Part shown: positions 1 to 32,000 of the stretch, in pieces | Numbering within the stretch: position 1 is the stretch's first letter | How the letters are laid out: every line of letters begins with the position of its first letter | Origin: Telmatocola sphagniphila | GTDB lineage: Bacteria; Planctomycetota; Planctomycetia; Gemmatales; Gemmataceae | Reading direction: 5' to 3' | NCBI RefSeq assembly: GCF_018398935.1 | Contig: NZ_CP074694.1 | Location: 2,910,001-2,942,000 of the forward strand | DNA: 32,000 bases | Made by a program: the position numbers and the translations under genes | Notes under the pieces: model-generated | Told to the model about the DNA's origin: nothing | The model's database searches: none | Seen by the model: only the letters and a program-made list of their open reading frames with translations

Positions 1-1
1 C

Positions 2-322
2 TGCGACATCTGCCTGAAGTTTCCGAACATTTCCAGTCTGCATTGCGAGTTCTTTTACAAAAACGGTTATTGGTCGGTCAAAGACATCGGCTCGACCAAC
101 GGCATCAAAATCAACGGTCAGCGAACCACTCAAACGGCCCTGCGACCTGGGGATGAGATAGCCATCGCCAATCGAAAGTATAAGATCCACTATACGCTGG
201 CGGATGGAGCGGAATCGGCGCTCGAGCAGACTCTCGAAAAGAACGATGATTTCATGTCGATTCCCCTGATGGAACGGGCTGGCTTAACCAAGGCCCGGCA
301 GTCCAACCGCGATAGCGATTAA
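2..322 (+). CDS. FHA domain-containing protein, C-terminal fragment (5' end lies outside the window)
   Basis: Frame 2 is open from the window edge to TAA at 320-322. The translation CDICLKFPNISSLHCEFFYKNGYWSVKDIGSTNGIKINGQRTTQTALRPGDEIAIANRKYKIHY fits the FHA pattern (S..H, D.GSTNG, .NG, L..GD.I). Confidence 0.6.
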   Translation, partial: CDICLKFPNISSLHCEFFYKNGYWSVKDIGSTNGIKINGQRTTQTALRPGDEIAIANRKYKIHYTLADGAESALEQTLEKNDDFMSIPLMERAGLTKARQSNRDSD

Positions 323-335
323 TCTTCGGGGAAAA

Positions 336-1136
336 ATGTCACAACCGTCTTTAAAACATGCCGGAAAGATTGCGTTCATCACAGGAGCATCTTCCGGCAT
401 CGGACGAGCGGCTGCCTTGGCGCTCGCCCGGGAAGGTGCCGATGTGGCACTGAATTACTGGACGATGGCCAAGGAAGCGGAAGATACCGCCGCCGAAATC
501 TGGAGCTTGGGTCGCAAGGCCCTGCTTTTTCAAGTCGATATCTCCCACCAGCAGAATGTCGAAAAAATGACAGCGGATATCGTCTCCCAATTGGGCGGAA
601 TCGATATCTTCATCTCTTCCGCCGTGTATAGCGACCGCGAGCCGTTCACCACCGCTAACATGGAAGGCTTTCGTAAAACCATTGATATCTCCATGTGGGG
701 TTCGTTTTATGCCCTCCGGGCCGTCAGTAATGTGATGCTGAAGCAAGGCCGCGGTGGAAGTATGGTGATCGTCTCCAGCCCCCATTCCCACATCCCGTTC
801 CCGAACTGCATGGCCTACAACATGGCCAAGTCGGCTCAGGATGCCATGGCCAGATCGGCGGCCATTGAATTACTCCCGCACAAAATCCGGGTGAATATTC
901 TGCATCCGGGCTGGACGGATACACCGGGCGAACGAAAATTCTTCAGCGATGAGGCTATCAAAAAAGCGGGCAGTCAAACACCCATGGGCCGCCTGGCGAC
1001 GCCCGAAGAAATGGCACATGGTATTATGTTCCTCGTCGATCCGTACTCGGGCTACATGACCGGCTCGACACTGACCATGGACGGCGGCCTCGCCCTCCCC
1101 TGGTGGTCTAAACGAGGTAAGGACGGCGAATTCTAA
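336..1136 (+). CDS. SDR-family (short-chain dehydrogenase/reductase) oxidoreductase
   Basis: 266 aa. N-terminal TGASSGIG dinucleotide-binding motif, catalytic YNMAK (YxxxK), and a PG motif after the active site. Typical classical SDR length. Confidence 0.9.
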   Translation: MSQPSLKHAGKIAFITGASSGIGRAAALALAREGADVALNYWTMAKEAEDTAAEIWSLGRKALLFQVDISHQQNVEKMTADIVSQLGGIDIFISSAVYSDREPFTTANMEGFRKTIDISMWGSFYALRAVSNVMLKQGRGGSMVIVSSPHSHIPFPNCMAYNMAKSAQDAMARSAAIELLPHKIRVNILHPGWTDTPGERKFFSDEAIKKAGSQTPMGRLATPEEMAHGIMFLVDPYSGYMTGSTLTMDGGLALPWWSKRGKDGEF

Positions 1137-1145
1137 TCTCAGTTG

Positions 1146-1982
1146 CTACAGGGATCTTTTGTCGAGCCAGGCGATCATATCTTTCACATAAGGATGATCG
1201 GCAGGCTCGAATTCCAAAGTGTGACTGGCCCCCGGATACTCAAGGATTGTCTTATCCGGCGTCGGCGCTTTTCGTTCGATCCACTTTCTGGTCTTCTCGT
1301 TGAAAATCACCCGCTCTTTTTCAGCTAGTAGCAAGACTATCGGCATCGTGACCCGCTTCACCGCCCGTTTGACGTAAAAATCGAGATTGAAACTCTCCAC
1401 TAAAAACCGGGCGGTGGCCAACCGAGTCGCTAGCGGATCCTCCGCGATGAATTTCTGCCAATCTTTATTCTCGGTGAACAGTTCAGCGTCACTCAGAGGA
1501 ACGGGAAATAACCGGGTGGGACATCGTAAGCGGCAGCGACCAATCCAGAGCCGTTGAAAGAAGGGCGGCCGGACTTGCGGAAAAAACCCCGGGCACAACA
1601 GCAGCATTCCATCGATTTTATTGGGATATCGGTAGGGAAAGCCGAGAGCGAGCTTTCCACCCCAGGAAATTCCCGCCAGGAAGAGTTTGGAACCGCTTTT
1701 GGGAATATGCGCAACGAATTCGTGAATATCATCGAGTAGACGGCGAAAACTACGCGTATCTCCCCGTGCGGCCGTATTCAAACCTGCCCCGCGGCGATCG
1801 AGAAAATAGACTTCGTACCCCGCCTCGGCCAGTTGCCGGCAGGAGCGTTTGTACCAACCGCCATGGCTTTGAATGCCATGCACAAAAACGATAGTGGCCC
1901 TGGGCGAATGGGCGCGAAATCGACGGTATTTGTGTTCGTAGCCATCCGTCGAGGTGAAGGTGTCGATTTCCTCAGCGGACAA
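1146..1982 (-). CDS. alpha/beta-fold hydrolase (lysophospholipase / monoacylglycerol-lipase-like)
   Basis: 278 aa. HG oxyanion motif (VHGIQSHGG), nucleophile elbow GISWGG (GxSxG), C-terminal GASH histidine. Overlaps the upstream enolase-superfamily gene by 11 nt, which suggests co-transcription. Confidence 0.85.
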   Translation of the reverse strand: MSAEEIDTFTSTDGYEHKYRRFRAHSPRATIVFVHGIQSHGGWYKRSCRQLAEAGYEVYFLDRRGAGLNTAARGDTRSFRRLLDDIHEFVAHIPKSGSKLFLAGISWGGKLALGFPYRYPNKIDGMLLLCPGFFPQVRPPFFQRLWIGRCRLRCPTRLFPVPLSDAELFTENKDWQKFIAEDPLATRLATARFLVESFNLDFYVKRAVKRVTMPIVLLLAEKERVIFNEKTRKWIERKAPTPDKTILEYPGASHTLEFEPADHPYVKDMIAWLDKRSL

Positions 1983-3144
1983 ACAGCACTTCCTTTCGCA
2001 GCGTCACCCGATCGAGCGCGGCCGGGTCGATTTCGATTCCCAGTCCCGGACCTTCCAGAGCCGGCGCTTTACCGCCATAGCCGAAAGTGATGTCCCTGGT
2101 TCCCAGAGCTTCCTTAACCAGATGGCTATCGTAAGAACCTTCCCAGTACCGGATGCCTTTTACACTGCTGGCGAAATGCCTTCCCCCCGCCGACAAAACT
2201 GCCGTTTCCCCCACTTGGCAGCCGAGTTGGTAGCCGAGGCCGCAATTCATCGCAAGTTCCGCCAGCCGGAGAGTGCGAATGAAGCCACCGCACTTGGAGA
2301 TTCGCAAATTGAATAAATCGCAGAGTTTATGGTCAATCGCTCGCTGGGCATCCACCAGGGAGCAGAGCGATTCATCGAACATCAGCGGGGTCTTGATTTG
2401 GCTGCGAATCGCCGCAAGCCCCTCAATATTTTCGTGCGCGACCGGCTGTTCCACCGAGGTAATACCAAAAGGTTCCAGTTCGCGTATTTTTTGCGGAGTC
2501 TCCTGTACGCTCCACGCTTCGTTGGCATCCAACCGTACATCGATCTTAGTGCCCAAACGGCTGCGGATTGCACGAAGGCGTTCGACATCATCGTAACCGG
2601 CGATGCCTACTTTCACTTTCACTTGTTTGAAGCCGTAAAGTCGCATTTTCCAGCCGGCCAGCTTCGCTTTGAAGCCCTTGGCGGAAGTGATGGCTCCGCT
2701 GTAACGAACAGTCGCTTTAGGCTCGTAGAGATTGGGGGTGAGAATCTCGGTGACGTGCGAAACAGGCCGTTTGAATACTTTTCCATACGCATCGAGTAAC
2801 GCCAGTTCGAAGGCGGCTCGAGCTGCATTTCCCTGGCAGTCGCGGTGATCGCCCGCTATTGCGGGAAAGGGAATCTTCTCAATTTTTCGGACGGCCGTTT
2901 CATAGTTCACCCAGTCTTCGAGGTATTCTTCAAGTTTACCGGCTTTGAGATGTTCGAGAACCGATTCCGCGGACTCGCCGGTGACGTACTCTCGCGGCAC
3001 CCCTTCACCGAAACCCAGGGTGCCATCTTCCAGCTTACACCGAACGATTACATTATCGGTGGAGGTTCGACTATGCGATGCATGGCGGATCTCCTTCTTC
3101 AAAGGAATGCGAACGAGATACGCCTGAATTTCGATAATTTTCAT
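1972..3144 (-). CDS. enolase-superfamily enzyme, MLE subgroup (dipeptide epimerase / N-acylamino-acid racemase / cycloisomerase-like)
   Basis: 390 aa. KxK motif (VKVKVG), metal ligands in RLDANEAW, VEQP and MFDES, and a second catalytic Lys in RISKCGG. Substrate cannot be assigned from sequence. Confidence 0.85.
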   Translation of the reverse strand: MKIIEIQAYLVRIPLKKEIRHASHSRTSTDNVIVRCKLEDGTLGFGEGVPREYVTGESAESVLEHLKAGKLEEYLEDWVNYETAVRKIEKIPFPAIAGDHRDCQGNAARAAFELALLDAYGKVFKRPVSHVTEILTPNLYEPKATVRYSGAITSAKGFKAKLAGWKMRLYGFKQVKVKVGIAGYDDVERLRAIRSRLGTKIDVRLDANEAWSVQETPQKIRELEPFGITSVEQPVAHENIEGLAAIRSQIKTPLMFDESLCSLVDAQRAIDHKLCDLFNLRISKCGGFIRTLRLAELAMNCGLGYQLGCQVGETAVLSAGGRHFASSVKGIRYWEGSYDSHLVKEALGTRDITFGYGGKAPALEGPGLGIEIDPAALDRVTLRKEVLFVR

Positions 3145-3169
3145 GCAGGAATTCTATAAAGCGAGCAAA

Positions 3170-4579
3170 CTATTCTGCCGGAGAGAATGCGGACTTGCAC
3201 AGCCAAATTCCCAGAAGAATGACCAACACCGAACTGAAAATCGGCAGAAGCTTTACAAACCGATTTTCGGCCCAGCGTCCGCCCAGTTTTTGACCAACAT
3301 AAACGACGCTAAGACCTATCAAAACTAACACGCTGGCGAGGCCCAGACTAAAAGCGAGTAACAGCGGCAGGGCGATCCAGACTTTCTGCATCGATATCGC
3401 AATTCCCAGAAGTAGGACCGCATCCCAGCAGGGTATCAAGCCACCGGTGACTCCTAGAATTAACAGCCGCCAGAACGTCGCCTTGCCATGTACAGTCACC
3501 TCTTCCCCGTGGCTGTGGGAATGCCCGTGAGAGTGCGAATGACTGTGACTGGTGCCGGGTAAATGGACGTGATCCGCCTTCCCGGCTAATCGTTGTTTCA
3601 GCAGCCAGAGTCCCAGGCCGACGATCATTAAACCACCGACGAAACTGAGAATGACCCTTACCGAATCGGGAGCGGTGTTGGGATAGAAGATCCAGAGAAT
3701 CAGAGCGATAAGAATCACGCTGCCGGTATGTGAGATCGTTGTGATCAGGCCTAAGAGGATGGCATGCAGCGAGGTTCCCTGCTCCCCGACCAGATACGCG
3801 GCTACCAGCGTCTTGCCATGTCCGGGTGTCAATGCATGAGCCGCCCCGAAGAGCATGGCCATACTCAGAAGTACCAACCAACCTTCCGAGGAATCCAGTA
3901 ATCCCGACAGGCCGTAGTGTCGCAGCCGATCGAAGATACTCATCGGTTGAACCGGGGCTTCCGGTTCCGGTTCGCTGGGGGCAACGACTTCCGGCTTTGC
4001 CTCGCCGAGTTCGTACTCCACGGAGATCTGATTGCGTTTGCGATCAGTTGGGATCACCCGTTTTTCAAAGGGTTCGGTAAAAGAGATGATGCGAGCTTCC
4101 GCCGGCGGGTCGAGCGATAATTTCAACTTTCCTTCCCGGGTGGGAAAGTTGGTTTCTTCGAAGACGAAGGACTGTTTACCGGAGAAATCTCCCAGTCGCG
4201 CGATGAAGCGAAAATGAAACTGAACCGAATCGAGAAATTCGATTCGTTCTTTACTCATCGTCCAGCGCAGCGGCACGCCGTTGAGCTTCCCTTCGAAGCC
4301 GACTGGAATGATTTCTTTCAGTTTCTGGGCCATGGCATGGGCAAAATCTTCGCGATTGAGCTTATCTTTTTGCGGCAGTGGATAGGGGGAGTCTTTTCGA
4401 CCGACTTCCTGAAACAGGGTGAATTGATCGATCTCCAATTTGTAATTGACAATAACCTGGGTGGGAGTGATTTCGATGGCGATAGCGCGGTCGAATTCGA
4501 GACGGGGAACCGGATGAGCCCGCAATGAGTGCGTCAGACACCCGAGAAGTAAAACAGCAAGGAGGCCAATCGATCGCAT
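3170..4579 (-). CDS. RcnA/NicO-family nickel/cobalt transporter with an N-terminal ~230-aa exported domain and a His-rich loop
   Basis: 469 aa with a signal peptide (MRSIGLLAVLLLGCLTHSLRA). The C-terminal half matches RcnA signature blocks: HALTPGHGKT, TTISHTGSV, GVTGGLIPC. There is a cytoplasmic HSHSHSHGHSHSHG loop. The N-terminal domain starts AHPVPRLEFD, reminiscent of the periplasmic DUF1007 partner of NicO permeases (inference). Confidence 0.8.
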   Translation of the reverse strand: MRSIGLLAVLLLGCLTHSLRAHPVPRLEFDRAIAIEITPTQVIVNYKLEIDQFTLFQEVGRKDSPYPLPQKDKLNREDFAHAMAQKLKEIIPVGFEGKLNGVPLRWTMSKERIEFLDSVQFHFRFIARLGDFSGKQSFVFEETNFPTREGKLKLSLDPPAEARIISFTEPFEKRVIPTDRKRNQISVEYELGEAKPEVVAPSEPEPEAPVQPMSIFDRLRHYGLSGLLDSSEGWLVLLSMAMLFGAAHALTPGHGKTLVAAYLVGEQGTSLHAILLGLITTISHTGSVILIALILWIFYPNTAPDSVRVILSFVGGLMIVGLGLWLLKQRLAGKADHVHLPGTSHSHSHSHGHSHSHGEEVTVHGKATFWRLLILGVTGGLIPCWDAVLLLGIAISMQKVWIALPLLLAFSLGLASVLVLIGLSVVYVGQKLGGRWAENRFVKLLPIFSSVLVILLGIWLCKSAFSPAE

Positions 4580-4585
4580 ACTTCG

Positions 4586-4613
4586 ATTGTACCAATTTCA
4601 AAGAAGATCTGAA
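4586..4613 (-). promoter_or_regulatory. candidate sigma70-type promoter (TTCAGA-N16-TGgTACAAT) that would give a leaderless or near-leaderless transporter mRNA
   Basis: On the minus strand: ttcaga, then 16 nt, then tacaat preceded by TGg (extended -10). Only 6 nt separate the -10 from the ATG at 4579. Confidence 0.25.
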
Positions 4614-4634
4614 CCTCCCGCCGAGACGGGAGGT
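4613..4634 (-). terminator. intercistronic hairpin (8-bp perfect stem, 6-nt loop) just downstream of the preceding gene's stop
   Basis: acctcccg ccgaga cgggaggt. It lies 8 nt after the stop at 4643-4645 and is followed on the mRNA by a moderately U-rich tract (ucagaucuucuuug). Could be an attenuating terminator or an mRNA-stability element. Confidence 0.4.
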
Positions 4635-4642
4635 CCGAGAAA

Positions 4643-5779
4643 TTATTTGGCGGGTTTGCAGTAACTCAAAGCCATGAGTGCGTAACCGGTAACCAGATTG
4701 GGGTCGCCTTCCATCCAACGGTCGGTTTCATTCGTCCAGGAGCCGTCTGGATTCTGACGTTTGGCCAGTGCGTCGACCAGTTCTTTACGCCAGTTGTGCT
4801 TGACCCCCTGAGCATCGGTAATCTCGTCCACCTGCATGGCTGTCAAACTCTTGGCCATGGTGTGGTAGTAGTAGTAAAGACCTCGAGCTGCCAATTCCTT
4901 GGGCATACCCGGATTGTGATCTACCGAATAGTTTTTGCTGATCCATTCGAAGGCTTTCTTGTAGCGGAGATCGTCCTTGGAGACGCCGCAATAGATCATG
5001 CTCTTGATGCCCGCGTAGGTCATGCTGCCGTAACCTTCCAGCGGAGCATCCGGTTTATCGGAAGTCTTGGTCGACCCCCCTCCTGCCTGCGAATAGATGA
5101 AACTGCCATCGTTGATTTTTCCGGCCCAGGGACGGTCGTTGTACTCGCTCTTGAGATTCTGACAGCGACTGACGAAAATCAATGCTTTCTGTAGCGAAGG
5201 ATCGCTGGAAGGAACCCCCGCTTCCTTCAAGGCATCGACGAAGAATTGCGTGTTCGACATATCGGGCCGGGACTTGCTATCGTAGCCCGCCCCGCCGTAG
5301 AAATCGTCGTTCTTGGTCTTGCCTTCGCCTTCATCCCACTGGAGTTGCTTGAGAAACTTCACGGCATCACCAACCACCGGACGATATTTGTCGGCCTGAT
5401 TGGCGGCTTGCAGAGCCATGACATTGACGCACGTGACGTAATTGTGCAAACCAATCGCCGATCCCTTGCCGGCGATATGACCAGACTGGGGATCGATGAG
5501 CGTTTCAATGAACTTAAGACCTTTGGCGACTGACTCGTCATTCGGCGTCGCGGCCCCGGTTTTGATCAATCCGGTGACCACAATGCCAGTCACACCCCCC
5601 TGAAACTTTTCATTTCCCCAGCTTCCGTTCGGATTCTGGGTTTTCTTGAGATAGGCGGCCGATTTATCGACCATCGCTTTCCATTTGGCGTCCGTATCCT
5701 GGGCGAAAGCCGGCGCCGCCACGACGCTACCGGTTAGCAACGCACTGAAGGACACTATCCACAAACGTCGCAATTTCAT
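4643..5779 (-). CDS. exported prenyltransferase/squalene-cyclase-repeat (alpha/alpha-toroid) protein, paralog 1
   Basis: QW-like repeats (QNPNGSWG, RQNPDGSWTNE) and a YGGAGYD motif. Signal peptide MKLRRLWIVSFSALLTGSVVAAPAFA. I prefer the ATG at 5779 over the GTG at 5791 used by the ORF track. Confidence 0.8.
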   Translation of the reverse strand: MKLRRLWIVSFSALLTGSVVAAPAFAQDTDAKWKAMVDKSAAYLKKTQNPNGSWGNEKFQGGVTGIVVTGLIKTGAATPNDESVAKGLKFIETLIDPQSGHIAGKGSAIGLHNYVTCVNVMALQAANQADKYRPVVGDAVKFLKQLQWDEGEGKTKNDDFYGGAGYDSKSRPDMSNTQFFVDALKEAGVPSSDPSLQKALIFVSRCQNLKSEYNDRPWAGKINDGSFIYSQAGGGSTKTSDKPDAPLEGYGSMTYAGIKSMIYCGVSKDDLRYKKAFEWISKNYSVDHNPGMPKELAARGLYYYYHTMAKSLTAMQVDEITDAQGVKHNWRKELVDALAKRQNPDGSWTNETDRWMEGDPNLVTGYALMALSYCKPAK

Positions 5780-5809
5780 GATGTCTCTCACAGAGAATAG
5801 ATTTCGAGA

Positions 5810-6931
5810 TTACTTCGTTTTCGGCTTGCAGTAACTCAGGGCATTTAGCACATATCCCGTCACGAGAGCCGGGTCGCCTTCCATGAAGCGATCGCTTTCG
5901 TTGGTCCAACTGCCATCTGGCTTTTGTCGCTTGGCGAAGGCTTCAATCAGCTCTTTTCGCCAGTCATGCTTTATGCCCTTGGCGTCGGTTATTGTATCGA
6001 TCTCCATAACCGCCAGCGTCTTGGCCATGGTGTGATAGTAGTAATACAGGCCGCGCAAAGGAGTCTCCTTCGGCATCCCGGGATGCACGTCCACCGAGTA
6101 ATTCATGCTGATCCACTCGAGCGCCTTCTTGTAACGCAGGTCGTCCTTGGAAACACCGCAGTAAACCATGCTTTTGATACCCGCGTAAGTCATGCTGGCA
6201 TACCCGGCCATGGGATCCTTCAGGTTATCCTTCTTGGGATCGTTCCCGGGTACACCGTAAATGAAGCTGCCGTCGTTGATTTTGCCGGCCCAGGGTCGGT
6301 CGTTGTATTCTGATTTCAGGTTCTGGCAGCGACTGACGAAGATCATCGCTTTCTGCAGAGACGGATCGTCTTTGGGCACGCCGGCGTCGTGGAGTGCATC
6401 CAGGAAAAACTGGGTATTCGACAGGTCGGGACGCGATTTGCCATCGTAGCCGATACCGCCGTATTCGCCATCGCTTTTCTTTTTGTCGGAAGCTTCATCG
6501 AATTGCAACTGCTTCAGAAACTTAACGGCATCTCCCACCACGGCCTTGTATTTATCGTTCTGATTGGCCGCCTGCAGGGCCATCACATTGACGCAGGTGA
6601 TGTAATTCGAGAGTTGGACGTTGGAACCTGGTCCGGCGATGTGCCCTTCCTTGGTGTTCACCAGGGATTCGATGTATTTCAAGCCTTTGATGGTCGCCTC
6701 GTCGCTGACCTTGGCTCCTCCCGATTTCACCAGTCCGGTAATGACGATACCCGTCACCCCGTTCTTAAACCGGGCCCCGCCCCAACTGCCATCCGGATTC
6801 TGACTCTTTTTGATGTAAGCTGTGGCCGAATCCACCAGTTTATGCCACTCCGCCGTGGTATCTTGAGCTCGAAGTGCTGAAGTAGCAAAGAAACAAGCAA
6901 ATAGTAAACCCAGCCCTCGTATCTTTCGCAT
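5810..6931 (-). CDS. exported prenyltransferase/squalene-cyclase-repeat (alpha/alpha-toroid) protein, paralog 2
   Basis: Collinear with paralog 1 along its full length, with very long identical blocks such as FVSRCQNLKSEYNDRPWAGKINDGSFIY. Strong SD AGGAGG lies 7 nt upstream of the ATG at 6931, followed by signal peptide MRKIRGLGLLFACFFATSALRA. Confidence 0.8.
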   Translation of the reverse strand: MRKIRGLGLLFACFFATSALRAQDTTAEWHKLVDSATAYIKKSQNPDGSWGGARFKNGVTGIVITGLVKSGGAKVSDEATIKGLKYIESLVNTKEGHIAGPGSNVQLSNYITCVNVMALQAANQNDKYKAVVGDAVKFLKQLQFDEASDKKKSDGEYGGIGYDGKSRPDLSNTQFFLDALHDAGVPKDDPSLQKAMIFVSRCQNLKSEYNDRPWAGKINDGSFIYGVPGNDPKKDNLKDPMAGYASMTYAGIKSMVYCGVSKDDLRYKKALEWISMNYSVDVHPGMPKETPLRGLYYYYHTMAKTLAVMEIDTITDAKGIKHDWRKELIEAFAKRQKPDGSWTNESDRFMEGDPALVTGYVLNALSYCKPKTK

Positions 6932-7115
6932 ATTCGCTCCTCCTGTAATGAACTGTCCCAATAGTATAAACCGCCCTTTATATTATCAATCAAATCCTGG
7001 TATTTTTCATCTATTCCCCATCTCCAGAAGGAATTCGCTCGCCACTTTCCCGCAATCCCACTCGCTCTATCTCAATTGACGATTTCTCCCGAGTCTGCCA
7101 TGATGCGGAAGATGC

Positions 7116-8804
7116 ATGGAGGCAAGTAGAGAAATGATGGCGGTTACTGACGAGCACACTCCCGTTTCCTCGAGCTACCTGAAGCGGATTCCTCAGTTTT
7201 GGGCCAATTCCCTCTTTCCAGAGAAGTCCGCAGCGACTGACTCGACTTCCATCCGCTGGCGTCATCTCCTGTTGCTAATCTTCCTGCCCGCGTTGCTGCT
7301 CTACCCCACAAGAAATTTCCTGCTCCTGGAACCCGATGAGGGGCGTTATGCGGAAATTGCCCGGGAAATGATGGTATCCGGTAGTTGGGTCGTGCCCACA
7401 CTGCAAGGGGAACCGTATCTCGACAAGCCGCCGCTTTTTTACTGGCTCGTGAAAATCAGCTTTCAGCTTTTCGGAGTCTCTGATGCAACCGCTCGATTGG
7501 TCCCTGCCCTGGCGGTTCATCTCACCATTCTGGCTCTCTACCTAATCGGAAGAAGAAGCCTTGGTGAGCGCTCCGCTTTATTTTCAGCACTCACTTTGTG
7601 CATTTTGCCCGGGTTTATGGGGATGGCTCGCCTGTTAATCCTAGATGGCGTACTGACTTTAACTGTCACACTCGAATTACTCTGTCTCTACGAGGCCATC
7701 CGGACTCAGAAACTTCGCCTAGACTGGTGGTACGCCGCGGCCCTGGCAAGTGGACTGGGAATCCTTACCAAAGGACCAATCGCGCTGATGCTAGTCATCC
7801 CGCCGCTGATTGCTCACCGCTGGTTGACGGGACGTCGGCGGAAAGCCAGTGTCATGCACTTACTGGGCTACGGGGCCGTGCTTGCGGCCATCAATCTGCC
7901 CTGGTACTGGGCCATTTACCAAAAGCAGCCGGTGTTTTTGAAGTACTTTTTCTGGGATCACAACGTGATGCGGTTCCTGCAGCCGTTCGATCACCTGCAG
8001 CCGGTATGGTATTACGTCCCCGTCTTTTTCTTGAGTGTACTACCTTGCTTATTCCTAGGTCGATCTTTCATGCGTTGGCTGTTGAATGAATCGAGCGAAG
8101 GAAGATCTCAAGACGTCGGCTTCTGGCTTCTCGCGGGCAGTTGGGCCATTATCTTCTTTTCCATCTCGGGCAGTAAGCTACCTACTTACATTCTCCCGGC
8201 CTTTCCACCTCTGGCCCTGGTGTTCGGAAGTTTTCTGACCCACAGCCGTCGCTGCGAGCAGAGACCAACGCAACTCGGTGGCTTGGCTTTCGCGTGCGTT
8301 CTCTTTCTGGCATTTGCTGTCGCCGTTCCCTTTTACGCTCAGCAGCGTTCGCCGTTAAGAGATCCCGGATTGATGGAACGCGTCTGCAGTGACCCAGAAA
8401 CGCCGATTGTCTGCTTCCCGCGCAACTGCGATTCCGTCTCGTTCTACCTGAATCGAGCTGATTTGATCAGCCTGCGAGGCAAGCAAGCCAACGATCTGTT
8501 GAAAAAGGTTCTGGAAGTTCCGCGAACGGTCGTTCTGTTCACACACGATCATTCGCTGGGAACTTTCGAGCCGATTATGCCGCACGACATTTACCTGGAG
8601 GAATCGATTTCTCTCCGGAAACCCAGGCGAGAGCAGAATATCATCGACCGGGTGATCGGAGCCAACCCCTGGGGACTCTGCGACATCGCTGTGGTCAAGC
8701 ACAAGCGCTGGGGCCCGGACCTGTCAGCCCCCCACGCTGTTCAGAGCGCCCAGGTAGATCCCCGCCAGGTTCATAATCATGAAGATCATGATTATCGCGA
8801 CTAG
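7116..8804 (+). CDS. GT39/GT83-type membrane glycosyltransferase (ArnT / PMT-like, polyprenyl-phosphate-sugar dependent)
   Basis: 562 aa and polytopic. The first periplasmic loop motif EPDEGRYAEIAREM and LDKPPLFYW are typical of the ArnT/PMT family. Exact start is uncertain. The 3' end overlaps the convergent gene by 81 nt. Confidence 0.8.
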   Translation: MEASREMMAVTDEHTPVSSSYLKRIPQFWANSLFPEKSAATDSTSIRWRHLLLLIFLPALLLYPTRNFLLLEPDEGRYAEIAREMMVSGSWVVPTLQGEPYLDKPPLFYWLVKISFQLFGVSDATARLVPALAVHLTILALYLIGRRSLGERSALFSALTLCILPGFMGMARLLILDGVLTLTVTLELLCLYEAIRTQKLRLDWWYAAALASGLGILTKGPIALMLVIPPLIAHRWLTGRRRKASVMHLLGYGAVLAAINLPWYWAIYQKQPVFLKYFFWDHNVMRFLQPFDHLQPVWYYVPVFFLSVLPCLFLGRSFMRWLLNESSEGRSQDVGFWLLAGSWAIIFFSISGSKLPTYILPAFPPLALVFGSFLTHSRRCEQRPTQLGGLAFACVLFLAFAVAVPFYAQQRSPLRDPGLMERVCSDPETPIVCFPRNCDSVSFYLNRADLISLRGKQANDLLKKVLEVPRTVVLFTHDHSLGTFEPIMPHDIYLEESISLRKPRREQNIIDRVIGANPWGLCDIAVVKHKRWGPDLSAPHAVQSAQVDPRQVHNHEDHDYRD

Positions 8805-9758
8805 TGCCCAGACCGCAAAGCCGCCCATCTTGGTCAGGGCTTTCAGCTGAAACTCGCCCTCCTCGGCATATTGTGCGGCCTGCTGCTTCATCGATTCCGA
8901 TAAGCGACCGCTGGTCTCTCCGACTTCCAGAACTTCGAGAAATCGAGGTTCGAAGATCCGGCTCATAGTCAGAGATTCCTGCAAATCGTAACCGGCCTTG
9001 ATCGAGTAGCGAATTCCGGGAAAAGCATTGATGAACACGGCGTTCCCGCTCGCCCTCAGGCTCAAATCCATCGCTTTGATGACCGACATGCCGCTACCGG
9101 TGGTCAGGTAAAGTGCCGTGCAGAATCGCTGCATGACAAAGGAGCGGATGCAGGCTCCCAGCTTCGGTACCCGAAGCAGAAAAGCCTCCACCTTGCCTCG
9201 AAACCCGTAACTTTTTTGCGTGGCTTTGAAAAAGAAATAGATGGTGAACAGGCTGCCTAGTGACAGTACCAAAAATGTTACCGCCCCGCCCGTCCCCGTC
9301 AAACCCAGCACCGCGATCGGTTTACCGCCACTGGTGGAAGCAATAAAACCCAGAATGAAAATCAAAGCGCTGATTACGAAAATCGCCATGAAAAGCTGAA
9401 AAACCGGCATGAAAATCATGGAGCGGAATTCCCGTCCCTGAGTCTGACGCAAGGTGAAGTACTTTTCCAGTTCGCCGAACATCTCCGGTAAGTTACCCGT
9501 CTCTTCGCCGACGACCGCCAGTTCGCTGAATAATGGTGGAAAACGATCCTTGTAGGGTTGAAGAGCGTCCTTGAACGATTCGCCGGATCGCAACTGAACA
9601 GCCAGATCGGAGCATATGGCTCGCAACTCGAGAGCCCCTTTGCTCGCCTGCATTTCCATGACGCGAGGGAAATCCAACCCGGCGGCCAGCCCGTGCCGAA
9701 GGGCACGGCACAACGAAATGATGGCACCGAGCGAAATCGTATTCCCGAAAAGCTTCAT
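8724..9758 (-). CDS. type II secretion / type IV pilus platform protein, GspF/PilC family (orphan)
   Basis: 344 aa. Two T2SSF-like halves (FPPLFSELAVVGEETGNLPEMF and FLEVLEVGETSGRLSESM) plus three hydrophobic segments. No GspE/PilB ATPase or pilins are in the window. Confidence 0.8.
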   Translation of the reverse strand: MKLFGNTISLGAIISLCRALRHGLAAGLDFPRVMEMQASKGALELRAICSDLAVQLRSGESFKDALQPYKDRFPPLFSELAVVGEETGNLPEMFGELEKYFTLRQTQGREFRSMIFMPVFQLFMAIFVISALIFILGFIASTSGGKPIAVLGLTGTGGAVTFLVLSLGSLFTIYFFFKATQKSYGFRGKVEAFLLRVPKLGACIRSFVMQRFCTALYLTTGSGMSVIKAMDLSLRASGNAVFINAFPGIRYSIKAGYDLQESLTMSRIFEPRFLEVLEVGETSGRLSESMKQQAAQYAEEGEFQLKALTKMGGFAVWALVAIIMIFMIMNLAGIYLGALNSVGG

Positions 9759-9805
9759 TTCAGTTCCTCCGCCGCGAAACCGGTATTTATCATAATAGCA
9801 GAACC

Positions 9806-10180
9806 ATGAAGTCCAACGCTAATCAATACGACACTCGCTATCTGGAAGGTATCGACCTGTTCAATTCCGGAGATTTTTTTGCTGCCCACGAAATCTGGGA
9901 GGAACTTTGGACCGATTGCGATGCGAATGTCCGCCGATTCTACCAAAGTTTGATTCATGCCTCAGTCGCGGTCTATCACTGCCTCAGAGGGAATAACGTC
10001 GGTGCGAGCAGATTGCTGGCATCTGGAAGCCGATACGCGAAGCTTTATCCGAACCCCTTTCTTGGCTTTCGACATCAGGAATTCTGGGCCGCATTAGAGA
10101 CTTGTTTAGCCAGTGCGGATTCGGATGGAAATTTGGACCGGGAACGGATTCCGAAAATTGAGTTGACACTCCTAGACTAA
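9806..10180 (+). CDS. DUF309 domain protein
   Basis: 124 aa. FNSGDFFAAHEIWEELW and the following helical region match the DUF309 signature. Confidence 0.7.
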   Translation: MKSNANQYDTRYLEGIDLFNSGDFFAAHEIWEELWTDCDANVRRFYQSLIHASVAVYHCLRGNNVGASRLLASGSRYAKLYPNPFLGFRHQEFWAALETCLASADSDGNLDRERIPKIELTLLD

Positions 10181-10200
10181 AACGGACAATCGACGAACTC

Positions 10201-10893
10201 ATGGATGACCTATCCTTATCTCTGGCAAATTTTGAAGGGGTGGCCAAGCTGTTTCCGCTGCCGAATCTGGTTATGTTTCCGAACACAGTGCAGCACCTGC
10301 ATATTTTTGAACCGCGCTACCGACAAATGACGGCCGATGCTTTGCTAGGTGACCGTCTGATTGCACTGGTACTGCTCAAGGACGATTGGGAGAGAGATTA
10401 CGATCAAAACCCTGCGATTCACTCGATGGCCTGCCTCGGCAAAATCGTAGCCGACAAGTTGCTCCCCGATGGCCGATACAACTTGATTTTCCAGGGTTAT
10501 TCGCGCGTTCGCCTGATAGAGGAACTTCCCAAAACCCGTCTCTATCGATCGGCGAAATGCGATCTGCTACCCGATAAAATTCCCGAGGATTTCGACTCCC
10601 TGCTGAAATTGCGTCGGAAGTTAGCGGAACTGCTTTTACCCAATCTCGGTGAAGGACAGATTCAACGCCATCTCTCCGAGATATTTGAATCCGATATGTC
10701 GCTAGGTGTTCTTTGCGATGTGCTTTCGTTTGCGGTCCCATTACCGCTGAAAGAAAAGCAATCGCTACTGGAAATCCTGCCGGTGGAAGAGCGGGCTCAG
10801 TTTCTTCTGGAGCGACTGCAAAAACTTCTGGCTACCGGTCCGGCATTCCAAGGGACAAAAAACATATTTCCGCCCCCATTCAGTGCGAATTAG
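10201..10893 (+). CDS. LON substrate-binding (Lon N-terminal) domain protein
   Basis: 230 aa. LFPLPNLVMFPNTVQHLHIFEPRYRQM is the canonical start of the LON/PUA-like N-domain. No AAA+ or protease domain is present. Confidence 0.75.
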   Translation: MDDLSLSLANFEGVAKLFPLPNLVMFPNTVQHLHIFEPRYRQMTADALLGDRLIALVLLKDDWERDYDQNPAIHSMACLGKIVADKLLPDGRYNLIFQGYSRVRLIEELPKTRLYRSAKCDLLPDKIPEDFDSLLKLRRKLAELLLPNLGEGQIQRHLSEIFESDMSLGVLCDVLSFAVPLPLKEKQSLLEILPVEERAQFLLERLQKLLATGPAFQGTKNIFPPPFSAN

Positions 10894-10969
10894 CTGGCCT
10901 TCACTCATCCGGTTCCTACAGATACTTCAACTGAACCGCCCCGTTTAACTCCAAGAGGAATTTGCTCCG

Positions 10970-11494
10970 ATGAAACGTGAAAAAGCTGTGACCTTCAAAG
11001 GTACGCCGATGACTCTGGTAGGACCGGAGATCAAGGTCGGCGATAAGGCCCCCGATTTCAAGTGCGTCAACGGCCCGACCACGACCGTCTCCCTTTCTGA
11101 TACCCCGGCGAAAGCCCGGTTGTTCAGCGTGGTTCCCTCCCTGGACACCGGCGTCTGCTCGATGCAGACCCGCAAGTTCGAAACCGCACTCGCTTCACTC
11201 AAAGATAAAGTGGCCAGCTATACCGTGAGCCTGGATTTGCCGTTTGCTCAGAAACGCTTCTGTGCGGACCCCGACCATCCAGTGACCCTGCTGCAGCCGA
11301 TTTCGGACGTGCACGATCACTCGTTTGGCAAGAGCTATGGCGTGCTATTGGAAGGTCTCGCCCTACCGCTTCTGGCCCGAGCGGTGTTCGTGGTCGATGC
11401 TTCGGGCGTTGTCAAGTACGTCGAATACGTTTCCGAAGTGACGAACGAGCCGAACTACGATAAAGCCGTGGAAGCTCTGAAATCCATCGCCTAA
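10970..11494 (+). CDS. tpx: thiol peroxidase (atypical 2-Cys peroxiredoxin Tpx)
   Basis: 174 aa. The motif PSLDTGVCSMQTRKF contains the peroxidatic Cys, and the resolving Cys lies in KRFCAD. Full-length collinear with Tpx. Confidence 0.9.
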   Translation: MKREKAVTFKGTPMTLVGPEIKVGDKAPDFKCVNGPTTTVSLSDTPAKARLFSVVPSLDTGVCSMQTRKFETALASLKDKVASYTVSLDLPFAQKRFCADPDHPVTLLQPISDVHDHSFGKSYGVLLEGLALPLLARAVFVVDASGVVKYVEYVSEVTNEPNYDKAVEALKSIA

Positions 11495-11525
11495 AAGTCT
11501 GAATTTCCTCATTTTGTAAAACTCG

Positions 11526-11555
11526 AAGCCGGGGTTTTCCCATAACACCCGGCTT
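11526..11555 (+). terminator. hairpin downstream of tpx (8-bp stem aagccggg/cccggctt, 14-nt loop, no U-tract)
   Basis: Seen directly. The lack of a T-run makes intrinsic-terminator function uncertain. Confidence 0.3.
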
Positions 11556-11776
11556 GCCCGATCCCTCCAATTCCTATTTTCCGCAGGACCGTTGTTAAAC
11601 TCGGGCGAATAGGCCAAGTTTATCAATCGTGACGCCCCCTTCCGATAATTACGATCCTTACCGGGGCCAGATTGCTATTTTTTTGAATTCTTTCTGTTTA
11701 TGCTGTAGATGGCTCCATTTTTTAGTTCTACGAATAAGTGCGGATGTACGGAGATGAGGCCCCCTCGGAGTTTAAG

Positions 11777-12727
11777 ATGAAAACATTCAAATATGGATTA
11801 GTGTTCAGCCTGTTCTCGTTGACCTATGGAAGCGGAACGGCCCAGGCCGGATGGAACAACGTTTTCCAGACCACCTGCAATTGTAACCAGCCGCAGCAAC
11901 GAAGCTCTTACTTTGCCCCGGAAACTTCCTGCCAGAAAGTCGAATATGTGCAGCGAAGCTACTACACTCCAGTAACCGTCTGGAAGCGGGAAGTGTATGA
12001 GGAACCGGTCACTGTCAAGTATCGCTCTTTCTACTGGGAACCCGTTGAGAGCATGACCTACACGAGCTACTACGATCCCTGCACCGGCTGCAGCCAGCGC
12101 GTGGCCGTGCCGCGAACGTCCTATCGCCTTCGCTCCCAGGAAAATTGTGCCCAGAAGTACGTCCAGCGCAGCCGGCTGGTACCGGTGACCGAGATGCGCG
12201 TTTCCTATTACATGGAACCGGTGATTACCCGTTACACTCCGCCGCCGTCACCTTGCGACAGTTGCGGTCGAGCACCGACGATCTCCGAAGGTACAAATGG
12301 TGCCCGCCTGGGTTCCCCGAGCGACGGGGCACCCGCTCGGATGCCGGAAGACCGTATCAGCCCGCCGAACATCCCCCAGAGCGGCTACCGGGCGCCTGCA
12401 CCCGCTACAACCCCCATTCAGAACAATACTCCTCCTCTGCGACTGGATCGTTTCAGCAGCAATAGTCGCAGCGGCGAAGTGCAAGGCGTGCTGGTCGCCG
12501 AAGACCGATTCACCCCTCGAGCCAACACTCGAGTGACTCTGGTGAACAAGACCAACCCCAGCGAACAGAAGGTACTGAACACCGACAGCATGGGACGGTT
12601 CAATACTAACGTCCCGAGCGGCGAATGGTCGATCTATGTACCGACCTCGACCGGCAAAGCAGAATATCACAGCACCCTGGCCGTGCGGGATAACGATATG
12701 CGAAATGTGACCATCGTCAGCTGGTAA
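11777..12727 (+). CDS. secreted Tyr/Pro/Cys-rich repeat protein (YTV-like) with a C-terminal carboxypeptidase-regulatory-like beta-sandwich
   Basis: Signal peptide MKTFKYGLVFSLFSLTYGSGTAQA starts at the ATG at 11777. Degenerate repeats include YYTPVTVWKRE, YEEPVTVKYRSF, YWEPVESMTYTSY and YMEPVITRYT. The C-terminus (GEVQGVLVAED...TDSMGRFNTNVPSGEWSIYV) resembles a CarboxypepD_reg domain. Confidence 0.6.
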   Translation: MKTFKYGLVFSLFSLTYGSGTAQAGWNNVFQTTCNCNQPQQRSSYFAPETSCQKVEYVQRSYYTPVTVWKREVYEEPVTVKYRSFYWEPVESMTYTSYYDPCTGCSQRVAVPRTSYRLRSQENCAQKYVQRSRLVPVTEMRVSYYMEPVITRYTPPPSPCDSCGRAPTISEGTNGARLGSPSDGAPARMPEDRISPPNIPQSGYRAPAPATTPIQNNTPPLRLDRFSSNSRSGEVQGVLVAEDRFTPRANTRVTLVNKTNPSEQKVLNTDSMGRFNTNVPSGEWSIYVPTSTGKAEYHSTLAVRDNDMRNVTIVSW

Positions 12728-12749
12728 TGCATTAGAGAACGAAAATCAT

Positions 12750-12785
12750 GCAAGCCGTTGAATCTGGAAAGATTCAACGGCTTGC
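12750..12785. terminator. bidirectional terminator hairpin between convergent genes (15-bp perfect stem, 6-nt loop)
   Basis: gcaagccgttgaatc tggaaa gattcaacggcttgc. On the pheS (minus) side it is followed by augauuuucguu. Confidence 0.6.
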
Positions 12786-12823
12786 GGCGTATAGGGTTGC
12801 TATTTTTACGGATGCTTAGCGAA

Positions 12824-13852
12824 TTAGAACTGTTCCAAAAATCGCAAATCGTTAGCCCAGAACTGGCGAATGTCATCAATGCCGTATTTCAGCATGGTAA
12901 TTCGCTGCGGCCCTAGCCCGAATGCAAATCCACTCACTTGATCCGGATCGTAACCCCCATTGCGGAGAACGGTGGGGTGAATCATCCCGGCGCCCATGAT
13001 TTCCAGCCAGCCGGTGCCCTTTGTCAAGCGGTCGGCGTTGGGGTCTTCCTTGGGCCAGTCGATATCGACTTCGATGCTCGGCTCGGTAAACGGGAAATAG
13101 CTCGAGCGAATCCGAATCTGGCGTTCTTCCCCAAATAAACGTCGAGCAAACGTGGTGATCGTTCCTTTCAGATCGGTCATCGTCACATTGGGGCCAACTA
13201 CCAGGCCTTCGACCTGCTCGAATTGAATCTCGCTGCGCGGCGTGATCGCTTCGTAACGATAGCAGAAGCCGGGCAACACTGCTCGGATCGGCTGAGGGCA
13301 GAATTCCTTCATCACATGGATCTGGCCGGGCGAGGTGTGCGTTCGGAGCAACACACCAGGCGTTTTGGTGTGGAAGGTATCCCACATATCGCGGGCCGGG
13401 TGATGGGCCGGCATGTTCAGAAGTTCGAAATTGGTCTGATCGTCTTCCACTTCCCGGCTACGGAAAATCTGGAAACCCATATCGGAGAAGATGCTATAGA
13501 TCTCCCGCATCACGCGCGTGGCCACATGCAGGCCGCCTTTGGCCGGCGACCGACCGGGCAAGGTGATGTCCAGCGGGTTTTCGTTCAAGCTGGCGAGCAA
13601 GGCGGCTTCTTTGGCTTTACCGAACGCCGACTCATAAGCCGTTGAAAGGGCGACCTTAACCCGGTTGGCTTCCTGGCCGTAGCCTTTGCGCTCGGCGGGC
13701 GGCAGAGTGCCGACCAATTTGAGGGCAGCGGGAATTTCTCCCCGATCGCCGAAGTACTTGGTATTCCAAGCTTTTAAAGAATTTTCGTCGGAGCAAACGG
13801 CCAGCTCTTCAGTGGCTTTAGTTTCGAGAAGTTTCAACGCTTCGATAGACAT
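12824..13852 (-). CDS. pheS: phenylalanine--tRNA ligase alpha subunit
   Basis: 342 aa, full-length PheS. Class II motifs are present (FRSREVEDD..NFELLNMP, GFCYRYE, GAGMIHP..GFAFGLG). No pheT follows it. Confidence 0.95.
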   Translation of the reverse strand: MSIEALKLLETKATEELAVCSDENSLKAWNTKYFGDRGEIPAALKLVGTLPPAERKGYGQEANRVKVALSTAYESAFGKAKEAALLASLNENPLDITLPGRSPAKGGLHVATRVMREIYSIFSDMGFQIFRSREVEDDQTNFELLNMPAHHPARDMWDTFHTKTPGVLLRTHTSPGQIHVMKEFCPQPIRAVLPGFCYRYEAITPRSEIQFEQVEGLVVGPNVTMTDLKGTITTFARRLFGEERQIRIRSSYFPFTEPSIEVDIDWPKEDPNADRLTKGTGWLEIMGAGMIHPTVLRNGGYDPDQVSGFAFGLGPQRITMLKYGIDDIRQFWANDLRFLEQF

Positions 13853-13861
13853 GCGAGGTCT

Positions 13862-13890
13862 CTAAACGAAAACAGGGGCCGAAGCCCCTG
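13862..13890 (-). terminator. terminator/attenuator-like hairpin between rplT and pheS
   Basis: On the minus-strand mRNA: caggggc uucg gccccug, followed by uuuucguuu. It starts a few nt after the rplT stop and ends about 20 nt before the pheS ATG. Confidence 0.5.
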
Positions 13891-13896
13891 TGGTGT

Positions 13897-14265
13897 TTAA
13901 CTCAATCCTTTGGGGAGGTGCTTCTTGGCCAGTTCCACGAGCTGGGTGAAGGCCTCCGGATCGTGAATGGCAATTTCCGATAAGGACTTGCGATCCAGAA
14001 TAACGTTCGCGTTTTGCAGTCCGCAAATCAAAAGGCTGTAGCGGAATCCCCGACTGCGGCAGGCCGCATTGATGCGGATGATCCACAGCCGTCGGAATTC
14101 GCGTTTCTTCCGGCGACGGTCGCGGAAAGCGAATTTACGAGCTCGAATTAAGGTAACGATCGACTGACGATAAAGATTATGTCGGCTAAGGCGAAAACCT
14201 TTGGTAAGTTTTCGAGTACGTTTTCGGCGACGCATCAGCGTCTTGCCGCTACCTGCACGAACCAT
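13897..14265 (-). CDS. rplT: 50S ribosomal protein L20
   Basis: RKRTRKLTKGFRLSRHNLYR and RRLWIIRINAACR are canonical L20 blocks. The ATG at 14265, with GGGAG 6 nt upstream, is preferred over the TTG at 14268. Confidence 0.95.
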   Translation of the reverse strand: MVRAGSGKTLMRRRKRTRKLTKGFRLSRHNLYRQSIVTLIRARKFAFRDRRRKKREFRRLWIIRINAACRSRGFRYSLLICGLQNANVILDRKSLSEIAIHDPEAFTQLVELAKKHLPKGLS

Positions 14266-14323
14266 CAAACACTCCCATTCAAGCGAATTTTAGATTTTGA
14301 GTAAGTTTGCGTAAGCGGTTGAA

Positions 14324-14521
14324 TCAACCACCCATCGCGGTGATGTATTTCTGGGCGGTCGCATCGGTTCCGACTCGGGTTCGGCTTAACTGACGCTTAC
14401 GCTTGGAAGTACGTCCACTCAAAAGGTGACGCTTGGCCGGGCTGTGGCTGAGCAGCTTTCCCGTACCACTAATCTTGAATCGCTTGGCAAGACTGCGATT
14501 CGTCTTATTCTTTGTGGCCAT
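14324..14521 (-). CDS. rpmI: 50S ribosomal protein L35
   Basis: 65 aa. KTNRSLAKRFKISGTGKLLSHSPAKRHLL is typical of L35. Confidence 0.95.
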   Translation of the reverse strand: MATKNKTNRSLAKRFKISGTGKLLSHSPAKRHLLSGRTSKRKRQLSRTRVGTDATAQKYITAMGG

Positions 14522-14712
14522 GTTACCCTATCCTGTCTGTGTAATCAAACCCGGCGACGAGGGTTATCGCCGTAGTCGTTGGGCGCGTAACTGCATCGGA
14601 ACCGTTCCGAAGCGAACAGAAATGATATGAAAGCGACTACAGCGCGGCTACCAAATCTCAAAAAAGGAATTGGAATACTTTACCCCTTTAACGACTAGTA
14701 AAATGTAGGCGT

Positions 14713-15741
14713 ATGATCACTCGCACCCAACTCGAAGCAATCTCGCAAGAGGCCGAAGCCGCCGATCAGGATATGGCTTGGCCGACCGCGATATGGAACA
14801 TCTATCGGGAAGCCGGAGTGTTCGGCTGGTCGATCCCCCAAAACTACGGCGGCAGCGAGAAATCTTCCCTGGAGATTTTCACCGGAATGGAAGCTCTGGC
14901 GGGGGTTTGTTTGACGACCGCTTTCGCCTTCAGCCAACGGGAAACGGCCATTCGCCGGATCCTTGCCGGGCCAGAGCATCTCAAACAAAAACATTTGCCC
15001 CAATTGGCTGCGGGTACCGATTTCCTCACGGTCGGCCTGTCGCAACTCACCACCTCCCGTCAACACATCGGACCGGCCTTGACGGCGGAAGCCTCCGGGG
15101 AAGGCTATCTGATTCATGGCGAAATCCCCTGGGTTACCGGTGGCGATCGGAGTTCAGCCCTGGTCGTGGGAGCTACCCTGTCCGATTTGAAGCAAATCCT
15201 CTTTCTGCTTCCAACGGATCAAAAAGGAGTTCAGATCGATCCACCCATGCCGATCACAGCACTGCGTGGTTCCCGGACGGCGGCCGTGCATTGCGATCAG
15301 GTGATAGTCGAAAACTCCCTCCTGATCGCCGGTCCAAGCGAAGCAGTTCTCGGAAAAGTGGGTGGCGGCGGCCTGGAAACCTCCTGCTTGGCGTTGGGTC
15401 TGGCCGGAGCCGCTATCGATTCGCTTGAGGAACAGGCTAAATTGCGACCCCCCTTGCAGAGATTGGCGGAAAAATTCGAGGAAGAGCGTGTCTTGATCCG
15501 CCAGCGGTTGCATCAACTGGTATCCAGCACACCCGATCCGGAGGCGACTCTGAAACTTCGGGTCGATTGTACGCGACTGGCGCTAAAATCCACTCAAGCC
15601 AATTTATTGGCCACAAAAGGGGCCGGGTTCATCAGCCCCCACCCGGCCCAGCGCTGGGCTCGCCAGGCGATGTTTTTCCTGGTCTGGTCCTGTCCCCGGC
15701 CGGTTGTAGAGGGAATGCTGGAAGAATTCTTGGGCGAGTAA
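14713..15741 (+). CDS. acyl-CoA dehydrogenase-family protein (short form)
   Basis: 342 aa. The N-terminal WSIPQNYGGSE block and overall organisation resemble the ACAD fold. It is shorter than classical ACADs, and no substrate can be assigned. Confidence 0.7.
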   Translation: MITRTQLEAISQEAEAADQDMAWPTAIWNIYREAGVFGWSIPQNYGGSEKSSLEIFTGMEALAGVCLTTAFAFSQRETAIRRILAGPEHLKQKHLPQLAAGTDFLTVGLSQLTTSRQHIGPALTAEASGEGYLIHGEIPWVTGGDRSSALVVGATLSDLKQILFLLPTDQKGVQIDPPMPITALRGSRTAAVHCDQVIVENSLLIAGPSEAVLGKVGGGGLETSCLALGLAGAAIDSLEEQAKLRPPLQRLAEKFEEERVLIRQRLHQLVSSTPDPEATLKLRVDCTRLALKSTQANLLATKGAGFISPHPAQRWARQAMFFLVWSCPRPVVEGMLEEFLGE

Positions 15742-15834
15742 ACCCTGTGCGATCCCTTACCCCTCGACATCCCACGAGAAATTCTTAGAATTCTAAGCTT
15801 GTAAGTAGTTGAGAAATTCAAAAAGGGAAAATAG

Positions 15835-15942
15835 ATGCAGAAGTCCAAAGCTCGCCGACGGGCCACCAAACGTCGCAAGAAAGCAGTTAAGAACACGACT
15901 TTCAAAACGCTCCGCGTCTCCACCAAGAAGCGCTACGTCTAG
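15835..15942 (+). CDS. candidate small hyper-basic protein (35 aa), unannotated
   Basis: ATG at 15835 is preceded by aaggga with 6-nt spacing. The product is MQKSKARRRATKRRKKAVKNTTFKTLRVSTKKRYV, with 16 of 35 residues K/R and none acidic. TAG stop at 15940-15942. A 9-bp-stem hairpin follows at 15972-16002. It is below the 60-aa cutoff of the ORF track. Confidence 0.35.
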   Translation: MQKSKARRRATKRRKKAVKNTTFKTLRVSTKKRYV

Positions 15943-16124
15943 TCTGATAAAGGCAAAAACGAAAATCCTCAGGCGATTCCGCTAATATTCTCAGGAATCG
16001 CCGATCATCAAACCTTCTCGCCAGATTCTCGCAATCTACCCCAACTCCCTCTGCCCAGAATCCCGCATTTGATTAGCATTTCCAGATCAGTCCTAACCCC
16101 GTCACGCAACCGCCGGGAAACCGC

Positions 16125-17690
16125 ATGCGTAGTTCGTTTATAGCCTGGATTGTCCTGCAAGTCGCTCAGAGCAGTTTGTTGGCTGATGAGCCATTCCGTT
16201 TTTTTGAACCAGTTCAGCCGCCGCGCAAAATGCAGATCGTGGCCCACCTGGGCATGCACCAACTGGCACCCGAAAACTCTCCCGCGGCCTTACTCGCCTG
16301 CTCCAGCGACTACATCGAGTGGGCTCAAGTCCCTATCCGGCTTACTCGGGATGGTAAGCATGTGATTCTGAGCGATGAGACGGTCGATCGCATAACCAGC
16401 GGGCATGGGAAGGTTTCCGAACTAACCTTGGCGGAACTCAAAAAACTCGATACCGGGAGTGCCTACTCCGAACGCTTCAAAGATACACCGATCCCGACAT
16501 TGGCAGAAGTGTTGAAACTCAGCAAAGGGAAATTGAATCTGGTTCTCCAATGTGAACGAGTCGACTCCAAGCTACTGGTGAAGGAAATTCTAGGCGCCCA
16601 GATGCAGAATCAGGTTCTGGTGCAGGCCGAACCAGACGTCCTGAAAAAGATCTCACAGGTTGCTGACCAAAAACTGGCCAAGATGCTTTCTTTTAATCCC
16701 GATCAGGATAAGCTCGAAAACTGGATCTCGGAATTTCAGCCGGACGCCGCATTGGTTGAAGCGGATCGATTGACCAACGCGTTATGCAAAACACTGCAGA
16801 CTCGAGGCATCAAACTCTTCGTTCAAGCGACTGGCTCCCCGGATAGTTTCGAAGTCTGGAATAAACTCATTCATTTCCCGATCGACGCTATAGTCACCGA
16901 TAACCCAGTCGGAGTGCGCTTCGCTGAAGTGCGAAATCGCATTCCGAATTTCCCAGTTAAAATCTCTTATCATCGCGGGGCCTGCCGGTATGCGCCCGAG
17001 AATACGCTCGCTTCCATCCAGATGGCGGCGGCTCTGGGAGCCGACTACATCGAGGTCGATATTCGCCCCACTTCCGACGGAAAATACATGCTCTTGCACG
17101 ATAGCACGCTCAATCGCACCACCAACGGCAAGGGGCCCATCCGAAAATCGAGTTTCGACGAAGTGCGGGCACTGACTGCCGGTGCCTGGTTCAGCAAAGC
17201 TTATGCGGATCAGAAAGTTCCCACACTTTCTGAAGGGCTTACCGCCATGGGAAAACAATCGCACGGCTATCTGGATTCCAAGGACATCACCCCGGAAGAT
17301 CTTTTGGCGGCGATGCAAAAACATGACTTGATGGAACGATCCGTCGTTTATCAATCTGCCCAGTTTCTCGAGAAGTTGAAAAAACTCCATCCGAAGGTTC
17401 GTGCCCTACCCCCTTTGGATAAAGTCGAATATTTCGATAAGGTGGCTGCGATATCCCCCTACGGCTTCGATACCGAATGGAAGATCCTATCCAAAGAGTT
17501 GATCGAAAAAGCTCACAATACCGGCATAAAAATCTTCTCGGATTCCCTCGCACCTCTTCACGAAAATGTCGAGGAGTATCTCAAGGCCATGAACTGGGGA
17601 ATTGATGTCATCCAGACTAATTATCCGCTAAGAGTTTTGCGTGCGATCGAGCTGTTCACCCCATCGGCAAAATCAACAAATTCGAATTGA
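16125..17690 (+). CDS. exported protein with two tandem glycerophosphodiester phosphodiesterase (GDPD) domains
   Basis: 521 aa with an N-terminal signal-like segment. The C-terminal domain is canonical: HRGACRYAPENT, YIEVDIRPTSDG, LLHDSTLNRTTNGKG. The N-terminal domain is recognisable but degenerate: HLG, PENS, ILSDETVDRITSGHG. Confidence 0.85.
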   Translation: MRSSFIAWIVLQVAQSSLLADEPFRFFEPVQPPRKMQIVAHLGMHQLAPENSPAALLACSSDYIEWAQVPIRLTRDGKHVILSDETVDRITSGHGKVSELTLAELKKLDTGSAYSERFKDTPIPTLAEVLKLSKGKLNLVLQCERVDSKLLVKEILGAQMQNQVLVQAEPDVLKKISQVADQKLAKMLSFNPDQDKLENWISEFQPDAALVEADRLTNALCKTLQTRGIKLFVQATGSPDSFEVWNKLIHFPIDAIVTDNPVGVRFAEVRNRIPNFPVKISYHRGACRYAPENTLASIQMAAALGADYIEVDIRPTSDGKYMLLHDSTLNRTTNGKGPIRKSSFDEVRALTAGAWFSKAYADQKVPTLSEGLTAMGKQSHGYLDSKDITPEDLLAAMQKHDLMERSVVYQSAQFLEKLKKLHPKVRALPPLDKVEYFDKVAAISPYGFDTEWKILSKELIEKAHNTGIKIFSDSLAPLHENVEEYLKAMNWGIDVIQTNYPLRVLRAIELFTPSAKSTNSN

Positions 17691-17763
17691 AGTCCATGAG
17701 CGCAGAAACCCCGAGGAGAGGTAGTTGTGCCTCCCCGGGAAATAGGACGAAGGAAATTTCTGT

Positions 17764-18318
17764 TTACTTGCCCGATTTGGGGGCGAGCATGGCCGTCATA
17801 CGCTTGCCTTCGAGCGAAGGGGGCTTTTCGACTTTGGAACAGTCGACTAGCTTTTCGAGAATCATTTTTATGATTCTCTGGCCTTCTTCGATATGCTGCA
17901 TTTCGCGACCGCGGAACATCACGTTCACCTGCACCTTATCGTGGTGTTCAAGGAACTTGCGAGCCTGGGCCACTTTAGTATCGATGTCATGTTCGCCCGT
18001 TTTGGGTCGGACGCGAATTTCTTTGACCTTCTGCTGATGCGCTTTCGCTTTCCCGCTCTTACGAGTCTGCTCGTAACGAAATTTCCCGTAATCCATGAGC
18101 TTACAGACCGGGGGACGTTCGCTGGCGGAGACTTCCACCAGGTCCAACCCCTGATCGCGAGCCATCATCATGGCCTCGGCCGTTGGCACAATACCGTGTT
18201 GCTCGCCGTTGGCGCCAATTAATCGGATGGGAGAGAGCCGGATTTGTTCATTAATACGAGGATTATTGCGGTCACCCGGACGCGGTGGGGCGTTGCGGTC
18301 ACGATCGAACGGAGGAAT
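17764..18318 (-). CDS. infC: translation initiation factor IF-3, initiating at AUU
   Basis: RINEQIRLSPIRLIGANGEQHGIV, DLVEVSASERPPVCKLMDYGKFRYE and MFRGREMQH are canonical IF3 blocks. The start was re-set to the ATT at 18316-18318, with AGGAGA 6 nt upstream. This gives about 184 aa, the normal IF3 size. Confidence 0.9.
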   Translation of the reverse strand: MPPFDRDRNAPPRPGDRNNPRINEQIRLSPIRLIGANGEQHGIVPTAEAMMMARDQGLDLVEVSASERPPVCKLMDYGKFRYEQTRKSGKAKAHQQKVKEIRVRPKTGEHDIDTKVAQARKFLEHHDKVQVNVMFRGREMQHIEEGQRIIKMILEKLVDCSKVEKPPSLEGKRMTAMLAPKSGK

Positions 18319-18330
18319 AAATGGTCTCCT
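18316..18330 (-). promoter_or_regulatory. infC translation-initiation region: SD AGGAGA + 6 nt + AUU start codon
   Basis: The minus strand reads gacAGGAGAccatttATTcctccg. A non-canonical AUU start is the established IF3 autoregulatory feature in many bacteria. Confidence 0.6.
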
Positions 18331-18467
18331 GTCAAAGAAATAAAGTAAAACCCAAGAACCTCTTCGGTCACTGTTACTCTTATGTCTAACTGCCGTTTGA
18401 CCTTTTGTCAACGGGTTTATTTGCATAGTTTAATACAAGGCGGAAATTTCGTCGCAAAGGAGGCTCC

Positions 18468-19289
18468 GTGCCAGAACTTCCCGAAGTGGAAACGGTCGTC
18501 CGGGATTTGCGCCCGGAACTGATCGGTCGACAGCTTGGTAGAATCCACCGCAGTGCCCGGAATCTGCGCCGAAAATGGCAGCCCGAGTGGGATCTGCAAA
18601 TCACCGGACGCAAGATTCAAGCGATAAATCGCCGGGGAAAATGGATTCATATCGCTCTGGACACCGGCCCTTATCTGGTGGTTCACCTGGGGATGACCGG
18701 CCAGTTGCAGGTCCACGGTCAAGCGATCTCCATACCCGCTCATACCCATCTGCGAATGGAACTCGATTCGGGCGAGCGGGAATTACGCTTCACCGATATC
18801 CGGCGATTCGGCAGTTTTCAATTTTTTCAAAATCTGAGCGACTGGGAAAGTTCGGTCACCGAACCACTGGGGCCAGAGCCTTGGGATTTGACCCCGGAAT
18901 ATTGGAAAGAGAAGCTGAAAAAGGCGAATCGAAACCTCAAAGCCCTTCTTTTGGATCAGTCGATTGTGGCCGGGGTGGGCAACATTTATGCCGACGAATC
19001 CCTATTTCACGCGGGCATTCATCCCACTACTCTGGCCAGCCAATTATCCGCCCGCCGCGGCGAAAAGCTCCGGCAGTCGGTCGTGGAGATACTCACCCGG
19101 GCCATCGAGTTGCGAGGGTCGACCATCCGCAACTACGTGGGCGGTTCCGGTCTCAAAGGGGGCTATCAGGATGCCTTTTTCGTTTACGGCCGTACCAATC
19201 AGCCTTGTTTGAAATGCTCAAAACCGATTGAATGTATCCGCTTGGCGGGACGATCCACTCATTATTGCCCCCGTTGTCAGAAAGCTTGA
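18468..19289 (+). CDS. mutM: formamidopyrimidine-DNA glycosylase (Fpg/MutM)
   Basis: GTG start after AAGGAGG. N-terminal PELPEVE with the catalytic Pro2, an H2TH region, and a C-terminal CxxC...CxxC zinc finger (CLKC...CPRC). Confidence 0.95.
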   Translation: MPELPEVETVVRDLRPELIGRQLGRIHRSARNLRRKWQPEWDLQITGRKIQAINRRGKWIHIALDTGPYLVVHLGMTGQLQVHGQAISIPAHTHLRMELDSGERELRFTDIRRFGSFQFFQNLSDWESSVTEPLGPEPWDLTPEYWKEKLKKANRNLKALLLDQSIVAGVGNIYADESLFHAGIHPTTLASQLSARRGEKLRQSVVEILTRAIELRGSTIRNYVGGSGLKGGYQDAFFVYGRTNQPCLKCSKPIECIRLAGRSTHYCPRCQKA

Positions 19290-19292
19290 AGC

Positions 19293-20945
19293 ATGTCCTA
19301 TCGGACGTTGAAAAATCTCCTGGGCGAGAATAACCTCGAGCGCAAGTGCCGAATTCTCTTCGGCGTATCGACGCTCTGCCTGATTACATTCAGCTTCTGG
19401 ATTTTCGCCCGCCAAACCGAAGAACTAGCCTTCAATCAAACCGAACAGACGGCGAAGGTTCTGGTTCCCCTGATTCTCACGAGTTACCACACCGATCAGA
19501 ACAAAAAAGGCGCGATGCTCGATCTTCAAAGCCGTTTCGAGGATCAATGGCAGGACAAGTATCGCAAATACAAATTCCGCCTCATCAAACCGAATGCCCG
19601 TCTGGCGGAGCATAAGGCCGAAGGACTCGAAGTTCCCCTGCTCGCCGATTACGTTGCCAACCCCGAAAAACAGGAAATCTTCTCGCGAAGTACGAATTCC
19701 GACATTCTGACATACATCGCTCCCATTCGTGCTTCAAATAGCTGCATCGCCTGCCACAACGAGATTGAAAAAAAACACAACGGCCAGGAAATTGCGGATA
19801 ACGATCTCATGGCCCTCCTGAAGATCCAATTCGACACCGAAGGGATTGAGGACAGCGTGCATTCCAACCGGGCCATGCTCATCACCATCGCCCTGGTGAC
19901 TTCGCTGATCCTTATGGGGGGAAGCTATGTGATTATCCGATACGTGATAGTGAAGCCGCTCCGCCATTTGAAAGAAGTCAGTGATGCCATTACGGAAGGC
20001 AAGACCAACGTTCGGGCGGAAATCCAAACCGGAGACGAATTCGAGGATCTCAGCATTGCTTTCAATCGGATGTTGCGAAAATTGATGGAGGCCCGGGATA
20101 AAGCGAATGATTTGAATGCCAGCCTGGATAAGAAGGTGGATGATTTAGCCCGGGCCAACCTGCTGCTGGTAGAATCCGACCGCAGCAAAAGCGACTTTTT
20201 GGCAACCATTAGCCATGAGTTGAGAACGCCTTTGAACAGTATTCTGGGATTCAGCGATGTACTGCTTTCCAATACCGGCAGTCTGAATGAAAAGCAGGCA
20301 CGCTGGATAGCCAACATTAAAAGCAACGGTCAGCAGTTGCTGAACCTCATCAACGACATTCTCGATTTGGCGAAGATCGAGGCCGGGCGCATGGAAATTC
20401 GCTCGGACGACATCTCCCTGACCGAACTCTGCGAAAATCAAATTGCGATGGTCCGTTCCCTCTCGGAAAGAAAGCGCATCGACCTGCGCACCCGATACGA
20501 TTCGGTAGTCCCGCTAATCAAGCAGGATAGCGTCAAGCTCCGGCAAATTCTTTCAAATCTGTTGAGCAATGCGGTGAAGTTTTCACCCGAGGGAGGGCGG
20601 GTAATCCTCTCGGTCGAAGTGAAAGACGAAAAATTGATCCTGGCGGTCACCGATAATGGCATTGGGATCGCCCCAGCCGATCAGGAAGTCATTTTCGAAA
20701 AGTTCCGGCAGTCGGGTTCGATTCTCACCCGCGAACACGAAGGCAGCGGTCTGGGTCTGTCGATTGTTCGCGAAATGTGTAAACTTCTGGGCGGTACCGT
20801 CACCCTGAAAAGCGAACTGGGTCGCGGCAGCGCCTTCACCATCACTTTGCCTACCACGGTTCGCGACGGTTCCCGTTACGACTTTGTGCTCCCCAATGCC
20901 GATAGCCACGCCAAATCCAAATCGATAAGTCGGGAGACCGTGTGA
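19293..20945 (+). CDS. membrane sensor histidine kinase with a periplasmic CxxCH (c-type heme, DUF3365/Tll0287-like) sensor domain, HAMP, HisKA and HATPase_c
   Basis: 550 aa. TM1 is ILFGVSTLCLITFSFWIFA. The periplasmic region of about 170 aa contains CIACH (nt 19743-19757). TM2 is AMLITIALVTSLILMGGSYVII. H-box is SHELRTPLN. The N and G boxes are NLLSNAVKF, DNGIGI and GSGLGLSI. No response regulator is in the window. Confidence 0.9.
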   Translation: MSYRTLKNLLGENNLERKCRILFGVSTLCLITFSFWIFARQTEELAFNQTEQTAKVLVPLILTSYHTDQNKKGAMLDLQSRFEDQWQDKYRKYKFRLIKPNARLAEHKAEGLEVPLLADYVANPEKQEIFSRSTNSDILTYIAPIRASNSCIACHNEIEKKHNGQEIADNDLMALLKIQFDTEGIEDSVHSNRAMLITIALVTSLILMGGSYVIIRYVIVKPLRHLKEVSDAITEGKTNVRAEIQTGDEFEDLSIAFNRMLRKLMEARDKANDLNASLDKKVDDLARANLLLVESDRSKSDFLATISHELRTPLNSILGFSDVLLSNTGSLNEKQARWIANIKSNGQQLLNLINDILDLAKIEAGRMEIRSDDISLTELCENQIAMVRSLSERKRIDLRTRYDSVVPLIKQDSVKLRQILSNLLSNAVKFSPEGGRVILSVEVKDEKLILAVTDNGIGIAPADQEVIFEKFRQSGSILTREHEGSGLGLSIVREMCKLLGGTVTLKSELGRGSAFTITLPTTVRDGSRYDFVLPNADSHAKSKSISRETV

Positions 20946-21646
20946 ATCCCCTTTCGGCCCACGCCTGGGATGTCAGCACGGCTGAAGCCGTAATCATCCA
21001 GAACGATCTGGCCCATAAAGTCCGAACCGAACCGCTCCCCTCCCCCGTCCGAGTCATTGCGGGGATGGATGTCAGCTACAATCGATTTTCCGATCTGCTG
21101 TTCGCATCCATCGTCGTTCTCAGTTTCCCGGAACTGGAAGTACTGGAGATCCAGAACGCGAGCCGGCAGACGCACTTCCCCTACCAGTCGGGCTTTCTCT
21201 CGTTTCGCGAGGCACCGGTGCTGCTAGAAGCGTTCGGACAGCTCCGGCAGAAAGTCGATCTGGCTTTTCTCGACGGCCAAGGGATCGCCCATCCAAGAGG
21301 GTTAGGGATCGCCAGCCACGTGGGAGTCTTACTGGATCTTCCGACTATCGGAGTGGGCAAATCGAAACTGTTCGGGCAGTACACCGATCCGGGTCCTGAG
21401 GCAGGCGACTGGTCCGACTTGACGTACAAAGGGAAAATTCTCGGGGCGGTGTTGCGGACGAAAAGAAACGTCTCCTGCGTCTACGTTTCCATCGGGCATC
21501 GGGCGGTGTTAGCAAGTGCTATCGAACTGGTTATGCGGTGCGTTCGCAAGCATCGTATTCCGGAACCGACACGTTTGGCTCATGAAGCGGTCAATCAGTT
21601 TCGTCGAGAGCATTCCGCTGGCGATTCGCAAGAGGACGCTTCGTAG
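20942..21646 (+). CDS. nfi: endonuclease V (deoxyinosine 3' endonuclease)
   Basis: 234 aa. The blocks GMDVSY, SGFLSFREAPVLLEAF, DGQGIAHPRGLGIASHVGV and PTIGVGKS are canonical Nfi. The GTG start overlaps the kinase stop (GTGA). Confidence 0.9.
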   Translation: MNPLSAHAWDVSTAEAVIIQNDLAHKVRTEPLPSPVRVIAGMDVSYNRFSDLLFASIVVLSFPELEVLEIQNASRQTHFPYQSGFLSFREAPVLLEAFGQLRQKVDLAFLDGQGIAHPRGLGIASHVGVLLDLPTIGVGKSKLFGQYTDPGPEAGDWSDLTYKGKILGAVLRTKRNVSCVYVSIGHRAVLASAIELVMRCVRKHRIPEPTRLAHEAVNQFRREHSAGDSQEDAS

Positions 21647-22005
21647 TCTCGACGTACAAACATGAGGATTTTTTCAACTTGTTTGCCAAACGCCCGGCTC
21701 GAATTGCAGACGATTCCCGGCATGCTGGCATTACATAGGGAGGTCGACAAAAGTCGCATCAGCTTGGTCCGATTCCTCGAAGCTGGCTTCCCGACGCGTC
21801 GATTAGAGAATTAGACGCCAATGACCGCGAGGGTCCGGCTTCGGCCTGACGTTTGGATTCTGCGGTATAATGCATTTAAGCGAGCGAAAAATCTGGGTTA
21901 GCTTGTCTATCTTTCCCATCTTTCGGTTGCTTAGCTGCCATTGTGATTTACATTAAACTCAAAGGTAGGCGGTTTGTACCGAGCTTACCTTCGGGGAGTT
22001 GATTC

Positions 22006-22251
22006 ATGCCTGACAACGGTTTTCGCAAATCGCCGAGAAAGCGATTTAGCTTTCTGACCAGCCAACTTGGGAAACGCGCCCGTTTCTCGGGGAAACTGGC
22101 TCACAGCATTCAGGAGGAAAGCCGTGATTCCACTATACGCCAGGATCTTGTGCTTCGGGCACAGGAGAAAATCGCCATGGGGATTTACGATCATCCCTCG
22201 ATTTTAGAGCAAGCGTTCGATCGGATGCGGGAATCCCTGGAAACCCGATAA
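22006..22251 (+). CDS. possible anti-sigma-28 factor FlgM-family protein
   Basis: 81 aa. The C-terminal IRQDLVLRAQEKIAMGIYDHPSILEQAFDRM fits the FlgM C-terminal pattern (R..LV....I..G.Y......A..L). The N-terminus is basic and disordered-looking. A strong terminator follows. Confidence 0.4.
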   Translation: MPDNGFRKSPRKRFSFLTSQLGKRARFSGKLAHSIQEESRDSTIRQDLVLRAQEKIAMGIYDHPSILEQAFDRMRESLETR

Positions 22252-22269
22252 GATTAAAAAACGATAAAA

Positions 22270-22309
22270 CGGCAGCCAATCGGCCAATCCGATTGGCTGC
22301 CGTTTTTTT
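22270..22309 (+). terminator. rho-independent terminator (14-bp perfect stem, 5-nt loop, T7 tail)
   Basis: cggcagccaatcgg ccaat ccgattggctgccg ttttttt. It is preceded by an A4 run. Confidence 0.85.
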
Positions 22310-22357
22310 GTTGGCTAAACTGTTAGAAGCAGGAATTATTGTCCGAGGATTTCGCAG

Positions 22358-22846
22358 GTGCCGCTCCCCTCCGTCTCTGTTTCTCAAACTCCCGAAGAGA
22401 AATTTCGGGAGTTCCTGACCTCCCGGGCGAAGGCCCAGCGCTACACCGATCAGCAGCGCGATCTCGTGCGCTTTATTTTCGAAAAACACAATCATTTCGA
22501 TGCCGAGCAACTCGTCGATGACCTGAAAGCCGGGGGCTTGAAGATCAGCCGGGCGACCATCTACCGCACTCTGACCAAACTCGTGGAAGCCGGAATGCTC
22601 CGCCGGTTGGAAGTCGGCCTGCGAACCTACTATGAACACGACTACGGCTACCCGCAGCACGATCACCTCGTCTGCGAAAGCTGCAACAAGATCATCGAGT
22701 TTCAGAATCCCCAACTCGAAGCAGTTGTCGCAGCCGTCTGTGCCGCCGAATCCTTCCAGCACGCCAGTCATTCCTTATTGATCCGGGGGACCTGCCTGGA
22801 ATGCAATAAGGCTCGTTCGAACAAACGAAAACTGGATCTTATTTAG
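22358..22846 (+). CDS. Fur-family metalloregulator (Fur/Zur/PerR; subtype unresolved)
   Basis: 162 aa. Winged-helix block ISRATIYRTLTKLVEAGMLRRLE, HDHLVCESC, and a second CxxC (CLEC) forming the structural Zn site. The GTG start is uncertain. Confidence 0.85.
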   Translation: MPLPSVSVSQTPEEKFREFLTSRAKAQRYTDQQRDLVRFIFEKHNHFDAEQLVDDLKAGGLKISRATIYRTLTKLVEAGMLRRLEVGLRTYYEHDYGYPQHDHLVCESCNKIIEFQNPQLEAVVAAVCAAESFQHASHSLLIRGTCLECNKARSNKRKLDLI

Positions 22847-22951
22847 TTTGAAATTACCCCTCCCAAATGAATATTCGGCACATTTTAACAAACATTTTTC
22901 TGAGCAAACCGAGCGTGTACTACGCTTTGACGGTGTAGTCCCTCGGTTCTG

Positions 22952-24355
22952 TTGAGAAGGTGTTTTTTGTCTTTCGATAGCTCCAAAAAACTTCGCGTCC
23001 TGCTCCTGGCCGAAATGTGTAACCCCAGTTGGACGAGCGTGCCGCTGATCGGCTACAATCTCGCCGCGGCATTGGCCCGCCATCCCCATCTGGAAGTCAC
23101 TCTGGCCACCCAGATCCGAAATCGAATCGCTCTCGAGGGAGACCCGATCCACCGACATGCGCGGGTCGAATATGTCGATACCGAATACATCGCTAAACCA
23201 TTCCATAAGCTAGCGACCCTCCTACGGGGTGGAAAGCAATTGGCCTGGACGATCGACACGGCGATGATGTGGCCTTCCTACGTCACTTTCGAGAAGGCCG
23301 TTCGTCGAAAATTTGCCCGGGAATTCGAGCAGCAGAAATTCGATATCATCCACCGGCTGACGCCGGTGACTCCCACTCTTCCCAGCCCGCTCGCCAAATC
23401 GGTTTCCATTCCCATGCTGGTCGGTCCGATGAACGGCGGCCTGCCCTGGCCCAAGGAATTCAAACACTTGGCCCGTCAGGAAAAAGAATGGCTGCTGGCC
23501 CTTCGCGGCGTTCACAAACTCCTGCCGTACTTCCGTTCCACCTATCGACATCTGGCGGGCTACATAGCCGGGAGCCGGGAAACGGAAGCCAAAATTCCCA
23601 GGCATTTTCACGGTAAAAAATTCTTCATTTCAGAAAATGGCATCGATCCCGAGAAGTTTCCCATCGCTGATAAGTGGTGCAAACCCCAAGGAAATTTTCA
23701 ATTCATCACGGTCGGACGGCTGGCTCCGGTCAAAGGGTTAGACATGATCATTGAGGCCCTCGCCTCAGTGCCAAATGAGCTCTCACCGCGTCTCGTTATT
23801 GTTGGCGATGGCCCGGAACGGACCCGCCTGGAACGACTGGTGGCCGAAAAAAACTTGCAGGCGCAGGTACGATTCACGGGTTGGCTAGCTCAGGCGGATA
23901 TTTCAAGGGAGTTGCGGTCCAGCCAGGCCTTCCTCTTTCCCAGTGTGAAAGATTTTGGGGGAGGAGCTGTTTTAGAGGCAATGGCATGCGGTTTGCCAAG
24001 CATTGTTTTAGATTACGGCGGCCCCGCGGAACTGATTACCCCAGCTACCGGCATACGGTTACCGCTGCTGAAACGCGAGGCTTTGGTGCCCCTTTTGGGG
24101 CAATCTATGCGACTTTTGGCCACGGATCACGCATTATGCGAACAGATGTCCGTGGCTGCCAGTCTAAGAATTACAGAAGTTTTTACATGGAATGCAAAAG
24201 CTTCAAAAATTTATAGCTTCTACAAAGATATTCTCCATGTCGAACAAGCAAAGCCGGAAGTTGTCGATCGCGGGCTGAGACGGGAAAGAAAATGGATATT
24301 GCCGTCCCGGAAGTCGGTGGTGGGCCGAAGTTCCATGACGGCGTCCGCCACCTAA
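22952..24355 (+). CDS. GT4-family (GT-B, retaining) glycosyltransferase, paralog A
   Basis: 467 aa. C-terminal GT4 block FLFPSVKDFGGGAVLEAMACGLPSIVLDYGGPAELI. Distinctive N-terminal LRVLLLAEMCNPSWTSVPLIGYN. TTG start, so the N-terminus is uncertain. Confidence 0.8.
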   Translation: MRRCFLSFDSSKKLRVLLLAEMCNPSWTSVPLIGYNLAAALARHPHLEVTLATQIRNRIALEGDPIHRHARVEYVDTEYIAKPFHKLATLLRGGKQLAWTIDTAMMWPSYVTFEKAVRRKFAREFEQQKFDIIHRLTPVTPTLPSPLAKSVSIPMLVGPMNGGLPWPKEFKHLARQEKEWLLALRGVHKLLPYFRSTYRHLAGYIAGSRETEAKIPRHFHGKKFFISENGIDPEKFPIADKWCKPQGNFQFITVGRLAPVKGLDMIIEALASVPNELSPRLVIVGDGPERTRLERLVAEKNLQAQVRFTGWLAQADISRELRSSQAFLFPSVKDFGGGAVLEAMACGLPSIVLDYGGPAELITPATGIRLPLLKREALVPLLGQSMRLLATDHALCEQMSVAASLRITEVFTWNAKASKIYSFYKDILHVEQAKPEVVDRGLRRERKWILPSRKSVVGRSSMTASAT

Positions 24356-24436
24356 AGTACTTGAATTTCCTAGTTACCCCTATGCAAGTGCGTGGTTGTT
24401 GATCTAATAATTGCATTACATCTGAAGTGAATATAC

Positions 24437-25840
24437 ATGGCAACTAGTTTCGATTACCTGACAGCTCCCGGGACCGACGGAACTGTCCGCTTCAACCCGA
24501 CGACCCCGCGATATCGCGAGAGGCTTTCCCGGATGTACGATGCCGGATCGAGTGCCCCGAAAAAGACCTTGCGAGTTCTATTAATCGCCGAGATGTGCAA
24601 CCCGACTTGGACCAGCGTTCCTTTAGTTGGCTACAATTTCGCCCGGGCTCTGGCTCAACGCGACGATCTCTCCATTCACCTGGTCACTCATATCCGCAAT
24701 CAGGAAGGAATCGAGCAGATCCCGATCCCGAAGTTGAACCGGTTGACCTACATCGACAATGAATTCATCACTCGCCCCATGCACCAAGTTTCGAAATGGC
24801 TGCGCGGCAGTAAAAAGCCCGCCTGGACCATCGCGACCGCGAGTCAGTGGCCGGGCTATATGCTCTTCGAACGGCAGATTCACCGCCAATTCTTCCGCGA
24901 ACTGGAGGAAGGCGCCTTCGATATCATCCATCGCCTGACCCCGCTGTCGCCGACGATCCCCAGTCCGCTCGCCCGAAAAACGCGAATTCCGATGATTATC
25001 GGCCCACTCAACGGGGGTCTCCCCTGGCCCAAGCAATATCCCGAGTTGGTCAATCGCGAAGGTGAATGGCTCGTTAACGCTCGATTCTTACATAAACTGC
25101 TTCCCTTCTATCGTTCTTCCTATGCCCGACTGGCCGGCGTGATCGCGGGAAGCAAACATACCAATACGGAACTTTCGGCCTCTTTCCGCGGCCTCCGCTT
25201 CTACCTGCCCGAAAACGGCGTCGATCTGGAGCTATTCCCACCGCGCCGGACTGAAAAGGTTGCCAACTCTCGGTTTCGCTTCGTCACCGTAGGTCGGCTG
25301 GTGCCCTACAAAGGCTTCGATTTGATCATGGAAGCGATGGCCGGTTGCGAAGAATTGAAAGATTCCGAGTTGGTCATCATCGGCGAAGGTCCGGAGAAAG
25401 AGTCTCTTCAGAATCTCATCGCGACCAAAGGTCTGCAGGATCGCGTCCGACTTCTTGGTTTCCTCAGCCAGGATAAGATTCACAAAGAATTCGAATCCTC
25501 TGATGCCTTTGTATTCCCCAGCTTGCGGGAATTTGGCGGAGCCGTGGTGCTCGAAGCCATGGCCGTGGGATTGCCTTCGATCATCGTCGATTACGGCGGA
25601 CCTGCGGAACTGTTGGATTCGGAAAGTGGCATCCTGCTACCGATGGTCGAACGGGCTCCGCTCGTCGAAAAACTCCGCGACGCGATGGTTCGTCTGAAAT
25701 CCGATCCAAAGCTATGCGCAAAAATGAGCCAGGCAGCAATGCGGCGGATTCAGGATCATTTCACCTGGTCGGCCAAGGCCGAGCAGATTACGCAGTTCTA
25801 TCAGCAGACCATCGAAGATAGTCACCATCGCGGGATCTGA
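24437..25840 (+). CDS. GT4-family (GT-B, retaining) glycosyltransferase, paralog B
   Basis: 467 aa and collinear with paralog A: LRVLLIAEMCNPTWTSVPLVGYN, GPLNGGLPWPK, FVFPSLREFGGAVVLEAMAVGLPSIIVDYGGPAELL. Confidence 0.85.
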   Translation: MATSFDYLTAPGTDGTVRFNPTTPRYRERLSRMYDAGSSAPKKTLRVLLIAEMCNPTWTSVPLVGYNFARALAQRDDLSIHLVTHIRNQEGIEQIPIPKLNRLTYIDNEFITRPMHQVSKWLRGSKKPAWTIATASQWPGYMLFERQIHRQFFRELEEGAFDIIHRLTPLSPTIPSPLARKTRIPMIIGPLNGGLPWPKQYPELVNREGEWLVNARFLHKLLPFYRSSYARLAGVIAGSKHTNTELSASFRGLRFYLPENGVDLELFPPRRTEKVANSRFRFVTVGRLVPYKGFDLIMEAMAGCEELKDSELVIIGEGPEKESLQNLIATKGLQDRVRLLGFLSQDKIHKEFESSDAFVFPSLREFGGAVVLEAMAVGLPSIIVDYGGPAELLDSESGILLPMVERAPLVEKLRDAMVRLKSDPKLCAKMSQAAMRRIQDHFTWSAKAEQITQFYQQTIEDSHHRGI

Positions 25841-25842
25841 TC

Positions 25843-26604
25843 GTGGGTCTGTTACATTCGATCCGAACATGGGGAGCGAAACGGTTGCTCGTTCGCACCC
25901 ATCGAATCACTCATCGCCTGCCGGTGCAACTCGTCGCCGTGAAGCCTGCTCGCGTGCTGGTCTTGGCCCCTCATATGGATGACGAAGTGATCCCGATCGG
26001 TGGGACACTCGCTTTACATCGACAAGTCGGTAGTACGGTCGGCGTGATATATGTCTCCGATAGTGCGGGCGATCCCGAACAGACAAAAAAAGCCAGTGAA
26101 ACGGCCGTTCGCAAGGATGAGGCCAGAGCCTGTTCGCAATTTCTAGGCTTTGAGATACTGAATTTTCTCGATCTACCCGATGGCAGCCTCACCCAGCATG
26201 AACCAGCCATTGCCAGTGAAGCCGCCCGGATTCTGGCCGATTGGAAACCCGATCTGATTTTCGCCCCTTTCCCGACCGATCATCATCGGGACCATCAGGC
26301 CACCACCGCTGGATTATGTCGAGCCATTCAACAATCCGGTTGGTCGGGAGAAGTCTGGGGTTATGAGGTCTGGTCGACACTTTGGCCCAATCGCTGCGTA
26401 GATATCACGGCCCAGGTTGAGACGAAGCGTCAGTCGATTCTCTGCCACGCTTCGCAGTGCGCGAACATGTCCTATGTGGAGTCGGCGCTTGGTTTGAATC
26501 GCTATCGGGGTTTGAAAGTGGGAGTCGCTTACGCCGAAGCGTTTTATGCTGCTGAGGCCAAGGAGTTTGTGAAACTCTGTAACGAGTTGCTCGAAAGGAT
26601 TTGA
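25843..26604 (+). CDS. PIG-L/LmbE-family N-acetylglucosaminyl deacetylase
   Basis: 253 aa. Zn-site motifs are APHMDDEV (the AHPDDE-type motif) and HHRDH (the HxDH motif). It starts 2 nt after the paralog B stop. Confidence 0.85.
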   Translation: MGLLHSIRTWGAKRLLVRTHRITHRLPVQLVAVKPARVLVLAPHMDDEVIPIGGTLALHRQVGSTVGVIYVSDSAGDPEQTKKASETAVRKDEARACSQFLGFEILNFLDLPDGSLTQHEPAIASEAARILADWKPDLIFAPFPTDHHRDHQATTAGLCRAIQQSGWSGEVWGYEVWSTLWPNRCVDITAQVETKRQSILCHASQCANMSYVESALGLNRYRGLKVGVAYAEAFYAAEAKEFVKLCNELLERI

Positions 26605-26699
26605 AGAAAACCTCAATCGATAGCTTATAAAATAAACAGTAGCTCAACGAATAAAGGGAATTCGTTCCTTACCCTCGGCACTCGCCCTAGGGGTCTAAC

Positions 26700-27089
26700 A
26701 TGAGCAATCAATTCCATTCCGCTTCCACAGTTCATACCGCAATCCGTTGGTTGGCCCGAATCAGCAGTCTTCTGTTGATCGGACTCGTAATAGCGATCTT
26801 TTTCGGCGCTGGGGGTTTTCCAAAAATCGCTGGCGAGCAAAATTCCGTAAAGATCGAATTCCTCGCCTTGGGCGTTATGCTAATTGGCCTCGTCGTAGGT
26901 TGGTGGCAGGAACTGGCTGGCGGACTCGTAACTTTGGCAGGGTTGGTGGGCCTCAACGTCGTGGAATTGCTTGTTAACGGACGACTGGCCCAAGGAGCAT
27001 TCCCCGCCTTCGTCATTCCCGGAGTTCTGTTCCTGCTCAGCGGGCTGATGACCATTAGGATGCAAAAGAATCTGAGTAAAACTTTTTGA
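26700..27089 (+). CDS. small integral membrane protein (about 4 TM helices), unknown function
   Basis: 129 aa with four hydrophobic segments. A hairpin follows. No family was recognised. Confidence 0.55.
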   Translation: MSNQFHSASTVHTAIRWLARISSLLLIGLVIAIFFGAGGFPKIAGEQNSVKIEFLALGVMLIGLVVGWWQELAGGLVTLAGLVGLNVVELLVNGRLAQGAFPAFVIPGVLFLLSGLMTIRMQKNLSKTF

Positions 27090-27093
27090 AACA

Positions 27094-27131
27094 GTAGAAG
27101 CCGGCAGAACATGGGTCCCGCCGGCTTCTAC
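27094..27131. terminator. hairpin between convergent genes (12-bp perfect stem gtagaagccggc/gccggcttctac, 14-nt loop)
   Basis: Seen directly. There is no clear T-tract on either side. Confidence 0.45.
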
Positions 27132-27163
27132 TCGGAATTTTAGCCATTCGCCATTTCGGAAGC

Positions 27164-27859
27164 TTAGGGCTTCACTACTGGTCCCAGGATGGGATCGGCT
27201 TTAAGATCGATCGCCATTTCGGTCAGTTTGATTCGCAGGGCGTCGGAGAGTTTGCGCAACTCCGGGCGTACATCCCGAGCATAGGCTTCGGTTACCCGGT
27301 TATTCGCGTCGATCACGGCCCCATCGAGTGCCACTCCCGCGAACAAACCGCGGCTACGAGAATAGGACATGATTTCCGCTTCCAGCTTCGCATCGGTAGC
27401 CGCCGCGACATTGCGTCCGACAGGTCCTGCCGCAATGGCTGCATCAGCTCCCAGTGTCAGCTTGTTTTTGCCTTCCAGAATTCGGTCGAGGCTCTTGCGC
27501 TTTCGGAAAATCAAAACCACATCGGTCGATTCCACACCAATTTGGAACCCGACGCTGGCTCCGCCGAGATCGACGAAGACCGGTTCACCCCAGTGACCTT
27601 CTTTATCGCGAGTCATCACCAATCCGTGCCCGCCGCGACCCGCGAAAACGAATCCAACTTTCACAACATTGGGAATAATAGCTATCCCTTGAGCGTCCGC
27701 GATCAAGGAAGGAGGAATTCCCTTAAGCGGATCCTTGGAGAGATCCTTCAAAATCTCAATCGAGTTCTGAATGGTCTGTCCCGGTGAGGGCGGTCCGGCT
27801 GAAACTGAGCCCACGGTCAATCCAATCAGAGCCATACTAGCCACAATGAAGCGATACAT
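27164..27859 (-). CDS. SYLF (DUF500 / Ysc84-like) lipid-binding domain protein, exported
   Basis: 231 aa. Signal peptide MYRFIVASMALIGLTVGSVSA. The blocks GFVFAGRGGHGLVM, GGASVGFQIG and YSRSRGLFAGVALDGAVI are typical of the SYLF domain. Confidence 0.8.
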   Translation of the reverse strand: MYRFIVASMALIGLTVGSVSAGPPSPGQTIQNSIEILKDLSKDPLKGIPPSLIADAQGIAIIPNVVKVGFVFAGRGGHGLVMTRDKEGHWGEPVFVDLGGASVGFQIGVESTDVVLIFRKRKSLDRILEGKNKLTLGADAAIAAGPVGRNVAAATDAKLEAEIMSYSRSRGLFAGVALDGAVIDANNRVTEAYARDVRPELRKLSDALRIKLTEMAIDLKADPILGPVVKP

Positions 27860-28072
27860 CTTGGTCTCCCTTCCACGTGTTGGTGTACTTTCTGTATTTC
27901 GCTCGACTTACCTGAAATTAGACAGCATTTTTCAGGCCATGCAATGGCAAGTGACTTGGGGAAGGCTATCCGGATATAACGACTGGGCGAACTGTGACAA
28001 TTGGGCAAATTTAAAGTGCACAAAAAGATAAACTAGGCTTCAATCCGGAACAAATACGATTCCCAATTACCG

Positions 28073-29536
28073 TTAAGCCAGCTCTTTCTCCGGTACCCAG
28101 ATCCCGTGAAAGCCGTAAGGTACCCGCACAGGTAGCATCACCCGAGCCACTGGCTCTTTCATGTTCCGGGCATCGACGATCAGCAACTCGCTTTTATTTG
28201 ACGCTTTGTCGTACACGTAGGTCATCAAATAGCCCTCATCCTCCGATTTCGCGGACGCGCGTGCTACAAAAACGGCCTCCCCGCAGAATTGCCCATCACC
28301 TAACTTGTGGCTTTCGGCCGATTTCTTGGTGAAATCGTGCTTGCGAATCTCCGTGGCAAATTCGCCTCCCCCCGAAGCCGTGTAGCCAAACCGAGCCGAC
28401 TTACCGATGAAGGACTCATTGATGCGCGGCATCTCGCTCGTGTAATCATCCAGAATTTCTTCGGAAACTTTGCCGTTCTGGAAATTAAATTTCCAGCAAT
28501 AGAGAACCGGATTTAGAGCCTCCGACTTGGCGTTGTCACTCAGTTCCAGGGCCCCAGGGAACGCCGGGTAACGGCAGCCGATCAGAACGACGGAATCCCC
28601 TTCCTCGTAGGCATTCAGCGAGTGAAACATGAAACCGGTTTTGGCTTCGAACCACTTCACGGGAGTATCGGGCTTGGAATTTCGGGGTAAAAAACCGAAG
28701 CGGGAAGGCTGATCTTTATCGAAGTGCCAGGGCGATTTACCGACGAAGGCCCGTTCCATCGAGAAGATCTGCGGGAAGTCGAAGAAAATCGCGTACTTTT
28801 TGGTGATGGCGAAATCGTGCATCATCACCGGATGCTTCAACTCGATTTTTCGGGTATCGGTCAAGACACCTTTTGCATCGATGTGATAATAGTAAGCCGC
28901 ATTTTTCGTCGTGTAGCAGAAGCCGAGCAACTCGCCGGTTTCCGGATCGACCTTGGGATGGGCCGTCATCGGACCTTCGAGTTTAGCGGCAAAATCGTAC
29001 TCGCCGACGGTCGCCAGATCGGGAAGGTGAATCTCGTGCGGCAAACCCGCCTCGTACAAGGCCAAACACTTTCCCGCATGGCGCACCAGAGCCGTGTTAG
29101 CGGCATTTTTAAATGGATTCTGCCCGACCAGCACTTTCTTCATGTCCGGGCGTTCCAACATGCTGGAATAGACCTGCTTGCCTTCTTTGTGCTCGAGTTT
29201 CCAGCCTTCCGTTTGGATGTAGCGATTGCGATAGCTCGCCTGGCCCTCGCACAGATGCACCCCATGGAGCATTCCATCCCCTTCGAACCAGTGGTAGGCT
29301 CCCTTGGGATCGAATTGGGGATTGGGTCCGTTGCGGACATACAGGCCGTTCAAATCTTTGGGTAGCGAACCGATGACTTTCAGTTTCTCGGCGGTGACTT
29401 CCTCACGAACCGGACCAAAATTGCCTAGCAGATAGGGATTTTTGGGCTTTATATCTTCCGCGGCAAGATTCGAAAAACCACCGAGGGCTACGGCACTTGT
29501 GGAGGCATGCAGAAAATGTCGTCGGTCGAGTTTCAT
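28073..29536 (-). CDS. carotenoid/apocarotenoid (stilbene-type) cleavage oxygenase with a Tat signal
   Basis: 487 aa. Twin-arginine leader MKLDRRHFLHASTSAVALGG. All four His-ligand blocks of the RPE65/CCO family are present: TAHPKVDP, MMHDFAIT, MFHSLNAYEE and FHGIWV. Confidence 0.9.
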   Translation of the reverse strand: MKLDRRHFLHASTSAVALGGFSNLAAEDIKPKNPYLLGNFGPVREEVTAEKLKVIGSLPKDLNGLYVRNGPNPQFDPKGAYHWFEGDGMLHGVHLCEGQASYRNRYIQTEGWKLEHKEGKQVYSSMLERPDMKKVLVGQNPFKNAANTALVRHAGKCLALYEAGLPHEIHLPDLATVGEYDFAAKLEGPMTAHPKVDPETGELLGFCYTTKNAAYYYHIDAKGVLTDTRKIELKHPVMMHDFAITKKYAIFFDFPQIFSMERAFVGKSPWHFDKDQPSRFGFLPRNSKPDTPVKWFEAKTGFMFHSLNAYEEGDSVVLIGCRYPAFPGALELSDNAKSEALNPVLYCWKFNFQNGKVSEEILDDYTSEMPRINESFIGKSARFGYTASGGGEFATEIRKHDFTKKSAESHKLGDGQFCGEAVFVARASAKSEDEGYLMTYVYDKASNKSELLIVDARNMKEPVARVMLPVRVPYGFHGIWVPEKELA

Positions 29537-29567
29537 CGGGTGGTCCCTCAGGGGTAGTGGTCATTTT

Positions 29568-29602
29568 TCAGCAATCAGCGGTCAGCCGTCAGCTTTCAGT
29601 CA
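29568..29602 (+). repeat. five tandem heptads TCAGCNN (tcagcaa tcagcgg tcagccg tcagctt tcagtca)
   Basis: Counted directly from the sequence. Confidence 0.9.
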
Positions 29603-29656
29603 GAAATCAAAGTCAGAAAGCGGGCGGATCTTTTTTCTCCATTCGCTGATTGCTGA
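29568..29656. repeat. 13-bp perfect inverted repeat, tcagcaatcagcg (29568-29580) and cgctgattgctga (29644-29656), 63-nt spacer
   Basis: The reverse complement was verified base by base. The right arm is itself 2.5 heptads of GCTGATT. Confidence 0.9.
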
Positions 29657-29765
29657 TTGCTAACTATCGATATGCTAGCCAATTCGTTTGAGAGAGGGAA
29701 ATATTGAATCTGAAAGCAGTCAGCGGTCAGCTTTCAGCTTTCAGTCAGAAATCAAAGTCAGAAAG
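29589..29765 (+). repeat. 32-bp perfect direct repeat tcagctttcagtcagaaatcaaagtcagaaag (29589-29620 and 29734-29765)
   Basis: Verified base by base. The second copy is preceded by heptads tcagcgg tcagctt (29720-29733). Confidence 0.9.
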
Positions 29766-29822
29766 GAGGCATATCGTTTTTCACTATACGCTGACCATTG
29801 GCCCCTGTCACTAACACAAACA

Positions 29823-30019
29823 AAAAAGCCGCTCAGCTCTTTCTCAAGAACCAAACGGTTATAGTTCTTTGTATTACTGATAGCCGATAGCCGATAGCCG
29901 ATAGCTGATCGCTGACCGCTGACCGCTGACCGCTGATCGCTGACCGCTGACCGCTGACCGCTGATCGCTCTCCCCCAAAATGCAAAAAGCCGCTCAGCTC
30001 TTTCTCAAGAACCAAACGG
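29823..30019 (+). repeat. 36-bp perfect direct repeat aaaaagccgctcagctctttctcaagaaccaaacgg (29823-29858 and 29984-30019), period 161 bp, bracketing the heptad array
   Basis: Verified base by base. Each copy is followed about 20 nt later by tact(g)ctgatag heptads. Confidence 0.9.
29877..29969 (+). repeat. 13-unit heptanucleotide tandem array (ctgatag, 3x ccgatag, then [ctgatcg + 3x ctgaccg] x2, then ctgatcg)
   Basis: Counted unit by unit. A 28-bp higher-order period is present at 29905-29932 and 29933-29960. The core GCTGA is the reverse complement of the TCAGC heptads at 29568-29602 and 29720-29747. Confidence 0.95.
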
Positions 30020-30048
30020 CTGAAGCTCACTTTACTGCTGATAGCTGA

Positions 30049-30873
30049 TTAAGGAATCATAAACGCCAGAGCCAAAGCAATCCCGCTCTCGGCCAAGATT
30101 CCCGTGACCGTGGCCCCCTGTTGGAACAGGATGTAAGGCACCTGATCTCCCGGCTGACACTGAGGCGAGCACTCCTGGCAGAAGGGCCGGGAAGCCGCGT
30201 GATATGGGAAGAGCAGCGTATCCTTATAGAAGTAACTCAACGTCACGAATGGCTGAATGAAGCCCAGGTCCCAGCCGTAGCGTTCGGCATTCTTGTCTTC
30301 GAAAAGCAATTTGCCGTGGCAGACATAATGCGGTTCGGCAATCATCTGCGATTTATTGTAAACACGAGCCAGAAACGCTTTGTCGCTCAAGGTAGGCTGC
30401 GAAGGGAAATTCTCCATCAGCATCTGTTCGTTTTTGATGCGTTTCTCAAGAGCTTTCTCCGATTCAAATCGGTACAACTCTTCCGTTTTCGGGAGATCCG
30501 TTTTCACCACATAAGTGTTGGCCGGGTCCTGAACTTTGGGATCCTCTTTCTTCGGATCGTCCTTTTTGTTCTGAACGAGCTGCGAAGGCACGGCCACCAC
30601 AGGCACGTATTTCGGCGCCTGGGTATAGGCCGGGATGGTAATCGCGGAGTTATTCGGCACGGTGGGAGCGGGAACCGCTTCCGTGGGAATCGTCTGCACG
30701 GAACTGGTATTCGCGGGCTTCTTCAACTGCAGGGTCTGGCCCCGAAGCAGTGTATAATCCCCGGCCTTCGGCGCGGGGATCGACAGCGGATCGGGAGCCT
30801 GAGCCCGAACCGACTCTCCGGCGAACAGACTGGCTATAACGGCCAGGCTATAGGCCATCTTTCGAATTGGCAT
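30049..30873 (-). CDS. exported hypothetical protein (Pro/Val-rich N-terminal half, conserved-looking Cys-containing C-terminal half, C-terminal hydrophobic tail)
   Basis: I re-start the 324-aa ORF-track frame at the ATG at 30873, which gives signal peptide [26 protein letters not shown]. Upstream codons overlap guaB. No family was recognised. The start choice (30873 versus 30858) is uncertain. Confidence 0.5.
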
Positions 30874-31999
30874 CTTCCCGGCTGCTGTAGTTGGGCGCTT
30901 CTTGAGTAATAGCGATATCATGCGGATGGCTCTCCTGTACCGATGCCGCGCTGACCTGAATGAATCTCGCATTGTTGCGAAGCTCTTCCAGGTTGCGTGT
31001 GCCGCAATATCCCATGCCGGCACGCAATCCCCCGACCAATTGAAACAGGAACGGCGCCAAATGCCCCTTGTAAGGCACCCGGCCTTCCACCCCTTCGGGC
31101 ACCAGCTTACCGCCGGCTGTCCCTTCTTTGGGAAGCGATTGCTGGTAGCGATCCGAAGATCCTGCCATCATCGCTCCCATCGATCCCATACCCCGATAGA
31201 CCTTGAAGGATCTACCTTTATAGAGAATGGTCTGTCCCGGACTTTCCGCGACTCCCGCGAACAAGCCGCCGATCATAACGCTGTGGGCTCCGGCCGCCAA
31301 GGCCTTGGTTATATCCCCCGAGTATCGGATCCCGCCGTCCGCAATAATCGGTATTCCCGCTCCTTGCAAGCCTTTTACTGCCTGAGAAATCGCGGAAAGT
31401 TGAGGAACCCCCACCCCAGACACAATTCGGGTCGTGCAGATCGAGCCCGGCCCGATCCCCACCTTGATCGCGTCGGCACCGGCATCGAGAAGAGCTTTCG
31501 CCCCTTCCATCGTCGCCACATTGCCTGCAATCACATCAATCCGGCAGCGCTTCTTAATTTCGCGAACCGTTTCGATCACATTTCGCGAATGGCCGTGAGC
31601 CGAATCAACTACCAGAACATCCACACCCGCCTGGATCAGCGAATCGGCCCGCTCGAAATCCTGAACCCCGATCGCCGCCCCCACTCGGAGCCGTCCTCGA
31701 TTGTCCTTACTTCCGTTAGGAAAGTTGAGGATTTTATCGATATCTTTGATCGTAATAAGGCCCTTCAGTCTGTATTCATCGTCTACCAGGAGTAATTTCT
31801 CCACTTTATTTTCCGTCAAAATTCGTTCAGCCGCTTCAAGCGTTGTATTTTCCGGGGCCGTGACCAGATTGGTCTTGGTCATCACCTCTTCGAGTCGTTG
31901 GTTCTGGTCGGATAGGAAGCGCAGGTCGCGCCGGGTGAGTATCCCTTTTAGGTAACCATTGACGGTAATAGGAACGCCGCTGATGTGCTGCTGCTCCAT
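30848..31999 (-). CDS. guaB: IMP dehydrogenase (N-terminus beyond the window end)
   Basis: CBS-pair region, catalytic loop [11 protein letters not shown], and the blocks GGIRYSGD and GSYRGMGS-like ([10 protein letters not shown]). The frame is open to the window edge. Confidence 0.95.
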
Positions 32000-32000
32000 A

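Follow-up and report, generated by a model that had tools for sequence, protein, structure and literature searches.

Organisation of the locus

The window, i.e. the whole stretch of 32,000 nucleotides analysed in this work (contig NZ_CP074694.1), comes from Telmatocola sphagniphila, a peat-bog planctomycete. Three tightly packed genes of the + strand encode a formamidopyrimidine-DNA glycosylase (fpg), a sensor histidine kinase and an endonuclease V (nfi) (Table 1).

Table 1. Features of the fpg-kinase-nfi region (positions counted from the first nucleotide of the window)
Feature	Position	Strand	Evidence or remark
fpg/mutM, formamidopyrimidine-DNA glycosylase, 273 aa	18468..19289	+	NF002211, Pfam
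Transmembrane sensor histidine kinase, 550 aa	19293..20945	+	Pfam domains, orthologs
Cytoplasmic N-terminal tail, residues 1-20, MSYRTLKNLLGENNLERKCR	19293..19352	+	Alignment of orthologs
Periplasmic sCache_heme (Tll0287/DUF3365) sensor, residues 41-190	19413..19862	+	Pfam, profile, AlphaFold, Foldseek
CIACH c-heme attachment motif, C151, C154, H155 (residues 151-155)	19743..19757	+	Start of inserted helix in model
Invariant H190-x-N-R-A, sensor/TM2 boundary	19860..19874	+	85/85 aligned sensors
HAMP domain, residues 217-268	19941..20096	+	Pfam, ortholog alignment
HisKA/DHp domain, phospho-acceptor H308 in SHELRTPLN	20184..20387	+	Pfam, alignment
HATPase_c catalytic domain, N, G1, F, G2 boxes	20526..20855	+	Pfam, alignment
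Putative kinase/nfi coupling junction: GGGAG Shine-Dalgarno, 5-nt spacer, GTGA	20932..20945	+	
nfi, endonuclease V, 234 aa	20942..21646	+	NF008629, PF04493
Small ORF, 81 aa, FlgM-like C-terminal motif	22006..22251	+	Kept before Fur-family gene in relatives
Terminator-like hairpin, bidirectional, 18-bp stem	22266..22306	.	First one 3' of fpg-kinase-nfi
Fur-family regulator	22358..22846	+	Pfam; recurs 3' of kinase in the window's subclade

Both repair genes were assigned at equivalog level. The fpg product scored 292.2 bits with NF002211 (cut-off 212) and 286.7 bits with TIGR00577 (cut-off 203.3); it displays a PELPEVE N-terminus, three Pfam domains and a C-terminal zinc finger, and is the top scorer among the two Fpg/Nei genes of the genome. 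The nfi product reached 243.5 bits with NF008629 (cut-off 230) and 238 bits with PF04493, and is the higher scorer of two Endonuclease_5 matches in the genome.

The fpg gene opens with a GTG at 18468, downstream of an AAGGAGG (18457-18463), and closes with a TGA (19287-19289) separated by 3 nt from the ATG of the kinase gene (19293). As the GTG of nfi lies at 20942-20944, preceded by GGGAG at 20932-20936, its GTGA overlap with the kinase stop codon (TGA, 20943-20945) is real; this start is also backed by the homologous N-terminus of a relative, L048 (MDIPRLHDW vs MNPLSAHAW). Terminator-like hairpins were looked for on the + strand from 18468 to 22265, and none was found. The two junctions (a gap of 3 nt and an overlap of 4 nt) and the lack of terminator-like sites ahead of 22266 make the sequence compatible with a single operon, in which the kinase would be co-transcribed with fpg and, we propose, translationally coupled to nfi via the GTGA overlap. 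Further downstream, the 81-aa ORF had no match in Pfam or NCBIfam and precedes a Fur-family gene in four relatives as well (L021, L081, L082 and L095). The original prediction was thus accurate as to the gene coordinates, the two junctions, the position of the CIACH motif and the operon-like packing of the three genes, and also in stating that the window contains no response regulator, since no REC domain was detectable there by tblastn (best E = 6.2).

Sensor domain and kinase core

The kinase consists of an N-tail, TM1, sCache_heme, TM2, HAMP, HisKA and HATPase_c, the last three domains scoring 40.6, 79 and 113.3 bits in Pfam, respectively. From two hydrophobic segments, at residues ~19-40 and ~193-220, which bracket the heme motif, and from the K/R-rich N-terminal tail, we infer that residues 41-190, i.e. 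the sensor domain, are extracytoplasmic.

PF11845 (Tll0287-like) matched residues 82-163 with 36.5 bits (cut-off 24.1), and a six-frame search of the genome (39.2 bits) revealed that the kinase holds its only such domain. The sensor profile matched PDB 5B82 (E = 2.4e-5). In the AlphaFold model (pLDDT 86.8; a predicted, not a solved, structure), strands 102-110 and 136-145 of the model are separated by a helix (113-126) containing its C115, C118 and H119, so that the heme-motif helix is inserted between beta3 and beta4 of a predicted Cache-type fold. Foldseek ranked 5b82 and 3b42 first, then the PctD and WalK Cache domains. Superposition on 5B82 (Tll0287) aligned ~100 residues at 19 % identity with a TM-score of ~0.42, and that on 3B42 was poor (rmsd ~12 Å). 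Pfam, profile match, AlphaFold and Foldseek all agree on the Tll0287/DUF3365 c-heme domain that had been predicted; of the accompanying label "heme-PAS", the periplasmic c-heme sensor stands, but current classification assigns the domain to Cache instead of PAS.

The expected conservation of the heme motif among orthologs was borne out. All 85 distinct orthologous sensors keep its C, C and H (CxxCH in 82, CX3CH or CX4CH in 3), although the sensor domain averages just 28 % column identity. Two Cytochrom_C_asm genes for heme-c maturation are present in the genome, and the sensor is likely to carry a covalent heme c. Periplasmic Cys residues beyond the motif are absent here and in 57/85 orthologous sensors; lacking an axial cysteine, the sensor probably belongs to the signalling, NO-binding branch of sCache_heme. 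Two other assignments were rejected, i.e. the redox-type branch of stand-alone, Cys/His-ligated domains (there is no axial Cys, and the domain continues into HAMP and a kinase) and the Cache_heme-HAMP receptor working with a Ser/Thr kinase (HAMP is not the last domain, a histidine-kinase core coming after it). No Ser/Thr kinase occurs among the 25 commonest Pfam families of 70 downstream neighbours.

The sCache_heme family was defined in two 2026 preprints (bioRxiv 10.64898/2026.02.01.703092 and 10.64898/2026.05.25.727664), one of which lists sCache_heme-HAMP-HisKA-HATPase among its common architectures. According to these preprints, a Cys-less signalling protein of the family, the P. azotoformans receptor, binds NO tightly, releases it slowly and forms no stable O2 complex; NO binding has been demonstrated for this one signalling member only, which is distant from our kinase. 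By this analogy, the sensor probably detects NO or redox changes, NO being the expected ligand. The arrangement had been thought undescribed: this no longer applies to the sensor family, but neither preprint mentions DNA repair or Planctomycetes. The kinase is a variant within an already known kind of sensor, with a conserved and previously unreported DNA-repair link.

In the kinase core, HisKA contains an H-E-x-x-T motif (H308 codon at 20214-20216), and H308 and the N, G1, F and G2 boxes are invariant in the ortholog alignment, as in HisKA-type histidine kinases. Our proposal is a transmembrane histidine kinase of the dimeric type. The H-box of the protein resembles those of hybrid/phosphorelay kinases, unlike that of NtrB. 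The N-tail is the best-conserved region (majority-residue fraction 0.92 over 104 orthologs, third codon positions being free) and HAMP is almost invariant (0.87), both exceeding the catalytic core. Full-length orthologs were found in 41/41 relatives, the kinase being single-copy and near-universal in Gemmatales.

Gene neighbourhood in relatives and candidate regulator

The adjacency is not unique to this genome. Among the genome loci, 68/82 have fpg beside the kinase gene on the same strand, as do 53/59 of the metagenome loci, which makes 121/141 in total (~86 % of the Gemmatales loci). The two genes also adjoin each other outside the family (L098/L099 and L108-L110), and their adjacency reaches other planctomycete orders; the pair is ancient. 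The mutM-kinase-nfi synteny held for this pair only: nfi follows the kinase solely in the window's subclade (the window, L048, L066 and L093; more distantly L068, L092 and L094) and in 0/56 metagenome loci. The conserved unit is fpg-kinase, not the triad, and the order fpg-kinase-nfi-(flgM-like)-fur goes back to the ancestor of the window's subclade. By comparison, trpB-fpg adjacency was less persistent (26/51 loci). The fpg-kinase gap of relatives (median 98 nt, range 15-571) leaves room for separate promoters.

The gene 3' of the kinase varies, and most downstream genes of the 70 genome loci are unrelated to repair. The recG gene is directly 3' of the kinase in 5/70 genome loci, within ~1.1 kb in two more, and downstream in 10/56 metagenome loci; L097 and L113 show the order priA-kinase-rnhA(-recG); in two Fimbriiglobus loci (L090 and L091), mutL and the kinase are neighbours in divergent orientation; and a XerD-like recombinase is also found among the neighbours. 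DNA-related neighbour types appeared moderately enriched by a rough count (9 of ~63 arrangement types), with a P value sensitive to the assumed background (~0.004 at 5 %, 0.06 at 8 %). Among 301 planctomycete genomes, the kinase was detected in 19, and most of the sampled families were without a match.

In four loci of one Gemmata clade (L018, L065, L067 and L075), the kinase adjoins an NtrC-type sigma-54 regulator. This regulator has a single ortholog in the T. sphagniphila genome (61 % identity; next best 37-41 %), at C1:3128648-3130177, 200 kb from the kinase and 5 nt upstream of mutL. The regulator-then-mutL order recurs in 20/29 relatives and in G230. The protein contains REC, HTH_8 and a sigma-54 AAA+ domain that carries GAFTGA, and rpoN is present in the genome. 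It is single-copy in 39/41 relatives, and its lineage occurs in 299/301 planctomycete genomes, a range far wider than that of the kinase. The regions 5' of the fpg, kinase and regulator genes showed no enrichment of sigma-54 promoters. Judging from gene content and order, this orphan activator is possibly the output partner of the kinase, and the best candidate for it. A small soluble kinase, whose ortholog exists in T. sphagniphila, precedes the regulator in G110 and G230; as the regulator has a kinase of its own there, the heme kinase may not be its partner.

Proposed function and known systems

Because the fpg-kinase pair has long been kept and recG, priA-rnhA or mutL adjoin the kinase elsewhere, we favour, with a probability of roughly 0.55, a heme-c kinase functionally tied to DNA maintenance, i.e. 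an outside-facing sensor of base-oxidising or deaminating agents co-transcribed with fpg. In Salmonella, base-excision repair, with Fpg and Nfi among its enzymes, protects against NO damage (PMC2680585). A link of the sensor to nitrosative or oxidative lesions is plausible, and we infer a regulatory coupling of the kinase to the repair genes. If it behaves like the only signalling member characterised so far, the ferrous heme would bind a small molecule, NO being the likeliest; alternatively, the signal might be a shift in periplasmic redox state. The invariant H-x-N-R-A/TM2 segment and then HAMP, which hardly varies either, would relay the change and so set autophosphorylation of H308.

The same neighbourhood could reflect a shared operon with no shared pathway, the redox or gas sensor controlling unrelated functions (respiration, envelope) and the kinase travelling with fpg, nfi, recG and mutL only because all of them are needed constitutively at low abundance and can make do with the same weak promoter, and because the pair descended vertically. 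We hold this to be rather unlikely. It agrees with the variable, mostly non-repair downstream neighbour, with the unrelated trpBA also staying beside fpg in half of the loci and with the dependence of the enrichment statistic on its background, and no cognate regulator or regulated promoter was traced to the locus; yet it has to face an fpg-kinase pair retained across orders more often than trpB-fpg, the independent recruitment, several times, of different repair or replication-restart genes beside the kinase, and the fact that the sole regulator ever found beside it itself pairs with mutL. Highly improbable, in our opinion, is a replication or cell-cycle checkpoint kinase whose N-tail and HAMP serve as the docking site for a cytoplasmic partner and whose neighbours reflect the control of replication restart and chromosome handling, not base damage. 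A periplasmic heme sensor would be an odd cell-cycle input, the commonest partner is a base-excision glycosylase, most planctomycete families sampled appear to do without the kinase and no cell-cycle regulator is linked to it, even if its single-copy presence in 41/41 relatives, the conservation of N-tail and HAMP above the catalytic core and neighbours such as priA, rnhA, recG and the XerD-like recombinase (mutL and fpg being invoked too) would suit such a role.

As to the output, the chance is nearly even that the heme kinase signals through another regulator, the NtrC-type protein being the partner of the small soluble kinase. G230 has this small kinase, the regulator and mutL in one uninterrupted run, and G110 the first two; the small-kinase ortholog in T. 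sphagniphila and the phylum-wide regulator lineage point the same way; kinase-regulator adjacency, being confined to one clade, would be one event, a single chance rearrangement. However, a relocation landing by chance beside one given gene among ~6000 is unlikely, the only copy of the regulator in G019 adjoins the heme kinase, its usual neighbour mutL adjoins the kinase in Fimbriiglobus, and no other kinase stands beside the regulator in 30 Gemmatales loci. Extending the favoured link to DNA maintenance into a complete, dedicated damage-anticipating circuit of Planctomycetia is speculative and, as a whole, clearly improbable: periplasmic NO or oxidant sensing would act, perhaps jointly with the small soluble kinase, on the mutL-linked sigma-54 activator and raise the scattered genes fpg, nfi, recG, priA/rnhA and mutL before lesions build up, in parallel to LexA (this system is present in the genome), the N-tail and HAMP offering a docking surface for a further cytoplasmic partner.

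Only in 2026 was sCache_heme recognised as a large c-heme, NO-binding sensor family. This locus and more than 140 related ones provide a concrete hypothesis, i.e. that one clade's sensor is tied to repair of base lesions caused by NO or oxidants. If true, this would be a rare two-component system devoted to DNA repair, and the genotoxic agent would be detected outside the cell, in place of the damage itself; if false, it warns that gene pairs can remain adjacent across bacterial orders without a common pathway.

Among known systems, the Pseudomonas azotoformans Cache_heme-HAMP receptor shares with our kinase a periplasmic single-Cache domain whose CxxCH lies on an inserted helix, a HAMP placed after two TM helices, and the absence of the axial Cys, but it has no kinase domain and signals via an operon-encoded Ser/Thr kinase bound to HAMP. 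We know of no physiological output for any kinase-type sCache_heme member. Tll0287 of Thermosynechococcus (PDB 5B82), the best profile and fold match, has its c-heme motif at the same structural position; it is stand-alone, soluble, Cys/His-ligated and thought to be redox-active, whereas our sensor is without that Cys. The second-best fold match, Geobacter sulfurreducens GSU0582/GSU0935 (PDB 3B47/3B42), is likewise the periplasmic c-heme sensor of a transmembrane signalling protein, which however signals into a methyl-accepting chemotaxis module instead of a kinase. The candidate partner has the domains of the NtrC of NtrB/NtrC systems, and rpoN is at hand; in contrast to these systems, the heme kinase sits in the membrane and its H-box is not of the NtrB type, an NtrB-like small kinase is encoded separately, and sigma-54 promoters were not found at the fpg, kinase and regulator loci. 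Finally, heme-based NO perception controls a histidine kinase in H-NOX/HnoK and NosP/NahK, none of which is linked to DNA-repair genes to our knowledge. H-NOX and NosP are separate cytoplasmic heme-b proteins with outputs in biofilm and c-di-GMP circuits (10.64898/2026.02.01.703092, 10.64898/2026.05.25.727664).

Gene cluster and heme-type sensor of the kinase

In the window, the original prediction of three consecutive ORFs, i.e. fpg, a transmembrane histidine kinase and nfi, with a 3-nt gap at the first junction and a GTGA-type stop/start overlap at the second, was borne out on the sequence; the kinase has 550 amino acids. Its statement that no response regulator accompanies them was also confirmed, as a receiver-domain search of the window detected none. 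Both Fpg and Nfi exceeded their NCBIfam equivalog cut-offs, each being the top-scoring of two family members in the genome. Judging from the sequence, the nfi/kinase junction has the classical layout of translational coupling. Consensus scans found neither a sigma-70-like promoter within the cluster nor a terminator-like hairpin on the + strand from fpg to position 22266, and the three genes may well be co-transcribed. Among relatives, hairpins were found in 3 of 72 fpg-kinase gaps and 4 of 69 post-kinase regions, the scan being uninformative in these GC-rich genomes. The 81-aa FlgM-like ORF preceding the hairpin of the window has no match in Pfam or NCBIfam and is kept ahead of a Fur-family gene in four loci (L021, L081, L082 and L095); the best NCBIfam matches of the latter (PerR, Fur, Irr and Zur) were all far below cut-offs.

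Coordinates of the features discussed (bare numbers, window; C1, contig of the same genome; L numbers, related loci)
Feature	Position	Strand	Remarks
Region ahead of fpg	17764-18467		infC stands here, where about half of the relatives have trpB-trpA divergent from fpg
fpg	18468-19289	+	GTG start, preceded by AAGGAGG
Kinase	ATG 19293, TGA 20943-20945	+	starts 3 nt past the fpg stop
Kinase N-tail	19293-19352	+	20 cytoplasmic residues before TM1
nfi	GTG 20942-20944	+	start overlaps the kinase TGA; GGGAG 5 nt upstream of GTG
81-aa ORF	22006-22251	+	FlgM-like C-terminal motif R-x-x-L-V-x-R-x-R-x-E-I-x-x-G-x-Y-D
Terminator-like hairpin	22266-22306	bidirectional	18-bp stem; follows the 81-aa ORF
Small-kinase ortholog	C1:1733960-1734628		neighbours: aldolase and NRPS genes
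rpoN surroundings	C1:2883375-2903630 and 2891821-2892297		rpoN ~18 kb ahead of the window
NtrC-type regulator	C1:3128648-3130177	minus	outside the window
Regulator and mutL	C1:3126787-3130177 (L122 4787-8178)	minus	outside the window; HD-domain gene divergent from the regulator
CX3CH sensors	L098 6109-6696, L099 6094-6657		CLIACH and CLYKCH; Isosphaeraceae-labelled contigs
CX4CH sensor	L041 6109-6684		CMTSNCH; Gemmataceae MAG
DUF790 gene	L086 4590-5825		Fimbriiglobus MAG; divergent from the kinase
pnp, small kinase, regulator	L157 596-4170, L154 587-2892		other families; mutL follows in L157

Pfam recognized in the kinase a Tll0287-like domain (PF11845, residues 82-163, 36.5 bits for a cut-off of 24.1), HAMP, HisKA and HATPase_c. 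Hydropathy indicated membrane segments at residues ~19-40 and ~193-220, and the K/R-rich N-terminal tail places residues 41-190 outside the membrane. The c-heme motif CIACH occupies residues 151-155, and its conservation among orthologs was verified: both Cys and the His are invariant in all 85 distinct orthologous sensor domains aligned, of which 82 have CxxCH, two CX3CH and one CX4CH. Mean column identity outside the motif is only 28 %. A profile of this alignment matched Tll0287 (PDB 5b82) at E = 2.4e-5. In the AlphaFold model of the sensor (pLDDT 86.8), the heme motif begins a helix lying between two strands, and the closest folds were 5b82 and the heme sensor GSU0935 of Geobacter; next came the PctD and WalK Cache domains. 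Pfam, profile and predicted fold thus agree on the Tll0287/DUF3365 c-heme sensor assignment of the original prediction, and sequence and model together establish the predicted identity of this domain, the only Tll0287-like one in the genome. Cytochrome-c assembly genes are present, and heme would be attached to the sensor. Tll0287 has Cys/His ligation, whereas in most orthologs, the window's kinase included, the periplasmic part has no Cys beyond the motif, so that ligation of this style can be ruled out. Candidate distal ligands are H66, a His in 80 % of the orthologs but replaced by Leu in 18 %, and H190, which is invariant yet lies at the membrane boundary.

The most conserved parts of the kinase are its N-tail (MSYRxFKRLLGExSLERKCR) and HAMP, with majority fractions of 0.92 and 0.87 over 104 orthologs, above DHp (0.78), the catalytic domain (0.71) and the sensor (0.44). 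The idea of a conserved nucleic-acid element (DNA or RNA) at the start of the kinase gene was rejected, as the 60 nt upstream are unconserved and third codon positions vary; since these positions are free in the N-tail, the constraint acts on the protein. Such conservation suggests a conserved cytoplasmic contact.

Conservation of the kinase and of its neighbours

Full-length orthologs of the kinase occur in 41/41 relatives (47-55 % identity), and the related loci carry the taxon labels Gemmataceae, Gemmatales, Zavarzinella, Gemmata and Fimbriiglobus. In the kinase tree, the window's kinase clusters, though weakly supported (26), with a clade including Zavarzinella sequences. Of the 301 genomes of an even phylum sample, only 19 yielded the sensor region, i.e. 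15/15 genomes of family f4, the single genome of f5 (1/1) and two genomes of f69.

Neighbours (Fpg, Nfi, Fur and other proteins) were mapped onto the loci by tblastn and flanks were tallied with Pfam; naive ORF clustering was discarded because of antisense shadow ORFs in GC-rich DNA. A same-strand fpg lies directly upstream of the kinase in 68 of the 82 non-redundant genome loci with enough flank (gap 15-571 nt, median 98 nt) and in 53 of 59 independent metagenome loci. It is also upstream in the two Isosphaeraceae-labelled loci L098 and L099, as well as in three (L108-L110) of 16 loci of other orders, these copies being closer to the window's fpg than to the second Fpg/Nei gene of the genome. 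As a yardstick, trpB divergent from fpg is kept in only 26 of 51 loci and in no outgroup. The kinase tree places an upstream fpg as ancestral, with scattered losses. At the level of gene order, these comparisons demonstrate that the linkage of fpg to the kinase is deep and unusually persistent.

Downstream, nfi and the Fur-family gene are found only in one subclade (support 87), which holds the window, and are scattered there, so that fpg-kinase-nfi-(flgM-like)-fur was probably ancestral to that subclade. Only in this genome does nfi overlap the kinase; elsewhere the two are 146-239 nt apart. The original prediction, a heme sensor genetically tied to base-damage repair through mutM-kinase-nfi synteny, therefore stands in part: gene structure, domain identity, motif conservation and the widely kept fpg-kinase pair support it, but the nfi linkage is confined to the window's subclade. 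In two Gemmata loci (L092 and L094), the fpg match upstream of the kinase is in two pieces (residues 1-67 and 70-272, ~220-280 nt apart), which suggests a 70-90-residue insertion, or a disruption.

Other DNA-related genes flank the kinase elsewhere. Among genes directly downstream in 70 loci, RecG (5) leads the Pfam tally, ahead of endonuclease V (3), NtrC-type regulators (3) and Fur (3); recG lies ~0.9-1.1 kb downstream in two further genome loci (tblastn) and follows the kinase in 10 of 56 metagenome loci. Loci lacking fpg include priA-kinase-rnhA (L097), priA-kinase-rnhA-recG in a different family (L113), mutL divergent from the kinase at 64 nt in Fimbriiglobus (L090 and L091), a PolX polymerase gene 2.2 kb upstream (L103) and, in L086, a gene for a protein of the DUF790 family (PF05626), known as Bax1, a nuclease partnering helicases of the XPB type. 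Gene order across these loci documents repeated recruitment of other DNA-maintenance genes beside the kinase.

We propose that the kinase would have a regulatory effect on repair; a simple sharing of one operon by low-abundance housekeeping genes is the principal alternative. By rough count, nine DNA-related types occur among ~63 distinct flanking arrangements, an enrichment with P ~0.004 at a 5 % background and only 0.06 at 8 %, i.e. suggestive, not overwhelming. Absence of lexA was rejected as an explanation, lexA being present in the genome.

A candidate regulator linked to mutL

A REC-sigma54-HTH_8 regulator comes after the kinase in four loci (L018, L065, L067 and L075), all from one clade. 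Its ortholog in the window's genome (61 % identity, the next best being 37-41 %) has GAFTGA and ends 5 nt ahead of mutL. It is single-copy in 39/41 relatives, and the regulator-then-mutL order is kept in 20 of 29 relatives and in G230, a genome of another family. The genome has rpoN, which is flanked by two more NtrC-type regulators, each adjoining a kinase-like match, a local concentration of sigma-54 machinery. A scan for TGGCAC-N5-TTGCW with a GG/GC core, run in front of fpg (69 loci) and in front of the kinase and the regulator (30 loci), gave scores no different from shuffled sequence, hence no evidence of autoregulation.

We consider this NtrC-type protein as a candidate partner of the heme kinase, at roughly even odds. 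Against this pairing stands an NtrB-like kinase that is small (238-269 aa) and soluble. It precedes the regulator in G110 and G230, and its ortholog in the window's genome is an orphan at 1.73 Mb. The regulator lineage is moreover phylum-wide, NtrC-type matches at 45-55 % identity being present in 299/301 planctomycete genomes versus 19/301 for the kinase, and the phyletic profile was dropped as support for the pair. In favour of the heme kinase, no other kinase flanks the regulator in 30 Gemmatales loci. Whatever the partnership, the fpg-kinase and regulator-mutL modules are both welded to repair genes, and they meet in two lineages, as kinase-regulator in the Gemmata clade and as mutL-kinase in Fimbriiglobus.

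Comparison with known sCache_heme systems

Two 2026 preprints by the Zhulin and Crane groups (bioRxiv 10.64898/2026.02.01.703092 and 10.64898/2026.05.25.727664) renamed DUF3365/Tll0287 "sCache_heme", reported ~99 % CxxCH conservation and listed sCache_heme-HAMP-HisKA-HATPase as one of the common architectures. The sensor type is therefore already known. In these preprints, a Cys-less, HAMP-linked member of Pseudomonas azotoformans bound NO with a slow off-rate and formed no stable O2 complex, and a stand-alone Cys-ligated member behaved as a redox protein. The signal of the planctomycete kinase may likewise be NO (or redox), and in Salmonella NO-derived species are established to cause the lesions that Fpg and Nfi deal with (PMC2680585). 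According to the second preprint, the output of the P. azotoformans receptor is a HAMP-bound Ser/Thr kinase; the N-tail/HAMP conservation in planctomycetes is reminiscent of this docking, although no such partner was identified. Neither preprint mentions planctomycetes, fpg or DNA repair, and the conserved placement of this kinase and its possible regulator among DNA-repair genes is not described in the literature that could be searched. Since its sensor type was defined as a family in 2026, the kinase counts as a new member of that family.

Follow-up and report, generated by a model that had tools for sequence, protein, structure and literature searches.

Between two genes of the peat-bog planctomycete Telmatocola sphagniphila lies an intergenic gap of about 510 bases that is filled by 7-base repeats in both orientations. 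The question raised by this locus is what these repeats are: working parts of the spacer, copies of an element that occurs elsewhere, or by-products of simple-sequence growth.

Layout of the block

By the window we mean the whole 32-kb stretch of DNA analysed. The neighbours of the block are guaB, geneX, a carotenoid oxygenase gene and a gene for a SYLF-domain protein, with no replication gene; no transposase or RAYT-type gene was found near the block. Both flanking genes are on the minus strand. The block extends from the stop codon of geneX (0 nt) to 31 nt from the start of the oxygenase gene, and its arrays are non-coding and close to ORFs. The features are as follows, in order of position.

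28073-29536, minus strand: RPE65-family carotenoid oxygenase (E 3.9e-140; N-terminus MKLDRRHFL)
29537-29567, minus strand: last 31 nt of the predicted leader, outside the heptad hairpin, as read from the sequence
29568-29661: module A, copy 1, a complete heptad hairpin (TCAGC x4(+1), loop, GCTGATT x2.5)
29715-29794, plus strand: module A, copy 2 (TCAGC arm, shared segment TCAGTCAGAAATCAAAGTCAGAAAG, single GCTGACC at 29790-29796)
29783-29811, minus strand: promoter-like site (GTGACA at 29811-29806, 17 nt, TATAGT at 29788-29783)
29818-29858, minus strand: predicted terminator T2 (stem-loop 29858-29829 of 13 pairs, then CUUUUUUGUUUG)
29823-29888 and 29984-30049: module B (66 nt), two copies, 85% identical, first 36 nt perfect, spacing 161
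29876-29969, plus strand: 13-unit array (ACTGATA, GCCGATA x3, (GCTGATC GCTGACC x3) x2, GCTGATC, GCT)
29977-30021, minus strand: predicted terminator T1, from a terminator scan (stem-loop 30021-29988, then UUUUUGCAUUUU)
30037-30051, plus strand: two GCTGA-type heptads (GCTGATA GCTGATT A) overlapping the geneX stop codon
30049-30873, minus strand: geneX, encoding a 274-aa protein

The motif GCTGANNGCTGA matched 16 times in the 32-kb window against 0.06 expected, 15 of the 16 matches being within 29568-30048, and GCTGA or TCAGC cores were counted 24 times in the 515-nt block (29537-30051) versus 87 times in the remaining 31.5 kb. When recounted on the sequence, the coordinates and counts of the initial annotation were all borne out. 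The 13-unit array with a 28-bp superperiod was recovered by TRF, which reported period 7 at 13.3 copies, four shorter arrays besides, and a 28-bp period with 100% identity across 29904-29969. It was also recovered by reading the units in register: three 4-unit modules are followed by GCTGATC GCT, and the minus-strand transcript reads UCAGCGG/UCAGCGA. The perfect 32- and 36-bp direct repeats and the 13-bp inverted repeat that had been described were re-found as well, the last one at 29568-29580 and 29644-29656 with 63 nt enclosed.

The heptad core GCTGA is constant in the block, and the linkers are AA, GG, CG, TT, TC, CC and TA. TCAGC arms begin at 29568 and 29720; GCTGA arms come after, at 29645, 29877 and 30037. 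In copy 1 of module A, the TCAGC arm (29568-29602) reads TCAGCAA TCAGCGG TCAGCCG TCAGCTT TCAGTCA and the GCTGA arm (29645-29662) reads GCTGATT GCTGATT GCTA; this copy includes the perfect 13-bp inverted repeat, and 31 nt separate it from the start codon of the oxygenase gene. The TCAGC arm of copy 2 (29720-29747) has three perfect units and one degenerate unit (TCAGCGG TCAGCTT TCAGCTT TCAGTCA). As a direct repeat, module A is 80 nt long and 86% identical, with a spacing of 145 and a perfect 32-nt core. At the other end of the block, the geneX stop codon, a TAA on the minus strand, is seen as TTA at plus-strand positions 30049-30051, so that the sequence reads TAA-UCAGCUA-UCAGCAG in gene sense.

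The sequence is independently supported by two sequencing runs of the organism, whose k-mer assemblies match the window up to the repeats and break within them. No relevant match to Rfam covariance models was obtained at E <= 1 over 29000-30500, and no further heptad locus was found in about 41 kb of Telmatocola sequence (the window and 9 kb outward). The arrays lie outside ORFs, and 7-nt units would break a reading frame. A 65-aa ORF across the array was rejected as coding, since it resembles other translated repeats only; a protein collection searched with spurious ORFs over the repeats gave two unrelated (TCAGCGG)n ORFs, both metagenomic.

Predicted terminators, promoter-like site and leader

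It had been stated that no annotated feature explains the block, which is half right. The statement does not hold for the 36-bp repeat, which, from the terminator scan and folding, is a duplicated predicted intrinsic terminator for the guaB-geneX transcript. T1 lies 27 nt past the geneX stop codon and has 15 pairs, a GAGA loop and several G.U pairs; T2 is an exact second copy of its hairpin core. Folding energies were -23.9 kcal/mol (z -4.8) on the minus strand versus -9.9 (z -0.95) on the plus strand for T1, and -17.4 kcal/mol (z -4.0) versus -5.8 (z -1.0) for T2; both are stable on the minus strand only, because of the G.U pairs. As in known intrinsic terminators, a stem of 13-15 pairs that includes G+C carries a tetraloop and is followed by a U-tract, on the sense strand just past a stop codon. 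This likeness is limited to the 36-bp repeat and does not extend to the heptads; the heptad hairpins of the class described below lack U-tracts (30 hairpins from the loci listed).

Duplication of a segment of about 161 bp gave the terminator its second copy. Each copy of module B, which is represented by CCGTTTGGTTCTTGAGAAAGAGCTGAGCGG, consists of the terminator hairpin and, after it, the beginning of a GCTGA-type array, and we read the pair as a segment duplicated locally. In the window, modules A and B have exactly two copies each and no third one, and no extra copy was found in L131. In the JGI metagenomes, which probably contain no close relatives, neither the loop of module A nor the hairpin of module B was matched (0 matches for each).

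The guaB-geneX pair is conserved in relatives, and the oxygenase gene is not adjacent to it elsewhere. No arrays were found after the geneX homologs of relatives, where plain hairpins are present instead: the hairpin directly after the homolog has a T-tract in L128, is followed by TTTAAG in L124, and is a perfect palindrome running to the contig end in L123. Since the relatives have plain hairpins after geneX, the block is a local expansion; with no such repeats in relatives, a role in regulating the oxygenase, if there is one, would be recent and Telmatocola-specific.

The promoter-like site matches 10 of 12 consensus positions (one site found, 0.5 expected), the planctomycete promoter consensus not being established. 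It is weakly predicted to start an oxygenase leader of about 240 nt; 145 bp of the promoter and leader stretch is duplicated. The predicted leader hairpin 29661-29568, downstream of this weakly predicted start site, folds with -34.4 kcal/mol on the minus strand (z -3.8) and -38.2 on the plus strand (z -4.6), and a Shine-Dalgarno-like GAGGGA is present about 10 nt 5' of the oxygenase AUG (29536). Taken literally, the proposal of a contingency spacer for the promoter is not supported: the 17-nt spacer between the predicted hexamers of the only promoter-like site (29789-29805) contains no array. The proposal of an iteron-like array fails on the 7-bp units, on helical phase and on the absence of a replication gene: in iterons, the direct repeats measure about 17-22 bp, keep helical phase and adjoin a replication initiator gene or an origin.

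The heptad class across bacteria

Judged from its sequence, the block belongs to a widespread class of over-represented intergenic heptameric repeats and is an unusually large example of it. The class sample comes from a pattern-selected scan of species genomes with crude ORF calling, in which NNGCTGA arrays were found in at least 120 loci from at least ten phyla. Among the matches listed are Acidobacteriota, Chloroflexota, Planctomycetota, Verrucomicrobiota, Cyanobacteria, Bacteroidota and others, including the genera Nostoc, Okeania and Amazonocrinis. Of the four options first offered, that of a lineage-specific STRR-like family is the one that is supported, as to a repeat family, which is a published class; it is incorrect as to lineage specificity, at least 120 loci being listed from many phyla.

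Among these at least 120 listed loci, 63% of the arrays are fully intergenic, though ORFs cover 85% of the sequence. About a third of the listed arrays (48/138) are paired and about two thirds have no partner arm. In the listed pairs the TCAGC arm precedes the GCTGA arm 48 times, versus 4 times for the reverse polarity, and partner arms are bimodal, with either at least 18 of 20 core positions matched or a background level. Listed TCAGC-sense arrays that have no partner array begin 3-20 nt past a stop codon in 21 of 35 cases, and the TCAGC-sense array at 30037-30051, 0-20 nt past the geneX stop codon, is in the position typical of the class in these loci. Tandem repeats in the at least 120 loci listed are mostly of period 7, with many other cores that also occur as inverted pairs; a copy-number mode of four units was seen for period 7 only, and agrees with the 28-bp superperiod of the window. 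An explanation of the polarity by TGA stop codons in all three frames was rejected, because with other cores in the loci listed the stop-containing arm is equally often 5'.

The cores are 96% conserved in the at least 120 loci listed, core perfection in one arm being imposed by the search pattern; the linkers are random and there are almost no intermediate decay states. In the paired arms of these loci, linker complementarity is about 30% exact and 50% with wobble, compared with 42% for the null, and a T-rich tract follows 3 of 30 class hairpins. With linkers barely complementary and no T-tract, the hairpins are not optimised stems or canonical terminators, and their identification as canonical intrinsic terminators was rejected on the 3/30 count among the matches listed. 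Array borders are sharp and of the form AGCT...GCT, and hairpin loops are 6-140 nt long with unrelated sequences (at least 120 loci listed). No Rfam family overlapped the arrays in 16 class loci. Readings of GCTGA as a Chi-like site, a methylation site or a K-turn were set aside. It was also observed that contigs often terminate at arrays in the at least 120 loci listed. The conserved cores and free linkers point to a sequence-specific constraint that would act beyond slippage and hairpin selection.

Published heptameric repeats (Xanthomonas GGGAATC, Beggiatoaceae TAACTGA, Geobacter MTYCTGA and cyanobacterial repeats) are of the same class and have no known function (PMC4692102, PMC4679880, PMC2700814). 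Over-representation of heptanucleotide 'long SSRs' is credited to Mrazek et al. 2007 in the summary given in PMC4679880. The Xanthomonas (GGGANTN)n arrays are 89-93% intergenic, have a mode of 4 units, lie near an ORF and are transcribed (Rehm et al. 2015, PMC4692102); 70/186 are in convergent pairs, and their four-unit preference is explained there by a G-quadruplex (PMC4692102). With the Xanthomonas and Nostoc repeats, (GGGANTN)n and GGGGA(C/T)T, the block shares tandem 7-nt units, conserved and variable positions and an intergenic bias, and the GCTGA class shares the four-unit mode, about a third of arrays in convergent stem-loop pairs and an ORF-near position. The Telmatocola locus differs from these repeats in a GCTGA core unable to form a G-quadruplex, in its planctomycete host, and in having about 27 units and segmental duplications, not a single 4+4 pair.

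TAACTGA arrays lie upstream of start codons in marine Beggiatoaceae, Cyanobacteria and Bacteroidetes (MacGregor 2015, PMC4679880). The common features are a heptamer ending in CTGA, an intergenic position and a sporadic cross-phylum spread; forward TAACTGA arrays, with stops in all frames, precede start codons, and here GCUGA x4-5 ends 31 nt from the oxygenase AUG. The Beggiatoaceae sets are nearly all direct (one indirect) and mostly a few nt from the start codon (PMC4679880), whereas the Telmatocola block has both orientations and its largest array follows a stop codon. Multicopy elements of four to five tandem heptanucleotides, GGGACCG x4 and MTYCTGA x5, were described in Geobacter metallireducens (Aklujkar et al. 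2009, PMC2700814). They share with the block arrays of 4-5 heptads, with a CTGA core in one family, and are listed as multicopy putative regulatory sites; they are defined as dispersed and multicopy within one genome, whereas here one locus was found in about 41 kb. Cyanobacterial STRRs are likewise tandem heptanucleotide arrays in non-coding DNA, to which phylum the GCTGA class is not confined. The STRR families of Mazel et al. in 1990 are said to have other unit sequences and to be highly repeated per genome. An assignment to STRR proper was rejected, the host being a planctomycete and not a cyanobacterium. STRR heptanucleotide repeats of Calothrix PCC 7601 are cited in PMC4692102.

Explanations of the block

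The explanation that we favour, with about even confidence, is that the block is a terminator-promoter spacer inflated by simple-sequence growth. Replication slippage, and unequal exchange between units of 7 and 28 bp, would have produced and enlarged the arrays. An effect of the arrays, if any, would be at the RNA level, where complementary arms would form long interrupted stem-loops at transcript boundaries. The leader hairpin 29661-29568 would end 31 nt before the oxygenase AUG, and the leader GCUGA arms would, in any read-through transcript, have a further partner in the 13-unit UCAGC array; these structures, together with the doubled terminator, would insulate the oxygenase gene from upstream transcription and shape leader stability. 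Folding of the whole block gave -224 kcal/mol for the minus strand (z -8.5), and a z of -5.6 for the plus strand. Besides this fold, the strand-specific folding of T1 and T2, the hairpins after geneX in relatives, the two-copy modules, the regularities of the listed class loci and the published heptad arrays speak for this explanation. Against it stand the weak promoter match, the barely complementary linkers and missing T-tracts of the listed class hairpins, the core constraint that slippage and hairpin selection leave unexplained, the two thirds of listed arrays with no partner arm, and the single heptad locus in about 41 kb of Telmatocola sequence.

We regard as rather unlikely that the arrays and segmental duplications are neutral simple-sequence debris, i.e. 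slippage by-products without consequence for either gene, tolerated in a non-essential spacer where only the terminator and the promoter matter. Several observations are those expected of debris: relatives have plain hairpins and no arrays here, the downstream neighbour of geneX varies among genomes, so that the spacer is a synteny break, and adjacent units have the same linker dinucleotide in 42% of cases versus 9% expected, as under slippage (at least 120 loci listed). The perfect 28-, 32- and 36-bp repeats indicate recent events, and Rehm et al. detected no regulatory role for the Xanthomonas arrays (PMC4692102). However, cores conserved at 96% next to random linkers are hard to obtain in this way, and the near-absence of intermediate decay states, the four-unit mode restricted to period 7, the polarity of 48 to 4 and the sharp AGCT...GCT borders also argue against debris, all in the at least 120 loci listed.

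These same class features (fixed arm size, AGCT borders, an invariant core with unpaired linkers, the 48:4 polarity and post-stop placement) suggest that the (TCAGCNN)~4-loop-(NNGCTGA)~4 hairpin, and 4 x 7 inverted heptad pairs at large, may be a discrete cross-phylum element, as opposed to random microsatellites, kept by a trans-acting factor or a generating mechanism, which we hold to be unlikely. If it were true, the Telmatocola block would be a locally amplified cluster of such elements, and the four-unit preference would be a general property with a cause other than G-quadruplexes.

In Haemophilus influenzae hmw1A, a transcribed (ATCTTTC)n leader hairpin is cut by RNase III and expression is inverse to repeat number (PMC12721329). 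By analogy, the oxygenase leader hairpin might be processed by RNase III and act as a heptad-length rheostat, slippage altering unit number and expression across the population; we find this improbable. The two systems are alike in having a heptanucleotide array in the 5' leader (predicted in Telmatocola) that folds into a long hairpin. The predicted leader contains, 31 nt upstream of the AUG, a heptad hairpin whose 13-bp core is perfect, the arrays of the block are perfect enough for slippage, and hmw1A is a precedent for both RNase III cleavage and repeat-number dependence (PMC12721329). But in hmw1A, the array is single, long and homogeneous and has a G-rich arm that is not a repeat as its pairing partner, and the gene encodes a surface adhesin of a host-adapted pathogen, whereas the Telmatocola leader arms are short (2.5-5 units) and heterogeneous and the gene encodes a metabolic oxygenase of a free-living bog bacterium, not a surface antigen. 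In addition, the longest and most slippage-prone array (13 units) is upstream of T2 and of the predicted promoter, outside the leader.

Similarly improbable is a binding array, in which a putative DNA- or RNA-binding protein, probably acting as a tetramer or on a four-site unit, would read GCTGA/UCAGC at a 7-nt spacing. It would account for a 5-nt core that is invariant across phyla with free, unpaired 2-nt linkers, for the preferred arm size of four units and for the fixed 48:4 polarity (at least 120 loci listed for each), as well as for the 4-unit modules of the window array. Binders of the S1, Csp or CsrA type were proposed by MacGregor for TAACTGA arrays (PMC4679880), and CTGA is common to TAACTGA, MTYCTGA and NNGCTGA. 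However, many unrelated cores have the same architecture in the same genomes (loci listed), so that each core would require a factor of its own. The arrays have no linked candidate gene, the rest of the window shows no depletion of GCTGA (87 observed, 71 expected), and the perfection of the core in one arm is a product of the search pattern.

Repeated insertion into the spacer of small mobile hairpin elements, MITE- or REPIN-like, is very improbable. Module A, with its two copies, does resemble a discrete hairpin element; in the class (at least 120 loci listed), the hairpins are sharply bordered by palindromic AGCT, their arm size is fixed, and contigs often end at arrays. REP/REPIN sequences are likewise short extragenic inverted repeats placed after genes, often as doublets forming long hairpins (PMC3733652). 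REPs, however, are single imperfect palindromes with GTAG/CGTC tags, linked to RAYT genes and present in many near-identical copies (PMC3733652), whereas in the block each arm has an internal period, neither a tag nor a RAYT was seen, and the available sequence shows no dispersal of copies. Furthermore, modules A and B have no third copy in the roughly 41 kb of genome or in metagenomes, target-site duplications were not seen, no transposase or RAYT-type gene is nearby, and the loops of class hairpins are unrelated and 6-140 nt long (at least 120 loci listed). Least probable of all is an RNA sponge or trans-pairing, in which the UCAGC array 3' of the guaB-geneX message would pair with the leader GCUGA arms or titrate an RNA-binding protein: complementarity is all that speaks for it, as both leader arms can pair with the 13-unit array and do so when the whole block is folded (-224 kcal/mol, z -8.5), but the array is beyond T1, so that its transcription should be rare, and the complementarity is an automatic result of the shared heptad.

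At this locus, the predicted working parts (the terminator in two copies, the probable promoter and the probable leader) can be told apart from the repeats. For the class, GCTGA-core heptad arrays with a fixed hairpin polarity occur in at least ten bacterial phyla, and the four-unit preference of G-rich heptads extends to cores unable to form quadruplexes (both from the at least 120 loci listed). The over-representation of heptameric repeats has been known since 2007 without explanation; a defined architecture, namely four units, a conserved core, free linkers, a single polarity and a post-stop position (at least 120 loci listed), makes the question testable.

Anatomy of the repeat block

The spacer under study (window positions 29537-30051) belongs to the 6.59 Mb genome of Telmatocola sphagniphila (Planctomycetota, Gemmataceae) and is flanked by two minus-strand genes.

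Flanking genes and repeats of the block
28073-29536, minus strand: RPE65-family carotenoid oxygenase, downstream of the block, twin-arginine N-terminus MKLDRRHFL
30049-30873, minus strand: geneX, 274 aa, upstream of the block, signal-peptide-like N-terminus
29877-29969: largest array, period 7, 13.3 copies (TRF)
29904-29969: perfect 28-bp superperiod within the 13-unit array (TRF)
Module A: 80-nt direct repeat, spacing 145, 86% identical, perfect 32-nt core (repeat finder)
Module B: 66-nt direct repeat, spacing 161, perfect over the first 36 nt (repeat finder)
Inverted repeat: 13 nt, perfect, enclosing 63 nt (repeat finder)

The heptad arrays, the 28-bp period and the direct and inverted repeats described in the initial annotation were all recovered. 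There were 24 GCTGA/TCAGC cores in the 515-nt block vs 87 in the remaining 31.5 kb of the window, and TRF detected four further, shorter period-7 arrays. Read in register, the big array consists of three 4-unit modules, ACTGATA GCCGATA x3 and then (GCTGATC GCTGACC x3) twice, ending in GCTGATC GCT. The pattern GCTGANNGCTGA has 16 matches in the window (0.06 expected), 15 of them inside 29568-30048. The sole outside match (7456-7470), two TCAGCTT units within a PMT_2 glycosyltransferase ORF (7116-8804), is probably due to chance.

Two independent k-mer assemblies of Telmatocola match the window exactly up to the repeats, an agreement that supports the window sequence and bears on sequence alone, not on length variation. 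The assemblies of both sequencing runs break within the perfect 32-bp and 36-bp repeats (window 29618 and ~29993; ends of contigs L001, L122 and L131), so that the spacer is missing or split in short-read assemblies.

Order of parts on the minus strand
1. geneX stop TAA
2. Two UCAGC heptads, after the geneX stop
3. Predicted terminator T1 and U-tract, hairpin 30021-29988
4. Spacer between T1 and the 13-unit array
5. Thirteen UCAGC-type heptads
6. Predicted terminator T2 and U-tract, hairpin 29858-29829
7. Promoter-like site GTGACA-17-TATAGT, 29811-29783
8. Predicted leader of ~240 nt, with GCUGA x3-4, UCAGC x2.5 and GCUGA x4-5
9. 31 nt containing a GAGGGA word, between leader heptads and AUG
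10. Oxygenase AUG

The 36-bp perfect repeat, not recognised as a terminator in the initial annotation, corresponds to T1 and T2, both of which were recovered by a terminator scan. The folding energies of these hairpins are -23.9 and -17.4 kcal/mol on the gene strand (z -4.8 and -4.0), compared with -9.9 and -5.8 kcal/mol (z about -1) on the opposite strand, because four stem pairs are G.U. This strand-specific fold, together with the GAGA loop and U-tract, argues that T1 and T2 are genuine sense-strand RNA hairpins, and they are predicted to be intrinsic terminators. The GTGACA-17-TATAGT site was found once, with 0.5 expected, and is weak evidence for a putative promoter upstream of the oxygenase leader. 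A hairpin is predicted in the leader (29661-29568; -34.4 kcal/mol, z -3.8). The whole block folds well below shuffled sequence on the two strands (z -8.5 and -5.6), but since the arrays are complementary heptads this by itself is no evidence of function.

Local expansion downstream of guaB-geneX

Modules A and B are present in exactly two copies each and nowhere else in the window, and they had no match in metagenome scans of a collection that probably lacks close relatives. No heptad array was present in 9 kb of additional Telmatocola sequence. GeneX, for which Pfam gave no match, shares 26 nt with the end of guaB (IMPDH; 30848-31999). The guaB-geneX pair recurs in Gemmataceae-like contigs, and two homologs likewise overlap the ORF upstream of them by 26 nt, which suggests that guaB and geneX form a conserved two-gene unit.

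These relatives keep the pair, while the next gene varies. On the 3' side of geneX they have no GCTGA arrays; the geneX homologs of contigs L123, L124 and L128 are followed by hairpins, the one in L128 having a T-tract. In L123 (1533-1581), a perfect ~50-nt palindrome, AGCCGGGCTATCGGACTATCAATTTCGAAATTGATAGTCCGATAGCCCGGCT, directly follows a 53%-identical homolog and reaches the contig end; CTATCGG/CCGATAG within it is the heptad of window 29883-29903. The two-copy modules, and array-free relatives with a differing next gene, indicate that the block expanded specifically in Telmatocola, at a point where synteny breaks down. It was probably assembled by segmental duplication (periods of 145 and 161 bp) and growth in 7- and 28-bp steps.

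Heptad arrays across phyla

At least 120 loci (among them L002-L121) with at least four GCTGANN units were selected by that pattern; gene calls in them followed a crude longest-ORF rule, which overstated closeness to start codons and left closeness to stop codons unaffected. Among the matches listed, ~43 loci came from Acidobacteriota and the others from Chloroflexota, Planctomycetota, Verrucomicrobiota and other PVC groups, Cyanobacteria, Bacteroidota, Proteobacteria, Desulfobacterota, Nitrospirota, Gemmatimonadota, Actinobacteriota, Patescibacteria and others. The STRR-like family suggested initially was upheld as to kind, but it is not lineage-specific. Several MAG contigs also terminate in heptad arrays (L003, L006, L062).

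Period 7 dominates the tandem repeats among the matches listed (418 of 1128 TRF rows, 234 of these with a core other than GCTGA, vs 68 and 75 rows for periods 6 and 8), and heptad arrays with many other cores are present, often as inverted pairs. In the same matches, 63% of GCTGA arrays lie entirely between genes, while called ORFs take up 85% of the sequence. The order TCAGC arm, loop, GCTGA arm was found for 48 of 138 listed arrays (for example L054 5835-5892, L008 3069-3140 and L016 1053-1170), and the reverse order for only 4. Among these listed pairs, cores are 96% conserved and partner arms fall into two groups, one matching at 18 or more of 20 core positions and the other at background level (control-side maximum 15), whereas the linker dinucleotides (NN) are barely complementary (~30% exact; 50% with wobble vs 42% for the null). 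Neighbouring units share an identical linker in 42% of listed cases vs 9% expected. Among the matches listed, loop length varies between 6 and 140 nt, with a median of 38; the arrays have sharp borders of the form AGCT-n-TCAGC... and ...GCTGA-n-W-GCT, and a T-tract follows only 3 of 30 heptad hairpins. Of the listed partnerless arrays facing a convergent gene end, 21 of 35 start, in the TCAGC sense, 3-20 nt past the stop codon, which is also the arrangement at the geneX stop.

Unselected non-GCTGA period-7 arrays in the L002-L121 flanks have a mode of four units (two, 57; three, 49; four, 79; five, 17), whereas for periods 6, 8 and 9 copy number falls monotonically from two. For most of these cores, the published account of why four units are preferred, which invokes G-quadruplexes, cannot hold. 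In 15 of 18 other-core inverted pairs (TAGGGAG/CTCCCTA, CGGGACA/TGTCCCG, GAAGGAT/ATCCTTC and others; for example L030 5183-5314 and 7373-7656, L039 2018-2173, L008 6059-6139, L105 5226-5304) the 5' arm is G-rich and purine-rich, a polarity opposite to that of TCAGC-first pairs. A metagenome intergenic stretch (L129 400-740) carries CTTTGA x3, GTGACA x5, GGTTTT x3 and then ~17 units of TCAGCGG, a heptad also present in the window; it was called as a 95-aa 'protein' weakly matching an antifreeze beta-roll Pfam model. Acido-Lenti-1 RNA (RF01687) was matched at L083 6435-6480 and L099 53-98, both of them loci with heptad hairpins; in L083 the match is 25 nt from an AGCTTCT x3.6 array (6386-6410).

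As relayed in PMC4679880 and PMC4692102, heptanucleotide repeats were reported to outnumber every other long SSR class in most of the prokaryotic genomes surveyed, with polymerase slippage as their proposed cause (Mrazek, 2007). In Xanthomonas, 89-93% of (GGGANTN)n arrays lie in intergenic DNA; they most often have four units, 70 of 186 occur in convergent inverted pairs, the mean distance to the neighbouring ORF is 28 nt, and unit positions are partly conserved, partly variable. These arrays are transcribed, and the study found no function for them (Rehm et al., PMC4692102). In Beggiatoaceae, Cyanobacteria and Bacteroidetes, TAACTGA arrays lie immediately ahead of start codons (MacGregor, PMC4679880), and Geobacter metallireducens has multicopy sites of five MTYCTGA and of four GGGACCG heptads (PMC2700814). 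The Telmatocola block agrees with this intergenic heptameric class on every feature tested and adds to it a new core variant from a new phylum.

Possible origin and role

With moderate confidence, we propose that the arrays would grow by slippage and unequal exchange and act at the RNA level, through interrupted stem-loops that complementary arms would form where transcripts begin or end. In Telmatocola, a hairpin would form in the leader ahead of the oxygenase start codon, and the 13-unit array of any read-through transcript would pair with the leader arms; with the doubled terminator, these structures may insulate the oxygenase from guaB-geneX transcription.

That the heptads are purely neutral debris is a doubtful reading, though the strongest of the others; the main argument against it is the set of class regularities (conserved core, free linkers, four units, one polarity), for which neither slippage nor simple hairpin selection accounts well. 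The only heptad array with a mechanism worked out is the H. influenzae hmw1A leader, in which RNase III processes the long hairpin that transcribed (ATCTTTC)n folds into, and a longer repeat lowers expression (PMC12721329); a similar length rheostat here is unlikely, and so, to the same degree, is a sequence-specific binding array. A cluster of mobile elements is very improbable, and an RNA sponge slightly more so.

The locus itself is of modest interest; the cross-phylum heptad-hairpin architecture is the more interesting residue.
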